The notes under the pieces: model-generated | Databases searched by the model: none | What the model saw: the letters and a program-made list of their open reading frames with translations, nothing else | Told to the model about the DNA's origin: nothing | Origin: Felis catus | Taxonomy: Eukaryota | Reading direction: 5' to 3' | Length of the DNA: 64,000 nt | Assembly: GCF_018350175.1 (NCBI RefSeq) | Contig: NC_058368.1 | Location: 90,894,001-90,958,000, forward strand | Made by a program: the position numbers and the translations under genes | In this document: in pieces, positions 1-64,000 of the stretch | Position numbering within the stretch: the stretch's first letter is position 1 | How the letters are laid out: every line of letters begins with the position of its first letter

Positions 1-411
1 GGCCTGGAGATTTCTTTTTTAGAAGTTTTTAAACTAGGAATTCAATTTCTTTAATAGTTATAGGACTTTTCAGGCTATCTACTTCACCTTAGGGTGAGTT
101 TCCATAGCTTATGGTTTTTGAGGAAATCATGCCTTTCAATAAAATTTGAATTTATGTGCATAGAATTGTGCATAGTGATCCTTTACCTTTTTAATGCATG
201 TGAAATCTTTATTCTTTCAAAAAATTTTCTGTATTTTCTTTCTTTTCAAAAATGTCAGTCTTTAAAGAGATTTATCAAATTTATTCATCTTTACAAAGAA
301 CAAGCTCTCTTGGTTTCACTGATTTTTTCTATTATTTTTCTGTATTCAGGTTCATTGATTTTTACTCTGATTTTTATTATTTCTTTCCTTCCACTTGCTT
401 TGGGTTTATTT

Positions 412-413
<2 letters not shown>

Positions 414-458
<45 letters not shown>
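414..458. repeat. (TA)n microsatellite at a SINE tail
   Basis: About 22 perfect TA units. Confidence 0.97.
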
Positions 459-459
<1 letters not shown>

Positions 460-461
<2 letters not shown>

Positions 462-676
462 TTTTTAATGTTTATTTTTGAGCGAGAGAGAGATATAGAG
501 CATGAGTGGGTGAGGAGAAGAGAAAGAGAGAGAGAGAGACAGACAATCCTTAGCAGGCTCCAGGCTCTGAGCTGTCAGCACAGAGCCCCCCAATGCACAG
601 TTTGAACTCACGAACTGTGAGATCATGTCCCGAGCCTAAGTTGGACGCTCAACCAGCTAAGCTACCCAGGCACCCC
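460..676 (-). mobile_element. Can-SINE (SINEC_Fc-like)
   Basis: Antisense: T-rich tail, (GA)n, ...gctacccaggcacccc head. Confidence 0.93.
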
Positions 677-1266
677 TTTTTGCTCTTATATTTTTAACCA
701 TCAAAAATGTTTTTTAGTATTCCATTTTAATTTATCTGTGTGACTATAACTCTTTGTATGGTTGTGTTAGTGGTTGATCTAAGAGTTACAATAAACATGC
801 TTAACTTTTCACCATCTACTTAGAATCAGTATTTTTACAACTTTAAGTTGAATGTTGAAACCATAGCATCAGATTGAACCATTTACTTTACTCTTTTTCT
901 GTGTGGTTGTGTTTTATCCAGCTATATACAGTGAAAACCTTATTCTATAATGTTAAAACTTCTTACTTAAGAGAACACTCTATTATATTTTTCCAGATAT
1001 TTACTATTTCTGTTGTTCTTCCTTTATTTCTGATGTACAAAATTTCCTTCTAGTGTCATTCCCTTTATGTCTGAAGAACTTCCCTTAACTATTTTAGGGT
1101 GGGTCTGCTGGCAACTAATTCCATTAGTTTTCCTTAATCTGAGAATGTCTTTGTGTCTCCATAGTTCTTGATGGATATTTTTACTGGAAATAGAATTCTG
1201 GGTTGGTAGTTGTTTTCTTTCAGCATATTAAAAATGTTTTCCCACTTCCTTTTGATTCCATGAGAA

Positions 1267-1315
1267 TTTTTTTAATGTTTATTTTTGAGAGAGAGATAGA
1301 ACATGAGCAGGGGAG

Positions 1316-1351
<36 letters not shown>

Positions 1352-1479
1352 ATCCAAAGCAGGTTCCAGGCTCTGAGCTGTCAACACAAAGCCCGATGTG
1401 GGGCTCAAACTCAAGAGTTGTGAGATCATGACCTGAGCTGAAGTCGGACACTCAACCGACTGAGCCACCCAGGTGCCCC
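1267..1479 (-). mobile_element. Can-SINE (SINEC_Fc-like)
   Basis: ttttaatgtttatttttgagagag...ctcaaccgactgagccacccaggtgcccc. Confidence 0.95.
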
Positions 1480-2385
1480 TCGAAGAGAGTTTGAGTCATT
1501 TCCCTCACCCCCTCCTCCTATAAGTAATGCACTGTTTTCCTTCATATCCATTTAAAGACTTCCTTTTGTCTGTAGTTTCCAGTAGTTTGATTATAACATG
1601 TTTAGGAGTGTATTTCTTTGGATTTATCCTGTTTGAGGTTCACTATGGTGTTTAATCTGTAGATTTGTATCTTTCACCAAATTTCGGAAGTTTTTAGCCA
1701 TTATTTTTTCGATTATTTTTTTCATCACTGCATTCTTTCCCCTTTCCTTCTGGAACACCGGTGACATCAATGTTAGATCTTTTGGCATTTTCCCACAGGT
1801 CCCTAAGGCTCTTTTTATCATAAATTTTTTTTTTCTCTCTACTGTTTAAATTGGATAATTACTGTGGCCCTATCTTCAAGTTTACTGACTCATTCCTCTG
1901 TCATCTCCATTTTGCTATTGAGTCTACTCAGTGAGGTTTTTATTTTGGTTATTGTATGTAGTTTTTAGTTCTACAATTTCCATTTTGTTCTTTTTTTTGT
2001 ATCACCCATCTCTTACTGAGACTATCTGTCCATTTGTTGCAAGGGTTTTTCCCTTACATTATGGAGCCTTTTTATCATAGCTGCTTTAAAATCTTCATCA
2101 GATAATCCCAACATATGAGTTATCTCAGTATAGCTATCTGTTGGTTGTCTTTTACTACACACATTGAAATTTTTCTGACTCATCAGATGCCAAGTAATTT
2201 TAGACTGTATCCTGGACATCTTGATACTACACTATGAGACTTTAAGTCTCATAGTCTTATTTAAATTCTTTAAATGCTATAGTCTTATTTAAATTCTCTG
2301 GAGAAGGTTGGTATTTTTATTTATCAGATAATTGACACAGGTTCAAGCTGCGAGTTCCAGCCTGCCTTTTCTGAATTGTGGTTTA

Positions 2386-2608
2386 TTTTTTTTTAAGTTT
2401 ATTTATGTATTTTGAAGAGAAGAGAGAGAGAGAGAGAGAGCAAGTGCATGAGCAGGGGAGGGGCAGAGAGAGAGGGAGGGAAAGAGAATCCCAAGCAGGC
2501 TCCCCACTGCCAGCCTGCAGCCCGATGTGGAGCTCGAACTCACAAATTGTGAGTTCATGACCTGAGCCAAAACCAAGAGTTGGACACTTAACTGACTGAG
2601 CCACCCAG
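2386..2608 (-). mobile_element. Can-SINE lacking its first ~8 nt
   Basis: Typical body; diverged TSD tctgaattgtggttt (2370-2384) / tctggattatggttt (2609-2623). Confidence 0.93.
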
Positions 2609-3789
2609 TCTGGATTATGGTTTCAGTGTTGGATCTATTTTCAAAGCCTTTTCAGTGCTGTTTGGATCAGCCCCACGTGTGCACCACCCACTGGCCAGTG
2701 TGGGACCTGGGCATTGGTTTATCTCATAGTTTGGTTCCCCAAAGCTGTGCTATGTTGTTTAGGGTCAGATCCATGCATGCACAGCTCAGGAGATGAGCCC
2801 CCAGAGATTACGCACAACTTTAGGACACCACTTCTTTTAGCTCCTCTGTGTCCACTATATTTTCCAGTTTCTTGAGGCTCCCTAAGGCTCCTGGGCCAGA
2901 AAGTTGGAGCTCTCTGGACCTTGTTCTCTTGCGCACTTGCTGCAACTGTGAGAGGACGCAGAGGGGAAAGGGCAACAGGATTTTGTTGTTGGCTCTACCT
3001 TCCAGTGGCCGCAGCAGCTCCTCTGATCAGAGAGGAAGCCTCCCCTCCCTCAGAGTGTTATTAGGTGCCTGTGGACTGCCGAGGACTGGAGTGTGAGACA
3101 ATGGAGAAAAGAAAAAGGAAATAAACATTGGGGGATTTCCTCCATTCTCTGAGTGTTAGGAGATCCTTTGTTGTTAGTTGAACTACAACTAGAGGGTTTC
3201 TCTTAAGTTCTTTCTGTGTGGGCCCCAGTGCCGACTTCTGGGGGTGTGAATTGCCTCATGTCTTAGGCTGAGGGATACTGGAAGATTAAAAAAATAGTAA
3301 ATTCGCTGCTGGTGTGGTAGTATTGCAAATTCCGCATGTAATTCCAATTGGCCCGTTACTGTTTACTTTCCAGAATCCTCGAGTAGCTCCTCCAGGCATT
3401 CAGTCCATACTGGATAGCTGCATTCAGTGGGGGAGACCAGGCGAAGTGTGATCACTCCATCTCACCTGGAACTGGGTCCTCACTCCTAGGAGACCTTTCA
3501 CGTGTGGGGCAGTTTGTGATCTGAGGAGAGACTTGTATCCACAGGAACTCAGGCATAGCCTGGTCCCACCTGAACAAGGGCATTTTGTTGGGAGAGGGGA
3601 GGGAAGCTTTGTGCTGCCTCCTTGCCGGCCTTTGCTCTCATGCTTGCTGCCCTTAGAATTCTTTCAGCACATCCAGAGCAGATGAGATGGGAATCAGATC
3701 TCAGCAGCCCTGCCTAAGACCCTTTGGGGGCTTCCCACTACAGAGAACAGAAAGGGTGGGCTTCTGATCACAGGTGATGGGGCTCTACG

Positions 3790-4130
3790 CAACCTGTCTC
3801 ACCCACCTCTCTGACCTCATGTGCCCCAAACTGCCCACCCTTTGTTTTCCACAGTCCAGCCACATTGACCTTCTTTCCCTTCCTCAAATATGTCAGGTTC
3901 CTTCTGGCCTCAGGGCCTTTGCATTTGCTCTTCCCTCTGCCTGGAACCTGCTTCCCTAGATCTCTGAATAGCTGGCTCCTTCTTGTCATTCAGGCCTCAG
4001 CTCCAACATCACCTCATCTGAGAAGCTTTCCCTGCCCCCATTCCCACAACATCACCCTGCGCTATTGTCTTCATGGTCCTGTCACTGCCTCATATTTCCC
4101 TGTTTATATCCTGCTTTCTTGTAGGAGATG
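3790..4130 (+). mobile_element. LINE-2 3' fragment
   Basis: cagggcctttgcatttgctcttccctctgcctggaac...cacctcatctgagaagctttccctg, a typical L2 3' region. Confidence 0.75.
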
Positions 4131-5029
4131 GGCCCATGTGGTCTGCATTCAGCCCCAAGTCACATGTGTTGGCCATGTGCTCGCATGTGTGCGGACACAT
4201 CTCTATGGTGCCGCTGGCGAGGTGGGCTTGGGGAGCTGGGCCCCCTGGGCCTCAGGCCCTCAGAGAGTCTTCATGGTCCAAGAGGACCCCAGTAGGAGGC
4301 AGCTCAAGTTTCTCTGCTGAGAGTCTTGGTCCTCTCAGCTTGGGGTGCTCTGACATGACCACCCCATCGATTTTCATAAATGCGGTGGCATGAAAGGCAG
4401 ATATCCTGGCAGCTGAGTGCCTGCCAGGGGCTTTGCCTTCAGTTGCACTTGCATGGGCTTCTGTTTTGCTCCATGCTTCCCTTCCTGAAGCTGGTCGGAG
4501 GCTGGCTGAAGGACCATGCTGGGCCAGCCCTGGCTTCCCAGGGTCCTCACAGGAGCCCCTGAGCTAGGAACCCAGGCTCCCTTGGAAGGGTGCTCACAGG
4601 CTAGGTGTGCAGACCCAGCTTCCCTGGAGCTGTGAGAGGCTGCCCTTTCTCCTCCCTCTAGCACCCCGCACTGCGTCCAGCTCTCCACTGCCTCTCCCTT
4701 TTAAAGCCTCTGCTGGGTGAGAGGGCACTTCTAGGGGGCTGCAGGGCAGATGGGGTCCTGTCTTAATTTGTATTCCTTTCCCAGTGGGTGGGGTGGCTCC
4801 AGAATTTGGCATATTCAAACCCAATGAACCCACGAGGGAGACACTTTAAACCATTTCTATTCCTTGCTTACTTAGGCAGTGCCCTGGGGAAGGAGGTCTG
4901 TGCACAGCTTTGTGTTTGGGTGGCATCCATGAGCCATAGGGCAGCCCCCTCGTGGCTCCCTATCCCAGGGTGGGGTAGGGGAAGAGCTCAGCTTTGGGCA
5001 CAGCAGACCTGAGTGGGCCAGTCATGAAG

Positions 5030-5260
5030 CTATCTGACCCTGAAAGAGCCATGTAACCTCTCTGAGCCTCATTTTCACAATCTGTAAAATGGAATAAGGA
5101 TAGCTGAGCTAACGTTGCCTTCAGCATCGTATTTTTATCCCCGGACAACTCTGTCAGGTAGGTAATATCGTGCCATTTTACATGCAATAAAACTGACCGA
5201 AACAGGTCATCGAGCCTGGAAGTGACAGGGCAGGGATTTGGTCTAGAAGCCCCACAGAGG
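5030..5260. mobile_element. MIR fragments (two orientations)
   Basis: MIR core aacctctctgagcctcattttcacaatctgtaaaatggaataa, then antisense ccattttacatgcaataaaactga. Confidence 0.65.
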
Positions 5261-5938
5261 CCTCAGCTGGGCCTGATTCTGTCTTTCCCTCAGCCCGGTG
5301 GCACAGCCTGGTTGAGACTCAATGCAAGGCCCTCTGTTTTCTGGGATTTCTCCCTGGGGCAGCAGGGGCAGGTGAGACAACCCCCCCCCCCCGACTCCCT
5401 GAAACTGGGCCCAGGTCACAGTTGGGCGTTTTTGCAGCGGGGATCAGCCTGTTCTCCTTGGCCAGGGTGGGGAGTAGGGGTTTGCTGTGGTGAGGAGGTC
5501 TCAGAACAGCTGGTATGTGTTGGGGGCGGGGGGGGGGGGGGGGGCGGGGTTTAGTTCAGGGCTTTTGCTCTGTAGAGCCTCTCTGGCTTTTAGCATCTCT
5601 GTTCTGGCTCTGTTTAGAGGAAGGGATTTCTCCAGAGCCCAAGCAGTAACACTTTATCTGTCTGCTGGCTTGCTGTTCCCAGACTCTTTCTGAATTAAGT
5701 TTTATGTATGAGGACTTTTCAGTAATATTATTATGTTGATTTGGATCTCGGCTTTGAAGTGCATTTTTGAGTGTGCACATCATTCCCCCCAGAATCAGGG
5801 CCTCTTTTAAAAGGATTTATCCTAAGTTCGAGAAACATTTGCTTAAGGCTGCTGTACTAAAAAAAGAGCTTGTGTTCAGTGCCGGGAGGTCATAGTCAGG
5901 GGAAGAGGACAAAAGATGGGTCAAAAATGGCATTTGTA

Positions 5939-6090
5939 GGGCACCTGGATGGCTCAGTTGGTTAAGCGTCCGAATCTTGATTGCAGCTCAGGTCTTAATC
6001 TTGGGGTTGTGAGTTCAGGCCCTGCAATGGGCTCTATCCTGGGTGTGTGGTCTACTTAAAAAAAAAAAAAAAAGAAAAAGAAAAAAGAAA
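5939..6090 (+). mobile_element. Can-SINE, short type without (CT)n
   Basis: gggcacctggatggctcagttggttaagc head, poly-A; TSD aaaaatggcatt at 5923-5934 and 6091-6102. Confidence 0.92.
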
Positions 6091-8074
6091 AAAAATGGCA
6101 TTGACAAAGAACACCAGTGGAGTCTGTAACTGGACGCAATTATTCTTTCTTCCTTTTTTTTTTGTTGGTTTTCTATTATGTTCACAACTGAAAATTATCT
6201 TTTATGCCTACAAAACATATGCTCCTTGTGAACCAAACACACCAAACAGTGTAGAGAAGTATAAGGAAGAAAATGAAAAACCTGAAACCCTACCATTTTG
6301 GCATAGCCAGCATGGGAGGCAGAATGATGCCTGTGAAGATTCCACGTCCCGATCTGGGGCTTGTGGACATGCTCTGTTACATGAGAACAGGGAGCTAAGG
6401 CAAGTTTAAAAAGCTTTTGAGTGGTGGGTGTTGTTGGGTTGTTCCTTAGGTGTTAATTCCTAGTAAAACCCAAGTGTTTACAGACTTCAACACCTGTGGG
6501 TTTAAATCCAAGTTTCCTTCACCCATTCAGTGACACCCACTTCTAACTAACCCAAACCCAGGTTCCTGCAAGGACCTACTTCCCCTACCTCTACCCTCAC
6601 CTCCTCAAACATTTTGGGGACACCCCTGGGTTCTTTCTCAGTTCCAGGGAGCCTGTCTGCACCCTCCTGCCAGGTGTCTGGGCATCCAGTCTCCCAACCA
6701 GCACCCTGGGCTCCACAGAACTTTGGGCACTGTCCACAGCTGCCAGACTCCCAGAGGAAGGATGAGAGCCAGTCTCCATGGAGACTCGGCAAGGATGCCC
6801 TGGTCTACGCCAGCCATTCTGAGTTATGAGCATGGTGGATGACCTAGGTGTTCTGAGCCTTGGGGAATTTCTGATATTGCCTTTGTCTCTGGCTGTTTGC
6901 TTGGCTTTGTAAATGTTAGGGGGCTTTTGAAGGGAATGCCTGTTCTATGTTATAAGGCCACTGCCGTACTAGGGAACCTGTAGCCTCTGGTGCCATGGAA
7001 ACCAGAGGGGGCCAGACAGAAGCAGAGAGAGGATGGTGCGAAGGTCCCTAGTGGCCTGGGGGAGATGGGGCAGAGGCCATGGGTGCTGAGTGTGAGGGAC
7101 AGGAGATGTAGGACGGGAGATGCTGGGGAGGGTGGGTGTGAAGGGGGGAGGAGAGGTTCTGTTGGTAACTGGAGAGAGAAGCAGGGTCCTCTTGCTCAGA
7201 AATGGAGAGACAGACCCAGGTGTGTTGCTGGCCCTGGAGAGGAGGTGCCTGAGGACGCCTGGGGGAAGAGACAAGGGACTTGAGCAAGTCGGGCTAGAGC
7301 TGCAGTGTGGATTGGTTTGGCCTGGGCACTGGGCTCCTTCTCTGAGATTGAGGGGGTCATGCAATCAGGGTCTTCATCAGCTACGGAGTGGACAGTTGGC
7401 CGTTATGCCCCTGTGATGCCAGGACCTAAGTGGAACGGGGTTCCTCAGGGGCATCCTAAGGGACAGTGCAGGCTCTGAATTTTGGGGCAGGAGGTGTGAG
7501 GAGGGCACAGTCAGGATCACAGCAGGCTCTTTTGGGGGCTTTTGGTCAGAGAGCGTGGGCAGGGGAGGAACAGGTAGGGAGCACACCCCTTCTCTGCCCT
7601 GGGCCTCCAGAGAAGCAGCACCCAGTAGGGATCTAGGCTGCTCTGCTAGGCCAGGGGTGGGAGGCTGAGGGTGACAGATCAGGGCGGTCAGGCTGGGCTG
7701 GCCGGAAAGGCCGGGATCAATTTCTAGAAGTATTCCCACGTGCTCTCAGGTATAGGCTGCTATGTCCTTCCTCGCTTCATTCCTAAAACAACTTACACCC
7801 CTTTGCCTCCATCAGGAGCTCTGCTGTCAGCCTGAGGAGGCTGCAAACTTTGTGACTACGGCACATTCCCACCACGAATTGTCAGTATAACAGGGCTCTC
7901 TTTGAGTCACTTCCCACCTCTTGATCCAAATTCTCTTTTTACGATGTTAAAGACACCCCACCTTCCGTGAGTGCATTTTTCTTTGCCTATCGCTTGGCAT
8001 TTTTGCCCATCTTTGAAACAGCACACTGCTTGTTTTTATAAACTCCAACTGAACCTCATCATAAGGAAAAAAAA

Positions 8075-8226
8075 TTTTTTGTGACTATATGGGGTGATGG
8101 ATGTGAACTAAACTTATTGTGGTAATTATTTCACAGTGTAAGTGAATCAGGTCATTGTGCTGTCCATGTTAAACTTGCACAGCACTGAATATCACATGAT
8201 ATCTCAGTAAAACGGAGAAGAAAAAC
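8075..8226 (+). mobile_element. L1 3'-end fragment (L1MA/L1_Carn-like)
   Basis: gtgatggatgtgaactaaacttattgtggtaattatttcaca...atctcagtaaaac, an L1 3'UTR terminus. Confidence 0.8.
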
Positions 8227-11200
8227 CTCATACTGATCGATCCTTAGCCTCAAGGCTTACCCCATTGCCAGTTCTTAGTGGTGCGCATGGTTGTGATGTT
8301 GCCATTGTTTCTTGGCCTGCATCTCTGTGTATGACTTGTCCCTTCTCACCCCCCAGTGGGCCACCCTCACGGGGCACACAGGGGAGCTGGTCTTACCAGG
8401 CCCTGCACCCTGAGGACCCTGCCGCCCGGCCCCATCTCCACCCTCCCTGCCTTCTTGTCCTTCTTCATCCAGCCTGGATGTCAGAGCCCACCTTCATGCT
8501 CAGGCCACCCCAATTCCTGGCTTCTTTGATGAAATGCAGAGCCAAACCCTGTCCCTCAACCTTACCTTCCAGCCGGAGAAGTCCCCAGCCTAGCTAAAGA
8601 ATCTACCTTTAAATTTCTGACTGCAGGCATCAGGCTGGCGGTGGCCCCTCCTGGCAAGACAGCCCCTCTCTGGCCCCCACCTGCCCAGGCGCCGCTCCCC
8701 GCTTCTCCTGTAGCTTCCATGATGGCCATTCTCCCCCTCAGGATGGTCAGGTCCTGGTTGTTATTGCTCCTGAATGGTGGCCCCGTCAGTCCCTGGAGGT
8801 ACTGGAGGTTCCCAGCTCTCCCAGGAACCTTGCTTCTGTCCTCCACTTTTTCCTCTGCCCGCTTGTGTCTGACTGAGGTTCCCCCAGCCACGGGATGCAG
8901 TCTTTTGTCCCTTGTCTCAGTCCTCCCACACTCCCCCCTCACCATCATGGCATCGTATGTGGCACCTGTGGCTCCTGGCTTTCCTCTTCTCCCCACCTGC
9001 ACATGGCAGAGTCCTGGGGTTTGACCCCATCCTCCTCTTGCTGCACCGTCTCCTCTGGGCCATCGTGACCATCCTCCAGCATCTGATGGCTTGACCAGCC
9101 TTTCCCTGGGATCCGGTCCTGTCCACGTGGCTGCTTGGCCCACTCTGGGCTGTCTCTCGAGAGCAACAACTCTAAAATAGAAGTCTTGGCTCTTCCCTCC
9201 CAGGCCCTCTGTCCTCAGCCCCCAAATCAAACTAGAGCTAGGCCTCCGTCCTGCCTCCACCCCCTGGGCTTTCACCATCTTGGCAAAGACCACCCGCAGT
9301 GCAGGGGCTTCACTGGGAAGCTTGGCCTTGGTCTCGTTGCTTCTTCCCACCCCAGGCCTCAGCCGGCATCTTCCCTTCCTTTGGATCTCAGCAAAGATTT
9401 GCTCAATTCGTGATGAAAATATTATTTGTCTTCTCTTTTGCTGTCTAGGCTATGTTTTCTGCATTTGTTTCCTTTTGTAGTGACTTAGAAGATATGTATC
9501 CTATTTTTTTCTTGCTAGCCATTAACTTTCAAGTTTTAAAACCTTCCAAAACTTAAGTTTCTTTAAGACTCACCACCAGAAACCAGATGATAACCATGGA
9601 CACTTTCTGTTCAAGAGGACAGGAGCATCTCACTCCCAACCATATGCAAACCAAACTGATTTTATAGATTTTTTTAGAATATAGATTTGGGCTTCTTACA
9701 CTTAGCACTACTGGTTTTTTTATTTTTTTATTTTTTATGTTATTTTTTTTCAAATAACATACCTTCTGTGTGAAGAGTTGCCTTCGATTTTTGTATTAAG
9801 TTTCATATCGATATTCAGGGTGATTTAGACCTAACTGGTCCCAGGCCACTGTTTGCTGTGTTGCTTCTGACCTGAGCCTTCCCTGTCTGCGTGTCCTTTA
9901 TTCTTGTTCCTTCCCCAGCTGGTGGGGGCCTTTGCGGTGGTAAGGTACTCCTTATGTAGCCAGGACAGCGACCTTCTCTGCTGGGCATGATGTCCTCAGC
10001 AGGAGGGAGCTTGGCAGGCCTGTGGGCTATGTGCATGGTCTTCTGAACCATGACCTAGAAGCCTGCCTCGTCTCAGAAAGTGGCATCCTGTGTTGAAGGG
10101 TCCTTCCTTCTTCCTGGAGTGACCTCCTCCCAAGGTCTATAGTCTGCATACCCCTTTGTTCCCAGCATTGACCCATCGAGTTGTTGCAGTTGGAAGAGAT
10201 GTTTAGGGTGTGTGTGCAGAGGATGACCTTGATGGGCCGTTCCTAAATTCCTTCCAGAGCGTCCAGTGGTCCTACCCTGACTCTTTCCTCCCAGTGGGGA
10301 CCTCCTGCAGCAACAGTAGGAGAGACTCAGATGCCTGGCTCAGAGTGTTCTGGGTAGGCCTTGGATTCTATTTGCCTGAGTGTCATGGTTGCAGGGAGCA
10401 GGCTAACCTATATGCTTCAGGGCAGGAATTGGGCCGGATGTGGAGGTCCCATCTGGAACCCTGGTTTTGGAGCAGAAAGCAATGGACCGTAGCAGGAGCT
10501 GTCCAGGCCTGCCCCCTGCACTGTTCCCCTGGGAGGCTGTAGTGATGGGCTGACAGAAAAAGTCTCCATGCTGGATGTCTGCACGTGGACTTTCTTTTCT
10601 TCCTTCTTCAGACTACCTGGGTGGTTTTCCACATCTGCTGTGGGAGAGTTATCGTATTAGGTGTCTACAAACCCCACATTTCCTCAACTTTACAGGAACT
10701 GAGGGATTTGGGGGGATAATCTTGACATTTCCTGCCCACTCTAGAAGCTGGCCCCTCTCCATGTGGCCAGCAAGCCCTCCTCAGAAGCTGAGAGCTCTGT
10801 GTTGAGGTCACCTTGCAGATACAGTTGGGCTCAAGCAGTGCTCTAGGTAGGGGCAAGGCCAGGGCCTGGGACAGCCCTGCCGCTTCCCAAACCCTGCGGT
10901 TCTGAGGGTGCAGGGTGTCAGGGTCAGAGCGGTCAGACCTGTTTGGCACCCCTGGGCCAGCCTGGGCCCAGCACTTGCAGGTGTGGTCCTGCTGAGGTAG
11001 TTCTCAGAGCCTAGAAGCAGCTTCTAACTGGTCTAATTTCTGACCTGTAAACAAAGCCTGCAAGAATAAGAAGCCCCTCAAGTGTGAATCAGCTAATTAA
11101 CCTGATTTACTTAGAGGGGCACATTGTGCCCCAGCCACCTTTGTGAAGATTAGCACTTTTGAGCAAGTGCGAGTCTGTTGGGACAAAGCAACATAAAGTT

Positions 11201-13449
11201 GTGCCCCTTATTTTGGGAGAGCAGAGGGACACTGGGCCAGGCTGCCTTCCCACACCTAGCCCCCCACGTAAACAAGGAAGGAGGCTGTGGGTTAGCACTC
11301 ACTCTGAGCGTGCAAGCGAGAAGCCATTGGCCCTCATGGGTGATTCATGGTGGCTGGGATCGCAAGAAAGATGGCTCAGGGGACCTGTGGGCACAGCCGG
11401 CACACAGAGCTCCTGACTGCCTCCAGGAAGGCAGGGACAGAGGTCGAGCATCATCCGGCTTCTCTTTGATGGTGACCCAGCTTCTCTTTCGACAACAGTG
11501 ACCCACAGAAACTGATCCCGACTCCCTTAAGCAGAAGAGAAGTAAAAGCAAACCATGGGGGGGGGGGGCGGGCGCCTAGGGATGGAGTTTGGAAATGGGG
11601 TGGCTTGGAGGACCCTAGCCAGAGCCTCAGGAAACTTTGTGGGCAGTGGTCTGGGCTCTGGGATGGGGGGGGGAGGGGCTTCGGTGGCTACACTGTGGTT
11701 CTGTACATTCCAGGAAGAGTATGTTACCTTGGATGAACTGATCCTCACCCCTCCCCACACAGTCTTCTTATTAACAGTCCTTCTAGACTATTCCCAGAGA
11801 CATGGTTGTCCCTAGGGTGTGCCAGGGTTCCAGGCAAATATTTTTTGCAGGGCCCCTGTCTATATATAACAATTTGTTTAAAAATGTATTGCAAGATGCT
11901 TGTGCCCTTGTGGAGTACTGTGATATATTGATGCAGATTTAAAGGAATAGGGAAGAAGAGGTGCTAACCTGTTCACGTTCTGTCCCTTCAGTGCCTGCAA
12001 AAATCCTTCCTGGCGCATGCACACCATCTCTGTCTTCAGGTCCAGAAGCGGTATCTTTGTATTCTTGTCTAGTATGCTGGTCGTGGCTAGTTTCATGTTT
12101 GTATTTCCCACAGCAGGAAAACAGGATGGCCGTGCAGTTAATTACTCACAATGCGTGGCTCTCTGGAACCTGTCTGTATAGAGGCACAGTAGTTCTCTTG
12201 CTTCTGTGTTCCCGAATCCCACGTACTAACTTAGTGCTGCTTACAATGTATCTCCTGACCTTGCTTCATCCATCTGCCTGGGAATTCTGGCTTCTGTGAC
12301 TTCTAAGGCAATTACCGTCCTTGGGTGATGATGACCATCATGCAGATCTGACCCAGAGGATGCAGGAAATGTGAACCGTTGTTTGTTTCTGGTAATGTCA
12401 CATTTACCATTTGGAACTTTATAGTGGAAGTGAAGAACTACACATCTTCCAGCTGTGTCTTCCTTGAGTCCTTAGGCTGCACTCGTATAACGTGAGCATT
12501 CAGCATGGAGCACAGTCCTGCCTTAAGCACACCGTCACCAGCAGGCCCCATTTGTTCAAAACATGCCGTCCCTTTGCAGACCAGCCTGGAACAGAGGTGA
12601 CATCTAGCATCTCTTGGAGGCAGGAGAGGACATAGAGCAATATCTCTAAAAGCCTCAGAGTTGATGGGTGCAGCCACCCTGGAGGACTGCCCTTAGGTGG
12701 CCTGGAACCTTAGAGAGCATGTGGCCACCACCTGGGGCACACAAGGAAAAGGACACCTGCTGTTGTCTGCCCCAGCACTGGCTGCCATAAACCAGGGGTG
12801 GTGCCACAACTGGGGCATGGATGGAATGTGAGCTAGTGCACGAGCCCATATGGGTGGCCCAAGCTCACCACCAGATCTTGGGCATCAGAGCCCAGAGTCC
12901 TGAACTCATTCTGTGTCTGATGTGAGTGACAGTAACCAAAACAGAGGTGTCAGCACTGTTCTGGAGGCTCAGTCCCACACATGTCCATGAGCGAAATACC
13001 CCTTTGGCCAGTGGGAGTGGCTTGCTTGGTCAAGACCCTGAGACAACCCAGCAGGTATGGATCCTGGAGCTCCTGGGGCATTTGGTGGACCCCACGTGCC
13101 ATTTGAAGGGTTGGAGAGTGTCTGCAAGAGGGCCACAGGGCACATGTGGGTACGGGTCAGGTGTGGGCCTCTGCACAAGGGCACTGCTTTGGCCATACTG
13201 TTTTTCTTGGTGTTTCTGGAAGGCACTAGGCTCATTTCCTCCTCCAGGCTTTGCTTCATCCTCTGGAACTCATTGCTCCTGCAGGGTCTGCCCCTGAACC
13301 TGGGGATACAGCAGCCAAGCCTGGTGCCTCTGTTCCGGGGGCAGGGGGTGCCCGGCGGGGAGGGAGGTGGCCAGCACGTGCCCAACAAGCAACCAGTAAA
13401 TGATGAAGAATGTACCCAGAGGGTGCTGAAAGTGGCCTCAGTGCAGTTT

Positions 13450-14590
13450 TAATTTTATGTGTTTAAAGTTTTTATTTAAAAATTAACTTGAGACCCAGAG
13501 CAAAGTGCAAAACCAGTACAGAGATAGTCCCTTCACCCAGCTTCCCCTGGTGTTCACCTCTAACCACAACAAGCATGGAAGCCAGGAGATTCATATGGAT
13601 ACGATGTTACTCTGTCACTCAGACTGCATCTGGATTCTACCCACGTTCCAACTCCCGTCCTTTTTCTGGCTCAGGATCCCACACAGGATTTCCACATGGG
13701 ATTTAGTTGTTGTGTCTCCTCAGTGTTCTTCAGGTAGTTCCTCAAGTTGTCTTTCCTGACCTGGCTACTACTACTTTTTTTTTTTTTAAGTTTATTTATT
13801 TTGAGAGAGACAGAGACAACACGAGTGGGGAAGGGCAGAGACAGAGGGAGAGAGAGAATCCCAAGCAGACTCTGTGCCGTCATTGCAGAGCCTGACGTGG
13901 GGCTCGATGACCTGAGCTGAAACCAAGAGTCAGATGCTTAACTGGCTGAGCCACCCAGGCGCCCCTGACCTGGCTCCTTCTGAAGAGAATGGGCCTCCAC
14001 ACAGGTTTGTCTGATGTTTCCTCAGGTCAGATTGAGTTTATGCATTTGGGGCAGGAATGTCACAGAACTTTTGTGTGCTTTGGGGTGTACAATCTCGGGA
14101 TATGTGATGTTGAACTGTCTTGCTGTTGGCAACAGTGACCCTCTTCACTTTGAGAACCCCTGCCCTTGTCTGCAGGGTTCTCCCCTGGAAACTTACTGTT
14201 TTTCCCTTTCTAATTCATAACTATTTCTTGGGAAGGTATTTTGAGATTATGCAAACGTGCTGTTTATCAGAACACTTTCTCACACTGATTTTTAGCATCA
14301 CTGGGTGGTTCTTACCTGTGGTGATCCTTACTGGGGTGTTTTGCGTGATGATTTTGTATCTCCGTCATTGCTTCCACCTTGATTGATTGAATCCCCATAA
14401 GGAAGAGCTGCTCCTCCTGCCCTCACTTGTTTCTCAATTATTTATTTATACCCGTATGAACTCGTGGATGTTTATTTTATTCTGTGGGTTATAATCCATT
14501 ACTATCATTATTTATTGTTTTGCTCAAATTATCACAGATTTGGCAAGTGAGATTGGATCCTCTGGCCTTTCGCCATGCTTGGGTGTGATT
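13450..14590 (-). mobile_element. Old L1 3'UTR (L1MC-like), split by a SINE
   Basis: aagtgcaaaaccagtacagaga...cttcacccagcttcccc and caggatcccacacagga...atttagttgttgtgtctcct, recalled L1MC 3' motifs. Confidence 0.65.
13775..13965 (-). mobile_element. Can-SINE with a small internal deletion
   Basis: TSD tgacctggct at 13757-13766 and 13966-13975; ggctcgatgacctgag lacks the usual intervening ~20 nt. Confidence 0.94.
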
Positions 14591-14599
14591 TAAAAAAAT

Positions 14600-15228
14600 T
14601 TTTTTTTTGTTTCATTGTGGCAAAATACGCTTAACGTAAAATTCACCATCTTAACCATTTTTACGCAGACAGTTCAGTGGTATTAAGGACATTCATGTTG
14701 TTGGGCAACCACCACTCCCATCCATCCCTGCAACTCTTCCCATCTTGGGAAACCGAAACTCTGTCCCCATTAAACAGGAACTCCCCCATCCATCCCCCCC
14801 CTCCCCGGCCTGTGGCAGCCCCCACTCCCTTTTCTGTGTCTGTGAATGTGACTAGTACTCTAGTATGGTAAGTGGAATCATACACTATCTGTGACTGGCG
14901 TATTTCACTCAGCATAATGCCGTCAAGGTTCATCTGTGTTGTAGCGTACTGCAGAATTTCCTTTAGTTTTCAGGGCAAATTGTATTCCACCACACGTATA
15001 TACTACATTCTGCTTGTTTATTCCTCCGTCGGTAGACACTTGGGTTGCTTCCACATCTCTGCTGTTGTGGATAATGCTGCTGCGAACGTGGGTGTCCAAA
15101 CATCCCCTTGACGCCCCGCTTTCACTTCTTTTGGGCAAATACCTGGAAGTGGAATGTCTGGGCCATCTGGCGATTGTATTTTTAACTTTTCAAGGAGCTG
15201 CCATACTGTTTTCCTCAGGGCTGCACCT
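14600..15228 (-). mobile_element. L1MB-type 3' end (GC-shifted)
   Basis: Collinear with the recalled L1MB 3' consensus (ttgtggcaaaatac...aaattcaccatcttaaccattttt...ccatactgttttcc). Minus ORFs 14661-14933 and 15018-15383 give L1 ORF2 C-terminal motifs (TVWQLLEKLKI, WKQPKC, MNLDGIMLSEIRQSQ). Confidence 0.9.
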
Positions 15229-17388
15229 GGGCTGGTGAGGCCAGCCGGCCCTGAGGGAGGGGTGCTGTTGTGGGTGGAGCCCTGAAGGAGGAGTGGCTGC
15301 AGTCTTCTCTTGGGGATGGCCGGGGGGGGAGGGGGGGGTGCGGGGAACCTGTGGTCTGAAGCCACCTGGTCTGGGGCTGCCACCAGCTCACCTGCCCAGC
15401 TTCCAGCGGAGGCTCTAAGAGCCTAAGTTCGTTACTGCTGGTGGTCCAACTGTGTTGCCACGCATGGATGCTGTGCAGTGTCAGGGGCATCTGTTGGGGG
15501 GGACGATTTGGAGTATGGGGGGTACTGGACATTTGCCCGATGTCACTTTTCTTACCCTGGGGGGACTCTGCCATTGTCTCCTAGTGTGAGGCCCTGGTGG
15601 CCTCGTCCCCCGTGGGGAGGAGGATCTCACGGGACACCCAATCCCACGTGTCATCCTCCCCTGAGTGCCCTGCAGTGTCCAGTGACAGTGGCCCCACTGA
15701 GCCTGCCTTTACTCCAGAGGTAGTGCTCTTGGTCACGGCTGGCCTTGCCACTCTGGCTCCCCATCTAGGCTCCTGCAACCCACAGAAAGGCCCAGGGCCA
15801 TGTGAGCTGCCGTCCTGGCTCTGGAATTCATAAACATCCCAAGGTTGCTGGTGCTGGAGCCCAGTACTTTACCCCGGATCAACACTTGACAAGTGAGGAC
15901 ACAGCATGGGGAGTGTCTGAAGGCCTGCAGAGCATCCTGGCCACGGCCCAGAGAACCTGGCCCTTCTAGCCCCGTCTCTTCCCATAAATAAACCAGACAA
16001 GATCCTTCGTCAGATGGCGTGGCCTGATTTTTGTTTTGGGAAATCTGGACTAGAAGGGGCAGCAGAGAGCCTTAGGCCCTGGGAGGGCTGCCGGCCCAGG
16101 AGCGGCAGCTGGACAGGCGGGCAGAGGACGGTCGGGGGTCAGCCTGCCCTGGATACCATGGCAGGACCTAGAGATCTGAGCAGGGAAAGAAGCCGGATTG
16201 GAAGGAAACCAGAGTTGGGCAGGGTGCCAGGCTCTCTGTGCATGCGAGGACTGAGATGTCCGGAAAGGGGCTGGTGGCTTAGGGACCCAGGGAAGGGATA
16301 ACCCGTGGTGCAAAGTGAAAGCCAGGCTCTTTTGCCTGGGAAACTTCCAGATCTGGGCACCCAGCACATGTGAGCACAGAGGACAGGCCCCCTCAATTCC
16401 CAGACTTGCCCTCTCAATACTTTCTTCTACCTCTGGGAGAAACTGAGGCTTATAGGGAGAGGAAGACTGAGCCAGCATTGCACAGTGAAGCCTGCATTTT
16501 TTCCCCATCAGGGTTTTTGTATCTGCTCCACCTCTGAGGGGCACATCTGCTGGCCAGTGCATCTTCCCTAGCATCCCTGCTTCCTGCTGTGGCCTTGACC
16601 GCACCCCTGCCCCCATCCTGACCAGACCTGTGTTAAGGGGATTCCAGATTGAGGCTGCAGACTTCCTGTGGGGACTAGCTGCCCCACAGGTAGCAGGGTA
16701 GCAGCCCTGCCCACCAAATCAGTCTTTGTCCACCAGCTGGGTCACTGGACCCTTGGTGAGCCCCCCCGGAGGAGCAGGACACTGCCTCCTGGACCCCCGG
16801 GACTTGGGGTTTCCTCCCTGGAAAGTGTATTGCATCCTTGATCATGCTGCTCCTCTGGAATTACAACTTCCAGCAACTCTGTAGGCTCAGCCTTGGGATT
16901 CCCAGGAAATTCTGAGGCACTATGGCCATGTGAAAAGCCCCATGGTAGGAGTCTTAGCTAACCCCTGGGGGTAGAACCAACTTCTCTGCAGGAATGAAGT
17001 AGAGATGCCAGACTGGAGCTGTCCCTGGCGGGGCTCTGGAGTGGGGCTCCTGCTGGTTCCCAGAGAATGGGGTTGGAAAGCATTCCCATTTCCCTGGGCT
17101 CGCACTCACTGCTCAGTGTCAGAGGGGCTGGAATGTCCACTATAGGAGGGAGAGCATCAGGAGCCCCATGCGGCCAGCCTTGGGCAGGCTTTGATTTTGC
17201 TGGAGTCTTATCTTTCTCCTTGCCTGATTCAGGGGTGGCCTGCCCAGGTGGTCCCCTTCCTTCCTGCTGTCTGGAGTGCTTCCTGAAGCAGCAACCCCAC
17301 CCAGCTCTGTCATTTCAGGACCTAGGAACCCCCCAGCACTCCTGCCAGCAGCCAGCACTGTGTCCAGGTGGTGTTGGAGCACAGACGC

Positions 17389-17783
17389 TGTTCTGGGCTG
17401 CATTGTGCCCCCAACCCCTATTCATATATCAGAATCCCAGCCGTGAGTACCTCAGAACATGACTGTATTTGGAGATGGTTTTTTTTTCCCAGAGATTAAT
17501 TGAGTTCAAATAAGGTCATATTGGGTTCAGCATGACTGGCATCCTTATAAGGGGGGGGGGGCAGAACTTGGACACAGAGACACACAAAGGAGTGACCATG
17601 TGAGGACACAAGGAAAAGGGAGCTTATCCACAAACCAAGGAGAGGACGCCTTGGGAGAAACCAGCCCTGTAGACACCTTGATCTTGGTCTTCCAGCCTCT
17701 GGGACTGTGAGAAAGTAAATTCTGTTGTTGAAGTGGCCCAGACTATTTGTACTTTGTTGTGGCAGCCTGAACAGACTAAGGCT
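17389..17783 (+). mobile_element. MaLR solo LTR (MLT1B-like)
   Basis: tgttctgggctgcattgtgccccc...agtacctcagaacatgactgtatttggagat...cttccagcctctgggactgtgagaaagtaaattctgttgtt...ggcagcc. Confidence 0.88.
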
Positions 17784-19194
17784 GGGGTCCTGGAGGTGGC
17801 ATTGACCCTGCTGTCTTGAGGGAAGGTGTGTTGGCAGCTTCTTCTTAGAGCATCGGCAGATGCAGAGTGAGCCAGTGAGAATGCCGAGGAATGGTCCTGG
17901 GGTCATCAGGCCCGTGGGTTCTGCAGTAGGACTTTGTGGGCTTTGCTCACCAAGATGAATCTAATGGGGGCCTGGAATGGCTGGGTGGCAGTGTCTGCAG
18001 GGTCTGGGGTTCTATGGGTGCACATGGCTGGCGACACCTTGGCCCAAGGCCTCTGCCACCAGTTAACATTGCTCATGGGGGTGTTAGCTCCCTTACAGTG
18101 ATCCTCAGCACCCCAAATAACACACATTTAGGAAAAAAGCATACACTGGTGCTGCTAGACAAGTGCCCCTGCCCCCCAGTACCATGACCAGTCCCTGAAG
18201 GTTCCTTCTGGACCAGGCTCAGAGTGGAGGAGCTCAGAAGTGCTGGTTCCCAGGCAAGTCAGAGGTCAGGAGGAAGCGTGAGTATGCACAGCCTTCAAGG
18301 AGGCAGGGGGGCCTGATGGGACAGTAGGGTAAAGGTGTTAGATTCTAGCTGGTGTGTGTATTGTGTGGACTGGGCTGTCCGGGGCAAATGGCAGCCAAGG
18401 GAAGGGGCTGGCGGCAGGACCTTGAGCAAGAAACTTGGGCCTTATTCTGTGAGCTCTCCTCCACCTCACATCTCGAGGCCATAGTCTGCCGGGGCCCGGC
18501 TGGTGAGATACGGGAGTTCAGAAAGAAAAATTCCACTTTTCGATATTTTGGCAAACGTTCCTACAGCAAGAGTCATTTTTCTTCTTTAGCAGAGAGTGCC
18601 CTGTTATTTATGTGAATGTTAATTTGTGACTGGGGACATTCCCCGACGCGGTCTTATTGAGTGAGACCTGGGAAATGTCAGCTGGAGCATCTGTCAGGGT
18701 TGGGTGTCAGTTCTTGTGATAAATGGGCAGGCCCGTCGTGGTCCCAGGGTCTGAGCCTGACCCACTGACCTCTCTGTTCCGGCCAGACTGGGAGGCCAGT
18801 TCCAGTTCCCGGAGGCCCTCTCTGGCGCTGGTGTGCTCAGGGGCCAAGTATGGGACAGTCTGGACTTTTACAGGCTTAATAGGCCACCTCCCATGGGAGT
18901 CACCCTGGTGCTGCCTCATTTAACAGGAAGACCCACAGGCCAGCCCCTGCCTATGCTGGCTCCCGGGAGGCTCTCTTGCCGGCATCTTGTTTATCCTATT
19001 TTATTCCCTTATCTTTCCCTCTGTGCCCCCCACCCCCTCCCTGCTTCTTTCTTCAAACACATCATTTTGGTATAAGCCCTTTGTAAACATCTCAAAAAGT
19101 ACAGAAAATACTAATAAAAAAGCAAAACCCACCTCAAACCTTCACACTGTTAACTCTTTGTCACACATATTTCCAGACCCTTCTCATTTCATGT

Positions 19195-19390
19195 TAATAA
19201 TCGTGATAACTGGCTAATGTGCTAGGCACTGTGCTGAGTGCTGTTATCTCATTTAACCCTCACCCCAAGTGTGTGCAAATACTGTTTTTCTCATTTTGTA
19301 GCAGCAGCACTGAAGCTCAGAGGCCACACAGTTCGCCAGTGCTGAGGTCAGCATTTGAATTGAAGCGGAGTGACTTGCAGGCCATGCCCT
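19195..19390 (-). mobile_element. MIR
   Basis: gtgctaggcactgtgctgagtgc...atctcatttaaccctcac...ctcattttgtag...actgaagctcagag. Confidence 0.7.
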
Positions 19391-20431
19391 GATTTGTTCG
19401 GCTGTGCAGACATTCAGCACACAGATATATGTGACTTTATAGAAAGGCATAGTACTGGTGCTGGGCCTGCCTTTCTTAGTCACCAATATGTTATGGATGT
19501 AGTTGTTCCTTAAGTGGTAAAAAATCCCATCTGTGAAACTATTTAGACCTAGCATAGATTTGTAAAATTTGTAACTTTTTTGCAAGGCAGGAGATTTTTG
19601 AAAGCAATCTGACCATTTACATTTATTGTTATAACAGATATGTTTGTTGTTGCTTCTGTCATCTTATTTGCATTTTCTGTTTTTATGTCCTTATGTTGTT
19701 TTTCTAGTCTTACATATTTTCTCTATGATCTATTCTCCTTCATCTCCAGTCATTTGGAGGGAATATATTAGTTTTATAGGTTGTGGCTTTAACAACTTCA
19801 AATAGGATTCTGAAACTAGTGTTTATCAACTTTAGCAGCTTATCAGTAATTGTTGATCCTTCTATGGAAGATTAAAAAAGTAACTGCAATTAAACTGCTT
19901 CTTTCATCCCTCCCATAACCCCTCTTTCATATTTTTCAACTTGTTTTGCAATTTTTGCCACAACTTATTAAAGTGGAGTTAGGAATTTTTACATTGCATA
20001 ACTTTCCTTTCCAGAATGTATGGTAAACAACATCTGGTTTGTAATAATTATTACAGTGGAATGGATGCAGAGGCCAGATCAGGTACTTTCAACCTGTGAT
20101 TTTCCCATTTGTGGAAACTTGATTTTGAAATCAAGCCCCAAGTTGCATAGAGCAGCAGGCAAGAAAAGGTGGGGAGGGATGTAAAATGGAGCTGAGGCAG
20201 ATGCTGTGGAGAGGATCCTGTCCAGCATCAGAGGTGGGCACAGTGCTTCTATGTCTCCTGCTCTGAGGCTCTGACTTGCTGGAGGTCACACACCTAGTTA
20301 GTTTGCAGACTTAGGGCTCCCATCCCAAACTCGTGGTGTCTAAAGCAGTGTTCTCTCTAGGCCTGTGTTCCCTAAGTGTTAAGCAAAAGAGATGGATGAT
20401 ATGGGACCAAACATGACATTGAAAAACACTG

Positions 20432-21246
20432 GATCCTATCAAAATCCCAGCTGACTTCGTGGTAGAAATTGACAAGGTGATCCTAAAGTTCATATGGAAA
20501 TACACGAGACCCAAAATAGTCAAAACAGTATTGAAAAAGAAGGACAGAGTTAGAGAACTCACACTTTACAATTTCAAAACTTACTAAAAAACGATGGCAA
20601 TCAAGACTGTGTGGTACTGGCAGAGGGACAGATGTACAGACCAACGAGGCAGAACCAAGGATTCAGAAATAAATCCTCACATTTATTTTTGACAAGAGGG
20701 CCAAGACAGTTCAATGGAAGAAAAATCAGTCTCTTCGGCCGGTGGCTCTGGGACAATTGGACACCCACATGCAAAAGAATGAATTTGGACCCCTGCCTCA
20801 TACTCTTAGAAAATGGATCTTAGATATAAAGATAAGAGGTAACACTGGAAATCTGTTAACAAATCGAAGAGTAGGACTTCATTATTTTGGGTTAGCCAGA
20901 GCCGTAGATATGACACCAGAAGCACAAACAACAAAAGAAAAATAAGTAAGTTGGACTTTATGAATGTCCTTTCAACTTCAAAGAACTCTGTCCAGAAAGT
21001 GAAAAGACAACTTATAGAATGAGAGGTAAAGTTTTCAGATCATAGATCCAATGGGGACTTGTATGTAGAATATGTTGAAGAACTCTTATTAGTCAAGGAG
21101 ATAAATGAAAATAATCCAGTTGCAAAATGAGCAATGGGGGTCTGAACATTTTTCCAAAGAAGAGAAATGGCCAATAAGCACATGAAAAGATTCGTAAAGT
21201 CTTTGGTCATCAGGGAAATTTAAATCGGAACCACAGTGGAATGCCA

Positions 21247-21299
<53 letters not shown>

Positions 21300-22007
21300 T
21301 ACACACACTTGGATGGCTAGAAGAAACATAGGTAATGACAAGTGTTGGCAAGGAGGTGGGGAAGTCCGAATTCCTCACACCCTGCTGGAGGGAATGTAAA
21401 ATGGTGCACCTGCTTTGTGAAACAGTCTGGCATAGGGTTACCATATGACTTAGCAATTCCACCTCTAGGTAGATCCCCAAGAGAAATGAAAACCCATGTC
21501 TGCACAACAGACATATGCATGAATGTTCAAAGGAGCATTCACAAAGCCAAAAAGTTGAAACAATGCACATGTCTACCAACCAGTGAATGGATACATAAAA
21601 TGTGACGCATCTTTAGGATGGGCTATTAGCTGATAGTAAGAAAGGAATTTAAGTATTGACGCATTTTACAGCGTGGGAATCTTGAAAACATTATGTTAGG
21701 TGAATGAAGTCAGGCACAAAAGATCACACAGTGTATTCTGTTTATAGAAAATGTCCAGAACAAGCAAATCCCTAGAGACAGAAAATAGATTGGTGGTTTC
21801 CAGGGGCTGGCATGTGCATATGTGGGGGAGATGCTGGGGGAATATGGGAGTGACTGCTAATGTATACAGGTTTTTTTTTTTTTGGGAGGGGGGTGATAAA
21901 AATGTTCCAAAATTGATTGTGGTGATGGTTGGATTATACACCCCGTAAGTGGGTGAATTGCAGGATATGTGAATTATAGTCCAGTAAAGCTGTTCCATAT
22001 TAAAAAA
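20432..22007 (+). mobile_element. 5'-truncated L1MB-type element (ORF2 3' end plus 3'UTR)
   Basis: ORF2 remnants (SLFGRWLWDNWTPTCKRMNLDP, DMTPEAQTTKEK, LPYDLAIPPLG); 3'UTR ends aaagctgtt...aaaaaa. Confidence 0.92.
21252..21308. repeat. (CT)n(CA)n compound microsatellite inside L1
   Basis: Directly visible. Confidence 0.95.
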
Positions 22008-23797
22008 GCATGAGTCTCATAGAGAGAAAGTTATTCCTCTCTCAATTCTATTTTAAACTTTCAGATGGAGTCAAAGAGAGTCTCAGTTTGATGCTAACAG
22101 GTCTTCTTCAATGCCCCTTCAGGGTTTTTTTTTTCTTTCTTTTTGGTAATAGAGATCAAGACTCAAGCTAAGAGTCTTACTGTATAGGATCATCCAGCTA
22201 GAATTTAACAAAACTGGGTAAGGCCCAAATCATAATAGCAGTGAAAAGAATGTGGGAGTTTGGTGTCCCTGCACTGGATCTCCTGGGGGCCGGTGGTGAG
22301 GGGCTGGTCTGTGTTCCCAAGCCCGCTCCTGGCCCACAGGGAGAGCTGATCTAGTAGTTTGACGTCCTTGAACCTTAGAGTCCCCTGGATATGGAGTGTT
22401 CTGCCTTATATAATCTTAGGAGAGTTTGAAATGGCATCATATTTAAAGACCTCTGTAGAACTTGCTGTGAGTGCTGTCGGGACTCAAGCCCAGGGGTCAC
22501 TCAGGTACCACAAAGCCCCTTAGGAATGAAGGGGAGAGACTTGCCACACTGAAGCACAAAGGGGGAGCCCAGGCACAGAGCAGGGCACTTGGGGGTCTGT
22601 CCAGGCTGGGAGAGTGAGCTGCTATGGCCTTTCTTTTACAGGGAGAGACAATGCTTCAGGGGAGGTGTGGGGTTCCTGCTTTCAGTTGTTTTGGCCCTTT
22701 CAGGTCCCATGGAATTATGGAAAGAGGACCAGTGCCTAATTCCCAGGTCCCCTCGCCCAGCTCCTCACTTCACAGATGAGGCAGCTACGGGCTGCAGAGG
22801 GAACAGCGCTGGCCTCAGACCAGGATTCCAAGCTGGGTCTCCTGGCTCTGTATCCAGGGCTTGCTCCCCTTGTCAGTCCCTCCCTCTACTCTGCCCTTCG
22901 AAGTGAGGTCCTGCTTTCCTTAGCACTCACTTGGCACACGTGTCTGTTGGGGCCGCATGGTTTTGTGCATTGGAAAACCTTGGGCAGCTGAGGGCAAAAG
23001 AAGGATTTTCTGGAGCAAAGGATCTCAAGGCCCCAAGACAGGGCAGGGCCTGCCGGGTGAACTTACTGAGGCTGTGTGGTGCACAGGCTGGGGACTGTGG
23101 TCCTCTGTGACCTGTCTGTGTCACTTGGCTGGGGAGGACACCACAAGGCTGGCTCTGGCAACAGCCTCCCCTTTCACCTGGCCTGCACACTGCGGGGAGG
23201 GATGGCTCCTCAAGAGGAAAGAAGGCCACATGGATCCACCAAATGAGGCAGAGAGCAGGGGAGGCAAGGACTTGGCCTCAAGGGTGTCCACAGACTTCTC
23301 CAGAAAGGCATGTTCTGGAAGGCACAGAGCAATAGTGGATGGAGATGTAGGGGAGAGGACACATGTTTCCATGGGATTGCTTTCATGTGCTGGCGGCCAG
23401 TGCCTCCCACAGATGGCTGGGGCTCCTTTTGGGAAAGTGGGAAAATGACCCTGTAAAACATGCTCTGTGGTGCTGAACTGAGAAGGAGCCCCTGCTGGTT
23501 GGGACTCCCATGGGACAATAGTCCTTATGCTTGTGATGTGTGGCATTTAGGGTCCAGCACTCCCCACACACCCATAAAGCTTCCAGGGCCGTGCTCTTAT
23601 TTTCCCCAGGTGGCTGGGAGGAAAAAGAACATCCTCTAGATGACTTGGAAGTGGCAGGTCCTTTTTTGGCAGTGCACTAGACCATCATTACCAAAAGGGA
23701 GGAGAGAAGAATGGATATGGTTCTGTCAGAGCTAAAATAGCTCCAGGAATGGAAATCTTACCAGATGCCAGTGTTCTGGGGGATTCCTGTGGCAAGT

Positions 23798-23802
<5 letters not shown>

Positions 23803-23837
<35 letters not shown>
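23803..23837. repeat. (TG)n microsatellite
   Basis: Directly visible. Confidence 0.96.
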
Positions 23838-23839
<2 letters not shown>

Positions 23840-24200
23840 CAGAACAAAGTCAAGTTTTGGGTGACAGCAGGCTGATGCAGGCGTGTGCTGCCTTGTCCCC
23901 TGTCAGAGTCTAGATCCTTCTGTTTTTGGACCAGCATATTCCTTTCTTTCTATTCTTGATTGTCACCATTGCAACCCTGACAAGCACCTGACAGCCTTGG
24001 TACTGGAGGTTGCAAGAATGACAAGATTGAGTGACAGCCTCGGTCCCCCATCACACACGCGTGGGAGCCTGCTGCTTGCTACAGCCTGCGGCTCCCACTG
24101 AAGAAGCCAGTGAAGACAGGGGGCTGGGTGCCTTGCTTTCCAGGGAGACCCCAGCTCTGAGAGTGTCAGTGTTTTAAACACTTTAAAATTCAGAGTAACA

Positions 24201-24410
24201 GGAACACCTGGGTGGCTCAGTCGGTTGGGCATCTGACTTTGGCTCAGGTCACAATCTCATGGTTTGTGAGTTCGAGCCCCACATCAGACTCTGCTGCCAC
24301 CACAGAGCTCACTTTGGATCCTCTGTTCCTTTCTTTCTCACTGTCCTTCCCCTGCTCCCTCTCTCTCTCTCTCTCAAAAAAAAAAAAAGCATTAAAAAAT
24401 TAAAAAAATT
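24201..24410 (+). mobile_element. Can-SINE (outer element of a nested pair)
   Basis: Head at 24201; its TSD aaaattcagagtaaca (24185-24200) recurs only after the second SINE (24644-24659). Confidence 0.92.
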
Positions 24411-24416
24411 AAATTA

Positions 24417-24640
24417 GGGGCACCTGGGTGGCACAGTCAGTTAAGTGTCTGACTCTTTGTCTCGGCTCAGGTCGTGATCTCACAGTTCGTGAGTTCAAGC
24501 TGTGCATCAGGCTTTGCGCTAATGGCATGGAGCCCGCTTGGAATTCTGTCTCTCCTTCTCTCTGCCCTGTTCCCACTTTTGTGTGCTCGTGCTCTCTCTC
24601 TCAAGATGAATAAGTAAACTTAAAAAAAAATTTTAAAAAC
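24417..24640 (+). mobile_element. Can-SINE inserted in the A-tail of the preceding SINE
   Basis: ggggcacctgggtggcacagtcagttaag head, (CT)n, A-tail. Confidence 0.92.
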
Positions 24641-24799
24641 CACAAAATTCAAAGTAACAGAGGATATCTGTTAAGTCTTTGGATTCTTATAATTTTTTTT
24701 TAACGCCTAATGTCTATTTCTAGTGACTACTTCATCATAAACCAAACAGCAAAGGAACAGCCATAGAAGAAGGAAGGGGTAGGGCAGGCATCTTATAAT

Positions 24800-25600
24800 T
24801 CACCAAGTTCTGAGGACCAGCCAGTGGATTTGATGACTGAAGCGCTACCAGGTTCCAGGCCGCTGCAGTAGAGCCCTCCCTGTGATCCTCCCTCCTGGCT
24901 AGGTTGTGCAGACGGTCACGGAGTTCAAGAACAGAGTGGGTTTGGGGCAACAGCCAGTGTCGGGGGGCCAGCCCTGCGAAGGGACACCAAGCTGGACAGA
25001 CACAAGTGGGATCTTGATGGAGTGCCCTTCAGGGACTTCTTTAATATTTATTAAGTGGGGAGAGGAAACAGATTCTTATTAATGAAAATTACATGTAGAA
25101 ACAGATACACGTGCCCCTGGCAGCAGGAAAATCAAAGTCCTGGGGGGAAAAAAGCTCAGCAAAACGTAGCCCACGTTCTGTACCTTGTTCTCTTGTCAAT
25201 TTTCTTTTGCAGGTTTCTAGACAGATCATTCCTGGGATGCATACTAAGATGCTTGAAATTCAGGCAATAAAAGAAACCCCTCTTTCTTTCTGAAGAGGCC
25301 CCACCAAGCGTGTCCCAGCCAGTGGTGGGGAGGAGTGACCAAATGTTGGTCTCGGGTGGCCATCCACTGGTCCTGGGGTGGCAGTGCTGGTCTTGAGGTG
25401 GGCAGTCTGCAGTCTCAGGGTGACCAGATGCTGGTCTGGGGGTGGTCATCCATTGGTCTCACATGGTCAGCCTCTGGATTCTGTGGGGTCATGTGCTGAT
25501 CTTGGGGCAGGTGTCTGCCTACTCCATTTGTGAGCACTGTCAGTTAGAAGTCTCTGGTTTCACCAGGAAACCTGAGTAACCTGGCATGATGCTTCAGGTT
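24800..25600 (-). mobile_element. Possible ancient ERV-type LTR (antisense) containing a degenerate internal tandem repeat
   Basis: ggacagacacaagtggg...tttattaa resembles an antisense LTR polyA region; family not confidently recognised. Confidence 0.3.
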
Positions 25601-26889
25601 TATCTCAGTGTGCTCTGTGCCCTTGAGATGGGCCCTTGGGAGGGTTCCTGCCAGGCAGCTGGGCCACCTTGGGCCCTGGTCTCCTGACTGTGGCTCAGGA
25701 CAGCATCAGATTCAGTGCCCTTGGGTCAGCCCAGCAGGAGGCCAGCCAGGGAGGAGAGCCCGACCCTGGCATGTAGGGAGACCCTTAACTCTTCTGAAAT
25801 CTTTTAGGCCAGAGAGGGCCACTCCTCACCAGGTTGGGTTGTCACATTGGGTCCCTCTAGAATGACCCCAGGGCCATCAGGCTGTGGCATAGATGGTTCC
25901 TAGTCTGGGGTGCAGGAGTCCCTCCAGAAGAGGGGGTTGCCTTGCTGTTTGCTGGTGTCTTATTGTCTTGCCCCCTAATTGCCACAATAGGTCTGGTTTG
26001 GCCCAGGGTCCCACCTGGGAGATGCTCCCTCCACCTGGGGTCAGGGTCTGATTCCTAGACCCTATGTGTTCCCAGCAGGCTTTCCCACCCTTGGGTCTTA
26101 GTTCTCTCATTTGCAAAGCAAGCAGGTGGATGACATCAGTTGGGTCGCAGAGCACCGTCAGCCTGTGCTCCGGTTCTGTGTCCCAGGCTGTATCTGCTCC
26201 TGCAGTAACCACGTGATGGGGAGGGATGATCAACTCTGTTTACAGGCAATTCATTGGAGGCTCAGGGAGCCTTAGCACCTTGGCTGAGGTCACCTGGTCA
26301 GGCAGAAACAGAGCTGGGAACCCAGAACGCTGACTCTGGACTGCATGGCTAGTTCCCACGTGTACTTGAATGGGTTCTTTGATAAGATGGGTTTGAGACA
26401 CCAGTCTGCCCCCAAACCACAAACGTGGGAGATGTCAGTGGCACTGTAGAGGAAGGAACTCTTGCTGTTGTCCAGTCACCCACAAGGCAGTTGGAAGGGG
26501 ATGGCCCATGATGTCCCGCCTTTCCTGTGTCTCAGAGGACATGCCCCACTGTTGTGGGGTCATTTATTCACTCATCCACAAGCATTTGCTCACTCCCTGC
26601 CTGGCCTGATGGGACCCTGGGACCCGGGCATGAGTCAGAGTGTAGGGCCTGCAGAGTTCTCACAGGCCTGTCCTCCCCTCACTCCTCCCACAGACTGGTG
26701 ACCTTGGCACCCTGGTCTTGGCCCCCATAGCTCTGGCTCCTACCCTTCCTTTGCATCTTAGACCCCTTCCCCAGAAGACCGAGATGCTGCAAACCCATGT
26801 CTCTGGGGGGTCTGCCGTGCCTGCCTCTCTCCAATCCTGTGCCCTTCAGAGAATGGCCACCCCCATCATCCCACTACCCACTGGGACCC

Positions 26890-27025
26890 TGTATTCATTT
26901 TCTGCAGCTGATGTAACAAATTACTGAGAACAAGAGAAACTTATTCTCTCACAGGTCTGGAGGCCAAGGTCAGGGTGTTGGCAGGGCCACGTTCTCCCTG
27001 GAGGCTGGAGAGGAGAATGCGAGGG
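26890..27025 (-). mobile_element. MaLR (MLT1) LTR fragment
   Basis: gtaacaaattact...ttattctctcacaggtctggaggccaaggtcagggtgttggcagggcca. Confidence 0.75.
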
Positions 27026-27064
27026 GACTCCTGGCCAGTGCCAGCTAAGCTGGTGTGTTAGATG

Positions 27065-27182
27065 GGCAGCCGGAAATGCCAGCTTTTCTGATGTTTTGAG
27101 AGAATTTGAAAATCTGGTCATTTATGTGAAATCCTCTGATTCTTAAGTTGGAGCAACTAATTTAAGCTTTTAAGAAGCTCAG
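27065..27182 (+). mobile_element. hAT-Charlie MITE (MER103-like), left part; split by the L1
   Basis: ttctgatgttttgagagaatttgaaaatctggtcatttatgtgaaatcctctgattcttaagttggagcaactaattt matches the other in-window copies. Confidence 0.6.
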
Positions 27183-27701
27183 AGTGAGGTCACCAAGTTG
27201 GCAGAGTAGGGGATTCAGCCTCCATCCCCCAAAGAAGATGAATAATTAGGCAACTATCCACCAACAAAAACATCTCCGGGAAAACTCAGGAGTCCACTTA
27301 AACTTCAGCAACACAGTAGAACAAAAACCCTGAGAAAAATGGCACGAGAAGAAAAGGAAGGCAGCTTCATTTTGTCTGTATCACCCCGTCCCCCAGGCTA
27401 GTGCTGCTCTGTGCCAAGAGGGAACTTCCCCAGCATGAGTTTCCCACACCGGGAAAGGGAGAGTGGGGTGTGCGACCAGCTTCCCTAGCCTCTCAGCGAA
27501 CAAAGGACCCACTCTGTGTCACCCCATCCAGAAACCAGTGAAGCTGAGAGGTATAGAGATGGCTAGGAACAAAGAAGAAGGACAAGAATTACCAGCATTA
27601 AGAATGACCATGGTTCCCCGTGGTCCACTCCACAAGGGACCTCAGAGTTTTCACGGCTGAAGAAACCAATGGTCAGCACAGCTGCTATGGACCCCTGCAG
27701 A

Positions 27702-27735
27702 TTTTTTTAATTGATTTTTTAAAAAGTTTGTTTTT

Positions 27736-27767
<32 letters not shown>

Positions 27768-27928
27768 AGAGGAAGGGCAGAGAGAAAGGGAGAGAGAGAA
27801 TCCCAAGCAGGCTCCATGCTGTCAACGTGGAGCCCAGCGCCAGGGCTCGATCCCACAAACTGTGAGATCACGACCTGAGCCAAAATCAAGAGTCGGATGC
27901 TTAACCAACTGAGCCACCCAGGTGCCTC
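27702..27928 (-). mobile_element. Can-SINE in the L1 5'UTR
   Basis: TSD ccctgcagatttt at 27693-27705 and 27934-27946. Confidence 0.93.
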
Positions 27929-29672
27929 TAGAGCCCTGCAGATTTTACCACTGAGTTTTCATCCCACACGCTTTCACACTCACAGACACTAGCTGCTTGA
28001 GTCCCTCCTGCTCCCTCTTCCCACACCCTCCCCCCAAGCCTGGGATCTGCATCAGCAGCCTTCCCTGGCCTCTGTGGCTGCACGAGTGCAGAACACCAGC
28101 CTAGACCCCTGTGGCTGATCCCCACTGCTGTGTATACACAGGGCTAACCCCTTCAGCTGTACACATGCATACTGCTGACCTGACTCTTGTCACCAACCTC
28201 CACTGCCATGTGTGTGCCTGTGGTGAGACCCTGCCACTATGGGAGTGCACAGTGACAGCTAGGTCACTGGTAACTGTTAGTGTGTCTGTGGTTGGCTTTG
28301 GTTCTTACTGCTGCTCCTGGCTCTTGTCACAAGTATATATGAAACAAGACCCTGCCACTCCACAGGCACCTGCAGCTGAGCCCCATAGCTGAGTATGTGC
28401 ATACCACCAGGTCTGGCCACCACCACTGCCTGCCCTCATCCCTAGCCACTAGACCTGAAGGCGCCACTGAAGACCTCAAGAGTGCTTGTAGCCACAGAAG
28501 ACCCCCATAGTGCTTTCCAGGGACCATGAACTTGTCAATGTTGTGGATTCTAGCATCCTAAGCCAATGAAACATCATGTCTTCCCTACCCACCCTGCCCC
28601 CCCCCAGACCCAGAACCACCACACACCCCCTGCAGTTGGTGCCCTGCTTTTGCCCACCAGATCTGGGGGCCAGATGTCAACAGCATGACCCGGTGTGCTC
28701 CCACCTGCAGATGAAGGTCTTCCCTTACTGAAGTCAGCTTATAAAGTCTGGAAATGCACAGAAACCTATGCAAGGCTACAGGGATTATGAGGAATCAGAG
28801 AAATGAGGCCCCATCAAAGGAACACAGTAAACTTCCAGCAACTGATCCGAAAGAAACGGAGATACATGAATTGCCTGATAAAGAATTCAAAATAATCATT
28901 CTAAGTTTCCTCAGAGAGCTTAAGAGAGCTAGGAAAATAACACAAGAACAAAATGAAAAGTTTAACAAAGATAAAACATAAAAAAGAACCAAACAGAAAT
29001 ATTGGGGTTTAAAAACAGAGTGATTGGAGTGCAGAATTCAATAGAGAGTGTCAACATCAGATTGGACCACGTAGAAGAGACAGTGAGGTAGAAGGCAGAT
29101 CATGTGAAATTATCCAGTCAGAGGAGCAAGAGTATGAAAAGGAATGGAGGAAGGCCATAGAGCTTATGGGTCACTAGTAAGAGACACAATCTATGCATTA
29201 TTGGAGTTCCAGAAAGAGAAGACAGGGAGAAAGGGGCAGAGAATTTATTTAAAGAAATACCGGCTGAGAACTTCCTAAACCCGGGGAGAGATTTGGAATC
29301 CAAGTTCATGAAAATCACCCCCAAATTTCTATCTAGAAAGATCTTCTCCAGGACACATTATAGTAAACCATCTAAAGTCAAAGACAAAGAGATCCTTTCA
29401 AATGCAGCAAGAGAAAAAATTTCTCTCTTACCAGAGACCCTCCACCCCATAAAGCTCTCAGTGGATTTCTCAGCAGATACCTTGCTGGCCAGAAAAGATG
29501 GGGAGGATATATTCAAGGTGCTGAGAAAAAAAAAAAAAGAAAAACTATCAACAAAGAATACTTTATCTTGCCAAGTTGTCCTTCAGAAATGAAGACATGA
29601 TAAAGACTTTACCAACCAAACAAAAGCTGAGGAAAGCTCATCACACTAGACCTACTTTACAAGAAATACTGA

Positions 29673-29886
29673 GGGGTGCCTGGATGGCTTAGTTGGTTAA
29701 ACATCTGACTCTTGATTTTGGCTCAGGTCATGATCTCATCATTGTGAGTGAGATTGAGCCCTGCGTCTGCACTGTCAGCAAAGAGCCTGCTTGGGATTCT
29801 CTCTCCCCCTCACCTGCGCATCCACATGTACATGTGCATGCACATGCTCTCTCTCTCTCTCTCAAATAAATAAACATTAAAAAAAA
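29673..29886 (+). mobile_element. Can-SINE in L1 ORF1
   Basis: ggggtgcctggatggcttagttggttaa head; TSD-like aagaaatactga / aataaatgctga. Confidence 0.92.
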
Positions 29887-30206
29887 TAAATGCTGAAAGG
29901 AGTTCTTCAAGCTGAAACAAAAGGGTGCTAATTAGTAACATAAGAACATGTGAAAAAATATAACACCCCTGTAAAGTATATAATCAAATTCAGAATACTT
30001 TAATACTGTAATATGGTGGTTTGTTAACCCCTTAAATCTAATATAAAGGTTAAAGAATGCCAGTATTAAAAATAGCTATAGCTATAATAATTTGTCAATG
30101 AATACATGGTATGAAGAGATGTAAATTGTGACATCAGAAACATAAAATGTGGGAGTGGAAAATAAAAGGGAGAGTTTTTGTGTTCAATTGAAATTAAGTT
30201 GTTATC

Positions 30207-30705
30207 CTTGTCTGAGGAAATCGTCAGCATCTTAGAGACTGGAAAGTGTAAGTGCTTTTTGGTGAATGCAGTAACCTAACTTCTTCCCAGCCTGCTGTCC
30301 TGGACCTGAGCTGCAGCCTCCAGCCCTGCCATCCCTCCTGCAGACTGGATCCCCCTACAGCCATTTCTGTTCTAATGGAGTGTTGTACAGCCTTTAGCCC
30401 ATGGGAAATCTTTGTAGTAAGAAACCAAGGACCGGTTTTCCATCCGACATGTGTGAATGCCTTACCCCCCTTTATTCTACATTAAGTCCTAGTTCAGATT
30501 CTTTGAGAATGAGCAGGGAAGGGGCAGAGAATCCCAAGCGGACTGTGCTCTGGCAGGTCAGCCCAATGCAGAGGATCATTGAGCTGAAACTGAGAGTCCA
30601 CATGCTTGACTGACTCAGCCACTCAGGCACCCTAGTCCTATTTTAGCCTTACATCTCCAAATGGTGAAACATTTCAATAAAATAACAATGATTTTGAAAA
30701 AAAAA
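30207..30705 (+). pseudogene. Retroposed 3' end of an unidentified polyadenylated transcript (5'-truncated retrocopy or orphan transduction)
   Basis: Non-L1 sequence interrupts the L1 inter-ORF region. 17-bp TSD gaaattaagttgttatc (30190-30206) / gaaactaagatgttatc (30706-30722). AATAAA at 30676-30681, A9 tail at 30697-30705. Confidence 0.8.
30499..30632 (-). mobile_element. Eroded Can-SINE fragment within the retrocopy
   Basis: gagcagggaaggggcagagaatcccaagc...gactgactcagccactcaggcaccc. Confidence 0.82.
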
Positions 30706-31786
30706 GAAACTAAGATGTTATCAACATTTATTATATCTGTAAGATGAGTAAGCCTCAGAGTAACTGCAAAACAAAAACCTATGGGAGATGCACACAAGAT
30801 AAAGAGAAGAGAATCAAAGTATACCACTGTAAAAAATCATCAACTCACAAAAGAAGACAGCAAGAGAGGAAGAAAAGAACAAAGGAACTATAAAACAGAA
30901 AACAATTAAGATGGCTTTGGTGAGTCTTTAACTATCAGTAATTACTTTAAATGTAAATGGGTTAAATTCTCCAATCAAAAGTCTTAGAGTGACTGAGTGG
31001 ATTGAAAAAAAAGGAAGACCCAACTATATGCTGCCTACGAGAGACTTACTTCAGCTTTAAGGACACACTTAGCCTTAAAGTGGAAGGATGATAAAAGATA
31101 TTCCATGAAAATGAAAACAGAACAGAGCAGGGGTAGCTATACTTATAATAGATAAAATAGAGTTAAGTCAAAAACTGTAACAAGAGAAAAAGAAGGTCAT
31201 TATACAGTTGTAAAGTGGTCATCAAGAGAATATAAGAAGTATAAATGTATATATACACTCAACATCAGAGCACCTAAATGTAATAAATCAAATACTAATA
31301 GATCCGAAGGGAGAGATAGACAACAATACAATAATAGTAGTCCCACTTTCAATAGTGGATAGATCATTCAGACAGAAAATCAATAAGGAAACATTGGACT
31401 TGAACCATACTTTAGACCAAATGGACTTAATATGTATACAGAACATTCCATCCAATAACAGCAGAATACATATTCTTCTTGAGTGCACATGGAACAATCT
31501 CCAGGACAGATGACATGTTAGGGTGGAGAACAAATCTTAGCAAATGTAAATCATACCAAGTAACTTTTCTGATTACAGTGGTATGAAACTAGAAATCAAC
31601 AACAGGAGGAAAACTGGAAAATTCACAAATATGCAGAAACTAAACAACACATTCTTGAACAACCAGTGGGTCGGAGAAGAAATCAAAAAGGAAATAAGGA
31701 AAGTATCTTGAAACAAACAAAAATGGAAACACAACATACCAGAACTTATGTGATACTGCAAAAGCAGTTCTAAGAAGGAAGTTTAT

Positions 31787-32015
31787 TTTATTTTTGTTTT
31801 TTGTTTTTTGTTTTTTGTTTTTTTTCAATATATGAAGTTTATTGTCAAATTGGTTTCCATACAACACCCAGTGCTCATCCCAAAAGGTGGCCTCCTCAAT
31901 ACCCATCACCCACCCTCCCCTCCCTCCCACCCCCCATCAACCCTCAGTTTGTTCTCAGTTTTTAAGAGTCTCTTATGCTTTGGTTCTCTTCCACTCTAAC
32001 TTCTTTTTTTTTCCT
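31787..32015 (-). mobile_element. Felid L1 (L1_Fc-like) short 3' fragment inserted in the older L1 ORF2
   Basis: atgaagtttattgtcaaattggtttccatacaacacccagtgctcatccc; TSD taagaaggaagtttat (31771-31786) / taaggaggaagtttat (32016-32031). Confidence 0.9.
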
Positions 32016-33048
32016 TAAGGAGGAAGTTTATAGTGATAAATACCTACAATAAAAAAGATTTCAAATAAACAGCCTAACTTTACACCTCAAGGAACTTGGA
32101 AAAGAAAAACAAACTAAGCCCAGAGTTAGCTGAAGGAAGGAGATAACAAAGATCATTTCAGGACTAAATGAAGTAGAGAATAGAAAAACAATAAAAAGGT
32201 GAACAAAACCAAATAAAGATGTAAATAAAATTTAAAAAGATATTATAACCAATATCACAGAAATATGAAGGATCATAAGAGAATACTATGAACAAGTATA
32301 CAACAACATATTAGACAACCTTGAAGAAGTGGATACATTCCTAGAATCATATAATCTACCAAGACTGAATTAGGAAGAAATAGAAAGTCTAAACAGACCA
32401 GTAATGAGAAGGAGATTGGACCCATAATCAAAAATATTTCTAAACAAAGAAAAGCCCCAGAGTAGATGATTTCACAACTAAATTCTGCCAAACATTTCAA
32501 GATGAACTAATGCCAATCCTTCTCAAACTCTTCCAAAAAATTGTGGAGGAAAGAACACTCCCAAACTCATTTTATAATGCCCAAACCAGAAAAGGATGCT
32601 ACAAGAAAAGAAAACTATAGGCCAATATCCCAGGTGAACATAGATGCAAAAATTCTCAACAAAATACTAGCAAACCAAATTCAATAGCACATTAAAAGGA
32701 TCATGCATATTATCAGGTAGGATTTATCCCTGGGATGCAAGGTTGTTTCAACATATGCAAATCAATAAATGTGATACACCAGCTTAACAGAATGAAAAAC
32801 AAAATTCATATGATCATTCCAATAGATGCAGAGGAAGCATTAGACAAAATTCAACTTCCTTTCATGATAAAACTCTCAACAAATTGGGTGTAGAAGGAAC
32901 ATAGCTCAACATAATAAAGGTTGTATGTGACAAACCCACAGCTATTATCATACTCAATAGTGAAATGTTAAATGCTTTCCTGCTAAGATCATGAACAAGA
33001 CAAGGATGCCCACTCTCACCACTCCAGTTCAACTTAGTACTGGAACAA

Positions 33049-33155
33049 TTTTTTTAAGCTTATTATTTAGTAATCTCTAATTGAACTGGGATTTGAACTG
33101 CTGACCTCAGGAACAAGAATTGTATGCTCTTCTAACTGAGCCAGCCAGGTGCCCC
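33049..33155 (-). mobile_element. Short older Can-SINE
   Basis: tttagtaatctct...gggatttgaact...ctaactgagccagccaggtgcccc. Confidence 0.85.
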
Positions 33156-33463
33156 AGTAGTGAGACTTCTAACCAGAATAGTCAGGCAAGATAAAGAAAT
33201 AAAAGGCATCCAAATAGGAAGGGAAGAAGTAAAATTGTCTCTATTTTCTGGTTACATGATCTTATATACAGAAAATCCTAAAGACTCCATCAGAAAACTG
33301 TTAGAATTAATCAAATTGATTAAAGTTTCAGGATACAAAAATCAACATACAAAAATCAATTACATTTCTATATGAGAACAGTGAGCTATCTGACAAAGGA
33401 AGAAAACAATCTCATTTACAATCACATCTAAACACAACATCATATCACCCAAGGAAGTGAAAG

Positions 33464-33467
<4 letters not shown>

Positions 33468-33512
<45 letters not shown>
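33468..33512. repeat. (CA)n microsatellite inside L1 ORF2
   Basis: About 22 perfect units. Confidence 0.97.
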
Positions 33513-33514
<2 letters not shown>

Positions 33515-34871
33515 GATATTGATGAAGGAAACTGAAGAAGATACAAATAAATGGGAAGATATACTTTGTTCATGGATCAGAAGAGTTAATGATGTTAAAA
33601 TGTCCATACTACACAGAGCCATGTCTAGATTCAATGGAATCTCTATCAAAATTCCAAATTCTAATAGAAAACCAATCCTAAAATTTATATGGAACCACCA
33701 AAGACCCCAAATAGCCAAACAAAAAATGGTGGAGGCATTATTCTGATTCCAAACTGCATTTCAAAGCTATAGTAATCAAAACAGTATGATACTGGCACAT
33801 AGACAAATAGAACAGAATTGAGGGTCCAGAAATAATTCCACACATAACACAGTGAGTTTATATTTGGCCAAGGAGCCAAGAATACTCAATGGGGAAAGAT
33901 AATCTCCTCAATAAATAGTGTTGGATAATAACATGCCAAAGAATGAAATTGGACCCCTGTCCTACACCACTCACAAAAATTAACTCGAAACTGATTAAAG
34001 ACTTCAACATAAAATCATAAAACTTGAAGAAAATATAGGAAAAAACTTCTTGACATTGGTCTTGGCAATGATTTTTTGGATATGACACCAACAGCATAAA
34101 CAACAAAACCAAAAATCAGTAAGTGGTACTACATCAAACTAAAAAGCTTTTGCACAGCAAAGGAAACCATCAACAAAATGAAAAGCCAACCTGTGGAATA
34201 AGAGAAAATATTGCAAAGCAGCATGTATCAGATAAGAGGTTAATATCCAAATACATACAGAAGTTATACAACTCAAAGCAGAAAAAAAATATGATTAAAA
34301 AAATAGACAAAGGGCTTGCATTAGACATTTTTTTTCACAGAAGACGTACAGATGGTCAATAAATACATAAAAGGTGCTCAGCCTCAGGGAAATGCAAATC
34401 AAGGCCAACCATGTTGCATAACATCTGTTAGAATTGTTATCAAAAATATGAAATAACAAGTGTTGGTGAGGATGTGGAGACAGGGAGCCCTTCTGCACTG
34501 TGGGTAGGAATGTGAGCTGGTTCTGTCACTATGTCACTATGGAGATTCCTCAAAAAATTAAAAATAGAACTACTGTATGATCTAGAAGTCCCACTTGTGT
34601 GTATATATAGAGAGGAAATGCCAACAGAATATTGAAGTGATATCTGCACTCCTATATCCATTGTGTCATTATTCATAGGCAAGAAAGCAACCTAAATGTC
34701 CATCTGTAGATGGCAGGTTGATAAATGTTTGTATATACAATGGAATATTATTCAGCCTTTATAAAGAAGGATGTCCTGCTGTTTGTGACAACATGGATGA
34801 AACTGGATACTATGCTAAGTGAAATAAGCTAGACACAGAAAGACAAATGCAACCTAAAATATTCAAACTTA

Positions 34872-35070
34872 GGGCACCTGGGGTGTCTCAGTCAGTTGGG
34901 CATCTGACTCTTGATTTCAGCTCAGATCATGATTTCATGGTTCATGAGATTAAGCCCCGTGTCAGGTTCTATGCTGACAGTGTGGAGCCTGCTTCAGATT
35001 CTCTCTCTCCCTCTGCCTCTCCCCTGCTCATGTTTGCTCTCAAAATAAATAAACTTAAAAAAAATAAAAT
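34872..35070 (+). mobile_element. Can-SINE in the L1 3'UTR
   Basis: TSD aaaatattcaaactta / aaaatactcagactta. Confidence 0.93.
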
Positions 35071-35487
35071 AAAATACTCAGACTTATAACAGTGGAGTAG
35101 AATGGTGGTTGCCGGAGGCTGAAGGGAGGGGAAAATGGGAGGTGATGGTACAAAATTTTAGTTATGCAAGATAAGTTTTGGAGATCTATTATATAGCACA
35201 GTGCCTGTAGCTAACAATATTCTATCATATACTTACAATTTGCTAAGAGGGTCAAATATCATATGAAGTGTTCTTACCATGAGAAAATGATAATAATAAA
35301 GGGGGTGGGAAGATAACTTGAAGGTGATGGATATGTTTATGCCCTTGATGGTGGTGGTTTCATGAGTGATACTTATTCCCAAACTCATTGAGTTGTATAC
35401 ATTAACTGTACACATCTTTTCACATGCCAATCATATTTCAGTAAAATGGTTTTAAAAAACCCACCCAGAACCCTGAATGGGTCATAA

Positions 35488-35554
35488 ATGTGTGATCTAA
35501 AGGAAATGTATCTGCAGGTTGACACAGTGGGGCCCCCCAGTGTGAGACCACCAG
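35488..35554 (+). mobile_element. MER103-like MITE, right part (continuation after the L1)
   Basis: tgtgtgatctaaaggaaatgtatctgcagg...ccccagtgtgagacc parallels tgtgggccatacgaaacatgtctgtagg in the 58 kb copy. Confidence 0.45.
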
Positions 35555-36203
35555 TTTATGGATAATAGATTGAAAATCAAAAGCATGGAAGTTGGACGGA
35601 TGGCCAAAGGGAGGGTAGGGCCCTGTGCCTGCAGTTGGGGGATCTGAACGAGGTGCTGAAGGAAGAAGGGGAGTTTGCCAGATGGCCAAGGTGAGAAGGC
35701 CTAGCTGTGAGTGCTGTATTGGAAGGAGGGGCTGTCCCGGCCACTGGTGTGAGGTGTGCGAGTTAGGGACTGGGGGTGGGGGTGGGGGGCAGTGGGAAGC
35801 TGAGAGTTTTGGATGCCACAGTACAGAGCAGCCTGAATCCTGACAGGGACAGGGGTCCAGGGACGGCTTTCCAGCACGGGGAGGGGGGAGGCGGCTACAG
35901 CCCGTCTTGGGGGAGACAGCAGTCCAGTTGCTGCGGAGTCTGGGCCGGTGACTGATGTAGGTATAGGTAGGGGTAGACGGTGGGGGATGGGGACCGTGGC
36001 CAGCCTCAGAGCTGCATGCTGTGTCCGTGGCTTGCACCGCTGGGCAGCGTGCACTGTGGTCAGCGTGTGTTTCACAAGGGAAGATGGAATAGTCCAGTTT
36101 TGAGACCCGAATTCTCATCATTTTGAGGGTCGGATTCAGAACTTTTGAAAATACTGTTTTGGTCCAGCTGGCCATGTCTGCAGCAGATGTAGTCCCCAGT
36201 TGA

Positions 36204-36692
<489 letters not shown>

Positions 36693-39600
36693 TAAGCCCT
36701 GGTTGTGTCCCCGGGGACCCAGGCACCCCTTCTGCAGGCCTGGTCCCAGGCTGAGCGTGAGCTCTGCTCTCACTGACCACATGGCATGGTGGGAGTACTG
36801 GGGTGCTGGGCGGGGGGCTCTGCTGTGGCTGCACATGGGCCACAACCAGCAAGTGTCAGGGAGCCGGGGAAGCACAAACTAGGCCTGCACTTGGGCCCGA
36901 GTTCAGTGCCCATGTCTGAGCCTGTTTCTCTGAAGAAGATATCTGCTGGCCCCAGACAGCCTCTCCTTCCTTCTGTGTGGTCCACTTTCCCTGCAATGAT
37001 GATTGACTGCCCCTTCCAGGCCACTCCCAGAGAAGGGTCCTGAGCTCTCTTTAGGCCCCATTTGGACCTTGCTTCCTCTGGTAGATAGCCAGATGCCGCG
37101 AGGGGAGGGGAGGGCATGACGAAGACCCCAGAAGTGCTCCCAGCAGCTTCAGCAGCCTGTACACAGACTCAGATCATTTTTTTTTCTTTCTTTTTCAACT
37201 TGGAACCAAGGTGCTCTCTGGGCCCAGGAGCATGGAAGGAGCTTCTGGATGGGCATGGTGACAGCTGCTGGCTGTAGCCCCTCAGACCCTTCAAGGAGTC
37301 TTGGCCTACCTCCAGCCCAAACCTCCCCTCTCTTCTTGGGATCTTGGGTACTGGGTTGCAGCAAGGCCAGGTTGGGGTCTGACCATGGTCCTAGCAGGCC
37401 TCACGGTCCTCAGGCCCCCAGGGACCAGATAAGGCTGCCTTGCCTGTGCCTAGGCTAGGCTCAGCCCCCAGCCTCTGGTCCTGATGGACCCCTGGCTGCA
37501 GATGGTCAGGGCAGCTGGGCCTTAGGTCAGGCTCATCTGCATGTGTACAGAGAGCCCCGAAGGCCCCGCTGGGCCAGCCCATCCATGCTGTGATTTGCCG
37601 AGACACCCCCATCACCCGAAGCCGCCCAGGCTCATTTATTTCAGGTCTCTCTGACTGCCCAGCTTGACAGATAAATTGGGCGCAGGCTGGCAAGGCACCA
37701 TTCTAATTTCAAGGAGTGGCAACAGATACCTTTGCAAAGCAATTGTTCCGTCAGGAAGCTCAGCGCTCTCTGGAGCTGATCAATACTTTGGGCGGACCCT
37801 TTTTCCCAGGTGATGAATTGCTGTCTGCCATGCCTTCTTCAGGCTCAGCCTTCCTGCCTCTTTCCTACCCATGGGCTTCTCCGCAGGGGGAGGAATGGAG
37901 AATGACCCCAGAGCGTGAGCATAAGAGTGAAAATAGGGCAGGCGAAATGCCCCGGATCAGGGATAAGGGACTATACTGGCCAGCTGTCCTTGGGCAAGTT
38001 TGGGCCTCTCTCTGTCCAGTGGGATCAGAAGGGCCTGTGTCTCAGAGAGCTGAAGGCTTTCGTCTTGATGCTTCTGGGCTCTGCTCAGTCTAGGTGAGGT
38101 AGAGCCTGCAAAGAGGGGCTGTCAGGTGCTCTGGGCTTGCTCCAATTCCAGATTCCATGTGGTGCCTATCTCCTGAATGTGGCAGCCTTCCCCCTTGGCC
38201 TTGCAGGCTTTGCCTTATTTTCTGGGCTTCTGTTGGTCTTTTGGTACCTTCTGTTAAATCCGTCCTCCCTTCCCGCCACCTATTGTTAGAACTCAGGATG
38301 CAGGAAAGGAATTTCAAACTACAAACAAACCTAGAAACCAGTGGCCTTAGAAGATGCTGGGAAAAGCTGGCTTCATGGGTTGGAGGCTGAGATTGTGCTA
38401 GAAGGTGGTAGGGTGTGGTGAAGGTATTCCAGCCTGGACCTTAGACCTCAGGCCTGGGCTTTGGGCGTGTAGGCTCCAGGCTGTGGGGCTGTGGGTGGTT
38501 GGTCCAGGCCACAGGCCCGGGGTCTGGGGCCAAGTCCCCTTTCAGTCATGTCCATGCCCAGTGTCAGCACGACCCTGTGCGGGTGACTTGGTCCACCCAC
38601 ACAGTGAGAGTACATTTCTCACCGGATGTGCCTGATTGTTCCCACTCACTCAGGACTGAGGCCCACTCACTGGCTGGAGGGGGTCCAGACGCAAGTTATG
38701 CTGGGGCTGGGCTGAGGGCCCACGGTGAACTTAGACAGTCCAGCTTTCCATTAGCCTGGGCCTTGTCCAGGCCCATAGTGTGTGTGTGCGCGCGTGTGTG
38801 TAAGCCAGGGGATCCTTTCTTCTAGTGAATTCTGATGGGGACTCTGATATATCAGTGTGGCTGTGGCTGAAATAAGCAGGAGGTGCTGACTTGAGGCTTC
38901 CCCCCCACCTCCCTACCCTCTCCCAAGGCAACTTCCGGAAGCAGGTTTGAAGCTCCCATGATGGGCCATGCATATGATAGGTTCTCTGGGGAAGGGAAAA
39001 TACCTGTTCTGGGTCTTCCAGTCTGGTGTGTGTGTGGGGGGGGTGGTGGCATCTGACTGGGTGTGGGGTTGGGGGTAGGGGTGCCTATTGGGGGTGGGTA
39101 GGTGTGTCCCACACAGCCCTTCCCGGGTGCTAAGACACACTGTCCTGTTTTCTCTGAGCACCTAACAGCCTTCCTGGAGTGCTCTCAGGAGGTCACCCAG
39201 CCTCAGAGAATTGTTATCACGAATAGTCTCCATCATCTGAGGTCAGTTGCTGGGCTGCAGACTACCCAGGGAAGAAGGATGGAAAGTGAAGGTGTTCACG
39301 TGTCTTGCCAGACTCAGGCCAGGGTCTGGCATGTGCTCAGAGCAGCTTAGCATATAATAGTGTTGCTCTTGGTCCCTGGAAGAGGGTATTAGGGTGAACA
39401 AAAGCTTGAGAGAGAGGAGGGGGGACCTTTTCTCTCCTGATTGCCCTACATACGTTGCAGAAGTGTTTCTGCTCAGCCCTGCTGGACCCAGGAGCCCAGA
39501 AGGGGCAGGAGGGCAGAGCTGAGGCCAGGGGGCCAGGGCGGCCTTTTGGGGACAGGTGGCGGAGGCATTTCCAGGCCTCCTCTGTGCCAGGCCTCACTCG

Positions 39601-39924
39601 GGTGCACCTGGCCTCATTCTCTGTCCCTGCCCTGAGCCAGCCCTGTGTCTGGGAGAGTATGTTGCTGGAGGGACTATATAACATCAGCTTTTTTGGTTTT
39701 TGTGAGCCTGTACGGGTGTGTGCATGCACTTTTGCACTTAGGCACATACGTGGATGGGGTCCCACTCTGAGTTCCGGGCCTACACCTGAGCCCTGCCCTG
39801 ACTGCCATCTGTCAACTCTGTCTGGGGCTGTGGAGGGGGAGCCAGGGCCAGCGGGTGTGGGAAGAGGAGCCCCAGTCTGGGCCGGAAGCCCTGCCTAGTA
39901 CTTGAGCCGGTGACCCTGGCACGT

Positions 39925-40402
39925 CACTCCCTCCTACTCTCTGGCTACCGCGACATACTGCCGCCAACTGGGTCGCTTAAAACAGCTGCAGTGCGTTATC
40001 CTCTCCCAGTTCTGGAAGGCGCAAGTCCGACAGGAGTTTCGTCTCTGGGCAGAAACCAAGTGTCCGCAGGGCCATGCTCCTTCTGGAGGCTGCGGGGCGA
40101 TCTGCTCCTGGTCTCGTCCAGCTTCTGGTGGCTGCTGGGGTCCCTTGGCTTGTGGCCACATCACTCCAGTCTCTGCCTCTTGGTCACACTGCCTCTTCCC
40201 CTTCTGTGTGTGTGTTTAGTCTCCCTCTGCCTCCCTCTGGTAAGAGTGCATGTGATTGCATTAAGGGGCCCATCCAGATGATCCAGAAGGGTCTCCCCCA
40301 TCTCAAGGTCTGTCATCTAATCACATCTGCAAAGTCCCTTTTTGTCATATAAGGTAACATTCACAGGTCCTAGGAATCTTGGGGGCCACCAGTCAGCTTA
40401 CA
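39925..40402 (-). mobile_element. MaLR solo LTR (MLT1D-like)
   Basis: gcttaaaaca...cagttctggaagg...ccttggcttgtggccacatcactccagtctctgcc...aatcacatctgcaaagtccctttt...aaggtaacattcacagg. Confidence 0.9.
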
Positions 40403-40889
40403 GAGGAAGTGAACCAGCCCTGTCGAGCAGGGCCATCTGTGCAGTGAATGGGATGCCCATCCTTAGAGGAGCAGGCACCCCTCGCTTCTTCTTGGGGCAC
40501 AGTGCTCAGGCACAGCTCAGGCAGGGCCATTTACCTCTGCCTCCGCCAGACTGTGGGGCCTGGAGAAGCTGGGCCGTTCTGTGGCCAGGCTGGCCCCAAG
40601 ACCACGTGCACAAAGCTGGCCTTGCCACTGACACTAAGAGCCTAGTTGTCTGTGGGAGGCTGAAGATCCCCACAAGGTGGGAGAGATCCCTGGGTCATGA
40701 GCTGGGCATGTGGTCTCTCCGTCAGGCACATGGTGCCATTAGCAGAAAGCCCTGCCATCCCAAGACACAAGGCCAACAGGACCCAGCGGACAGTGTCAGT
40801 GAGGACAGTGGCAGAGGGTAAGAAAAACAGCAACACCCATCCTTGGCCTGACTTTCATTTCCCTCCTTTTGATATAAATGATCGACACA

Positions 40890-41104
40890 GGGGTGCCTGG
40901 GTGGCTCAGTCGGTTAAGTGTCCAACTTGGGCTCAGGTCATGATCTCATAGTTCACGGGTTTGAGCACCACATCGGGCTCTGTGCTGACAGCTTGGAGCC
41001 TGGAACCTGCTTCCTATTTTGTGTCTCCCTCTGTCTCTGCCCCTCCCCTGCTCACACTCTGTCTCTCTCTCAAAAATAAACATGAAATAAGTTAAAAAAA
41101 AACA
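40890..41104 (+). mobile_element. Can-SINE (SINEC_Fc-like)
   Basis: ggggtgcctgggtggctcagtcggttaag head; TSD-like aatgatcgacaca / aatgactgacaca. Confidence 0.94.
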
Positions 41105-41289
41105 AGCAATGACTGACACAGAGAATTATGTCTCTACTAAAAGGCAAACAGTAGCGTGAATGTGGTGGCATGTGGCATCCAGCCATGGCCTCGTCGTGGG
41201 CACAGAGCTGACCGGAGGCCTCGTCCACAGGGGTAGCCCCTGCTTAGCTCCCCTGAGCATGACCTGGTGGAAGTGTGGCCCTGGGACAG

Positions 41290-41420
41290 TGATCCTCTTA
41301 CTGTCAAGAGAATCCAGACATCAGAACTTTCATGTGAACTCTCATGATTTAAAAATATTGCTTCAAATTTCTAAAAAGCTCCGTATGAGCCAAATAGGAC
41401 ATGGCCTCCATTGGCCACCT
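41290..41420 (+). mobile_element. MER103-like MITE
   Basis: tcaagagaatccagacatcagaactttcatgtgaactctcatgatttaaaaatattg. Confidence 0.55.
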
Positions 41421-42401
41421 GTGCTTATGAGATGCAGAGACGGAAGTGTCCTCTGTGCTTCTGTGGGGGGTGCTCTGCTAGGCCCCCTGCAGTCCCGGCA
41501 CATGCCCTCAGGATGGAGGAGGGGCTTCATGCCCCTGCTAGGTGGGTGGTCTCTGTCCCACAGAACTGCCCATGGGCCACTGTGTCCTCCTGCCTGCTTT
41601 GCTCTAAGTCTTGGCTGAAGGAAGAGAAGTCAGACAGCTCAGTGCTCGTGACCTTGGCTGTTGCCTCCTCGGAAGCAGCCCGTGCCAAGCCTCTGCCCAC
41701 TGCTGTCAGGCTGCGGCATCCTCCCTGGCGGGCAGAGGAGGCATGCCGCCCTCGGGAGCGTTCTGCCCTCCTGCTGCCAAGGAAAGCCAGCGAGAGAGCA
41801 CGGACAGGGTGCTGGCACTGTGTGCTCCTCCTAGTGGCTCCTCCACGTGGCCAGCCTGCAATCTCCATCCAGTGGCCCACAGTTGTTCCTCTGCTGACCC
41901 GCTGCGTATCTCCATCCATCACGGGACATTGCCTTAAGCAAGGTAGGAGTTTCCCAGGCCTCTGAGGAGTAGGGAAGGGGCTGCCTCAGGAGTGAAGCTG
42001 GAGGTAGGAGTGCAGGGCCAGGAGCCGGGGCGCCAGGCTGATGCTACGAACTGGCAGGGTCTGCAGCCTGGAATGTTCCAGAGCATGGATGGCTTCCTGC
42101 AGGCAGTGGGAGGCCTCAGTAGGAAAGGAGTCTGAGATAGTTCTGTGTCACAGCCAGCCATCTGTGGTCCAGGTTGGAGGCAGGGAGTCCAGAGTGGGGT
42201 GCAACGGAGAGAGAGTGGAGTCCTGTCAGGACAGGCCATGGATGGGAGGTGGGCAAGGCTCCACTCAATAGTAGGTAGATGACCAGGCCAATCTCGGTGA
42301 TGCAGTGAGTGTGAGGCATAAGGGAGAGGCTGAGGCCTGAAGGGGGTGTGGAGGGGGCCGCTAACTTGTTGGAGGCCAGATCGGGGAGGCTTTCCTCTCT
42401 G

Positions 42402-42843
42402 CGGTCTGTTTCCAGAGACACATTACCACAAGCTTGGTAGCTTAAAACAATACAGGTTTATTGTCTTACAGTTGTGGAGGCCAAAAATCCAAAATAGATC
42501 TTAAGGGGCTAAAACTAAGATGTCCATAAGGTTGGTTCCCTCTGGAGCATCAATGAGGAGAATCCTTTCCTAGCCTTTCCCAGCTTCTAATGTCCACCGG
42601 CATCCTTGGCTGGTGGGCACATCACTCTGGTCTCTGCTCCCTTGGTCACCGATTCCTCTTCTGTAGTCAGGTCTCCCTGACACTTGTGATTACATTTGTC
42701 CCATTGGGGTAATCCTACCCATTTCAGGAGCCTTAATGTGATTAAGTTAAGGGTAAGTTGAGTCCTGCTAACCATATAAGATAACACTTACAGGGTCTGT
42801 GGATTAGGCTGTGGACATTCCGGGGCCATGATTCAGCCTCCAT
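42402..42843 (-). mobile_element. MaLR solo LTR (MLT1D-like)
   Basis: attaccacaagcttggtagcttaaaacaatacaggtttattgtcttacagtt...ggattaggctgtggacatt...attcagcc. Confidence 0.88.
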
Positions 42844-45417
42844 GGTATCTAAATGTTAACGCCTGAGGTTCTGTCGGAGTGGGGAGAGAGGCCCTTGCCT
42901 GGCTTTGCACCCTGAACCCCAGGCCTGGCTGGTGTCTGGTGGCTTCTGTCTGTGTCCCCAACCTAGGCATCCCTGAGCCTCTTGCTGAAGCCCCACAGCC
43001 GGGTCTGGCCCTCATGGGTGGAGACCTGGGGGCTCTCATACCAGACTTGGCTTCATGCCCTGCCCAGCCAGCTCAGAGTTGCAGCTGAAAGCCTAGGGGC
43101 CTCCGAGCTTGATTCCCAGGGACCCTCATCTTCCCCTCCTCATTCCACCCCCCGGGGCTGTATCTGCAGTTCAGGGACCAGAGGAAACCCAAGGCAGTTG
43201 GCCTGGCTCCTGGAGGCATGTTTCAGAGTTGAGCGCACCCTTGGCAACGACCTCAGTGCTCCTGCTGCTCTGCGGCCAGCCCCCCTGGACGGCTGCAGGA
43301 GATGCCAGCGTGGTGATGTGGCTTCACGCCCGAGGGGTGGGCTGGGGTGGGCGCTGGGACAGCCAGGGCTGCACATTCTTGAGGCCTGGATATTTGTCTG
43401 GGGTCAAACTTAGAAGAGCGCCCCAGAGCTGTCGGCAAGCAGGGGCTGTGCTTGTTCCCCAGGCTCTACACACGGGGGCCCTGGCCAGTGGTGGGTTATG
43501 CAGTGGAGATTTGCTAGGTGTGGCCCTCGAGACACAGTGTGACTGGCACTCTGCCTGGGTGCCGTGGACAGCCCACGTGCTCAGCTGCTTTCCTCAGACA
43601 TAAATTGAGCAGTCTCTGTGTCTCGGGCCTGCTCTCCTCCCTCCTTCCCTCCTCCTGAGTTTGTGTGGAATTTTGTCCAGGGGTGGAGCCAGCCAAGTGA
43701 TCGTGGCCCAGGAGAGATCTGATCTTTGCCGGAGCACCATGAACGATGATGAATGCGACTTGGAGATGGAGGCTTGGCCCTGGCCTGGGGGTGGCCCCAG
43801 CTCAGGTGCAAGAGACAGTTCTCAGAGACAGGCCAGTGGTTCTCACAAGAGCCAGGCAGTTTGGTGTAGAAGTCGAGTGTATCCACCTCATCTGTGAAAT
43901 GGGTGCAATGGCACAGGGCGCATGGCACTTAAACAGCTTTGGCACGGCACCTGCTCCATCTTTGCTGTTACCCATTATTCCGATTCAGGCTGTTTGCTCA
44001 GGCTCTGCAGGTCCTCTGCCCTCACTGCCCCTTCTCCGTGGCTCTCTCTTCCACAGACACAATCAACTGCTGCTCCTTCTTTTCTTCCTTTATATTTGTA
44101 TTGCGAATGTCCCCCAGAGAGGTAACCACGCCTGGTTTCCAGATAACACGCTGCTGGGGAGTTGAAGCTGTGTCTGCTCCAGGCGCGTCTGGAGTTTAAT
44201 TAGTAAGAGCAGTGTGTCTGGGTGCCGCGTTGGCCGTGGGCTCCACATGGCCTGCTCTTTGCGGGTTCCTCAGCACAGCAGACTGGGATGTTTCTGGGAG
44301 AGACGTGATGTCTCCAGGGGCAACTTAACACGTCTGTGGCGTTTGTGCTTTAGATGTGCCAGCCGGCCTGCCTGGGGTGGGAACAGCTGGGCCTGAGTCT
44401 CCATGGGGACCCTGGTGAGCCTCTCTGCACACCTCAGGTACCCCCATGGGATGACTGCGAAGGAGGCATGGGCTCCTGTGTGCTGTGTCCACACAACGAG
44501 GGGCAGAGGGCAGGGTCCTAGGACATGGACCTCTTGGGGACGTGGAGGGGCCCAATGGCAAGTGAGAAGTGCTGGGTCCTAGCATCTGGGATATTGGGCT
44601 GCAGAGACAGCTCCAGGGGTGCCCAAATGGGACAGGAGGCCCTTCCCCAGAAGAAGAAACTGGGTTTGAACCCAGGGTCTGAACTCTGAGGATTTGTACA
44701 AGGTGGAGGCCCCTAATCCCAGGCCCTGTTTCCTCTCAGAAATCTCTGCAGGGCTGTAGACACTTCAGCTAGCTCCATGCCTGAAGTGTTTTCTAGAAAA
44801 ATTTCCAATTTTCCTTGACCCATTTCTCTTTGAAATTAATATTAAGCAGCACTGTGCACTTGGCCCTGAAGGAACTCTGAGCTGCGAAAAGGTCACACGA
44901 TTAGATGGAAATGTTGCTGTCTGGCTCTCTCCCCCTCTCATGCTCAGGCTCCCCTCTCTCACTCTGTCTCCCCTCCTTTCTTGCACATGCACGCTTGCTC
45001 ACACATGTTTGGAATTCGGGCCAGCTTCTGGGGCTGGAGCTGGGGTGTCTCTCCCAGAGCTTCTGACTTGGCTCCCTCTGTCTGGACTCAGTCTTGGGGT
45101 GTGGGCTTCATCCCATGATGTGCAGCTGGAGCACCTCCTGGGGGGATGTCCAGGCAAAGTGAGGGGTACACCTGGGACGAGGTCAGGGCTCAGGTGAGAG
45201 GTTGCACAGGATTCAGGGCCAGGGCCAGGAGGGGAACATGGCCTTGAAGCGGGGCCTGCCCAAGGAGGTGGATGGCACCGACCTGGGCTGGGGATGGACC
45301 AGGTACCTGGTGATGCTCCCCAGGCACAGGGGGAGCAGTGGGAATGACAGTTGTACTCCTGAAATGACAGACTCCTGAGATGGGACACTGAGGCTTAGAA
45401 GGGGCACCTTTGTTCTC

Positions 45418-45950
45418 TCATTCATTCATTCATTCATTCACTCAAGACATTCTTACTGTGCACCCACCTTGTTTCTGGGCCTGGATTGGGTGCTGGGGAT
45501 ATATCAGGGGATAAGCCAAAGGAAGTCCCTGCTCTTTCAGAGCTCACCAGCCCGCAGGGGACACACAGGGAGCAGAGGGGTAAATCATCCAATGGAGTAA
45601 AATCCAAGAGTAGGGTAGCGTGACAGAGGGGGGGTAAGGGAGGGAGCTACTTCAGGTGGGAGGCGAGGCAAACCTGGCTGGTGGGAAGGCCTGCCCCAGG
45701 AGGACTGCTCCAGACAGAGGGGATAGCAGATGCAGAAGCACTGGGTGCTGGGCCTGGGGAAGTGGTGAGGGCTAGGTCTGTGCAGTTTGGGTGCAAGGTG
45801 GGCCTTGTTCTCCCAGCTGTGGGAAGCCTTTGGAGGCTCTCAGTGGAGACATTGGGAACAGGGAGGCCTGTGAGGCATCCTGGGTGGTCCCCCCGGCCAG
45901 TGACAGATGGTGGGCAGATGGGTTCAGGGTGTGCCTTGAGGTAGAGCTCA
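45418..45950 (-). mobile_element. LINE-2 3' end
   Basis: (CATT)n tail followed by ..ggtgctggggata..gtccctgctct..gagctcac and later tgggaagcc..tggagg. Confidence 0.72.
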
Positions 45951-46689
45951 CGGGACGTGGGTGTAAAGGGAGGGGTCAAGGGCGGCTCCTGGCTCTTGAA
46001 AGGCCTGAGGGCCCTGGAAGGTGGTGGATGGTTGTAACCCAGCTGAGGCAGGGATCCTGGAGGAGGAGAGGCAGGTCAGGTGGCCCGGCCAAGTGCAGAA
46101 GCCAGAATTGGGGCCCGTCCTCCCGACCTCTGGGCTGCACCCCTTCCACTGCTCCTGGCTGCCCTGGTTCAGATCAGGGAGGTTTCCCGGAACAGATGGT
46201 GCCAGCCATAGGCCAAGCCCATTTGGCTTCCAGACTCTGGGGTTGGGGGCGGGGACCCCAGACACAGCCCCACAGGTAGGCAGATTCTGGGTTGTAAAGC
46301 TTCTCCTGCTCCTGGGGGCAGAGGCCCTGCTCTGTGGGACAGTGTTGCTGGTCACCGTGTACTGTCCAGGGTCCCCAAGGATGTACATGTGTCCTTGCCT
46401 CTCTGACAAGCCACGTTTTTCTTTCCCACTCTGCCACTTTGGGGAGGGGCTCTGGATCTGCTAGGGTGGATGGAAGCTTGTGGGAGTGTTCAGGGCAGGC
46501 TGTCATCCAGCTGCTGTTTGAGACAGCAGTAATGCCCCTGCCTTTAGGACAACCTCTCTTGGTATTTGGGTTTGGGGACCTCCTGGCAGGGGGCCTTGGA
46601 TTCCTCTCCTGTTGCTAACCCTGCTGGCCACAGACTGAGCCAGTCCTGATGCCCTGGAGCCCTGGCTCTGAGCAGCTGTTAAGAAGTAC

Positions 46690-47200
46690 TTGCAGAGTGA
46701 CTGAAATAATCATGGAGTCCAAGTGCACATGGGGCAGGGCCAGACTGGTTTCCTACTGCAGCTCCCCCCCCCCCCCCCCCCCCCGTCTCCAAATCCTCAC
46801 CAGCACAGGGGCTTCGGTGACCGATATTTTGCTGATCTGGCAGGGGAAGCAGTGCTGCTCTTTGCTTTTGTTTGTGCTTCTCTGATGGCCAGAGAGGTTG
46901 AATGATCTCCCAGAGTGTGATTGCTTTGTGTGTCTCCTCTTCCTGTTTAAGTCCTTTGCGCGTTCACCTCCTGGGGTCTTACATATTGGGATAAGCCCTT
47001 TATCTGCTTATCGACTTTCTGTCACGTTTGATACAAGCCTCTCCCCCCAGGCTCTGGCTCCCCTTTTCTTTTCGGTTTTATTTATTTTCATTGCACAAAA
47101 GCCGGTCTTTCCAGAGCCCGGTCTGTGAGTGATTCTTCTCCTGTCCCTGGAGCTGTGTTGGTGGCTCAGGGACATGTGTTTATCGAGGCCTATGGGAGGA
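46690..47200 (-). mobile_element. Ancient L1 (L1ME-like) ORF2 3' fragment, GC-shifted
   Basis: atcctcaccagcac...ttctctgatggccagagaggttga...cctgtttaagtcctttgc, collinear with antisense L1 ORF2 end. Confidence 0.6.
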
Positions 47201-47209
47201 CAGCCTCAC

Positions 47210-47370
47210 CTATGCAGGCATTCACCAGGGCACTGCAGGCACATCATCTCTGGACTCGTGCAAAGACCCCGTGGGCTTGGTTGTGCCCACTTTACGGATG
47301 AGGAACCTGAGATAGCCACACAGCTGGTAAGTTGTGAGAGCCACAATTGAAGGCGGGCTGTCAGCCCCCA
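47210..47370 (-). mobile_element. MIR
   Basis: cccactttacggatgaggaacctgaga...cacacagctggtaagt. Confidence 0.7.
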
Positions 47371-49494
47371 CGTGTGGCAGGGAGGAACAAGCTAGGACCC
47401 ATGGCTGCCTGGCTTCCTGTGTGGCATCTCCTTTCCACCCTCAGAACTCTGTCCGTCTTTGGGAAGCATGCAGAAACTGAAGCCCAGTGAGGGTGTGAAG
47501 AAGTATCTCATGTCACCTGTCTTATTAGCTGCGGGGAGAATTTTCTGCTTGCTGCTGAATTCCTGGCATTGGGTAGAGTGTCTGCCACACAGTTGGCATC
47601 TGAATATCTATGAACAGAAAATGAATGTGGCTGCCCTCGAGGCCTGGCCACACGGTCCTCATTCCTAGGGAAGCGGTTGGTCCTGGTAGGTATTTGAGGG
47701 CTTGCTACTGAAGCCCAATTTTATTACTGCAACTTATACTCCCTGCGCTGAGGATTCTTGGGTTTGTGCCGGTGGAATGTTGCCGGGGCCAAGGTTGCCC
47801 TGGGACGTCAGGTGGCCCTGGGCCTTTGCTGCTGCACTGGGGAGACTAGCTGGGGACAGCAGTGCTCTTCGGGCAGGGGAAGGCCTGCTGCACTGCCCCC
47901 AGTGTCCTCTGGCTAGCATTCACTGTGTCATTGTCTTTGAACATGAAGTGCCCTGTGGAAACCATATCCTTTGTTCGCTTACTCATTCAATCCATTCACC
48001 AGATCTTTACAGATGGCCCACGCAGGGCCGGCAATGGGCCAGGCTCTGGGACTCTGGGAGCCAGACAGACATAGCCCCCTCACATCCCCACCCCCTACCC
48101 TCACACAGCTTGTGGTGACCCGGGAGGTCCCCAAAGGCCTGTGCAGTTAGAAATGATGGGAAATGCCGTAAACTGACCACAGTGACTGGGAGGTGGAGCC
48201 ACATCTGAAGTGTGGGTTGTAGTTCACTGGGAGAGGAGAGGGGCGGAGGCAGCAGGGGTGAGTGCAGTGCCCTGAGGGGAGTGCCTTTTGGAGGTGCAGT
48301 AGGAGGGGCCTGAGGGGCTGATGGGGGTGGGTCCCGTGGCCCAGTCTTAGAGGGTGGGGTGGTGCCCGGTGTAAGTGGAGAAGCAGTGTGGCCTGGTTCC
48401 GTGGCAGGGCAGGGAGGGGGGAGGAGGAGGAACACGCAGGGAGCCCTGAGGAGGCCACTGATGTGGCCCCAGAGAGAGACTGGGGTCTGGACCCAGTTGG
48501 CTGGGGATCGGAGAGGATGCAATATGGAGCCATAGAGCCGCAGGAATGTTGGGGGTCCTGGTAGGTGATCTTCACAGTGGCCAGAGGGGAATGCTGCCCG
48601 CCAGAAAGTACCACATTCCCATCCAGGCCTGCCCCAAGGTCAGGGAGGAGCCAGAACCACAGCTCCTAGGCAGGCACCTCCCATACTCCCTGCCCCCACC
48701 TTGGCCTGCAGACCCAGCAAGGCAGCACTTGCCAGAATCCTCTCTTTGCTGGGGCCCAGGCCTGGGAGGTATCTGTGTGTCTGGGTTTTTTTTTTTTTTT
48801 TTTTTTTTTTAGGCTTCTATCCAGAGCTCTCTGGACTCATGTTTGGGATGGGTTAAAACGCCATCTGCAGATTCCTCGCTGGAAGTTTCTTTGGTGATTT
48901 CGGGGTCTCCAGGGTGTGCTGTGGGGCTTGTGTTCACCCTCTATCCTCAGTGCTTTTACGGTTCACAGGATGGGGCCAGCACTGGTCAGGTGTGGGAGGA
49001 CACGTGCACTTGGCAGGTGATGGAGTTAGGGCAACAAAGAGCTGAGGCACTGGGCCAGCGTGGGTGGGCTAAGGACCAAGAGCCGCCCTGAGATCCCCAG
49101 ACCACAGGCACGAGTCCTCAGTGGGACACAGAAGTTCGAGATGAGCCAAGTTCAGTTAAGGTTGTTTGGGTTGGGGGGCTCAGAGGGGCTCAGGTTATAG
49201 GCAAGGAGAATGAGGGCCTGCTAGGCCCCTCCCCCCAACACAGAGCTGCAGGCTGGAGGTTGTGCCTTGGGTGTGGGAATCTGTGTCCAGTGCCAAGGTT
49301 CAGGAGGTGCAGACCCCTAGAGGGGTCAGAGCCCTCTAGGACAGAAGCTTGTGTCCCTGTGACCTTGCCCAGAGTCTCGGGTGTCCACTGAGGGTAGTGA
49401 GGGGCACAGTTCTGCAGGGTAGGGCTGGATGGGCAGCATAGGAAGAGGTGGGCTGGCATGGGGACATAGGCCACCTTGGGGTCAGTGGCAGGAG

Positions 49495-49640
49495 GGCTTC
49501 TGATTTCTCAGGAGAAGCCGGAAATTGTGATTTTATGTAAAACCTCTTCATTTCCAAGTGTTGGCAGCTGATTCAAAAATTTCAAAAGCTGCATATGGGT
49601 CAAGCAGGTCCCCGGTGGCGGTGGGTGCAAGAGTCACGGG
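49495..49640 (+). mobile_element. MER103-like MITE
   Basis: cttctgatttctcaggagaagccggaaattgtgattttatgtaaaacctc...gttggcagctgattcaaaaattt. Confidence 0.65.
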
Positions 49641-50629
49641 GTGGCTTCAGTGCCCAGAACCCGAGCCCATAGCATTCCCGCAGCGGCTGGGTCGGAGCTC
49701 TCAGTGCAGCCAGTGCTGCCTCGGAGTTGAAATGCACTTCAGAGGAATTTTTATTTTCATTTTGGGAACGTCACAAGGGACTGTTCCAGCGGTTCTGTCT
49801 CTGTGAGGAGAGATCTGCGGTCACTGTGTTTTTCTTGGAGGCCTTTGGGGGAGCCCATCTGCAGAGCATTAGTGGGAGAGGGGTGTGGTAAGGGGAGGCT
49901 CCATCTAGGCCTCCAGACGGAACCTGGGCGGGGTGGCTGTTTGGTTAGGATCAGCCCCCAAGCCCCTGAAGATGGCCCCCCCTCCTCACCAAGCACTAGG
50001 GCAGCCCCAACCCACGGATCAGGCCGGACTGGGCTGGGTGGACAGACCTCGTGGTTGTCACATCTGGCAGTGAGTCCCAGGGGCCTGGGGTTTTGCTTCT
50101 CTGGCATGTGTGCCCATTGTCAAGGCCTCTGCAGCTTGGGGAGCAAATGGTCAATTGTAGGTGCAAGAGGCTTGTGGTCAGATGACCATGTTCCTTTGTT
50201 CTGGGCAATATCCCAGGAGCTGCTTACATCCTTGGCTTTCATCACCAGTAGGACAAAACAGGATCTGGATTTGTCCCAGGGACTTAGACGGGGAGGGGCT
50301 CAGGGTCTTCATGCCCAGAAGAGGCCAGCACTGTAGGACCCTCAGTTTAGGTCCTTGGTGATGAAGGCTGACCTCTTTCTTGGTGTCTCAGTGTTTCTTA
50401 GTGTCTCTTGCCTGGAACGTGTGGGTGCTCCCCAAGGGCTGTGGGTGCTCAGGGAGTTGAGGGAGCCAGGGGACTCAGCGTGGCCCTGGCTTGCTGGTCC
50501 CTGCTCTGGCCCAGCCTCAGTTTCCTTATTTGTAAAACTGGGGGCATTGGACTAAAGCCAGGCCTCATGCAGAGGCTCTCAGGCAATCTCCACTCCCCCA
50601 CCCCTTGTTGCATTTCACTCACGCGTTGT

Positions 50630-50735
50630 CTTCCAAACTGTGAGTATATGCTTGAAAGTCAAGAGGTTTCACATTAAAACCTCAATTTTCAGTTTCGCAG
50701 AAAGATCTGAAGGCTTAGAAACCCTGGGCCTGTTC
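50630..50735 (-). mobile_element. MER103-like MITE (antisense)
   Basis: aagtcaagaggtttcacattaaaacctcaattttcagtttcgcagaaagatctgaag is a reverse-complement match to the + copies. Confidence 0.5.
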
Positions 50736-50926
50736 CTGGAGACAGTTTTTAGTGGGAAGCATCATGACTCTTCTGGGTGGGGCACACAGCCCCCTTTTCC
50801 CCACTGGTTCCCATCTGGGCCACCTACTCATTCTGGCCCTACCTGCCCTGGTTGTCAACAGAGTGAGGCTCTGAGGCAAAGATGACTTCTGGTGGATAGT
50901 TACACTTGCCCAAACTCTTTCTGTTT

Positions 50927-50967
50927 CTCTCTCTCTGTTTCTCTGTCTCTGTCTCTCTCTCTCTCTG

Positions 50968-51016
<49 letters not shown>
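50927..51016. repeat. (CT)n(CA)n compound microsatellite
   Basis: Directly visible. Confidence 0.95.
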
Positions 51017-51018
<2 letters not shown>

Positions 51019-52126
51019 CATTATGCACAGACACATACATGCACATGTGTGCACATGTGCACAGAGCAGACATATCTGTGTCTTCATGGAATGAACTGTG
51101 GAGTTTCCCTGGACTGGATGCATCCTGGACATGTCCTGCTACCCTGGGCCTTGAAGGTGGCCTTGGGCTCATAGAGCTCTGTGGGTCACCCTGACACTGT
51201 GGCCCTTCTCAGTGGATTCCAGGACCCTTGCCTTTGTGGTTCAAGAGAAGGATCACAAGGCCACACAATCTGCAACCTGGGGGCTTGCTCTGGACCAAGG
51301 TGGCCTCTGGGCTTTCTACCTGGGTGAAAGGCACCTATGTTCCCACCTGAGCTCACCTCCTGCCTCTTGAAAGGAGGTGGGGTGGGCTCCAGTTTCACCA
51401 TCTTAGGAGATGGTCCTACCTCAGGGCTTTGCTGAGCCAGGGTCTAACTGGATTTCAGAAGAGGGAGCAGAAGTGAGGGAATCCTGAGGCTGAACGGTAG
51501 AAGGGCCTGGCTTTACCAGTGGAGGGACACAGGGAAGATGCAGGATAAGATTGGTCTAAATCCAATCTGCCCTCAGTGCAGAGGCCACACATTGGCTGCC
51601 TCAGCCCTATCCAGTCTCCCCAGCCTCAGAACCACACCCAAACTCCCCCTGGAGGAACAAGTGGATATGGTCTTGGTCAGACACCCCCAGGCCCCAAATC
51701 CAGGCCCAATTCTGAGCCATTGAGCAGAGCCCTCTTCCCTCCTCAGGTTCTTGTGGTGGCCTGTCTGGTCTCCCTGAGTTACTGTGGGTTCTAAATTCGG
51801 CGGGGGGGGGGGGGGGGGGGGTTGCTGCAGGCCTGGCAGAGGCTGGGTACACACCAGCTCAATTCAAGTTTGAATCTCCCCCTCTCCTGATGGGCTCCTT
51901 CTCTTGCCCTACTTCCGTGCCTGGCCTTGGCATTGCTGGTCCCTGAAGGAAGTTGTCCTGTACTGTTATCTTTAGCTCCCCCTCACCCTGTAGAGCTGAT
52001 CTGAGGACAAGCCTGACTAATTCTACCTTGAAATGCCTAGAAATGATACTGCCACCACCCCCATCCCTGACTTAGTTGTCTGACTCAGTTGCTGTGGATG
52101 CAAGGATTCACTTTCCAATGTTAGAA

Positions 52127-52872
52127 TCCATTCATTCACTCATTCACTCATTCATTCATTCATTTTTCATCATTCATCCACTCACGCATCCATTCATTCA
52201 TTCATCTACCCATCCATCATCCATCTGTCTGTTAGTCCATGCATGCATCCATTCATCCATCCATTTCATTCATCCATTTATTCACTTGTCTACTCATTCA
52301 TCCATCAATCCATCTGTCCATTAATCCCTCCATCCCTCCCTCCATCCCTCCATCCATCCCTCCATCCGTCCATCCATCCATCCATTTCACTCATCCATTT
52401 ATCCACTCATCTACCCATCCATCCATCCCTCCCTCCCTCCCTCCCTCCCTCCTTCCCTCCATCCCTCCATCCATCCATCCATGCATCCATCCATCCATTT
52501 CACTCATCCATTTATTCATTCATCTATCCATCCATCCATTCATCTGTCCATTCATCCCTTCATCCCTTCATCCATCCATCCATCCATCCATCCCTCCATC
52601 CCTCCCTCCATCCCTCCATCCATCCATCCATCCATCCATCCATCCATCCATTTCACTCATCCATTTGTCCACTCATCTACCCATCCATCCCTCCATCCCT
52701 CCCTCCCTCCCTCCATCCATCCATCCATGCATCCGTCCATCCATTTCACTCATCCATTTATTCATTCATCTATCCATCCATCCATCTGTCCATTCATCCC
52801 TTTATCCATCCATCCATCCATCCATCCATCCCTCCCTCCCTCCTTCCCTCTATCTATCCATTCATCCATCCA
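52127..52872. repeat. (CCAT/CCCT)n satellite-like simple repeat with higher-order structure, at an L2 tail
   Basis: About 750 bp of CATT grading into CCAT/CCCT units. Confidence 0.95.
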
Positions 52873-53060
52873 ACAATTGTTGCAAGTGCCCTGTTGTCAG
52901 CCCTATGCTGGGTGTTGAGCATGTACAGTTTGATCTGTGCCCCTGAGGAGTCTCTGTTATGGGGAGAGGCAGATAAGAAGATGAAACATGACAAGTGCCA
53001 CTAATATGCTGTTGCCTTGGTCGGGTGAGCTCCAGGGAGCTTGTCAGAGTAAGACTGCTC
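52873..53060 (-). mobile_element. LINE-2 3' fragment
   Basis: caacaattgttgcaagtgccctgttgtcagccctatgctgggtgttgag...tgccctgaggag follows the (CAT)-type tail. Confidence 0.6.
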
Positions 53061-54024
53061 TAGCCTGGCGTCAAGGCCCAGTAGTGGCTCTGGGACTCCA
53101 GGGAAGATGGCAGGGCACCTGGAAAAATTCAGGCTCCTCCTTCTGCCTCTCTGTGCATGTTTTCCTCAACAGAAAAGCAGAGATGAGGGGTTTCCACCTG
53201 GTTGGGTTCTGGGATAGGATCAGAGCCCATCAAACCTGTGAAGAGACCTACATCGGCCTGATATGTGCTAAATAAAGACGTGTTGTCCTGAGTGGATGGG
53301 GCAATCCCGCCTCGGGTCTCCCCATGACCTCTCCCATCCTAGCACCTTGTCTGCTGTCCCTCCCTCCCAGGGGCCACAGCCTCCAGGCATTGCACCTGTC
53401 CTTCACTCTCCTGATCGCTGCTGGGTTCACATGATGTGGAAAAGCAAGGCTTCCTCAGAGAATTCTCAAAGCTTGTGCACCGGTCCACCTTTACTCCTTC
53501 CCAGGAGCTGCTGCTCACACCACATTTCTTTAGCAGATGTTTGCCGGACTGCTGTCCTGTGTCCATCACAGGTGAACAGACCAGCAGTTCCCTGAGAAGT
53601 CAGGGCCCTCAGCAGTACACGGCCTGCACTGCTCTCCCTCGCAGCCCCAGTGGGTGGAAGGGCCCTGGGTGGAGGGACATGGGCTTCTCTCTACATCTCC
53701 ACCATCTCGTTGCCTCCTCAGCCTGGAGCCTGGGGTTTGGGATCCTTTATCATTGTGCCCTGTTGTCTTTCTTTTAGCTAAAATATATCTCTTTGCATTC
53801 TTGGCTTTATTACAAGTTGATGTAAGACAGCCAGGCAGAGAGTGTCTGCTGGGGAGAGTATGCGCAGCCTGGTGGCTTAGAGAGTATTCTTAATTTGCAG
53901 CCCCCAGCTGGCTTCACTCATTTCTGTCTCCCCTGGGTTCCTATAAGCATGTGAGTTATTGTCCCTGGCCTTTTATTATTTTTTTGATGGTAATTCATAT
54001 AACATAAGATTCACTGTTTTAATC

Positions 54025-54460
54025 TTTTTTAAAAAAATGTTTATTTTTGAAGGGCACCTGGGTGGCTCAGTTGGTTAAGCATCTGACTGTTAAGCATCTG
54101 GCTTCGGCTTAGGTCATGAACTCATGGTTCATGGGTTTGAGCCCCGAGTTGGGCTCTGTGCTGACAGCATGTAGCCTGGAGTCTGCTTCAGATGCTGTGT
54201 CTCCCCCCCACCCTTGCCCCTCTCTTGCGTGTGCGCTCTCTCTCTCTCAAAAATAAATAAACATTAAGAAAATATAATATTTCTATTTTGACAGAGAGCA
54301 CATGCAAGTGGGGGAAGGGCAGAGAGAGGGGATCAGAGGATCTGAAATGGGGTTTGTGCTGACAACAACAAGCCTGACGTGGGGCTTGAACTCACAACCA
54401 CGAGATCGTGATCTTAGCCAAAGTCGGACACTCAACCGACTGAGCCACCCAGGTGCCCCC
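54025..54460 (-). mobile_element. Can-SINE (outer, antisense), split by an oppositely oriented SINE
   Basis: Tail at 54025-54050, body resumes ~54292 to gagccacccaggtgcccc; TSD-like ttttaatctttt / ttttaacctttt. Confidence 0.88.
54052..54275 (+). mobile_element. Can-SINE (inner, sense) with an internal 15-bp tandem duplication
   Basis: gggcacctgggtggctcag head; gttaagcatctgact gttaagcatctggct at 54074-54103. Confidence 0.92.
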
Positions 54461-54751
54461 ATTTTAACCTTTTTAAAACATATAACCCAGTGGTTTCTAT
54501 AATATTTACAATGTTGTAAAACCATCAGCACCATTAATTCCAGAACAATTTCATGCCACAGAACAGAAACCCTGTCTGTACTCACTATATCAGTCACTGC
54601 CCATTCACCCTCCCCTCAGCCCCTGACAACCACTAATCACTTCCGTCCCTGTGGATCTGCCTGTTTTGGACACTTCATGTAAATGGAGTCATGCCACCTG
54701 TGGCCTTCTGGGTCTGGCTTTACCCCCTGGTCTTTTAAACTAAATTGTCTT

Positions 54752-55006
54752 GGAGTGCCTGGGTGGCTCAGTCGGTTAAGCGTCTGACTTCGGCTCAGGT
54801 CATGACATCGCATGGCAGCCCCACGTGGGGCTCTGTGCTGTCAGCATGAAGCCCACTTCAGATCCCTCTGTCCTTCTCTCTCTGCCCCTCCCTTGTTCGT
54901 GAGTGAGCGTGTGCTCTTTCTCTCTCTCTCAAAAAACAAATAAACTTAAAAATAAAAAAAATTAAAAAAATAAAATAAAATAAAATAAAATAAAATAAAA
55001 TAAAAT
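54752..55006 (+). mobile_element. Can-SINE with (TAAAA)n tail
   Basis: ggagtgcctgggtggctcagtcggttaagcg head. Confidence 0.93.
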
Positions 55007-55732
55007 ATGCTGTCTTGCTGTCATGCGGGCCCATGGTTTACCTATGTGGCTGTGTTGACTGGTTCTCTCCTTCCATGTTGGCTGGCATAACATCTCATTG
55101 GGTCTCTGAGTCTCTTCCCTGTGCCCCAGCTCTGCAGGGCCATTCTGCATCTTCCAGAGCCTATGTGCTGCACACCTGTGCCATTGACCACACTTCAGAC
55201 CTCTGAGCAGGGGCAGCGGCCCAGCCTCCTGGCTCCTTCTTCTGACTTGTCTATGACTGTGGCCACTTCTCCATTGGCTCAGGTCCCCTACAGAAACAGG
55301 GAAAAGGAGCTTTATTCATTTTTTCAGAAAACACTTAGTTTAAGGTCCTGTCATGTATGATTTCTAGGCCAGTCCCTCAGAAGGGCTTTAGGGTGTACAG
55401 TCCCAGTGTGTGTGGGAACAGAATGTTCCTGGAGACATGAACATAAAACACAACCACTACTGTCAAACGCTACATTCTATGACTACTACAAGTCTGCAAA
55501 GTCACACTGAGTGGCAGAAAGAGGGCCCTCTGGGGTTGGCTGAATTCAGGGGCGCCTGTGTCTCATCAGCCCACTGCAAGCACCAAGTAAAGAGATGGGC
55601 CTGGGACCATGTCATAACAGTGGCTGCATCTCACATGCCTAGAATAGGCAGCAGTGTGCATTTGTGAAGCCCAGGGGCATGACACAATAGGGAGCAGTGG
55701 GGACTGCGCTAAAAAAAAAAAATCTAGCACAC

Positions 55733-56245
55733 AAAAATAGAACTATCCTATGATCCAGTAATCACACTACAAAATACAGAATACAAAAATACAAAAACCC
55801 TAATTCAGAGGGACACATGTACTCCTATTTATTGCAGCATTGTTTACAATATCCAAGATATGGAGGCAGCTCAAGTGTCCACTGATTGATGAATGGATAA
55901 AGAAGAGGTGGTATATATGTACACAATGGAATATTATTTAACCACAAAAAATGAAATCTCGCCATCTGCAATGATATGGATGGAGCTAGAGAGTATTATG
56001 CTAAATGAAATAAGTCAGTCAGAGAAAGACAAATACCATATGATTTCACTCCCATGTGGAATTTAAGAAACAGAACAAATGATCAAAGGGAAAAAAAAAG
56101 AAAGAGACAAACCAAGAAACAGACTCTTAACTCTAGAGAACAAATAGATGGTTACCAGAGGGGGTGTGGGTGGGGGCGATGGGCAAAATAGGTGATGGGG
56201 GTTAAGGAACGCACTTGTCATGATGTAAAATAAAATAATAAAAAA
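55733..56245 (+). mobile_element. Carnivore L1 3' fragment (L1_Carn-like)
   Basis: aagtgtccactgattgatgaatggataaagaag...aaccaagaaacagactcttaact...gggcaaaataggtgatggggg, A-rich tail. Confidence 0.88.
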
Positions 56246-56674
56246 TACATACAGTTGGCCAAAAAATTCCAGCCCGAGCTTTCACTGAAGGATGGCCTTC
56301 CTCCACACTTCTGAAGGGAACTCTGTGGAGTTGACACTGAAGTGGTACTTGAGGTTTGCTCCAACATGGCATGCTAGCAAGGATATGAGTCAACTCTGGG
56401 GAAGCTCTGAACTGGGAAACGTTAGAATCTGAGAAATAACAATGCAAACCTTCACCCCAACCCCCTCCCCTGAAAGAGAAAATAACAGAATAAAACATGA
56501 GAACCCACCCTGCAAAAACTGAGCTGGTGATGATGTTCAGATTTGGAACTTGTGTGGGTGTGCATGTCTGTGTGTTCACAGGTGTGCACATGTCTGCAGG
56601 TTGCAGCTGGGGCCGGGTGGGCTGCCACAGCCATTAGAAAAGATGAGTTCAAGAAAAGGGATGTCATTTAAAAA

Positions 56675-56862
56675 TTTTTTTAATTAAATTAAATTTATTT
56701 ATTTTGAGAGAAAGAGAGAAAGAGAGAGAGAGAGAATCCCAAACAGGCTCCATGCTGTCTGTGTAGAGCCTGATGTGGGGCTCGAACCCAGGAACCGTGA
56801 GATCATGACCTGAGCCAAAATCAAGAGTCAGATACTCAACTAATTGAGCCACCAAGGTGTCC
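56675..56862 (-). mobile_element. Can-SINE
   Basis: TSD-like aaaagggatgtcattt / aaaaggatgccatttt. Confidence 0.92.
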
Positions 56863-56939
56863 AAAAGGATGCCATTTTTATGAGTTAAAAAGGAGATCAG
56901 GGAAACAAACAAACAAACAAAAAAGAAAGATAGAAGAAA

Positions 56940-57012
56940 AAAAGAAAAGGAAAGGAAAGGAAAGAAAAGAAAAGAAAAGAAAAGAAAAGAAAAGAAAAGA
57001 AAAGAAAAGAAA
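56940..57012. repeat. (GAAAA/GGAAA)n purine microsatellite
   Basis: Directly visible. Confidence 0.93.
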
Positions 57013-57034
57013 GAGCATCCGAGAGAGATTGAAA

Positions 57035-58008
57035 TAATAAAGCAAAATAGGAGAATCAAGTCCAAATATATATCAGTAATCAGAGCAAATGTGAATGGGT
57101 TGAACTCACCAGTTCAAATACAGATGTTGTCATAGTAGATAAGCCAAACCCAACCCAAATGGGAAAACCAGCTATGTTCCATCACCAGAAGTATAACTAA
57201 AGCATAAATGTAAGGAGAGGTTGATGGGAAGAGAATGGAAACAAGAAATATCAAGCAGCCAAAGGCAAGCCGTCACTGGTACATCAATCTCAGACCCAGC
57301 AGACTCAGGTGTTGTCAGGTCACCATCTAATGAGGACAGGTTCATTTCCCCAGGATGACAGAGCACTTCCAAAGATTTATTCATATGCTCAATATAGCAG
57401 CCTCCACGTATTTGATGTAAACTTTGTGAGAAATAGGGAAATTGACAAATCCATCATCATTTTGCAAAATTCCAGCCATTTTTTCCAATTAGTGTTGGAT
57501 TAAGTAGACAGAAATATCAGTAAAGACAAAGAAGTTTCTGAGTAACACAACTAATGAGCTTGATTGAAAGGATGTCTGTGTCTGATGGGTCGAGGTACCT
57601 CATTCTTCTCGAGCACATATGCAACAGTTACAAATATTGATCAGTAAGTGCAAGTCTCACAAAAATTAAAAGAATAATTGTGATGTAGGTCCTGTTCCCT
57701 CACTGTCATGCCTTTCAGCTAAAAATAGCCTCCACATTATTTGGAAATTAAAAAAATAAAACTTTGAAGCAATTTGTGGATCTGACAAGAAATAATAATG
57801 GAACTGTAAAAATACTTAAAACTGAATGATAATAAAAGCACTCAATATCAAAACTTGGATGGAGATTTATGTTTGAAAAGAAGAAGGCTGTCCACTAAAG
57901 AAAGAAATCTCCAGTTTCAGAAGATAGGGAAAAAAGCAAGTTTACCCAAAGGAAAGTAGAAGGGGAAAAAATAGTACAAATAAGATCTGAAATCAATGGA
58001 GCAGGAAA
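57035..58008 (+). mobile_element. Ancient L1 ORF2 endonuclease-region fragment
   Basis: tatcagtaatc...aaatgtgaatgggttgaactcaccagtt (ORF2 start motif) and REIDKSIII remnant. Confidence 0.75.
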
Positions 58009-58014
58009 CCTCTC

Positions 58015-58195
58015 AGTTCTGATGATTGTTGCTCTTATGAGGATGCCAGCTCAGTGTTGCCAGATCTTTTGGTTTTTCGAGAGAAGTCAAAAATTTGTAA
58101 TTTTGCAAGAAATTTCTGTGCTGAGAAAATGTGGGCCATACGAAACATGTCTGTAGGTAGAATTGGGCCTGGGCCCCTCTTTTACAGGCCCTGCC
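58015..58195 (+). mobile_element. MER103-like MITE
   Basis: cagtgttgccagatcttttggtttttcgagagaagtcaaaaatttg...tgtgggccatacgaaacatgtctgtagg. Confidence 0.65.
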
Positions 58196-60267
58196 TTCTC
58201 TTAAACAGCACTGGGAAGGGCTGTTCACCTGGGATTTAACCAGGGGGTGGGGGGCGGGACGGGGCGGGGTGACTGGGGGCTGGCAAAGTGACTCAGTGAG
58301 AAGGGGTCTGGGCAAGAACTGAGCTTCAGTCCTGGGCCCTGCTCCTAGGACCCAGGCCACCTCTGCACACAGTATGTGTCCCTGGGCTAGCTTCTTCTCT
58401 ATGAGCATTTGTGTTCCTGCTTATGTGTGGACAGATGTTTCCAATACTCTTGGCTACAAACCTAAGAGAATTGCTGAATCATATACTAAGTCTGTATTTC
58501 ACCTTTTGGGGTAGTGCCAGACTGTTTTTGCAAAGTGTCTTGAACATGATGCACCGCCCCTGCTCCCCACCCCCACCAACCTGCAACCACCCGGGAGGGT
58601 CAGGGCTGGTTATCATCCACAAAACTGTCCTAGATCCATGTATGTATTGTGGTCAGCTCACTGTGAGTTCTCAAACTGCATCCCCAGGGCTCCTGTGCAG
58701 AGCCGAGAAGGCCTGCTCCTTGTTCCCCGTCAGCAGAGACCAGCCTGTCTCCCTGTCTCCTGGTTTCTTTCCCATCTGAGGACTGGATGTTCTCGACCCT
58801 GGCCTGTATATTTTCTCCAGAAATTGGGGAGGCGGTGGAGGGGATTTGAGCTCTGCTTCTTTTGGCTGGAGAATAATTTCCACATTGGTTCTGTGCTGGA
58901 GTGGATCCCTCACTGGCAGAAATATAATTCCCAAGGCTTTTGGGGGGGCAAGAAGCTCAGAGCTTCCCTGGCTGGCAAGCCTTTTCAAGCTTTGCTTCCT
59001 GGATCACATGGATGTCATTTTTACATATGCTATCTCTCAAGGGCGTGGAGGGATGGGAAGAACCCCATTTGTGGGTAGGAAATGGAAGGTTCAGAGATGG
59101 CACAGTGAGAAACTGGAGGATCTGGGACTTGAACCCATGCCTGTCCGATGCAGAATGTGGGCTTTTTCTGCTACGCTAGCCTCAGGTGCTTCCTGAGCCC
59201 CTGTGAGGAATGAACAAGGGGTCAAGTGGATAAGGTCTTTGCTTTTCCCCTTAGGGAACCCTGGACACCTCCGGGTCTCACCTGTCCAGTCATCTAGGGC
59301 CCTGCTGGCAGAAGCCACCTGTGAGGGCAGAATGCTGGTGCCCTGGGGGCTGGCTGTGCAGCTGTCCAGATATGAGCAGGGGCTGTCTGTGTGAGGGGGT
59401 TAGTGTGGTAAGGATGCATGCACTTGTCTCTCACCAGGAGTTCTCACCCTCCTTCCTGGTGAGAACACAGCTAACCTGGTGGCTTTCCAGGGCCTTGCAC
59501 TATGTGACACTGGACAGCCACAAGGCAGGACCGAGAGGCCCTGTTAGCTCGTGCTTAAAGTGTGAATGGTCATGTGGATCACCACCAAATGTCACCCTGG
59601 GGCATGACTGGGAATGTCTCTGAAAAGTCAGAGGTCAAGGGGCAGGTCATTATTTTATTTTTTCTTTATAATAGCTTTATTGAGATATAATTCATGTGCT
59701 GTAATTCTCCCAAAGTGCACAGTTCTCTGGATTTTTAAAGCACAGTCCCAGGGTTGTGCAACCATCACCACAACCAACTTCTGAACATTTTTATCACCCC
59801 AAAAAGAAATTTCCTACTCATTAGCATTCATTTCCATTTTCCCTCAAGAAGCCTTCTGCTTCCTTTCTAGTTGAGATGCCTTTTATTTCTTTTTCTTGTC
59901 TAATTACTCTGGCTGGAACTTCCAGTACTGTGTTGAATAGCAGTGGCAGAAACAGGCACCCTTCCTTGTCTTGTTCCTAATCTTGGAGGAAAAGCTCTCA
60001 GTCTTTCACTGTTGATTATGATGTCAGCTGTGGGCTTGTCATAAATGCCCTTGATGTTGAGGAAGTTCCTTGCCTACTCCTGGCTTACTGAGTGTTTTTA
60101 TCATAAAGGGTGTTGGCTATTGCCAAGTGTTTTTTGTGCATCACTAGAGACGATCATGTAGTTTATTTTCCTCCATTCTGTTAATATGTATTATATTGAT
60201 TAATTTATCATATGTTAAACCACCTTTGCATTCTGGAATAAATCTCACTTGGTCATGTGTAGAATTC

Positions 60268-60475
60268 TTTTTTTTACTTTTAAATGTTTATTTATTTACT
60301 TTGAGAGAGGGAGTGAGTGAGTAGGGGAGGGGCAGAGAAAGAGAGAATCCCAAGTGGGCTCTGCACTGTCAGCACAGAGCCCAGCGCAGGGCTTAATCTC
60401 ATGAACTGTGAGAAATCTTGACCTGAGTTGAAATCAGGAATCAGACACTTAATTGACTGAACAACCCACATGCCC
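60268..60475 (-). mobile_element. Can-SINE
   Basis: TSD tagaattcttt / tagaaatcttt. Confidence 0.9.
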
Positions 60476-61905
60476 TAGAAATCTTTAAATATGCTGCTGA
60501 ATTCAGTTCACTAGTATACTGTTGAGGATTTTTGCATCTACCTTTGTAAGGAATATTGGTCTGTAGTTTTCTTATGATGTCTGTGTCTGGTTTTCATATT
60601 AGGGTAATGCTGGACTCATAAAATAAGCTAGGAAGTGTTCACTACTCTTCTGTTTTATTGGAGGAATTTGAGAAAGATTGGTGTTAATTCTCTAAATGTT
60701 TGGTAGAATTCACTAGTGAAGCTGTCTGTTGGTCCTGGGATTTTCTTTGTTGGTGGTTTTTGAATATTGATTTAGCCTCTTTGCCTGTTGTAAGTCTGTT
60801 CAAATTTTCTATGAGTTCTTGAGCCAGTTTTGGAAATTTGTGTGTTTCCAGGAACTTTTTCATTTCATCTAGTTTATCTAACTTATTAGTATAAAATTGT
60901 TCATAGTATTCTCTCATAATCCTTTTTAAAAATTTCTGTAGGGTCAGTAGTAATGTCCCCACGTCTCCCTCCCCTCAATTTTAGTAATTTGAGCCTTCTT
61001 TCTTTATCTTGGTCAGTCTGGCTAAATGTTTGTTAATATTGTTGGCCTTCACAAAGAACTAACCTCTGGTGTCATTGATTCTTCTATTGTTTTTCTATTT
61101 TATCTCTGTTCTAATTTTATTATTTCCTTTCTTCTACTAGTGTTTGGTTTAGTTTTCTCTTCTTCTCTTTCCTTAAGGTGTAATTAGATTATTGGTTTGA
61201 GATCTTTTTTTAACGTAGGGTTTTACAACTATAAATTTCTCTTCTAGTACTGCTTTTGCTGCATCCCTTGAGTTTTAGGTATTTCATGTTTTAGTTTTCA
61301 TTTCTTTCAAGACATTTTCTAATTCCCCTTGTAATTTCTTCTTTTATCCATTTGTTAAGAATATATTGTTTAATTTTCATATACTTATGAATTTTTCAGT
61401 TTGTCTTCTGTTGTTTCTAGTTTTATCCCATTATGTTTGGAGAAGATACTTCATTTGATTTCAGTTTTCCAAACTTTTTTGAGATGTATTTTGTGGCCTA
61501 TCATATGGCCTCCTGGAGAATGTCCCATTGTACGGGACAGGAATGTATATTCTGCTGTTTTTGTCTGGGGTGTTCTGTGTTTGTTAGGTCTAGTTGGGTT
61601 ATAGTGTTGTTCAAATCCTCTATTTCCTTACTGATTTTCAGCCTGGTTTTTCTATTTATTATTGAAGGTGAAGTATTGGTTTCTATCTTTATTGTAAAAC
61701 TATCTATTTCTCCCTTCAATTCTGTCAGGTTTTGTTTCCTGTATTTTGGGGCTTTTTTGTTAGATGCATATATATTTATAATTATTATACTTTCTTGATG
61801 GTCTGGACTTTTCATCAATATACAGTGTTCCTCTTTGTTATTTTACCGAAGGTCCATTTTGTCTGATATTAGGATAGCCACCCCAGACCTCTTTTGCTTA
61901 CTATT

Positions 61906-62047
61906 AAATTTTTTTCTTTGATAAATTCAACATGTTACAATTTGTAGATTTAAGGTGTATAGTGTGTTACTTTGATATATTTATATATGGTAATATGATT
62001 ACCACTGAAGCAATATTTATCACATTACATAATTATAGTCCATATTA
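61906..62047 (-). mobile_element. Short L1 3'-end insertion inside the older L1
   Basis: tttgtagatttaaggtgtatagtgtg...; TSD ttttgcttactatt (61892-61905) / ttttgcttactgtt (62048-62061). Confidence 0.75.
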
Positions 62048-62132
62048 TTTTGCTTACTGTTTGCATGGAATTTATTTTTTCATACTTTCACTTTCAACCT
62101 ATTTGTGTTTTGAGATCTAAATTGGGACTCTT

Positions 62133-62351
62133 GGGGCTCCTGAGTGTCTCAGTCGGTTGAGCGCCCGACTTCGGCTCAGGTCATGATCTCACAGTTTGTG
62201 AGTTCGAGCCCTGTGTCGGGGTCTGTGCTGTCAGCTCAGAGCCTGGAGCCTGCTTCAGATTCTGTGTCTCCTTCTCTCTCTGCCCCATCCCCACTTGTGC
62301 TCTGTCTCTCTCTGTCTCTCAAAAATAAATAAATGTAAAAAATAAAAATTT
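62133..62351 (+). mobile_element. Can-SINE (SINEC_Fc-like)
   Basis: TSD taaattgggactctt (62118-62132) / taaattgggaatctt (62352-62366). Confidence 0.95.
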
Positions 62352-63936
62352 TAAATTGGGAATCTTACAGACAGCATATAGTTGTTGGATCATGGTTTAA
62401 AAAAATCCATTTTGCCAATCTATGCCTTTTAACTGAAGAATTTAATACATTTACATTTAATGTAATTACTGATAAGCAAGGATTTACGTCTGCCACTTGC
62501 TATTTATTTTCCACATGTCATATCTTTTTTGCTCCTCAATTTCTCCAGTGTTGCCTCCTTTTGTGTATTAATACTTCTAGTGTATTTTTATATTTTTTCT
62601 GAATATTTTTAAGTCATTCTTATTGATTACCCACAGGATTATAATTATTTCCTTAATTGTATAACAATCTAGTTTGAATTAATGTCAACTTACTTTCAGT
62701 AGTATATAAAAACTATGCTCCTATACAGCTCAGTCTCCCTCACCTTTATTATTCTGTCACAAATTATATCTTTGTAAACATTGCATGCCCATTAACATAG
62801 ATTAATAATTATTGTATGAATTTGTCTATTAAATCATACAGAAAAAAGGAGGAGTTACAATCCAAGGACATTTAGTTACCTTTACTCATGTTCTTCATAT
62901 GAATTTGAGTTACTGTCTGGTGTCCTTTTATTTTAACCTAAAAGACTTCCTTTAGCATTTATTGCATGGTAGGTTGACTAGCAACAAAACCTCTCAATTT
63001 TCTTTTTCCAGGAATGGCTTAATTTTTCCTTCATCTTTGAAGAATCATTTTGCTGGTTATAGAATTCTTGCTTGACAGTATTTTTCTTCCAGAACTTTAT
63101 ATATGTCATTCCACTGTGTAGAAACCTCCATAGTTTCAGATGAGAAGTCAGCTGTTAATCTTGTCAAAGTTCCCTTATGAGTTGCTTCTCTCTTGATGCT
63201 TTCAAAATTCTGTCTTTTTTGCTTCTCTCTGGGTGCTTTCAAGATTCTTTGTCTTTCTCAAAGTTTTTTTGACAGTTTGATTTTAAAGTGTCTTGGTATG
63301 TATCTCTTTGAGTTTATCCAGCTTAGAGCTTCTTGATATATAGATTCACATTTTATCAAATTTGGGAAATTTTTGGTCATTATTTCTTTAAGTGTTCTTT
63401 CTGTCCTTTCTCTCTCTACCCTTTTTATGAGACTTCCCATTATGTGTATGTTGGTGCCTGTGATGGTTTCTCACAGGTATCCTAGACTCTGTTCATTTTC
63501 TTCATTCTTTTTTTCCTTCTGCTCTGCATACTGGATAATTCACCTATCTTTATGTTTTCTGAGTAGCTCACATCTGCTGATGAACCAATCCAATGAATTG
63601 TTCATTTCAGTTGTTATACTTTTCAGCTTCAAACTTTTCTTTTGGTATTTTATAATAATTTCTATCTTTTTATTAACATTCTGTATTTGGTGAGACATTT
63701 TTCTTCTATTTTGCTTTAGATCTTTGTTCATGGTTTCTTTTAGCTATTTGAGCATATTTAAGACAGTCAACTTAAAGTCTTTGTTTATAAGTTTACTAAA
63801 TCCAATGTCTGAACTTCTTCAGAGAAAGTTTTATTTATTTTTTGAATTTCTTCCCTCCCCCCACCATGAATAGACCATACTGTCTTGTTTCTTTGCATGC
63901 TTAATAAGTTTTTGCTAGAAACTGGACATTTAAAAA

Positions 63937-64000
63937 ATTTTTTTATGGTTTATTTATTTATTTATTTATTTTTAATATGAAATTTATTGTCAAACTGTTT
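63937..64000 (-). mobile_element. Tail of a felid L1 (L1_Fc-like), truncated by the window edge
   Basis: (TTTA)n then aatatgaaatttattgtcaaa, the same motif as 31827-31850. Confidence 0.75.

What the first reader, a model, noticed from the sequence alone, without database searches (positions are those of the whole stretch)
30190..30722. Hidden polyadenylated retrocopy of an unidentified transcript inside an old L1
Seen in sequence: about 500 bp of non-L1 sequence interrupts the L1 between ORF1 and ORF2. It has the hallmarks of L1-mediated retroposition: a 17-bp TSD with 2 mismatches (30190-30206 / 30706-30722), a TT/GAAA endonuclease-type site, and AATAAA (30676-30681) 15 nt before an A9 tail. 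Its first 72 nt read as an open frame ending in a stop (LSEEIVSILETGKCKCFLVNAVT*, 30208-30279), followed by UTR-like sequence with an eroded antisense Can-SINE. Inference: this is a 5'-truncated processed copy of an mRNA/lncRNA 3' end, or an orphan 3' transduction. The SINE may already have been in the parent UTR, which would date the event to carnivores. I cannot name the parent gene. Its polyA signal is in the ADAMTS2 sense orientation.
Basis: partly seen in the sequence, partly recalled or inferred. Interest (0 to 1): 0.7.

Follow-up and report, generated by a model that had tools for sequence, protein, structure and literature searches.

The report
Retrocopy family of unnamed cat RNA
A 490-base insert in an old LINE-1 inside the ADAMTS2 gene is a dead, reverse-transcribed copy of a short, probably non-coding RNA; the cat-family genome holds several sister copies that begin at the same base, so it looks like a full-length fossil of an RNA we could not name, a known kind of pseudogene.

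Summary
The insert is real: 17-bp target duplication (15/17), TT/GAAA site, AATAAA, A9 tail, and the host L1 closes up without it. The window is an ADAMTS2 intron. Laying public cat-family contigs at 80% identity showed at least four other loci, about 11% diverged from this copy. Four contigs start at the same base (30206) with flanks that look unrelated to each other, four of four carry the same antisense Can-SINE, and several run on past the polyA signal. Breakpoints near 30244-30250 hint at a splice junction. Best reading: an L1-made processed copy of a short polyadenylated non-coding RNA, retroposed repeatedly about 13-36 My ago. The parent remains unnamed; MIR302CHG was considered and rejected. 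No sign of ADAMTS2 intronic polyadenylation in two thinly sampled RNA runs. Ordinary mechanism; modest interest as the fossil record of an unannotated RNA.

The parts
27180..35460 (+). Old host L1, sense to ADAMTS2 (ends approximate); ORF1 remnant 29161-29592, ORF2 remnant from about 30900; carries several later SINE/L1 insertions
   Evidence: Pfam Transposase_22 E 5.6e-6 at 29161-29589 and weak RVT_1 E 0.013 (below cut-off) at 32696-32893; aligns to the antisense L1 at 59860-62960; ends judged from sequence
30190..30206 (+). 5' copy of the target-site duplication, preceded by TT (TT/GAAA endonuclease-type site); base 30206 also matches the first base of sister copies (1-nt ambiguity)
   Evidence: sister contigs align from 30206 (table 8)
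30206..30696 (+). Retroposed RNA copy, 491 nt (342 nt without the SINE and one SINE TSD copy); 5' end shared with sister copies
   Evidence: tables 3, 7, 8
30206..30246 (+). Candidate first exon of the parent (about 41 nt); inferred
   Evidence: in both DNA runs two contigs cover 30238 but not 30249; in X9 they stop on average at 30245 (arithmetic); X9 record 10 starts at 30250 after 426 unaligned bases
30485..30497 (+). Left copy of the inner SINE's own target duplication (11/13 with 30634-30646)
   Evidence: best pair in a local scan, no null computed
30498..30633 (-). Eroded antisense Can-SINE with internal deletions, inherited from the parent RNA
   Evidence: present in sister contigs, some of which carry extra SINE bases at 30566-30578 (tables 4, 8)
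30634..30646 (+). Right copy of the inner SINE's target duplication
30676..30681 (+). AATAAA polyadenylation signal of the parent RNA
30697..30705 (+). Remnant poly(A) tail, A9
30706..30722 (+). 3' copy of the target-site duplication
36520..36679 (+). Next ADAMTS2 coding exon (context only)
   Evidence: 52-aa translation matches proteins named ADAMTS2 at 81-97% identity

Best explanation
A short (about 350 nt plus an antisense Can-SINE), polyadenylated, probably spliced and non-coding RNA was abundant in the germ line or early embryo of a cat-family ancestor. L1 ORF2p bound its poly(A) tail in trans, nicked AT-rich targets (here TT/GAAA in the spacer between ORF1 and ORF2 of an old L1 in an ADAMTS2 intron) and copied it by target-primed reverse transcription all the way to its 5' end, leaving a 17-bp duplication. 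This happened at least five times (this copy plus four or more), roughly 13-36 My ago. This copy has no promoter of its own and decays neutrally. Shown: hallmarks, empty site, sister copies, shared SINE, shared first base. Inferred: that the shared first base is the RNA's natural 5' end (transcription start, or a processing cut), the splice junction near 30246, non-coding status, germ-line or embryonic expression, the age.
For: Hallmarks and chance test; empty site. Sister loci: in run X6 five contigs cover 30238 and four cover 30386 and 30465-30498, most at about single-locus depth (10-12) and with different letter combinations; the 16 pieces shown (of 710) differ from the window by 5-14%, pooled 10.7%. 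Shared 5' end: 4 contigs with loose ends before 30206 agree at only 0.56; simulated four unrelated flanks give 0.53-0.60, two related flanks reach 0.565 or less in at most 3% of 4000 trials. 3' end: depth 117 (X9) and 52 (X6) at 30690, falling to 29 and 0 at 30706. No coding signal in any of six frames and no ATG for the 5' frame. Precedent: repeated retrocopies of the spliced lncRNA MIR302CHG, most with the same exon-1 start (PMC7692494).
Against: The parent locus was never seen: the lay tool drops human-like contigs (the window's own locus was not among the listed pieces), returns no sequences, and showed 24 of 135 loose ends and 16 of 710 pieces. How the tool computes 'agreement' is not stated; the loose-end consensus ends in 13 A's, which fits A-rich target duplications but also a shared upstream A-tail. 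Poly(A) tails and TSDs of the sister copies were not seen; their listed 3' pieces end at contig ends (30680-30684). The splice junction rests on depth arithmetic. RNA support is thin: a handful of reads in X24 and none in X22 over 30206-30495; those reads could come from an intronic sister copy. Two of the contigs counted (X6 records 4 and 6) could be alleles.
Confidence: 0.68

Rival explanations
1. 3' transduction: a source L1 or SINE read through its own A-tail into unique flank, and this insert is an orphan daughter broken off just after that A-run; sister copies share the A-tail upstream.
For: Consensus of the four loose ends before 30206 ends in 13 A's preceded by AT-rich sequence (table 7); A-tails of unequal length would lower the agreement score.
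Against: Agreement 0.56 leaves little room for a shared 13-nt A-run in three or four contigs if it is computed over the 30 letters shown (my arithmetic); this copy has no A's at its 5' junction; breakpoints at 30244-30250 look like splicing, which flank read-through does not need.
Confidence: 0.12
2. Low-copy non-autonomous retroposon: one or more copies became sources of further copies (a Pol II 'proto-SINE' with an antisense SINE domain).
For: Fixed 5' end and several copies; some sister contigs share exact 31-mers at both ends (X6 records 7 and 8 start and end at the same places), so some copies are closer to each other than to this one.
Against: Only about 4-5 other loci per position (a lower bound, because of the filter); no structure (fold z +1.5, 94 of 100 shuffles fold as well); no Rfam family; apparent isoform differences point to a spliced parent gene.
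Confidence: 0.08
3. One reading: a randomly 5'-truncated copy of the last coding codons and 3' UTR of a protein-coding mRNA.
For: 23 open codons then a stop; at the two places in that frame where every covering sister contig differs in a wobble or stop position (30249, 30278) the reading is unchanged; protein searches with so short a query are weak.
Against: Open frame expected by chance (0.78); no hit in PDB, Pfam or the 5.8-billion set and one spurious repeat hit among 1.84 billion representatives (E 9.6e-4); independent truncations at the same base are very unlikely; those differences arose in this dead copy, so they say nothing on selection.
Confidence: 0.06
4. The fixed 5' end is a processing cut (for example a Drosha cut in a microRNA host RNA) rather than a transcription start.
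Against: No hairpin or miRNA family in the insert; no parent flank seen.
Confidence: 0.06

Closest known systems
L1-mediated retrocopies of the lncRNA MIR302CHG, types T1 and T2 (Pan and Lin 2020, PMC7692494; read parts 1-4 of 6 of the text and parts 1-2 of 3 of the table supplement; the PDF and FASTA supplements could not be read)
   Same: Several independent insertions of a short spliced, polyadenylated non-coding RNA with TSD and poly(A); most copies share the exon-1 start; alternative splice forms; T2 copies are about 330 nt, close to our 342 nt without the SINE; regarded as dead.
   Different: Table S2 lists five cat copies, none in ADAMTS2, and only two with (separate) SINE interruptions, whereas ours share one SINE; no miR-302 match and no LARP7-like peptide on the minus strand; mouse exon-1 primers do not visibly match (by eye).
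Processed pseudogenes of mRNAs (general class; hallmarks as stated in PMC7692494)
   Same: TSD, endonuclease-type site, AATAAA plus A-tail, neutral decay.
   Different: No coding parent detected; apparently full-length; parent appears lineage-specific because it holds a Can-SINE.
L1 3' transductions, including orphan transductions (recalled, no call)
   Same: Unique sequence plus internal polyA signal mobilised by L1, several copies from one source.
   Different: No L1 or SINE piece at the 5' end of this copy; sister flanks look unrelated; hint of splicing.
ERVL/MaLR LTR-driven oocyte lncRNAs (Franke et al. 2017, PMC5538554; passages only) and snoRNA-host lncRNAs (bioRxiv 10.1101/031385; passages only)
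   Same: Classes of abundant short spliced non-coding RNAs that could supply such a parent; LTRs give a promoter, a start site and a splice donor in a short first exon.
   Different: Untested: no repeat library was available. A resemblance of the first 45 nt to a MaLR splice-donor region is recalled only; no snoRNA was found (best hit E 0.09, far below its cut-off).

Membership tests
L1-mediated processed retrocopy | Target-site duplication flanking the insert | tested here: met
   15/17, unique in the window at up to 3 mismatches
L1-mediated processed retrocopy | 3' poly(A) tract after a polyadenylation signal | tested here: met
   AATAAA 30676, A9 30697-30705
L1-mediated processed retrocopy | Endonuclease-type target (TT/AAAA or close variant) | tested here: met
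   TT/GAAA at 30188-30193; consensus recalled
L1-mediated processed retrocopy | Empty site holds one copy of the duplicated target | tested here: met
   met against a paralogous L1 in the window, 77 vs 79 nt; orthologous outgroup site not testable
L1-mediated processed retrocopy | Homologous source sequence elsewhere in the genome | tested here: met
   four or more other loci, pieces 5-14% diverged; which one is the parent is unknown
L1-mediated processed retrocopy | Intron lost relative to the parent | tested here: inconclusive
   breakpoints cluster at 30244-30250 in both DNA runs, but no intron sequence was seen
Processed pseudogene of a protein-coding gene | Translated similarity to a known protein | tested here: not met
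   short queries limit the power
MIR302CHG retrocopy (T1/T2) | Listed insertion site or homology to exons E1/E3 or miR-302a | tested here: not met
   ADAMTS2 absent from Table S2; no miRNA hit; no minus-strand protein hit; direct alignment to E1/E3 not possible (FASTA supplements unreadable)
L1 3' transduction | Source L1/SINE with A-tail directly upstream of the shared sequence | tested here: inconclusive
   loose-end consensus is A-rich but agreement is 0.56
Known transposable-element family | End-to-end match to a Dfam/Repbase consensus and high copy number | not testable with these tools
   no repeat library; summed contig depth over the non-SINE part is 34-142 in X9 against up to 74,000 over the SINE, so copy number is low
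Structured RNA family (Rfam) | Covariance-model match above the family cut-off | tested here: not met
   2 matches at E up to 10, both far below cut-off
Feliform Can-SINE subfamily I (inner SINE) | Diagnostic 7-nt motif near position 36 (PMC4084570) | tested here: inconclusive
   the inner SINE has a 7-nt segment at that place, as the long-form window SINEs do, but it matches the published motif at only 3 of 7 letters here

The most novel reading that the evidence does not exclude
The copies are not just fossils of one gene but a nascent, felid-specific composite retroposon: a short Pol II RNA with a fixed start and an antisense Can-SINE domain that made it an unusually good L1 substrate (as the antisense Alu-like part is thought to do for primate SVA; recalled), with some copies spawning further copies before the family died or went quiet.
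Probability: 0.08. Interest if true: 0.68.

Novelty: new member of a known kind. Interest (0 to 1): 0.33.

Why it matters
Retrocopies of long non-coding RNAs are rarely catalogued because screens start from proteins (PMC7692494 says so). A set of five or more copies with one start base records the 5' end, polyA site, SINE content and possibly the splice forms of an RNA that was abundant in the felid germ line or embryo tens of millions of years ago, and it points to a gene that may be unannotated or lost. One BLAST against a cat assembly would make that testable. For ADAMTS2 itself nothing suggests an effect: the surrounding sense L1 already carries 18 other AATAAA hexamers.

Tried and rejected
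Own genome: none held. Rfam: no family; the GlsR6 snoRNA hit (E 0.09, 18 bits vs cut-off 75) straddles the TSD and was set aside. ARAGORN: 0 genes. Protein searches of the 23-codon frame and of all six frames: nothing credible; P0055 is a repeat-rich IgGFc-binding protein matched over 14 residues. My first idea of an exon plus retained intron through the GTAAGT at 30248 was dropped: all covering sister contigs read C at 30249 (1 of 1 in X9, 3 of 3 in X6), so that donor arose in this copy. A branch point and acceptor-like site before 30291 was noticed; the 36-nt pieces that start there (30290-30325) may be a chance look-alike, so it is not used. Metagenome scan with a 20-nt motif: 8 loci, 8 of 8 chance matches of at most 26 nt. 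No second copy of the unique part in the window. Five short motifs were not found in the paper library. Literature searches for this locus or family (listings only) found nothing on it; subscription papers and unreadable supplements are not covered. MIR302CHG parentage considered and rejected (PMC8159989 passages and its whole supplement text, PMC6440458 passages). Bacterial promoter scan is irrelevant. RNA fold shows no excess structure. Earlier findings by sequence, relatives, near and words returned nothing on this stretch.

Full report
Setting. The window is a cat-family ADAMTS2 intron: the exon at 36520-36679 translates to a peptide matching proteins named ADAMTS2 at 81-97% (53 hits in all, the weakest being ADAMTS3-like). 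'Cat family' rests on the Can-SINE content and on earlier scan notes; run organisms are coded. A sense L1 spans about 27180-35460, with an ORF1 remnant (Pfam Transposase_22, E 5.6e-6) and a weak RT match below cut-off.

Observation. The 3' TSD copy has a single partner in 64 kb at up to 3 mismatches, and the expected number in 3 kb upstream is 4.4e-4; an unconstrained pair arises in 7 of 60 shuffles, so position is what counts. The flanks align to a second, antisense L1 in the window with 77 nt between them there and 79 nt here once the insert and one TSD copy are removed from the count: the L1 has no room for this sequence. The 23-codon frame has no ATG and is expected by chance (0.78). No frame gave a credible protein match; these searches are weak for 23 residues.

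Sister copies. No assembly was available, so I used public runs. 20 of 24 listed runs hold the stretch, 19 with half of its words or more; they were chosen as holders, so this says nothing on fixation. I laid 4 of the 24 (two contig sets X9 and X6, two single-cell RNA runs X22 and X24) at 80% likeness. The output lists 16 of 710 pieces, 40 of 143 differing positions and 24 of 135 loose ends, and drops human-like records; no listed piece is this locus itself. Even so, the non-SINE part is covered by several contigs that differ from the window by 5-14% (pooled 10.7%, all 16 shown pieces). In X6 five contigs cover 30238, and four cover 30386 and 30465-30498; depth sums identify them (10.5+9.7+12.2+10.3 = 42.7; 10.5+12.2+12.2+11.5 = 46.4), and they carry different letter combinations. 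I count at least four other loci; two of them could be alleles, and filtered loci would add to the count.

Three results follow. (1) The SINE was in the source: 4 of 4 X6 contigs at 30498 continue into it, X9 record 9 runs 30206-30628, and some sisters keep SINE bases that this copy lost at 30566-30578. (2) The 5' end is shared: four X6 contigs have loose ends before 30206 whose letters agree at 0.56. Simulation gives 0.53-0.60 for four unrelated flanks and reaches 0.565 or less in at most 3% of trials if two are related. If copies were randomly truncated pieces of a long mRNA, longer sisters would share upstream sequence. The caveat is that the consensus ends in 13 A's and the tool's measure is not defined, so a shared A-tail is not excluded. 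(3) In both DNA runs two contigs cover 30238 but not 30249 (depth 71.8 to 24 in X9, 44 to 24.1 in X6), stopping about 30245 in X9, and X9 record 10 starts at 30250 after 426 unaligned bases. This fits a 41-nt first exon ending in AAAG joined to a second exon, but no intron was seen, so it is inference. At the 3' side depth is 117 and 52 at 30690 and falls to 29 and 0 at 30706, so sisters share the region past AATAAA and do not share the 3' TSD; their own tails were not seen.

RNA. Of 75 and 73 records laid in X22 and X24, none is 99% or more alike, most are SINE or A-run matches, and no start or end pile-up is listed. X24 has one to five reads deep over 30280-30500 carrying sister letters (30349 in 4 of 4, 30398 in 4 of 4, 30442 in 3 of 3); X22 has none there. 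So some family member is transcribed at a low level in one sample, possibly as intronic RNA; this copy was not seen expressed, in about 1% of two runs of unknown tissue. ADAMTS2 intronic polyadenylation has no support, and the L1 around it has 18 other sense AATAAA.

Age. With 2.2e-9 substitutions per site per year (rate quoted in PMC7692494) on both lineages, 5-14% gives 13-36 My, pooled 26 My. The TSD's 2/17 has a 95% interval of 1.5-36%. The inner SINE has the long form at the position that PMC4084570 uses for its older feliform subfamily I (origin 45-60 My; passages only), but matches the motif poorly, so it only loosely bounds the date.

Mechanism. Shown: an L1-type insertion of an RNA with a polyA signal, one of several copies with a common start and a common internal SINE. 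Inferred from established L1 biology: ORF2p captured a cellular polyadenylated RNA in trans and copied it fully, which is easy for 500 nt; repeated capture implies abundance where L1 is active, the germ line or early embryo. I put this at 0.68, against 3' transduction 0.12, a low-copy retroposon 0.08, a truncated coding mRNA 0.06 and a processing-defined 5' end 0.06.

Comparison. The length of their E1+E3 type (about 330 nt) is near ours without the SINE (342 nt), and their cat T1S1 copy is a 42-nt partial E1, which resembles our exon-1-only contigs. Their alignment files could not be read, so a direct alignment is still wanting. LTR-driven oocyte RNAs (PMC5538554) and snoRNA hosts (10.1101/031385) are candidate classes, untested. 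I found no paper on this locus or family, within a library that lacks most subscription journals.

Verdict. Real, correctly spotted, ordinary in mechanism: a new member of the known class of non-coding-RNA retrocopies. What lifts it slightly is that it belongs to an unrecognised multi-copy set that seems to preserve a whole unannotated RNA. Interest 0.33.

Noticed in passing
window 31771-32031: A second insertion inside the same L1's ORF2: an antisense, poly(T)-led fragment of about 230 nt with a 16-bp target duplication (15/16; 31771-31786 and 32016-32031). By recall it looks like the 3' end of a younger felid L1; a similar start is at 63938-64000.
   Followed up: partly
window 30246-30290: A 43-45-nt stretch in the insert looks like a miniature intron or alternative acceptor region: GT at 30246 or 30248, a branch-point-like pentamer at 30276-30280, a pyrimidine run and CAG at 30288-30290. 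One RNA read in X24 starts at 30291 (arithmetic). May mark an alternative splice form of the parent, or be chance.
   Followed up: partly
X9 records 10 and 14; X6 record 3: Some sister contigs have about half the depth of the others (16-19 vs 24-38 in X9; 3.9 vs 10-12 in X6): possibly X-linked or presence/absence-polymorphic copies.
   Followed up: no
window 59860-63800: A second old L1, antisense, with ORF1, spacer and ORF2 remnants, 64-72% identical to the host L1; used as the empty-site reference.
   Followed up: partly
window 52129-52872: A 740-nt (CATC)n/(CATT)n tetranucleotide array, about 170 copies, that yields long spurious ORFs.
   Followed up: no
window 13776-13966: The window SINE that aligns best to the inner SINE (80%) also lacks part of the same middle region; not examined whether this is a shared short subtype or separate deletions.
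   Followed up: no
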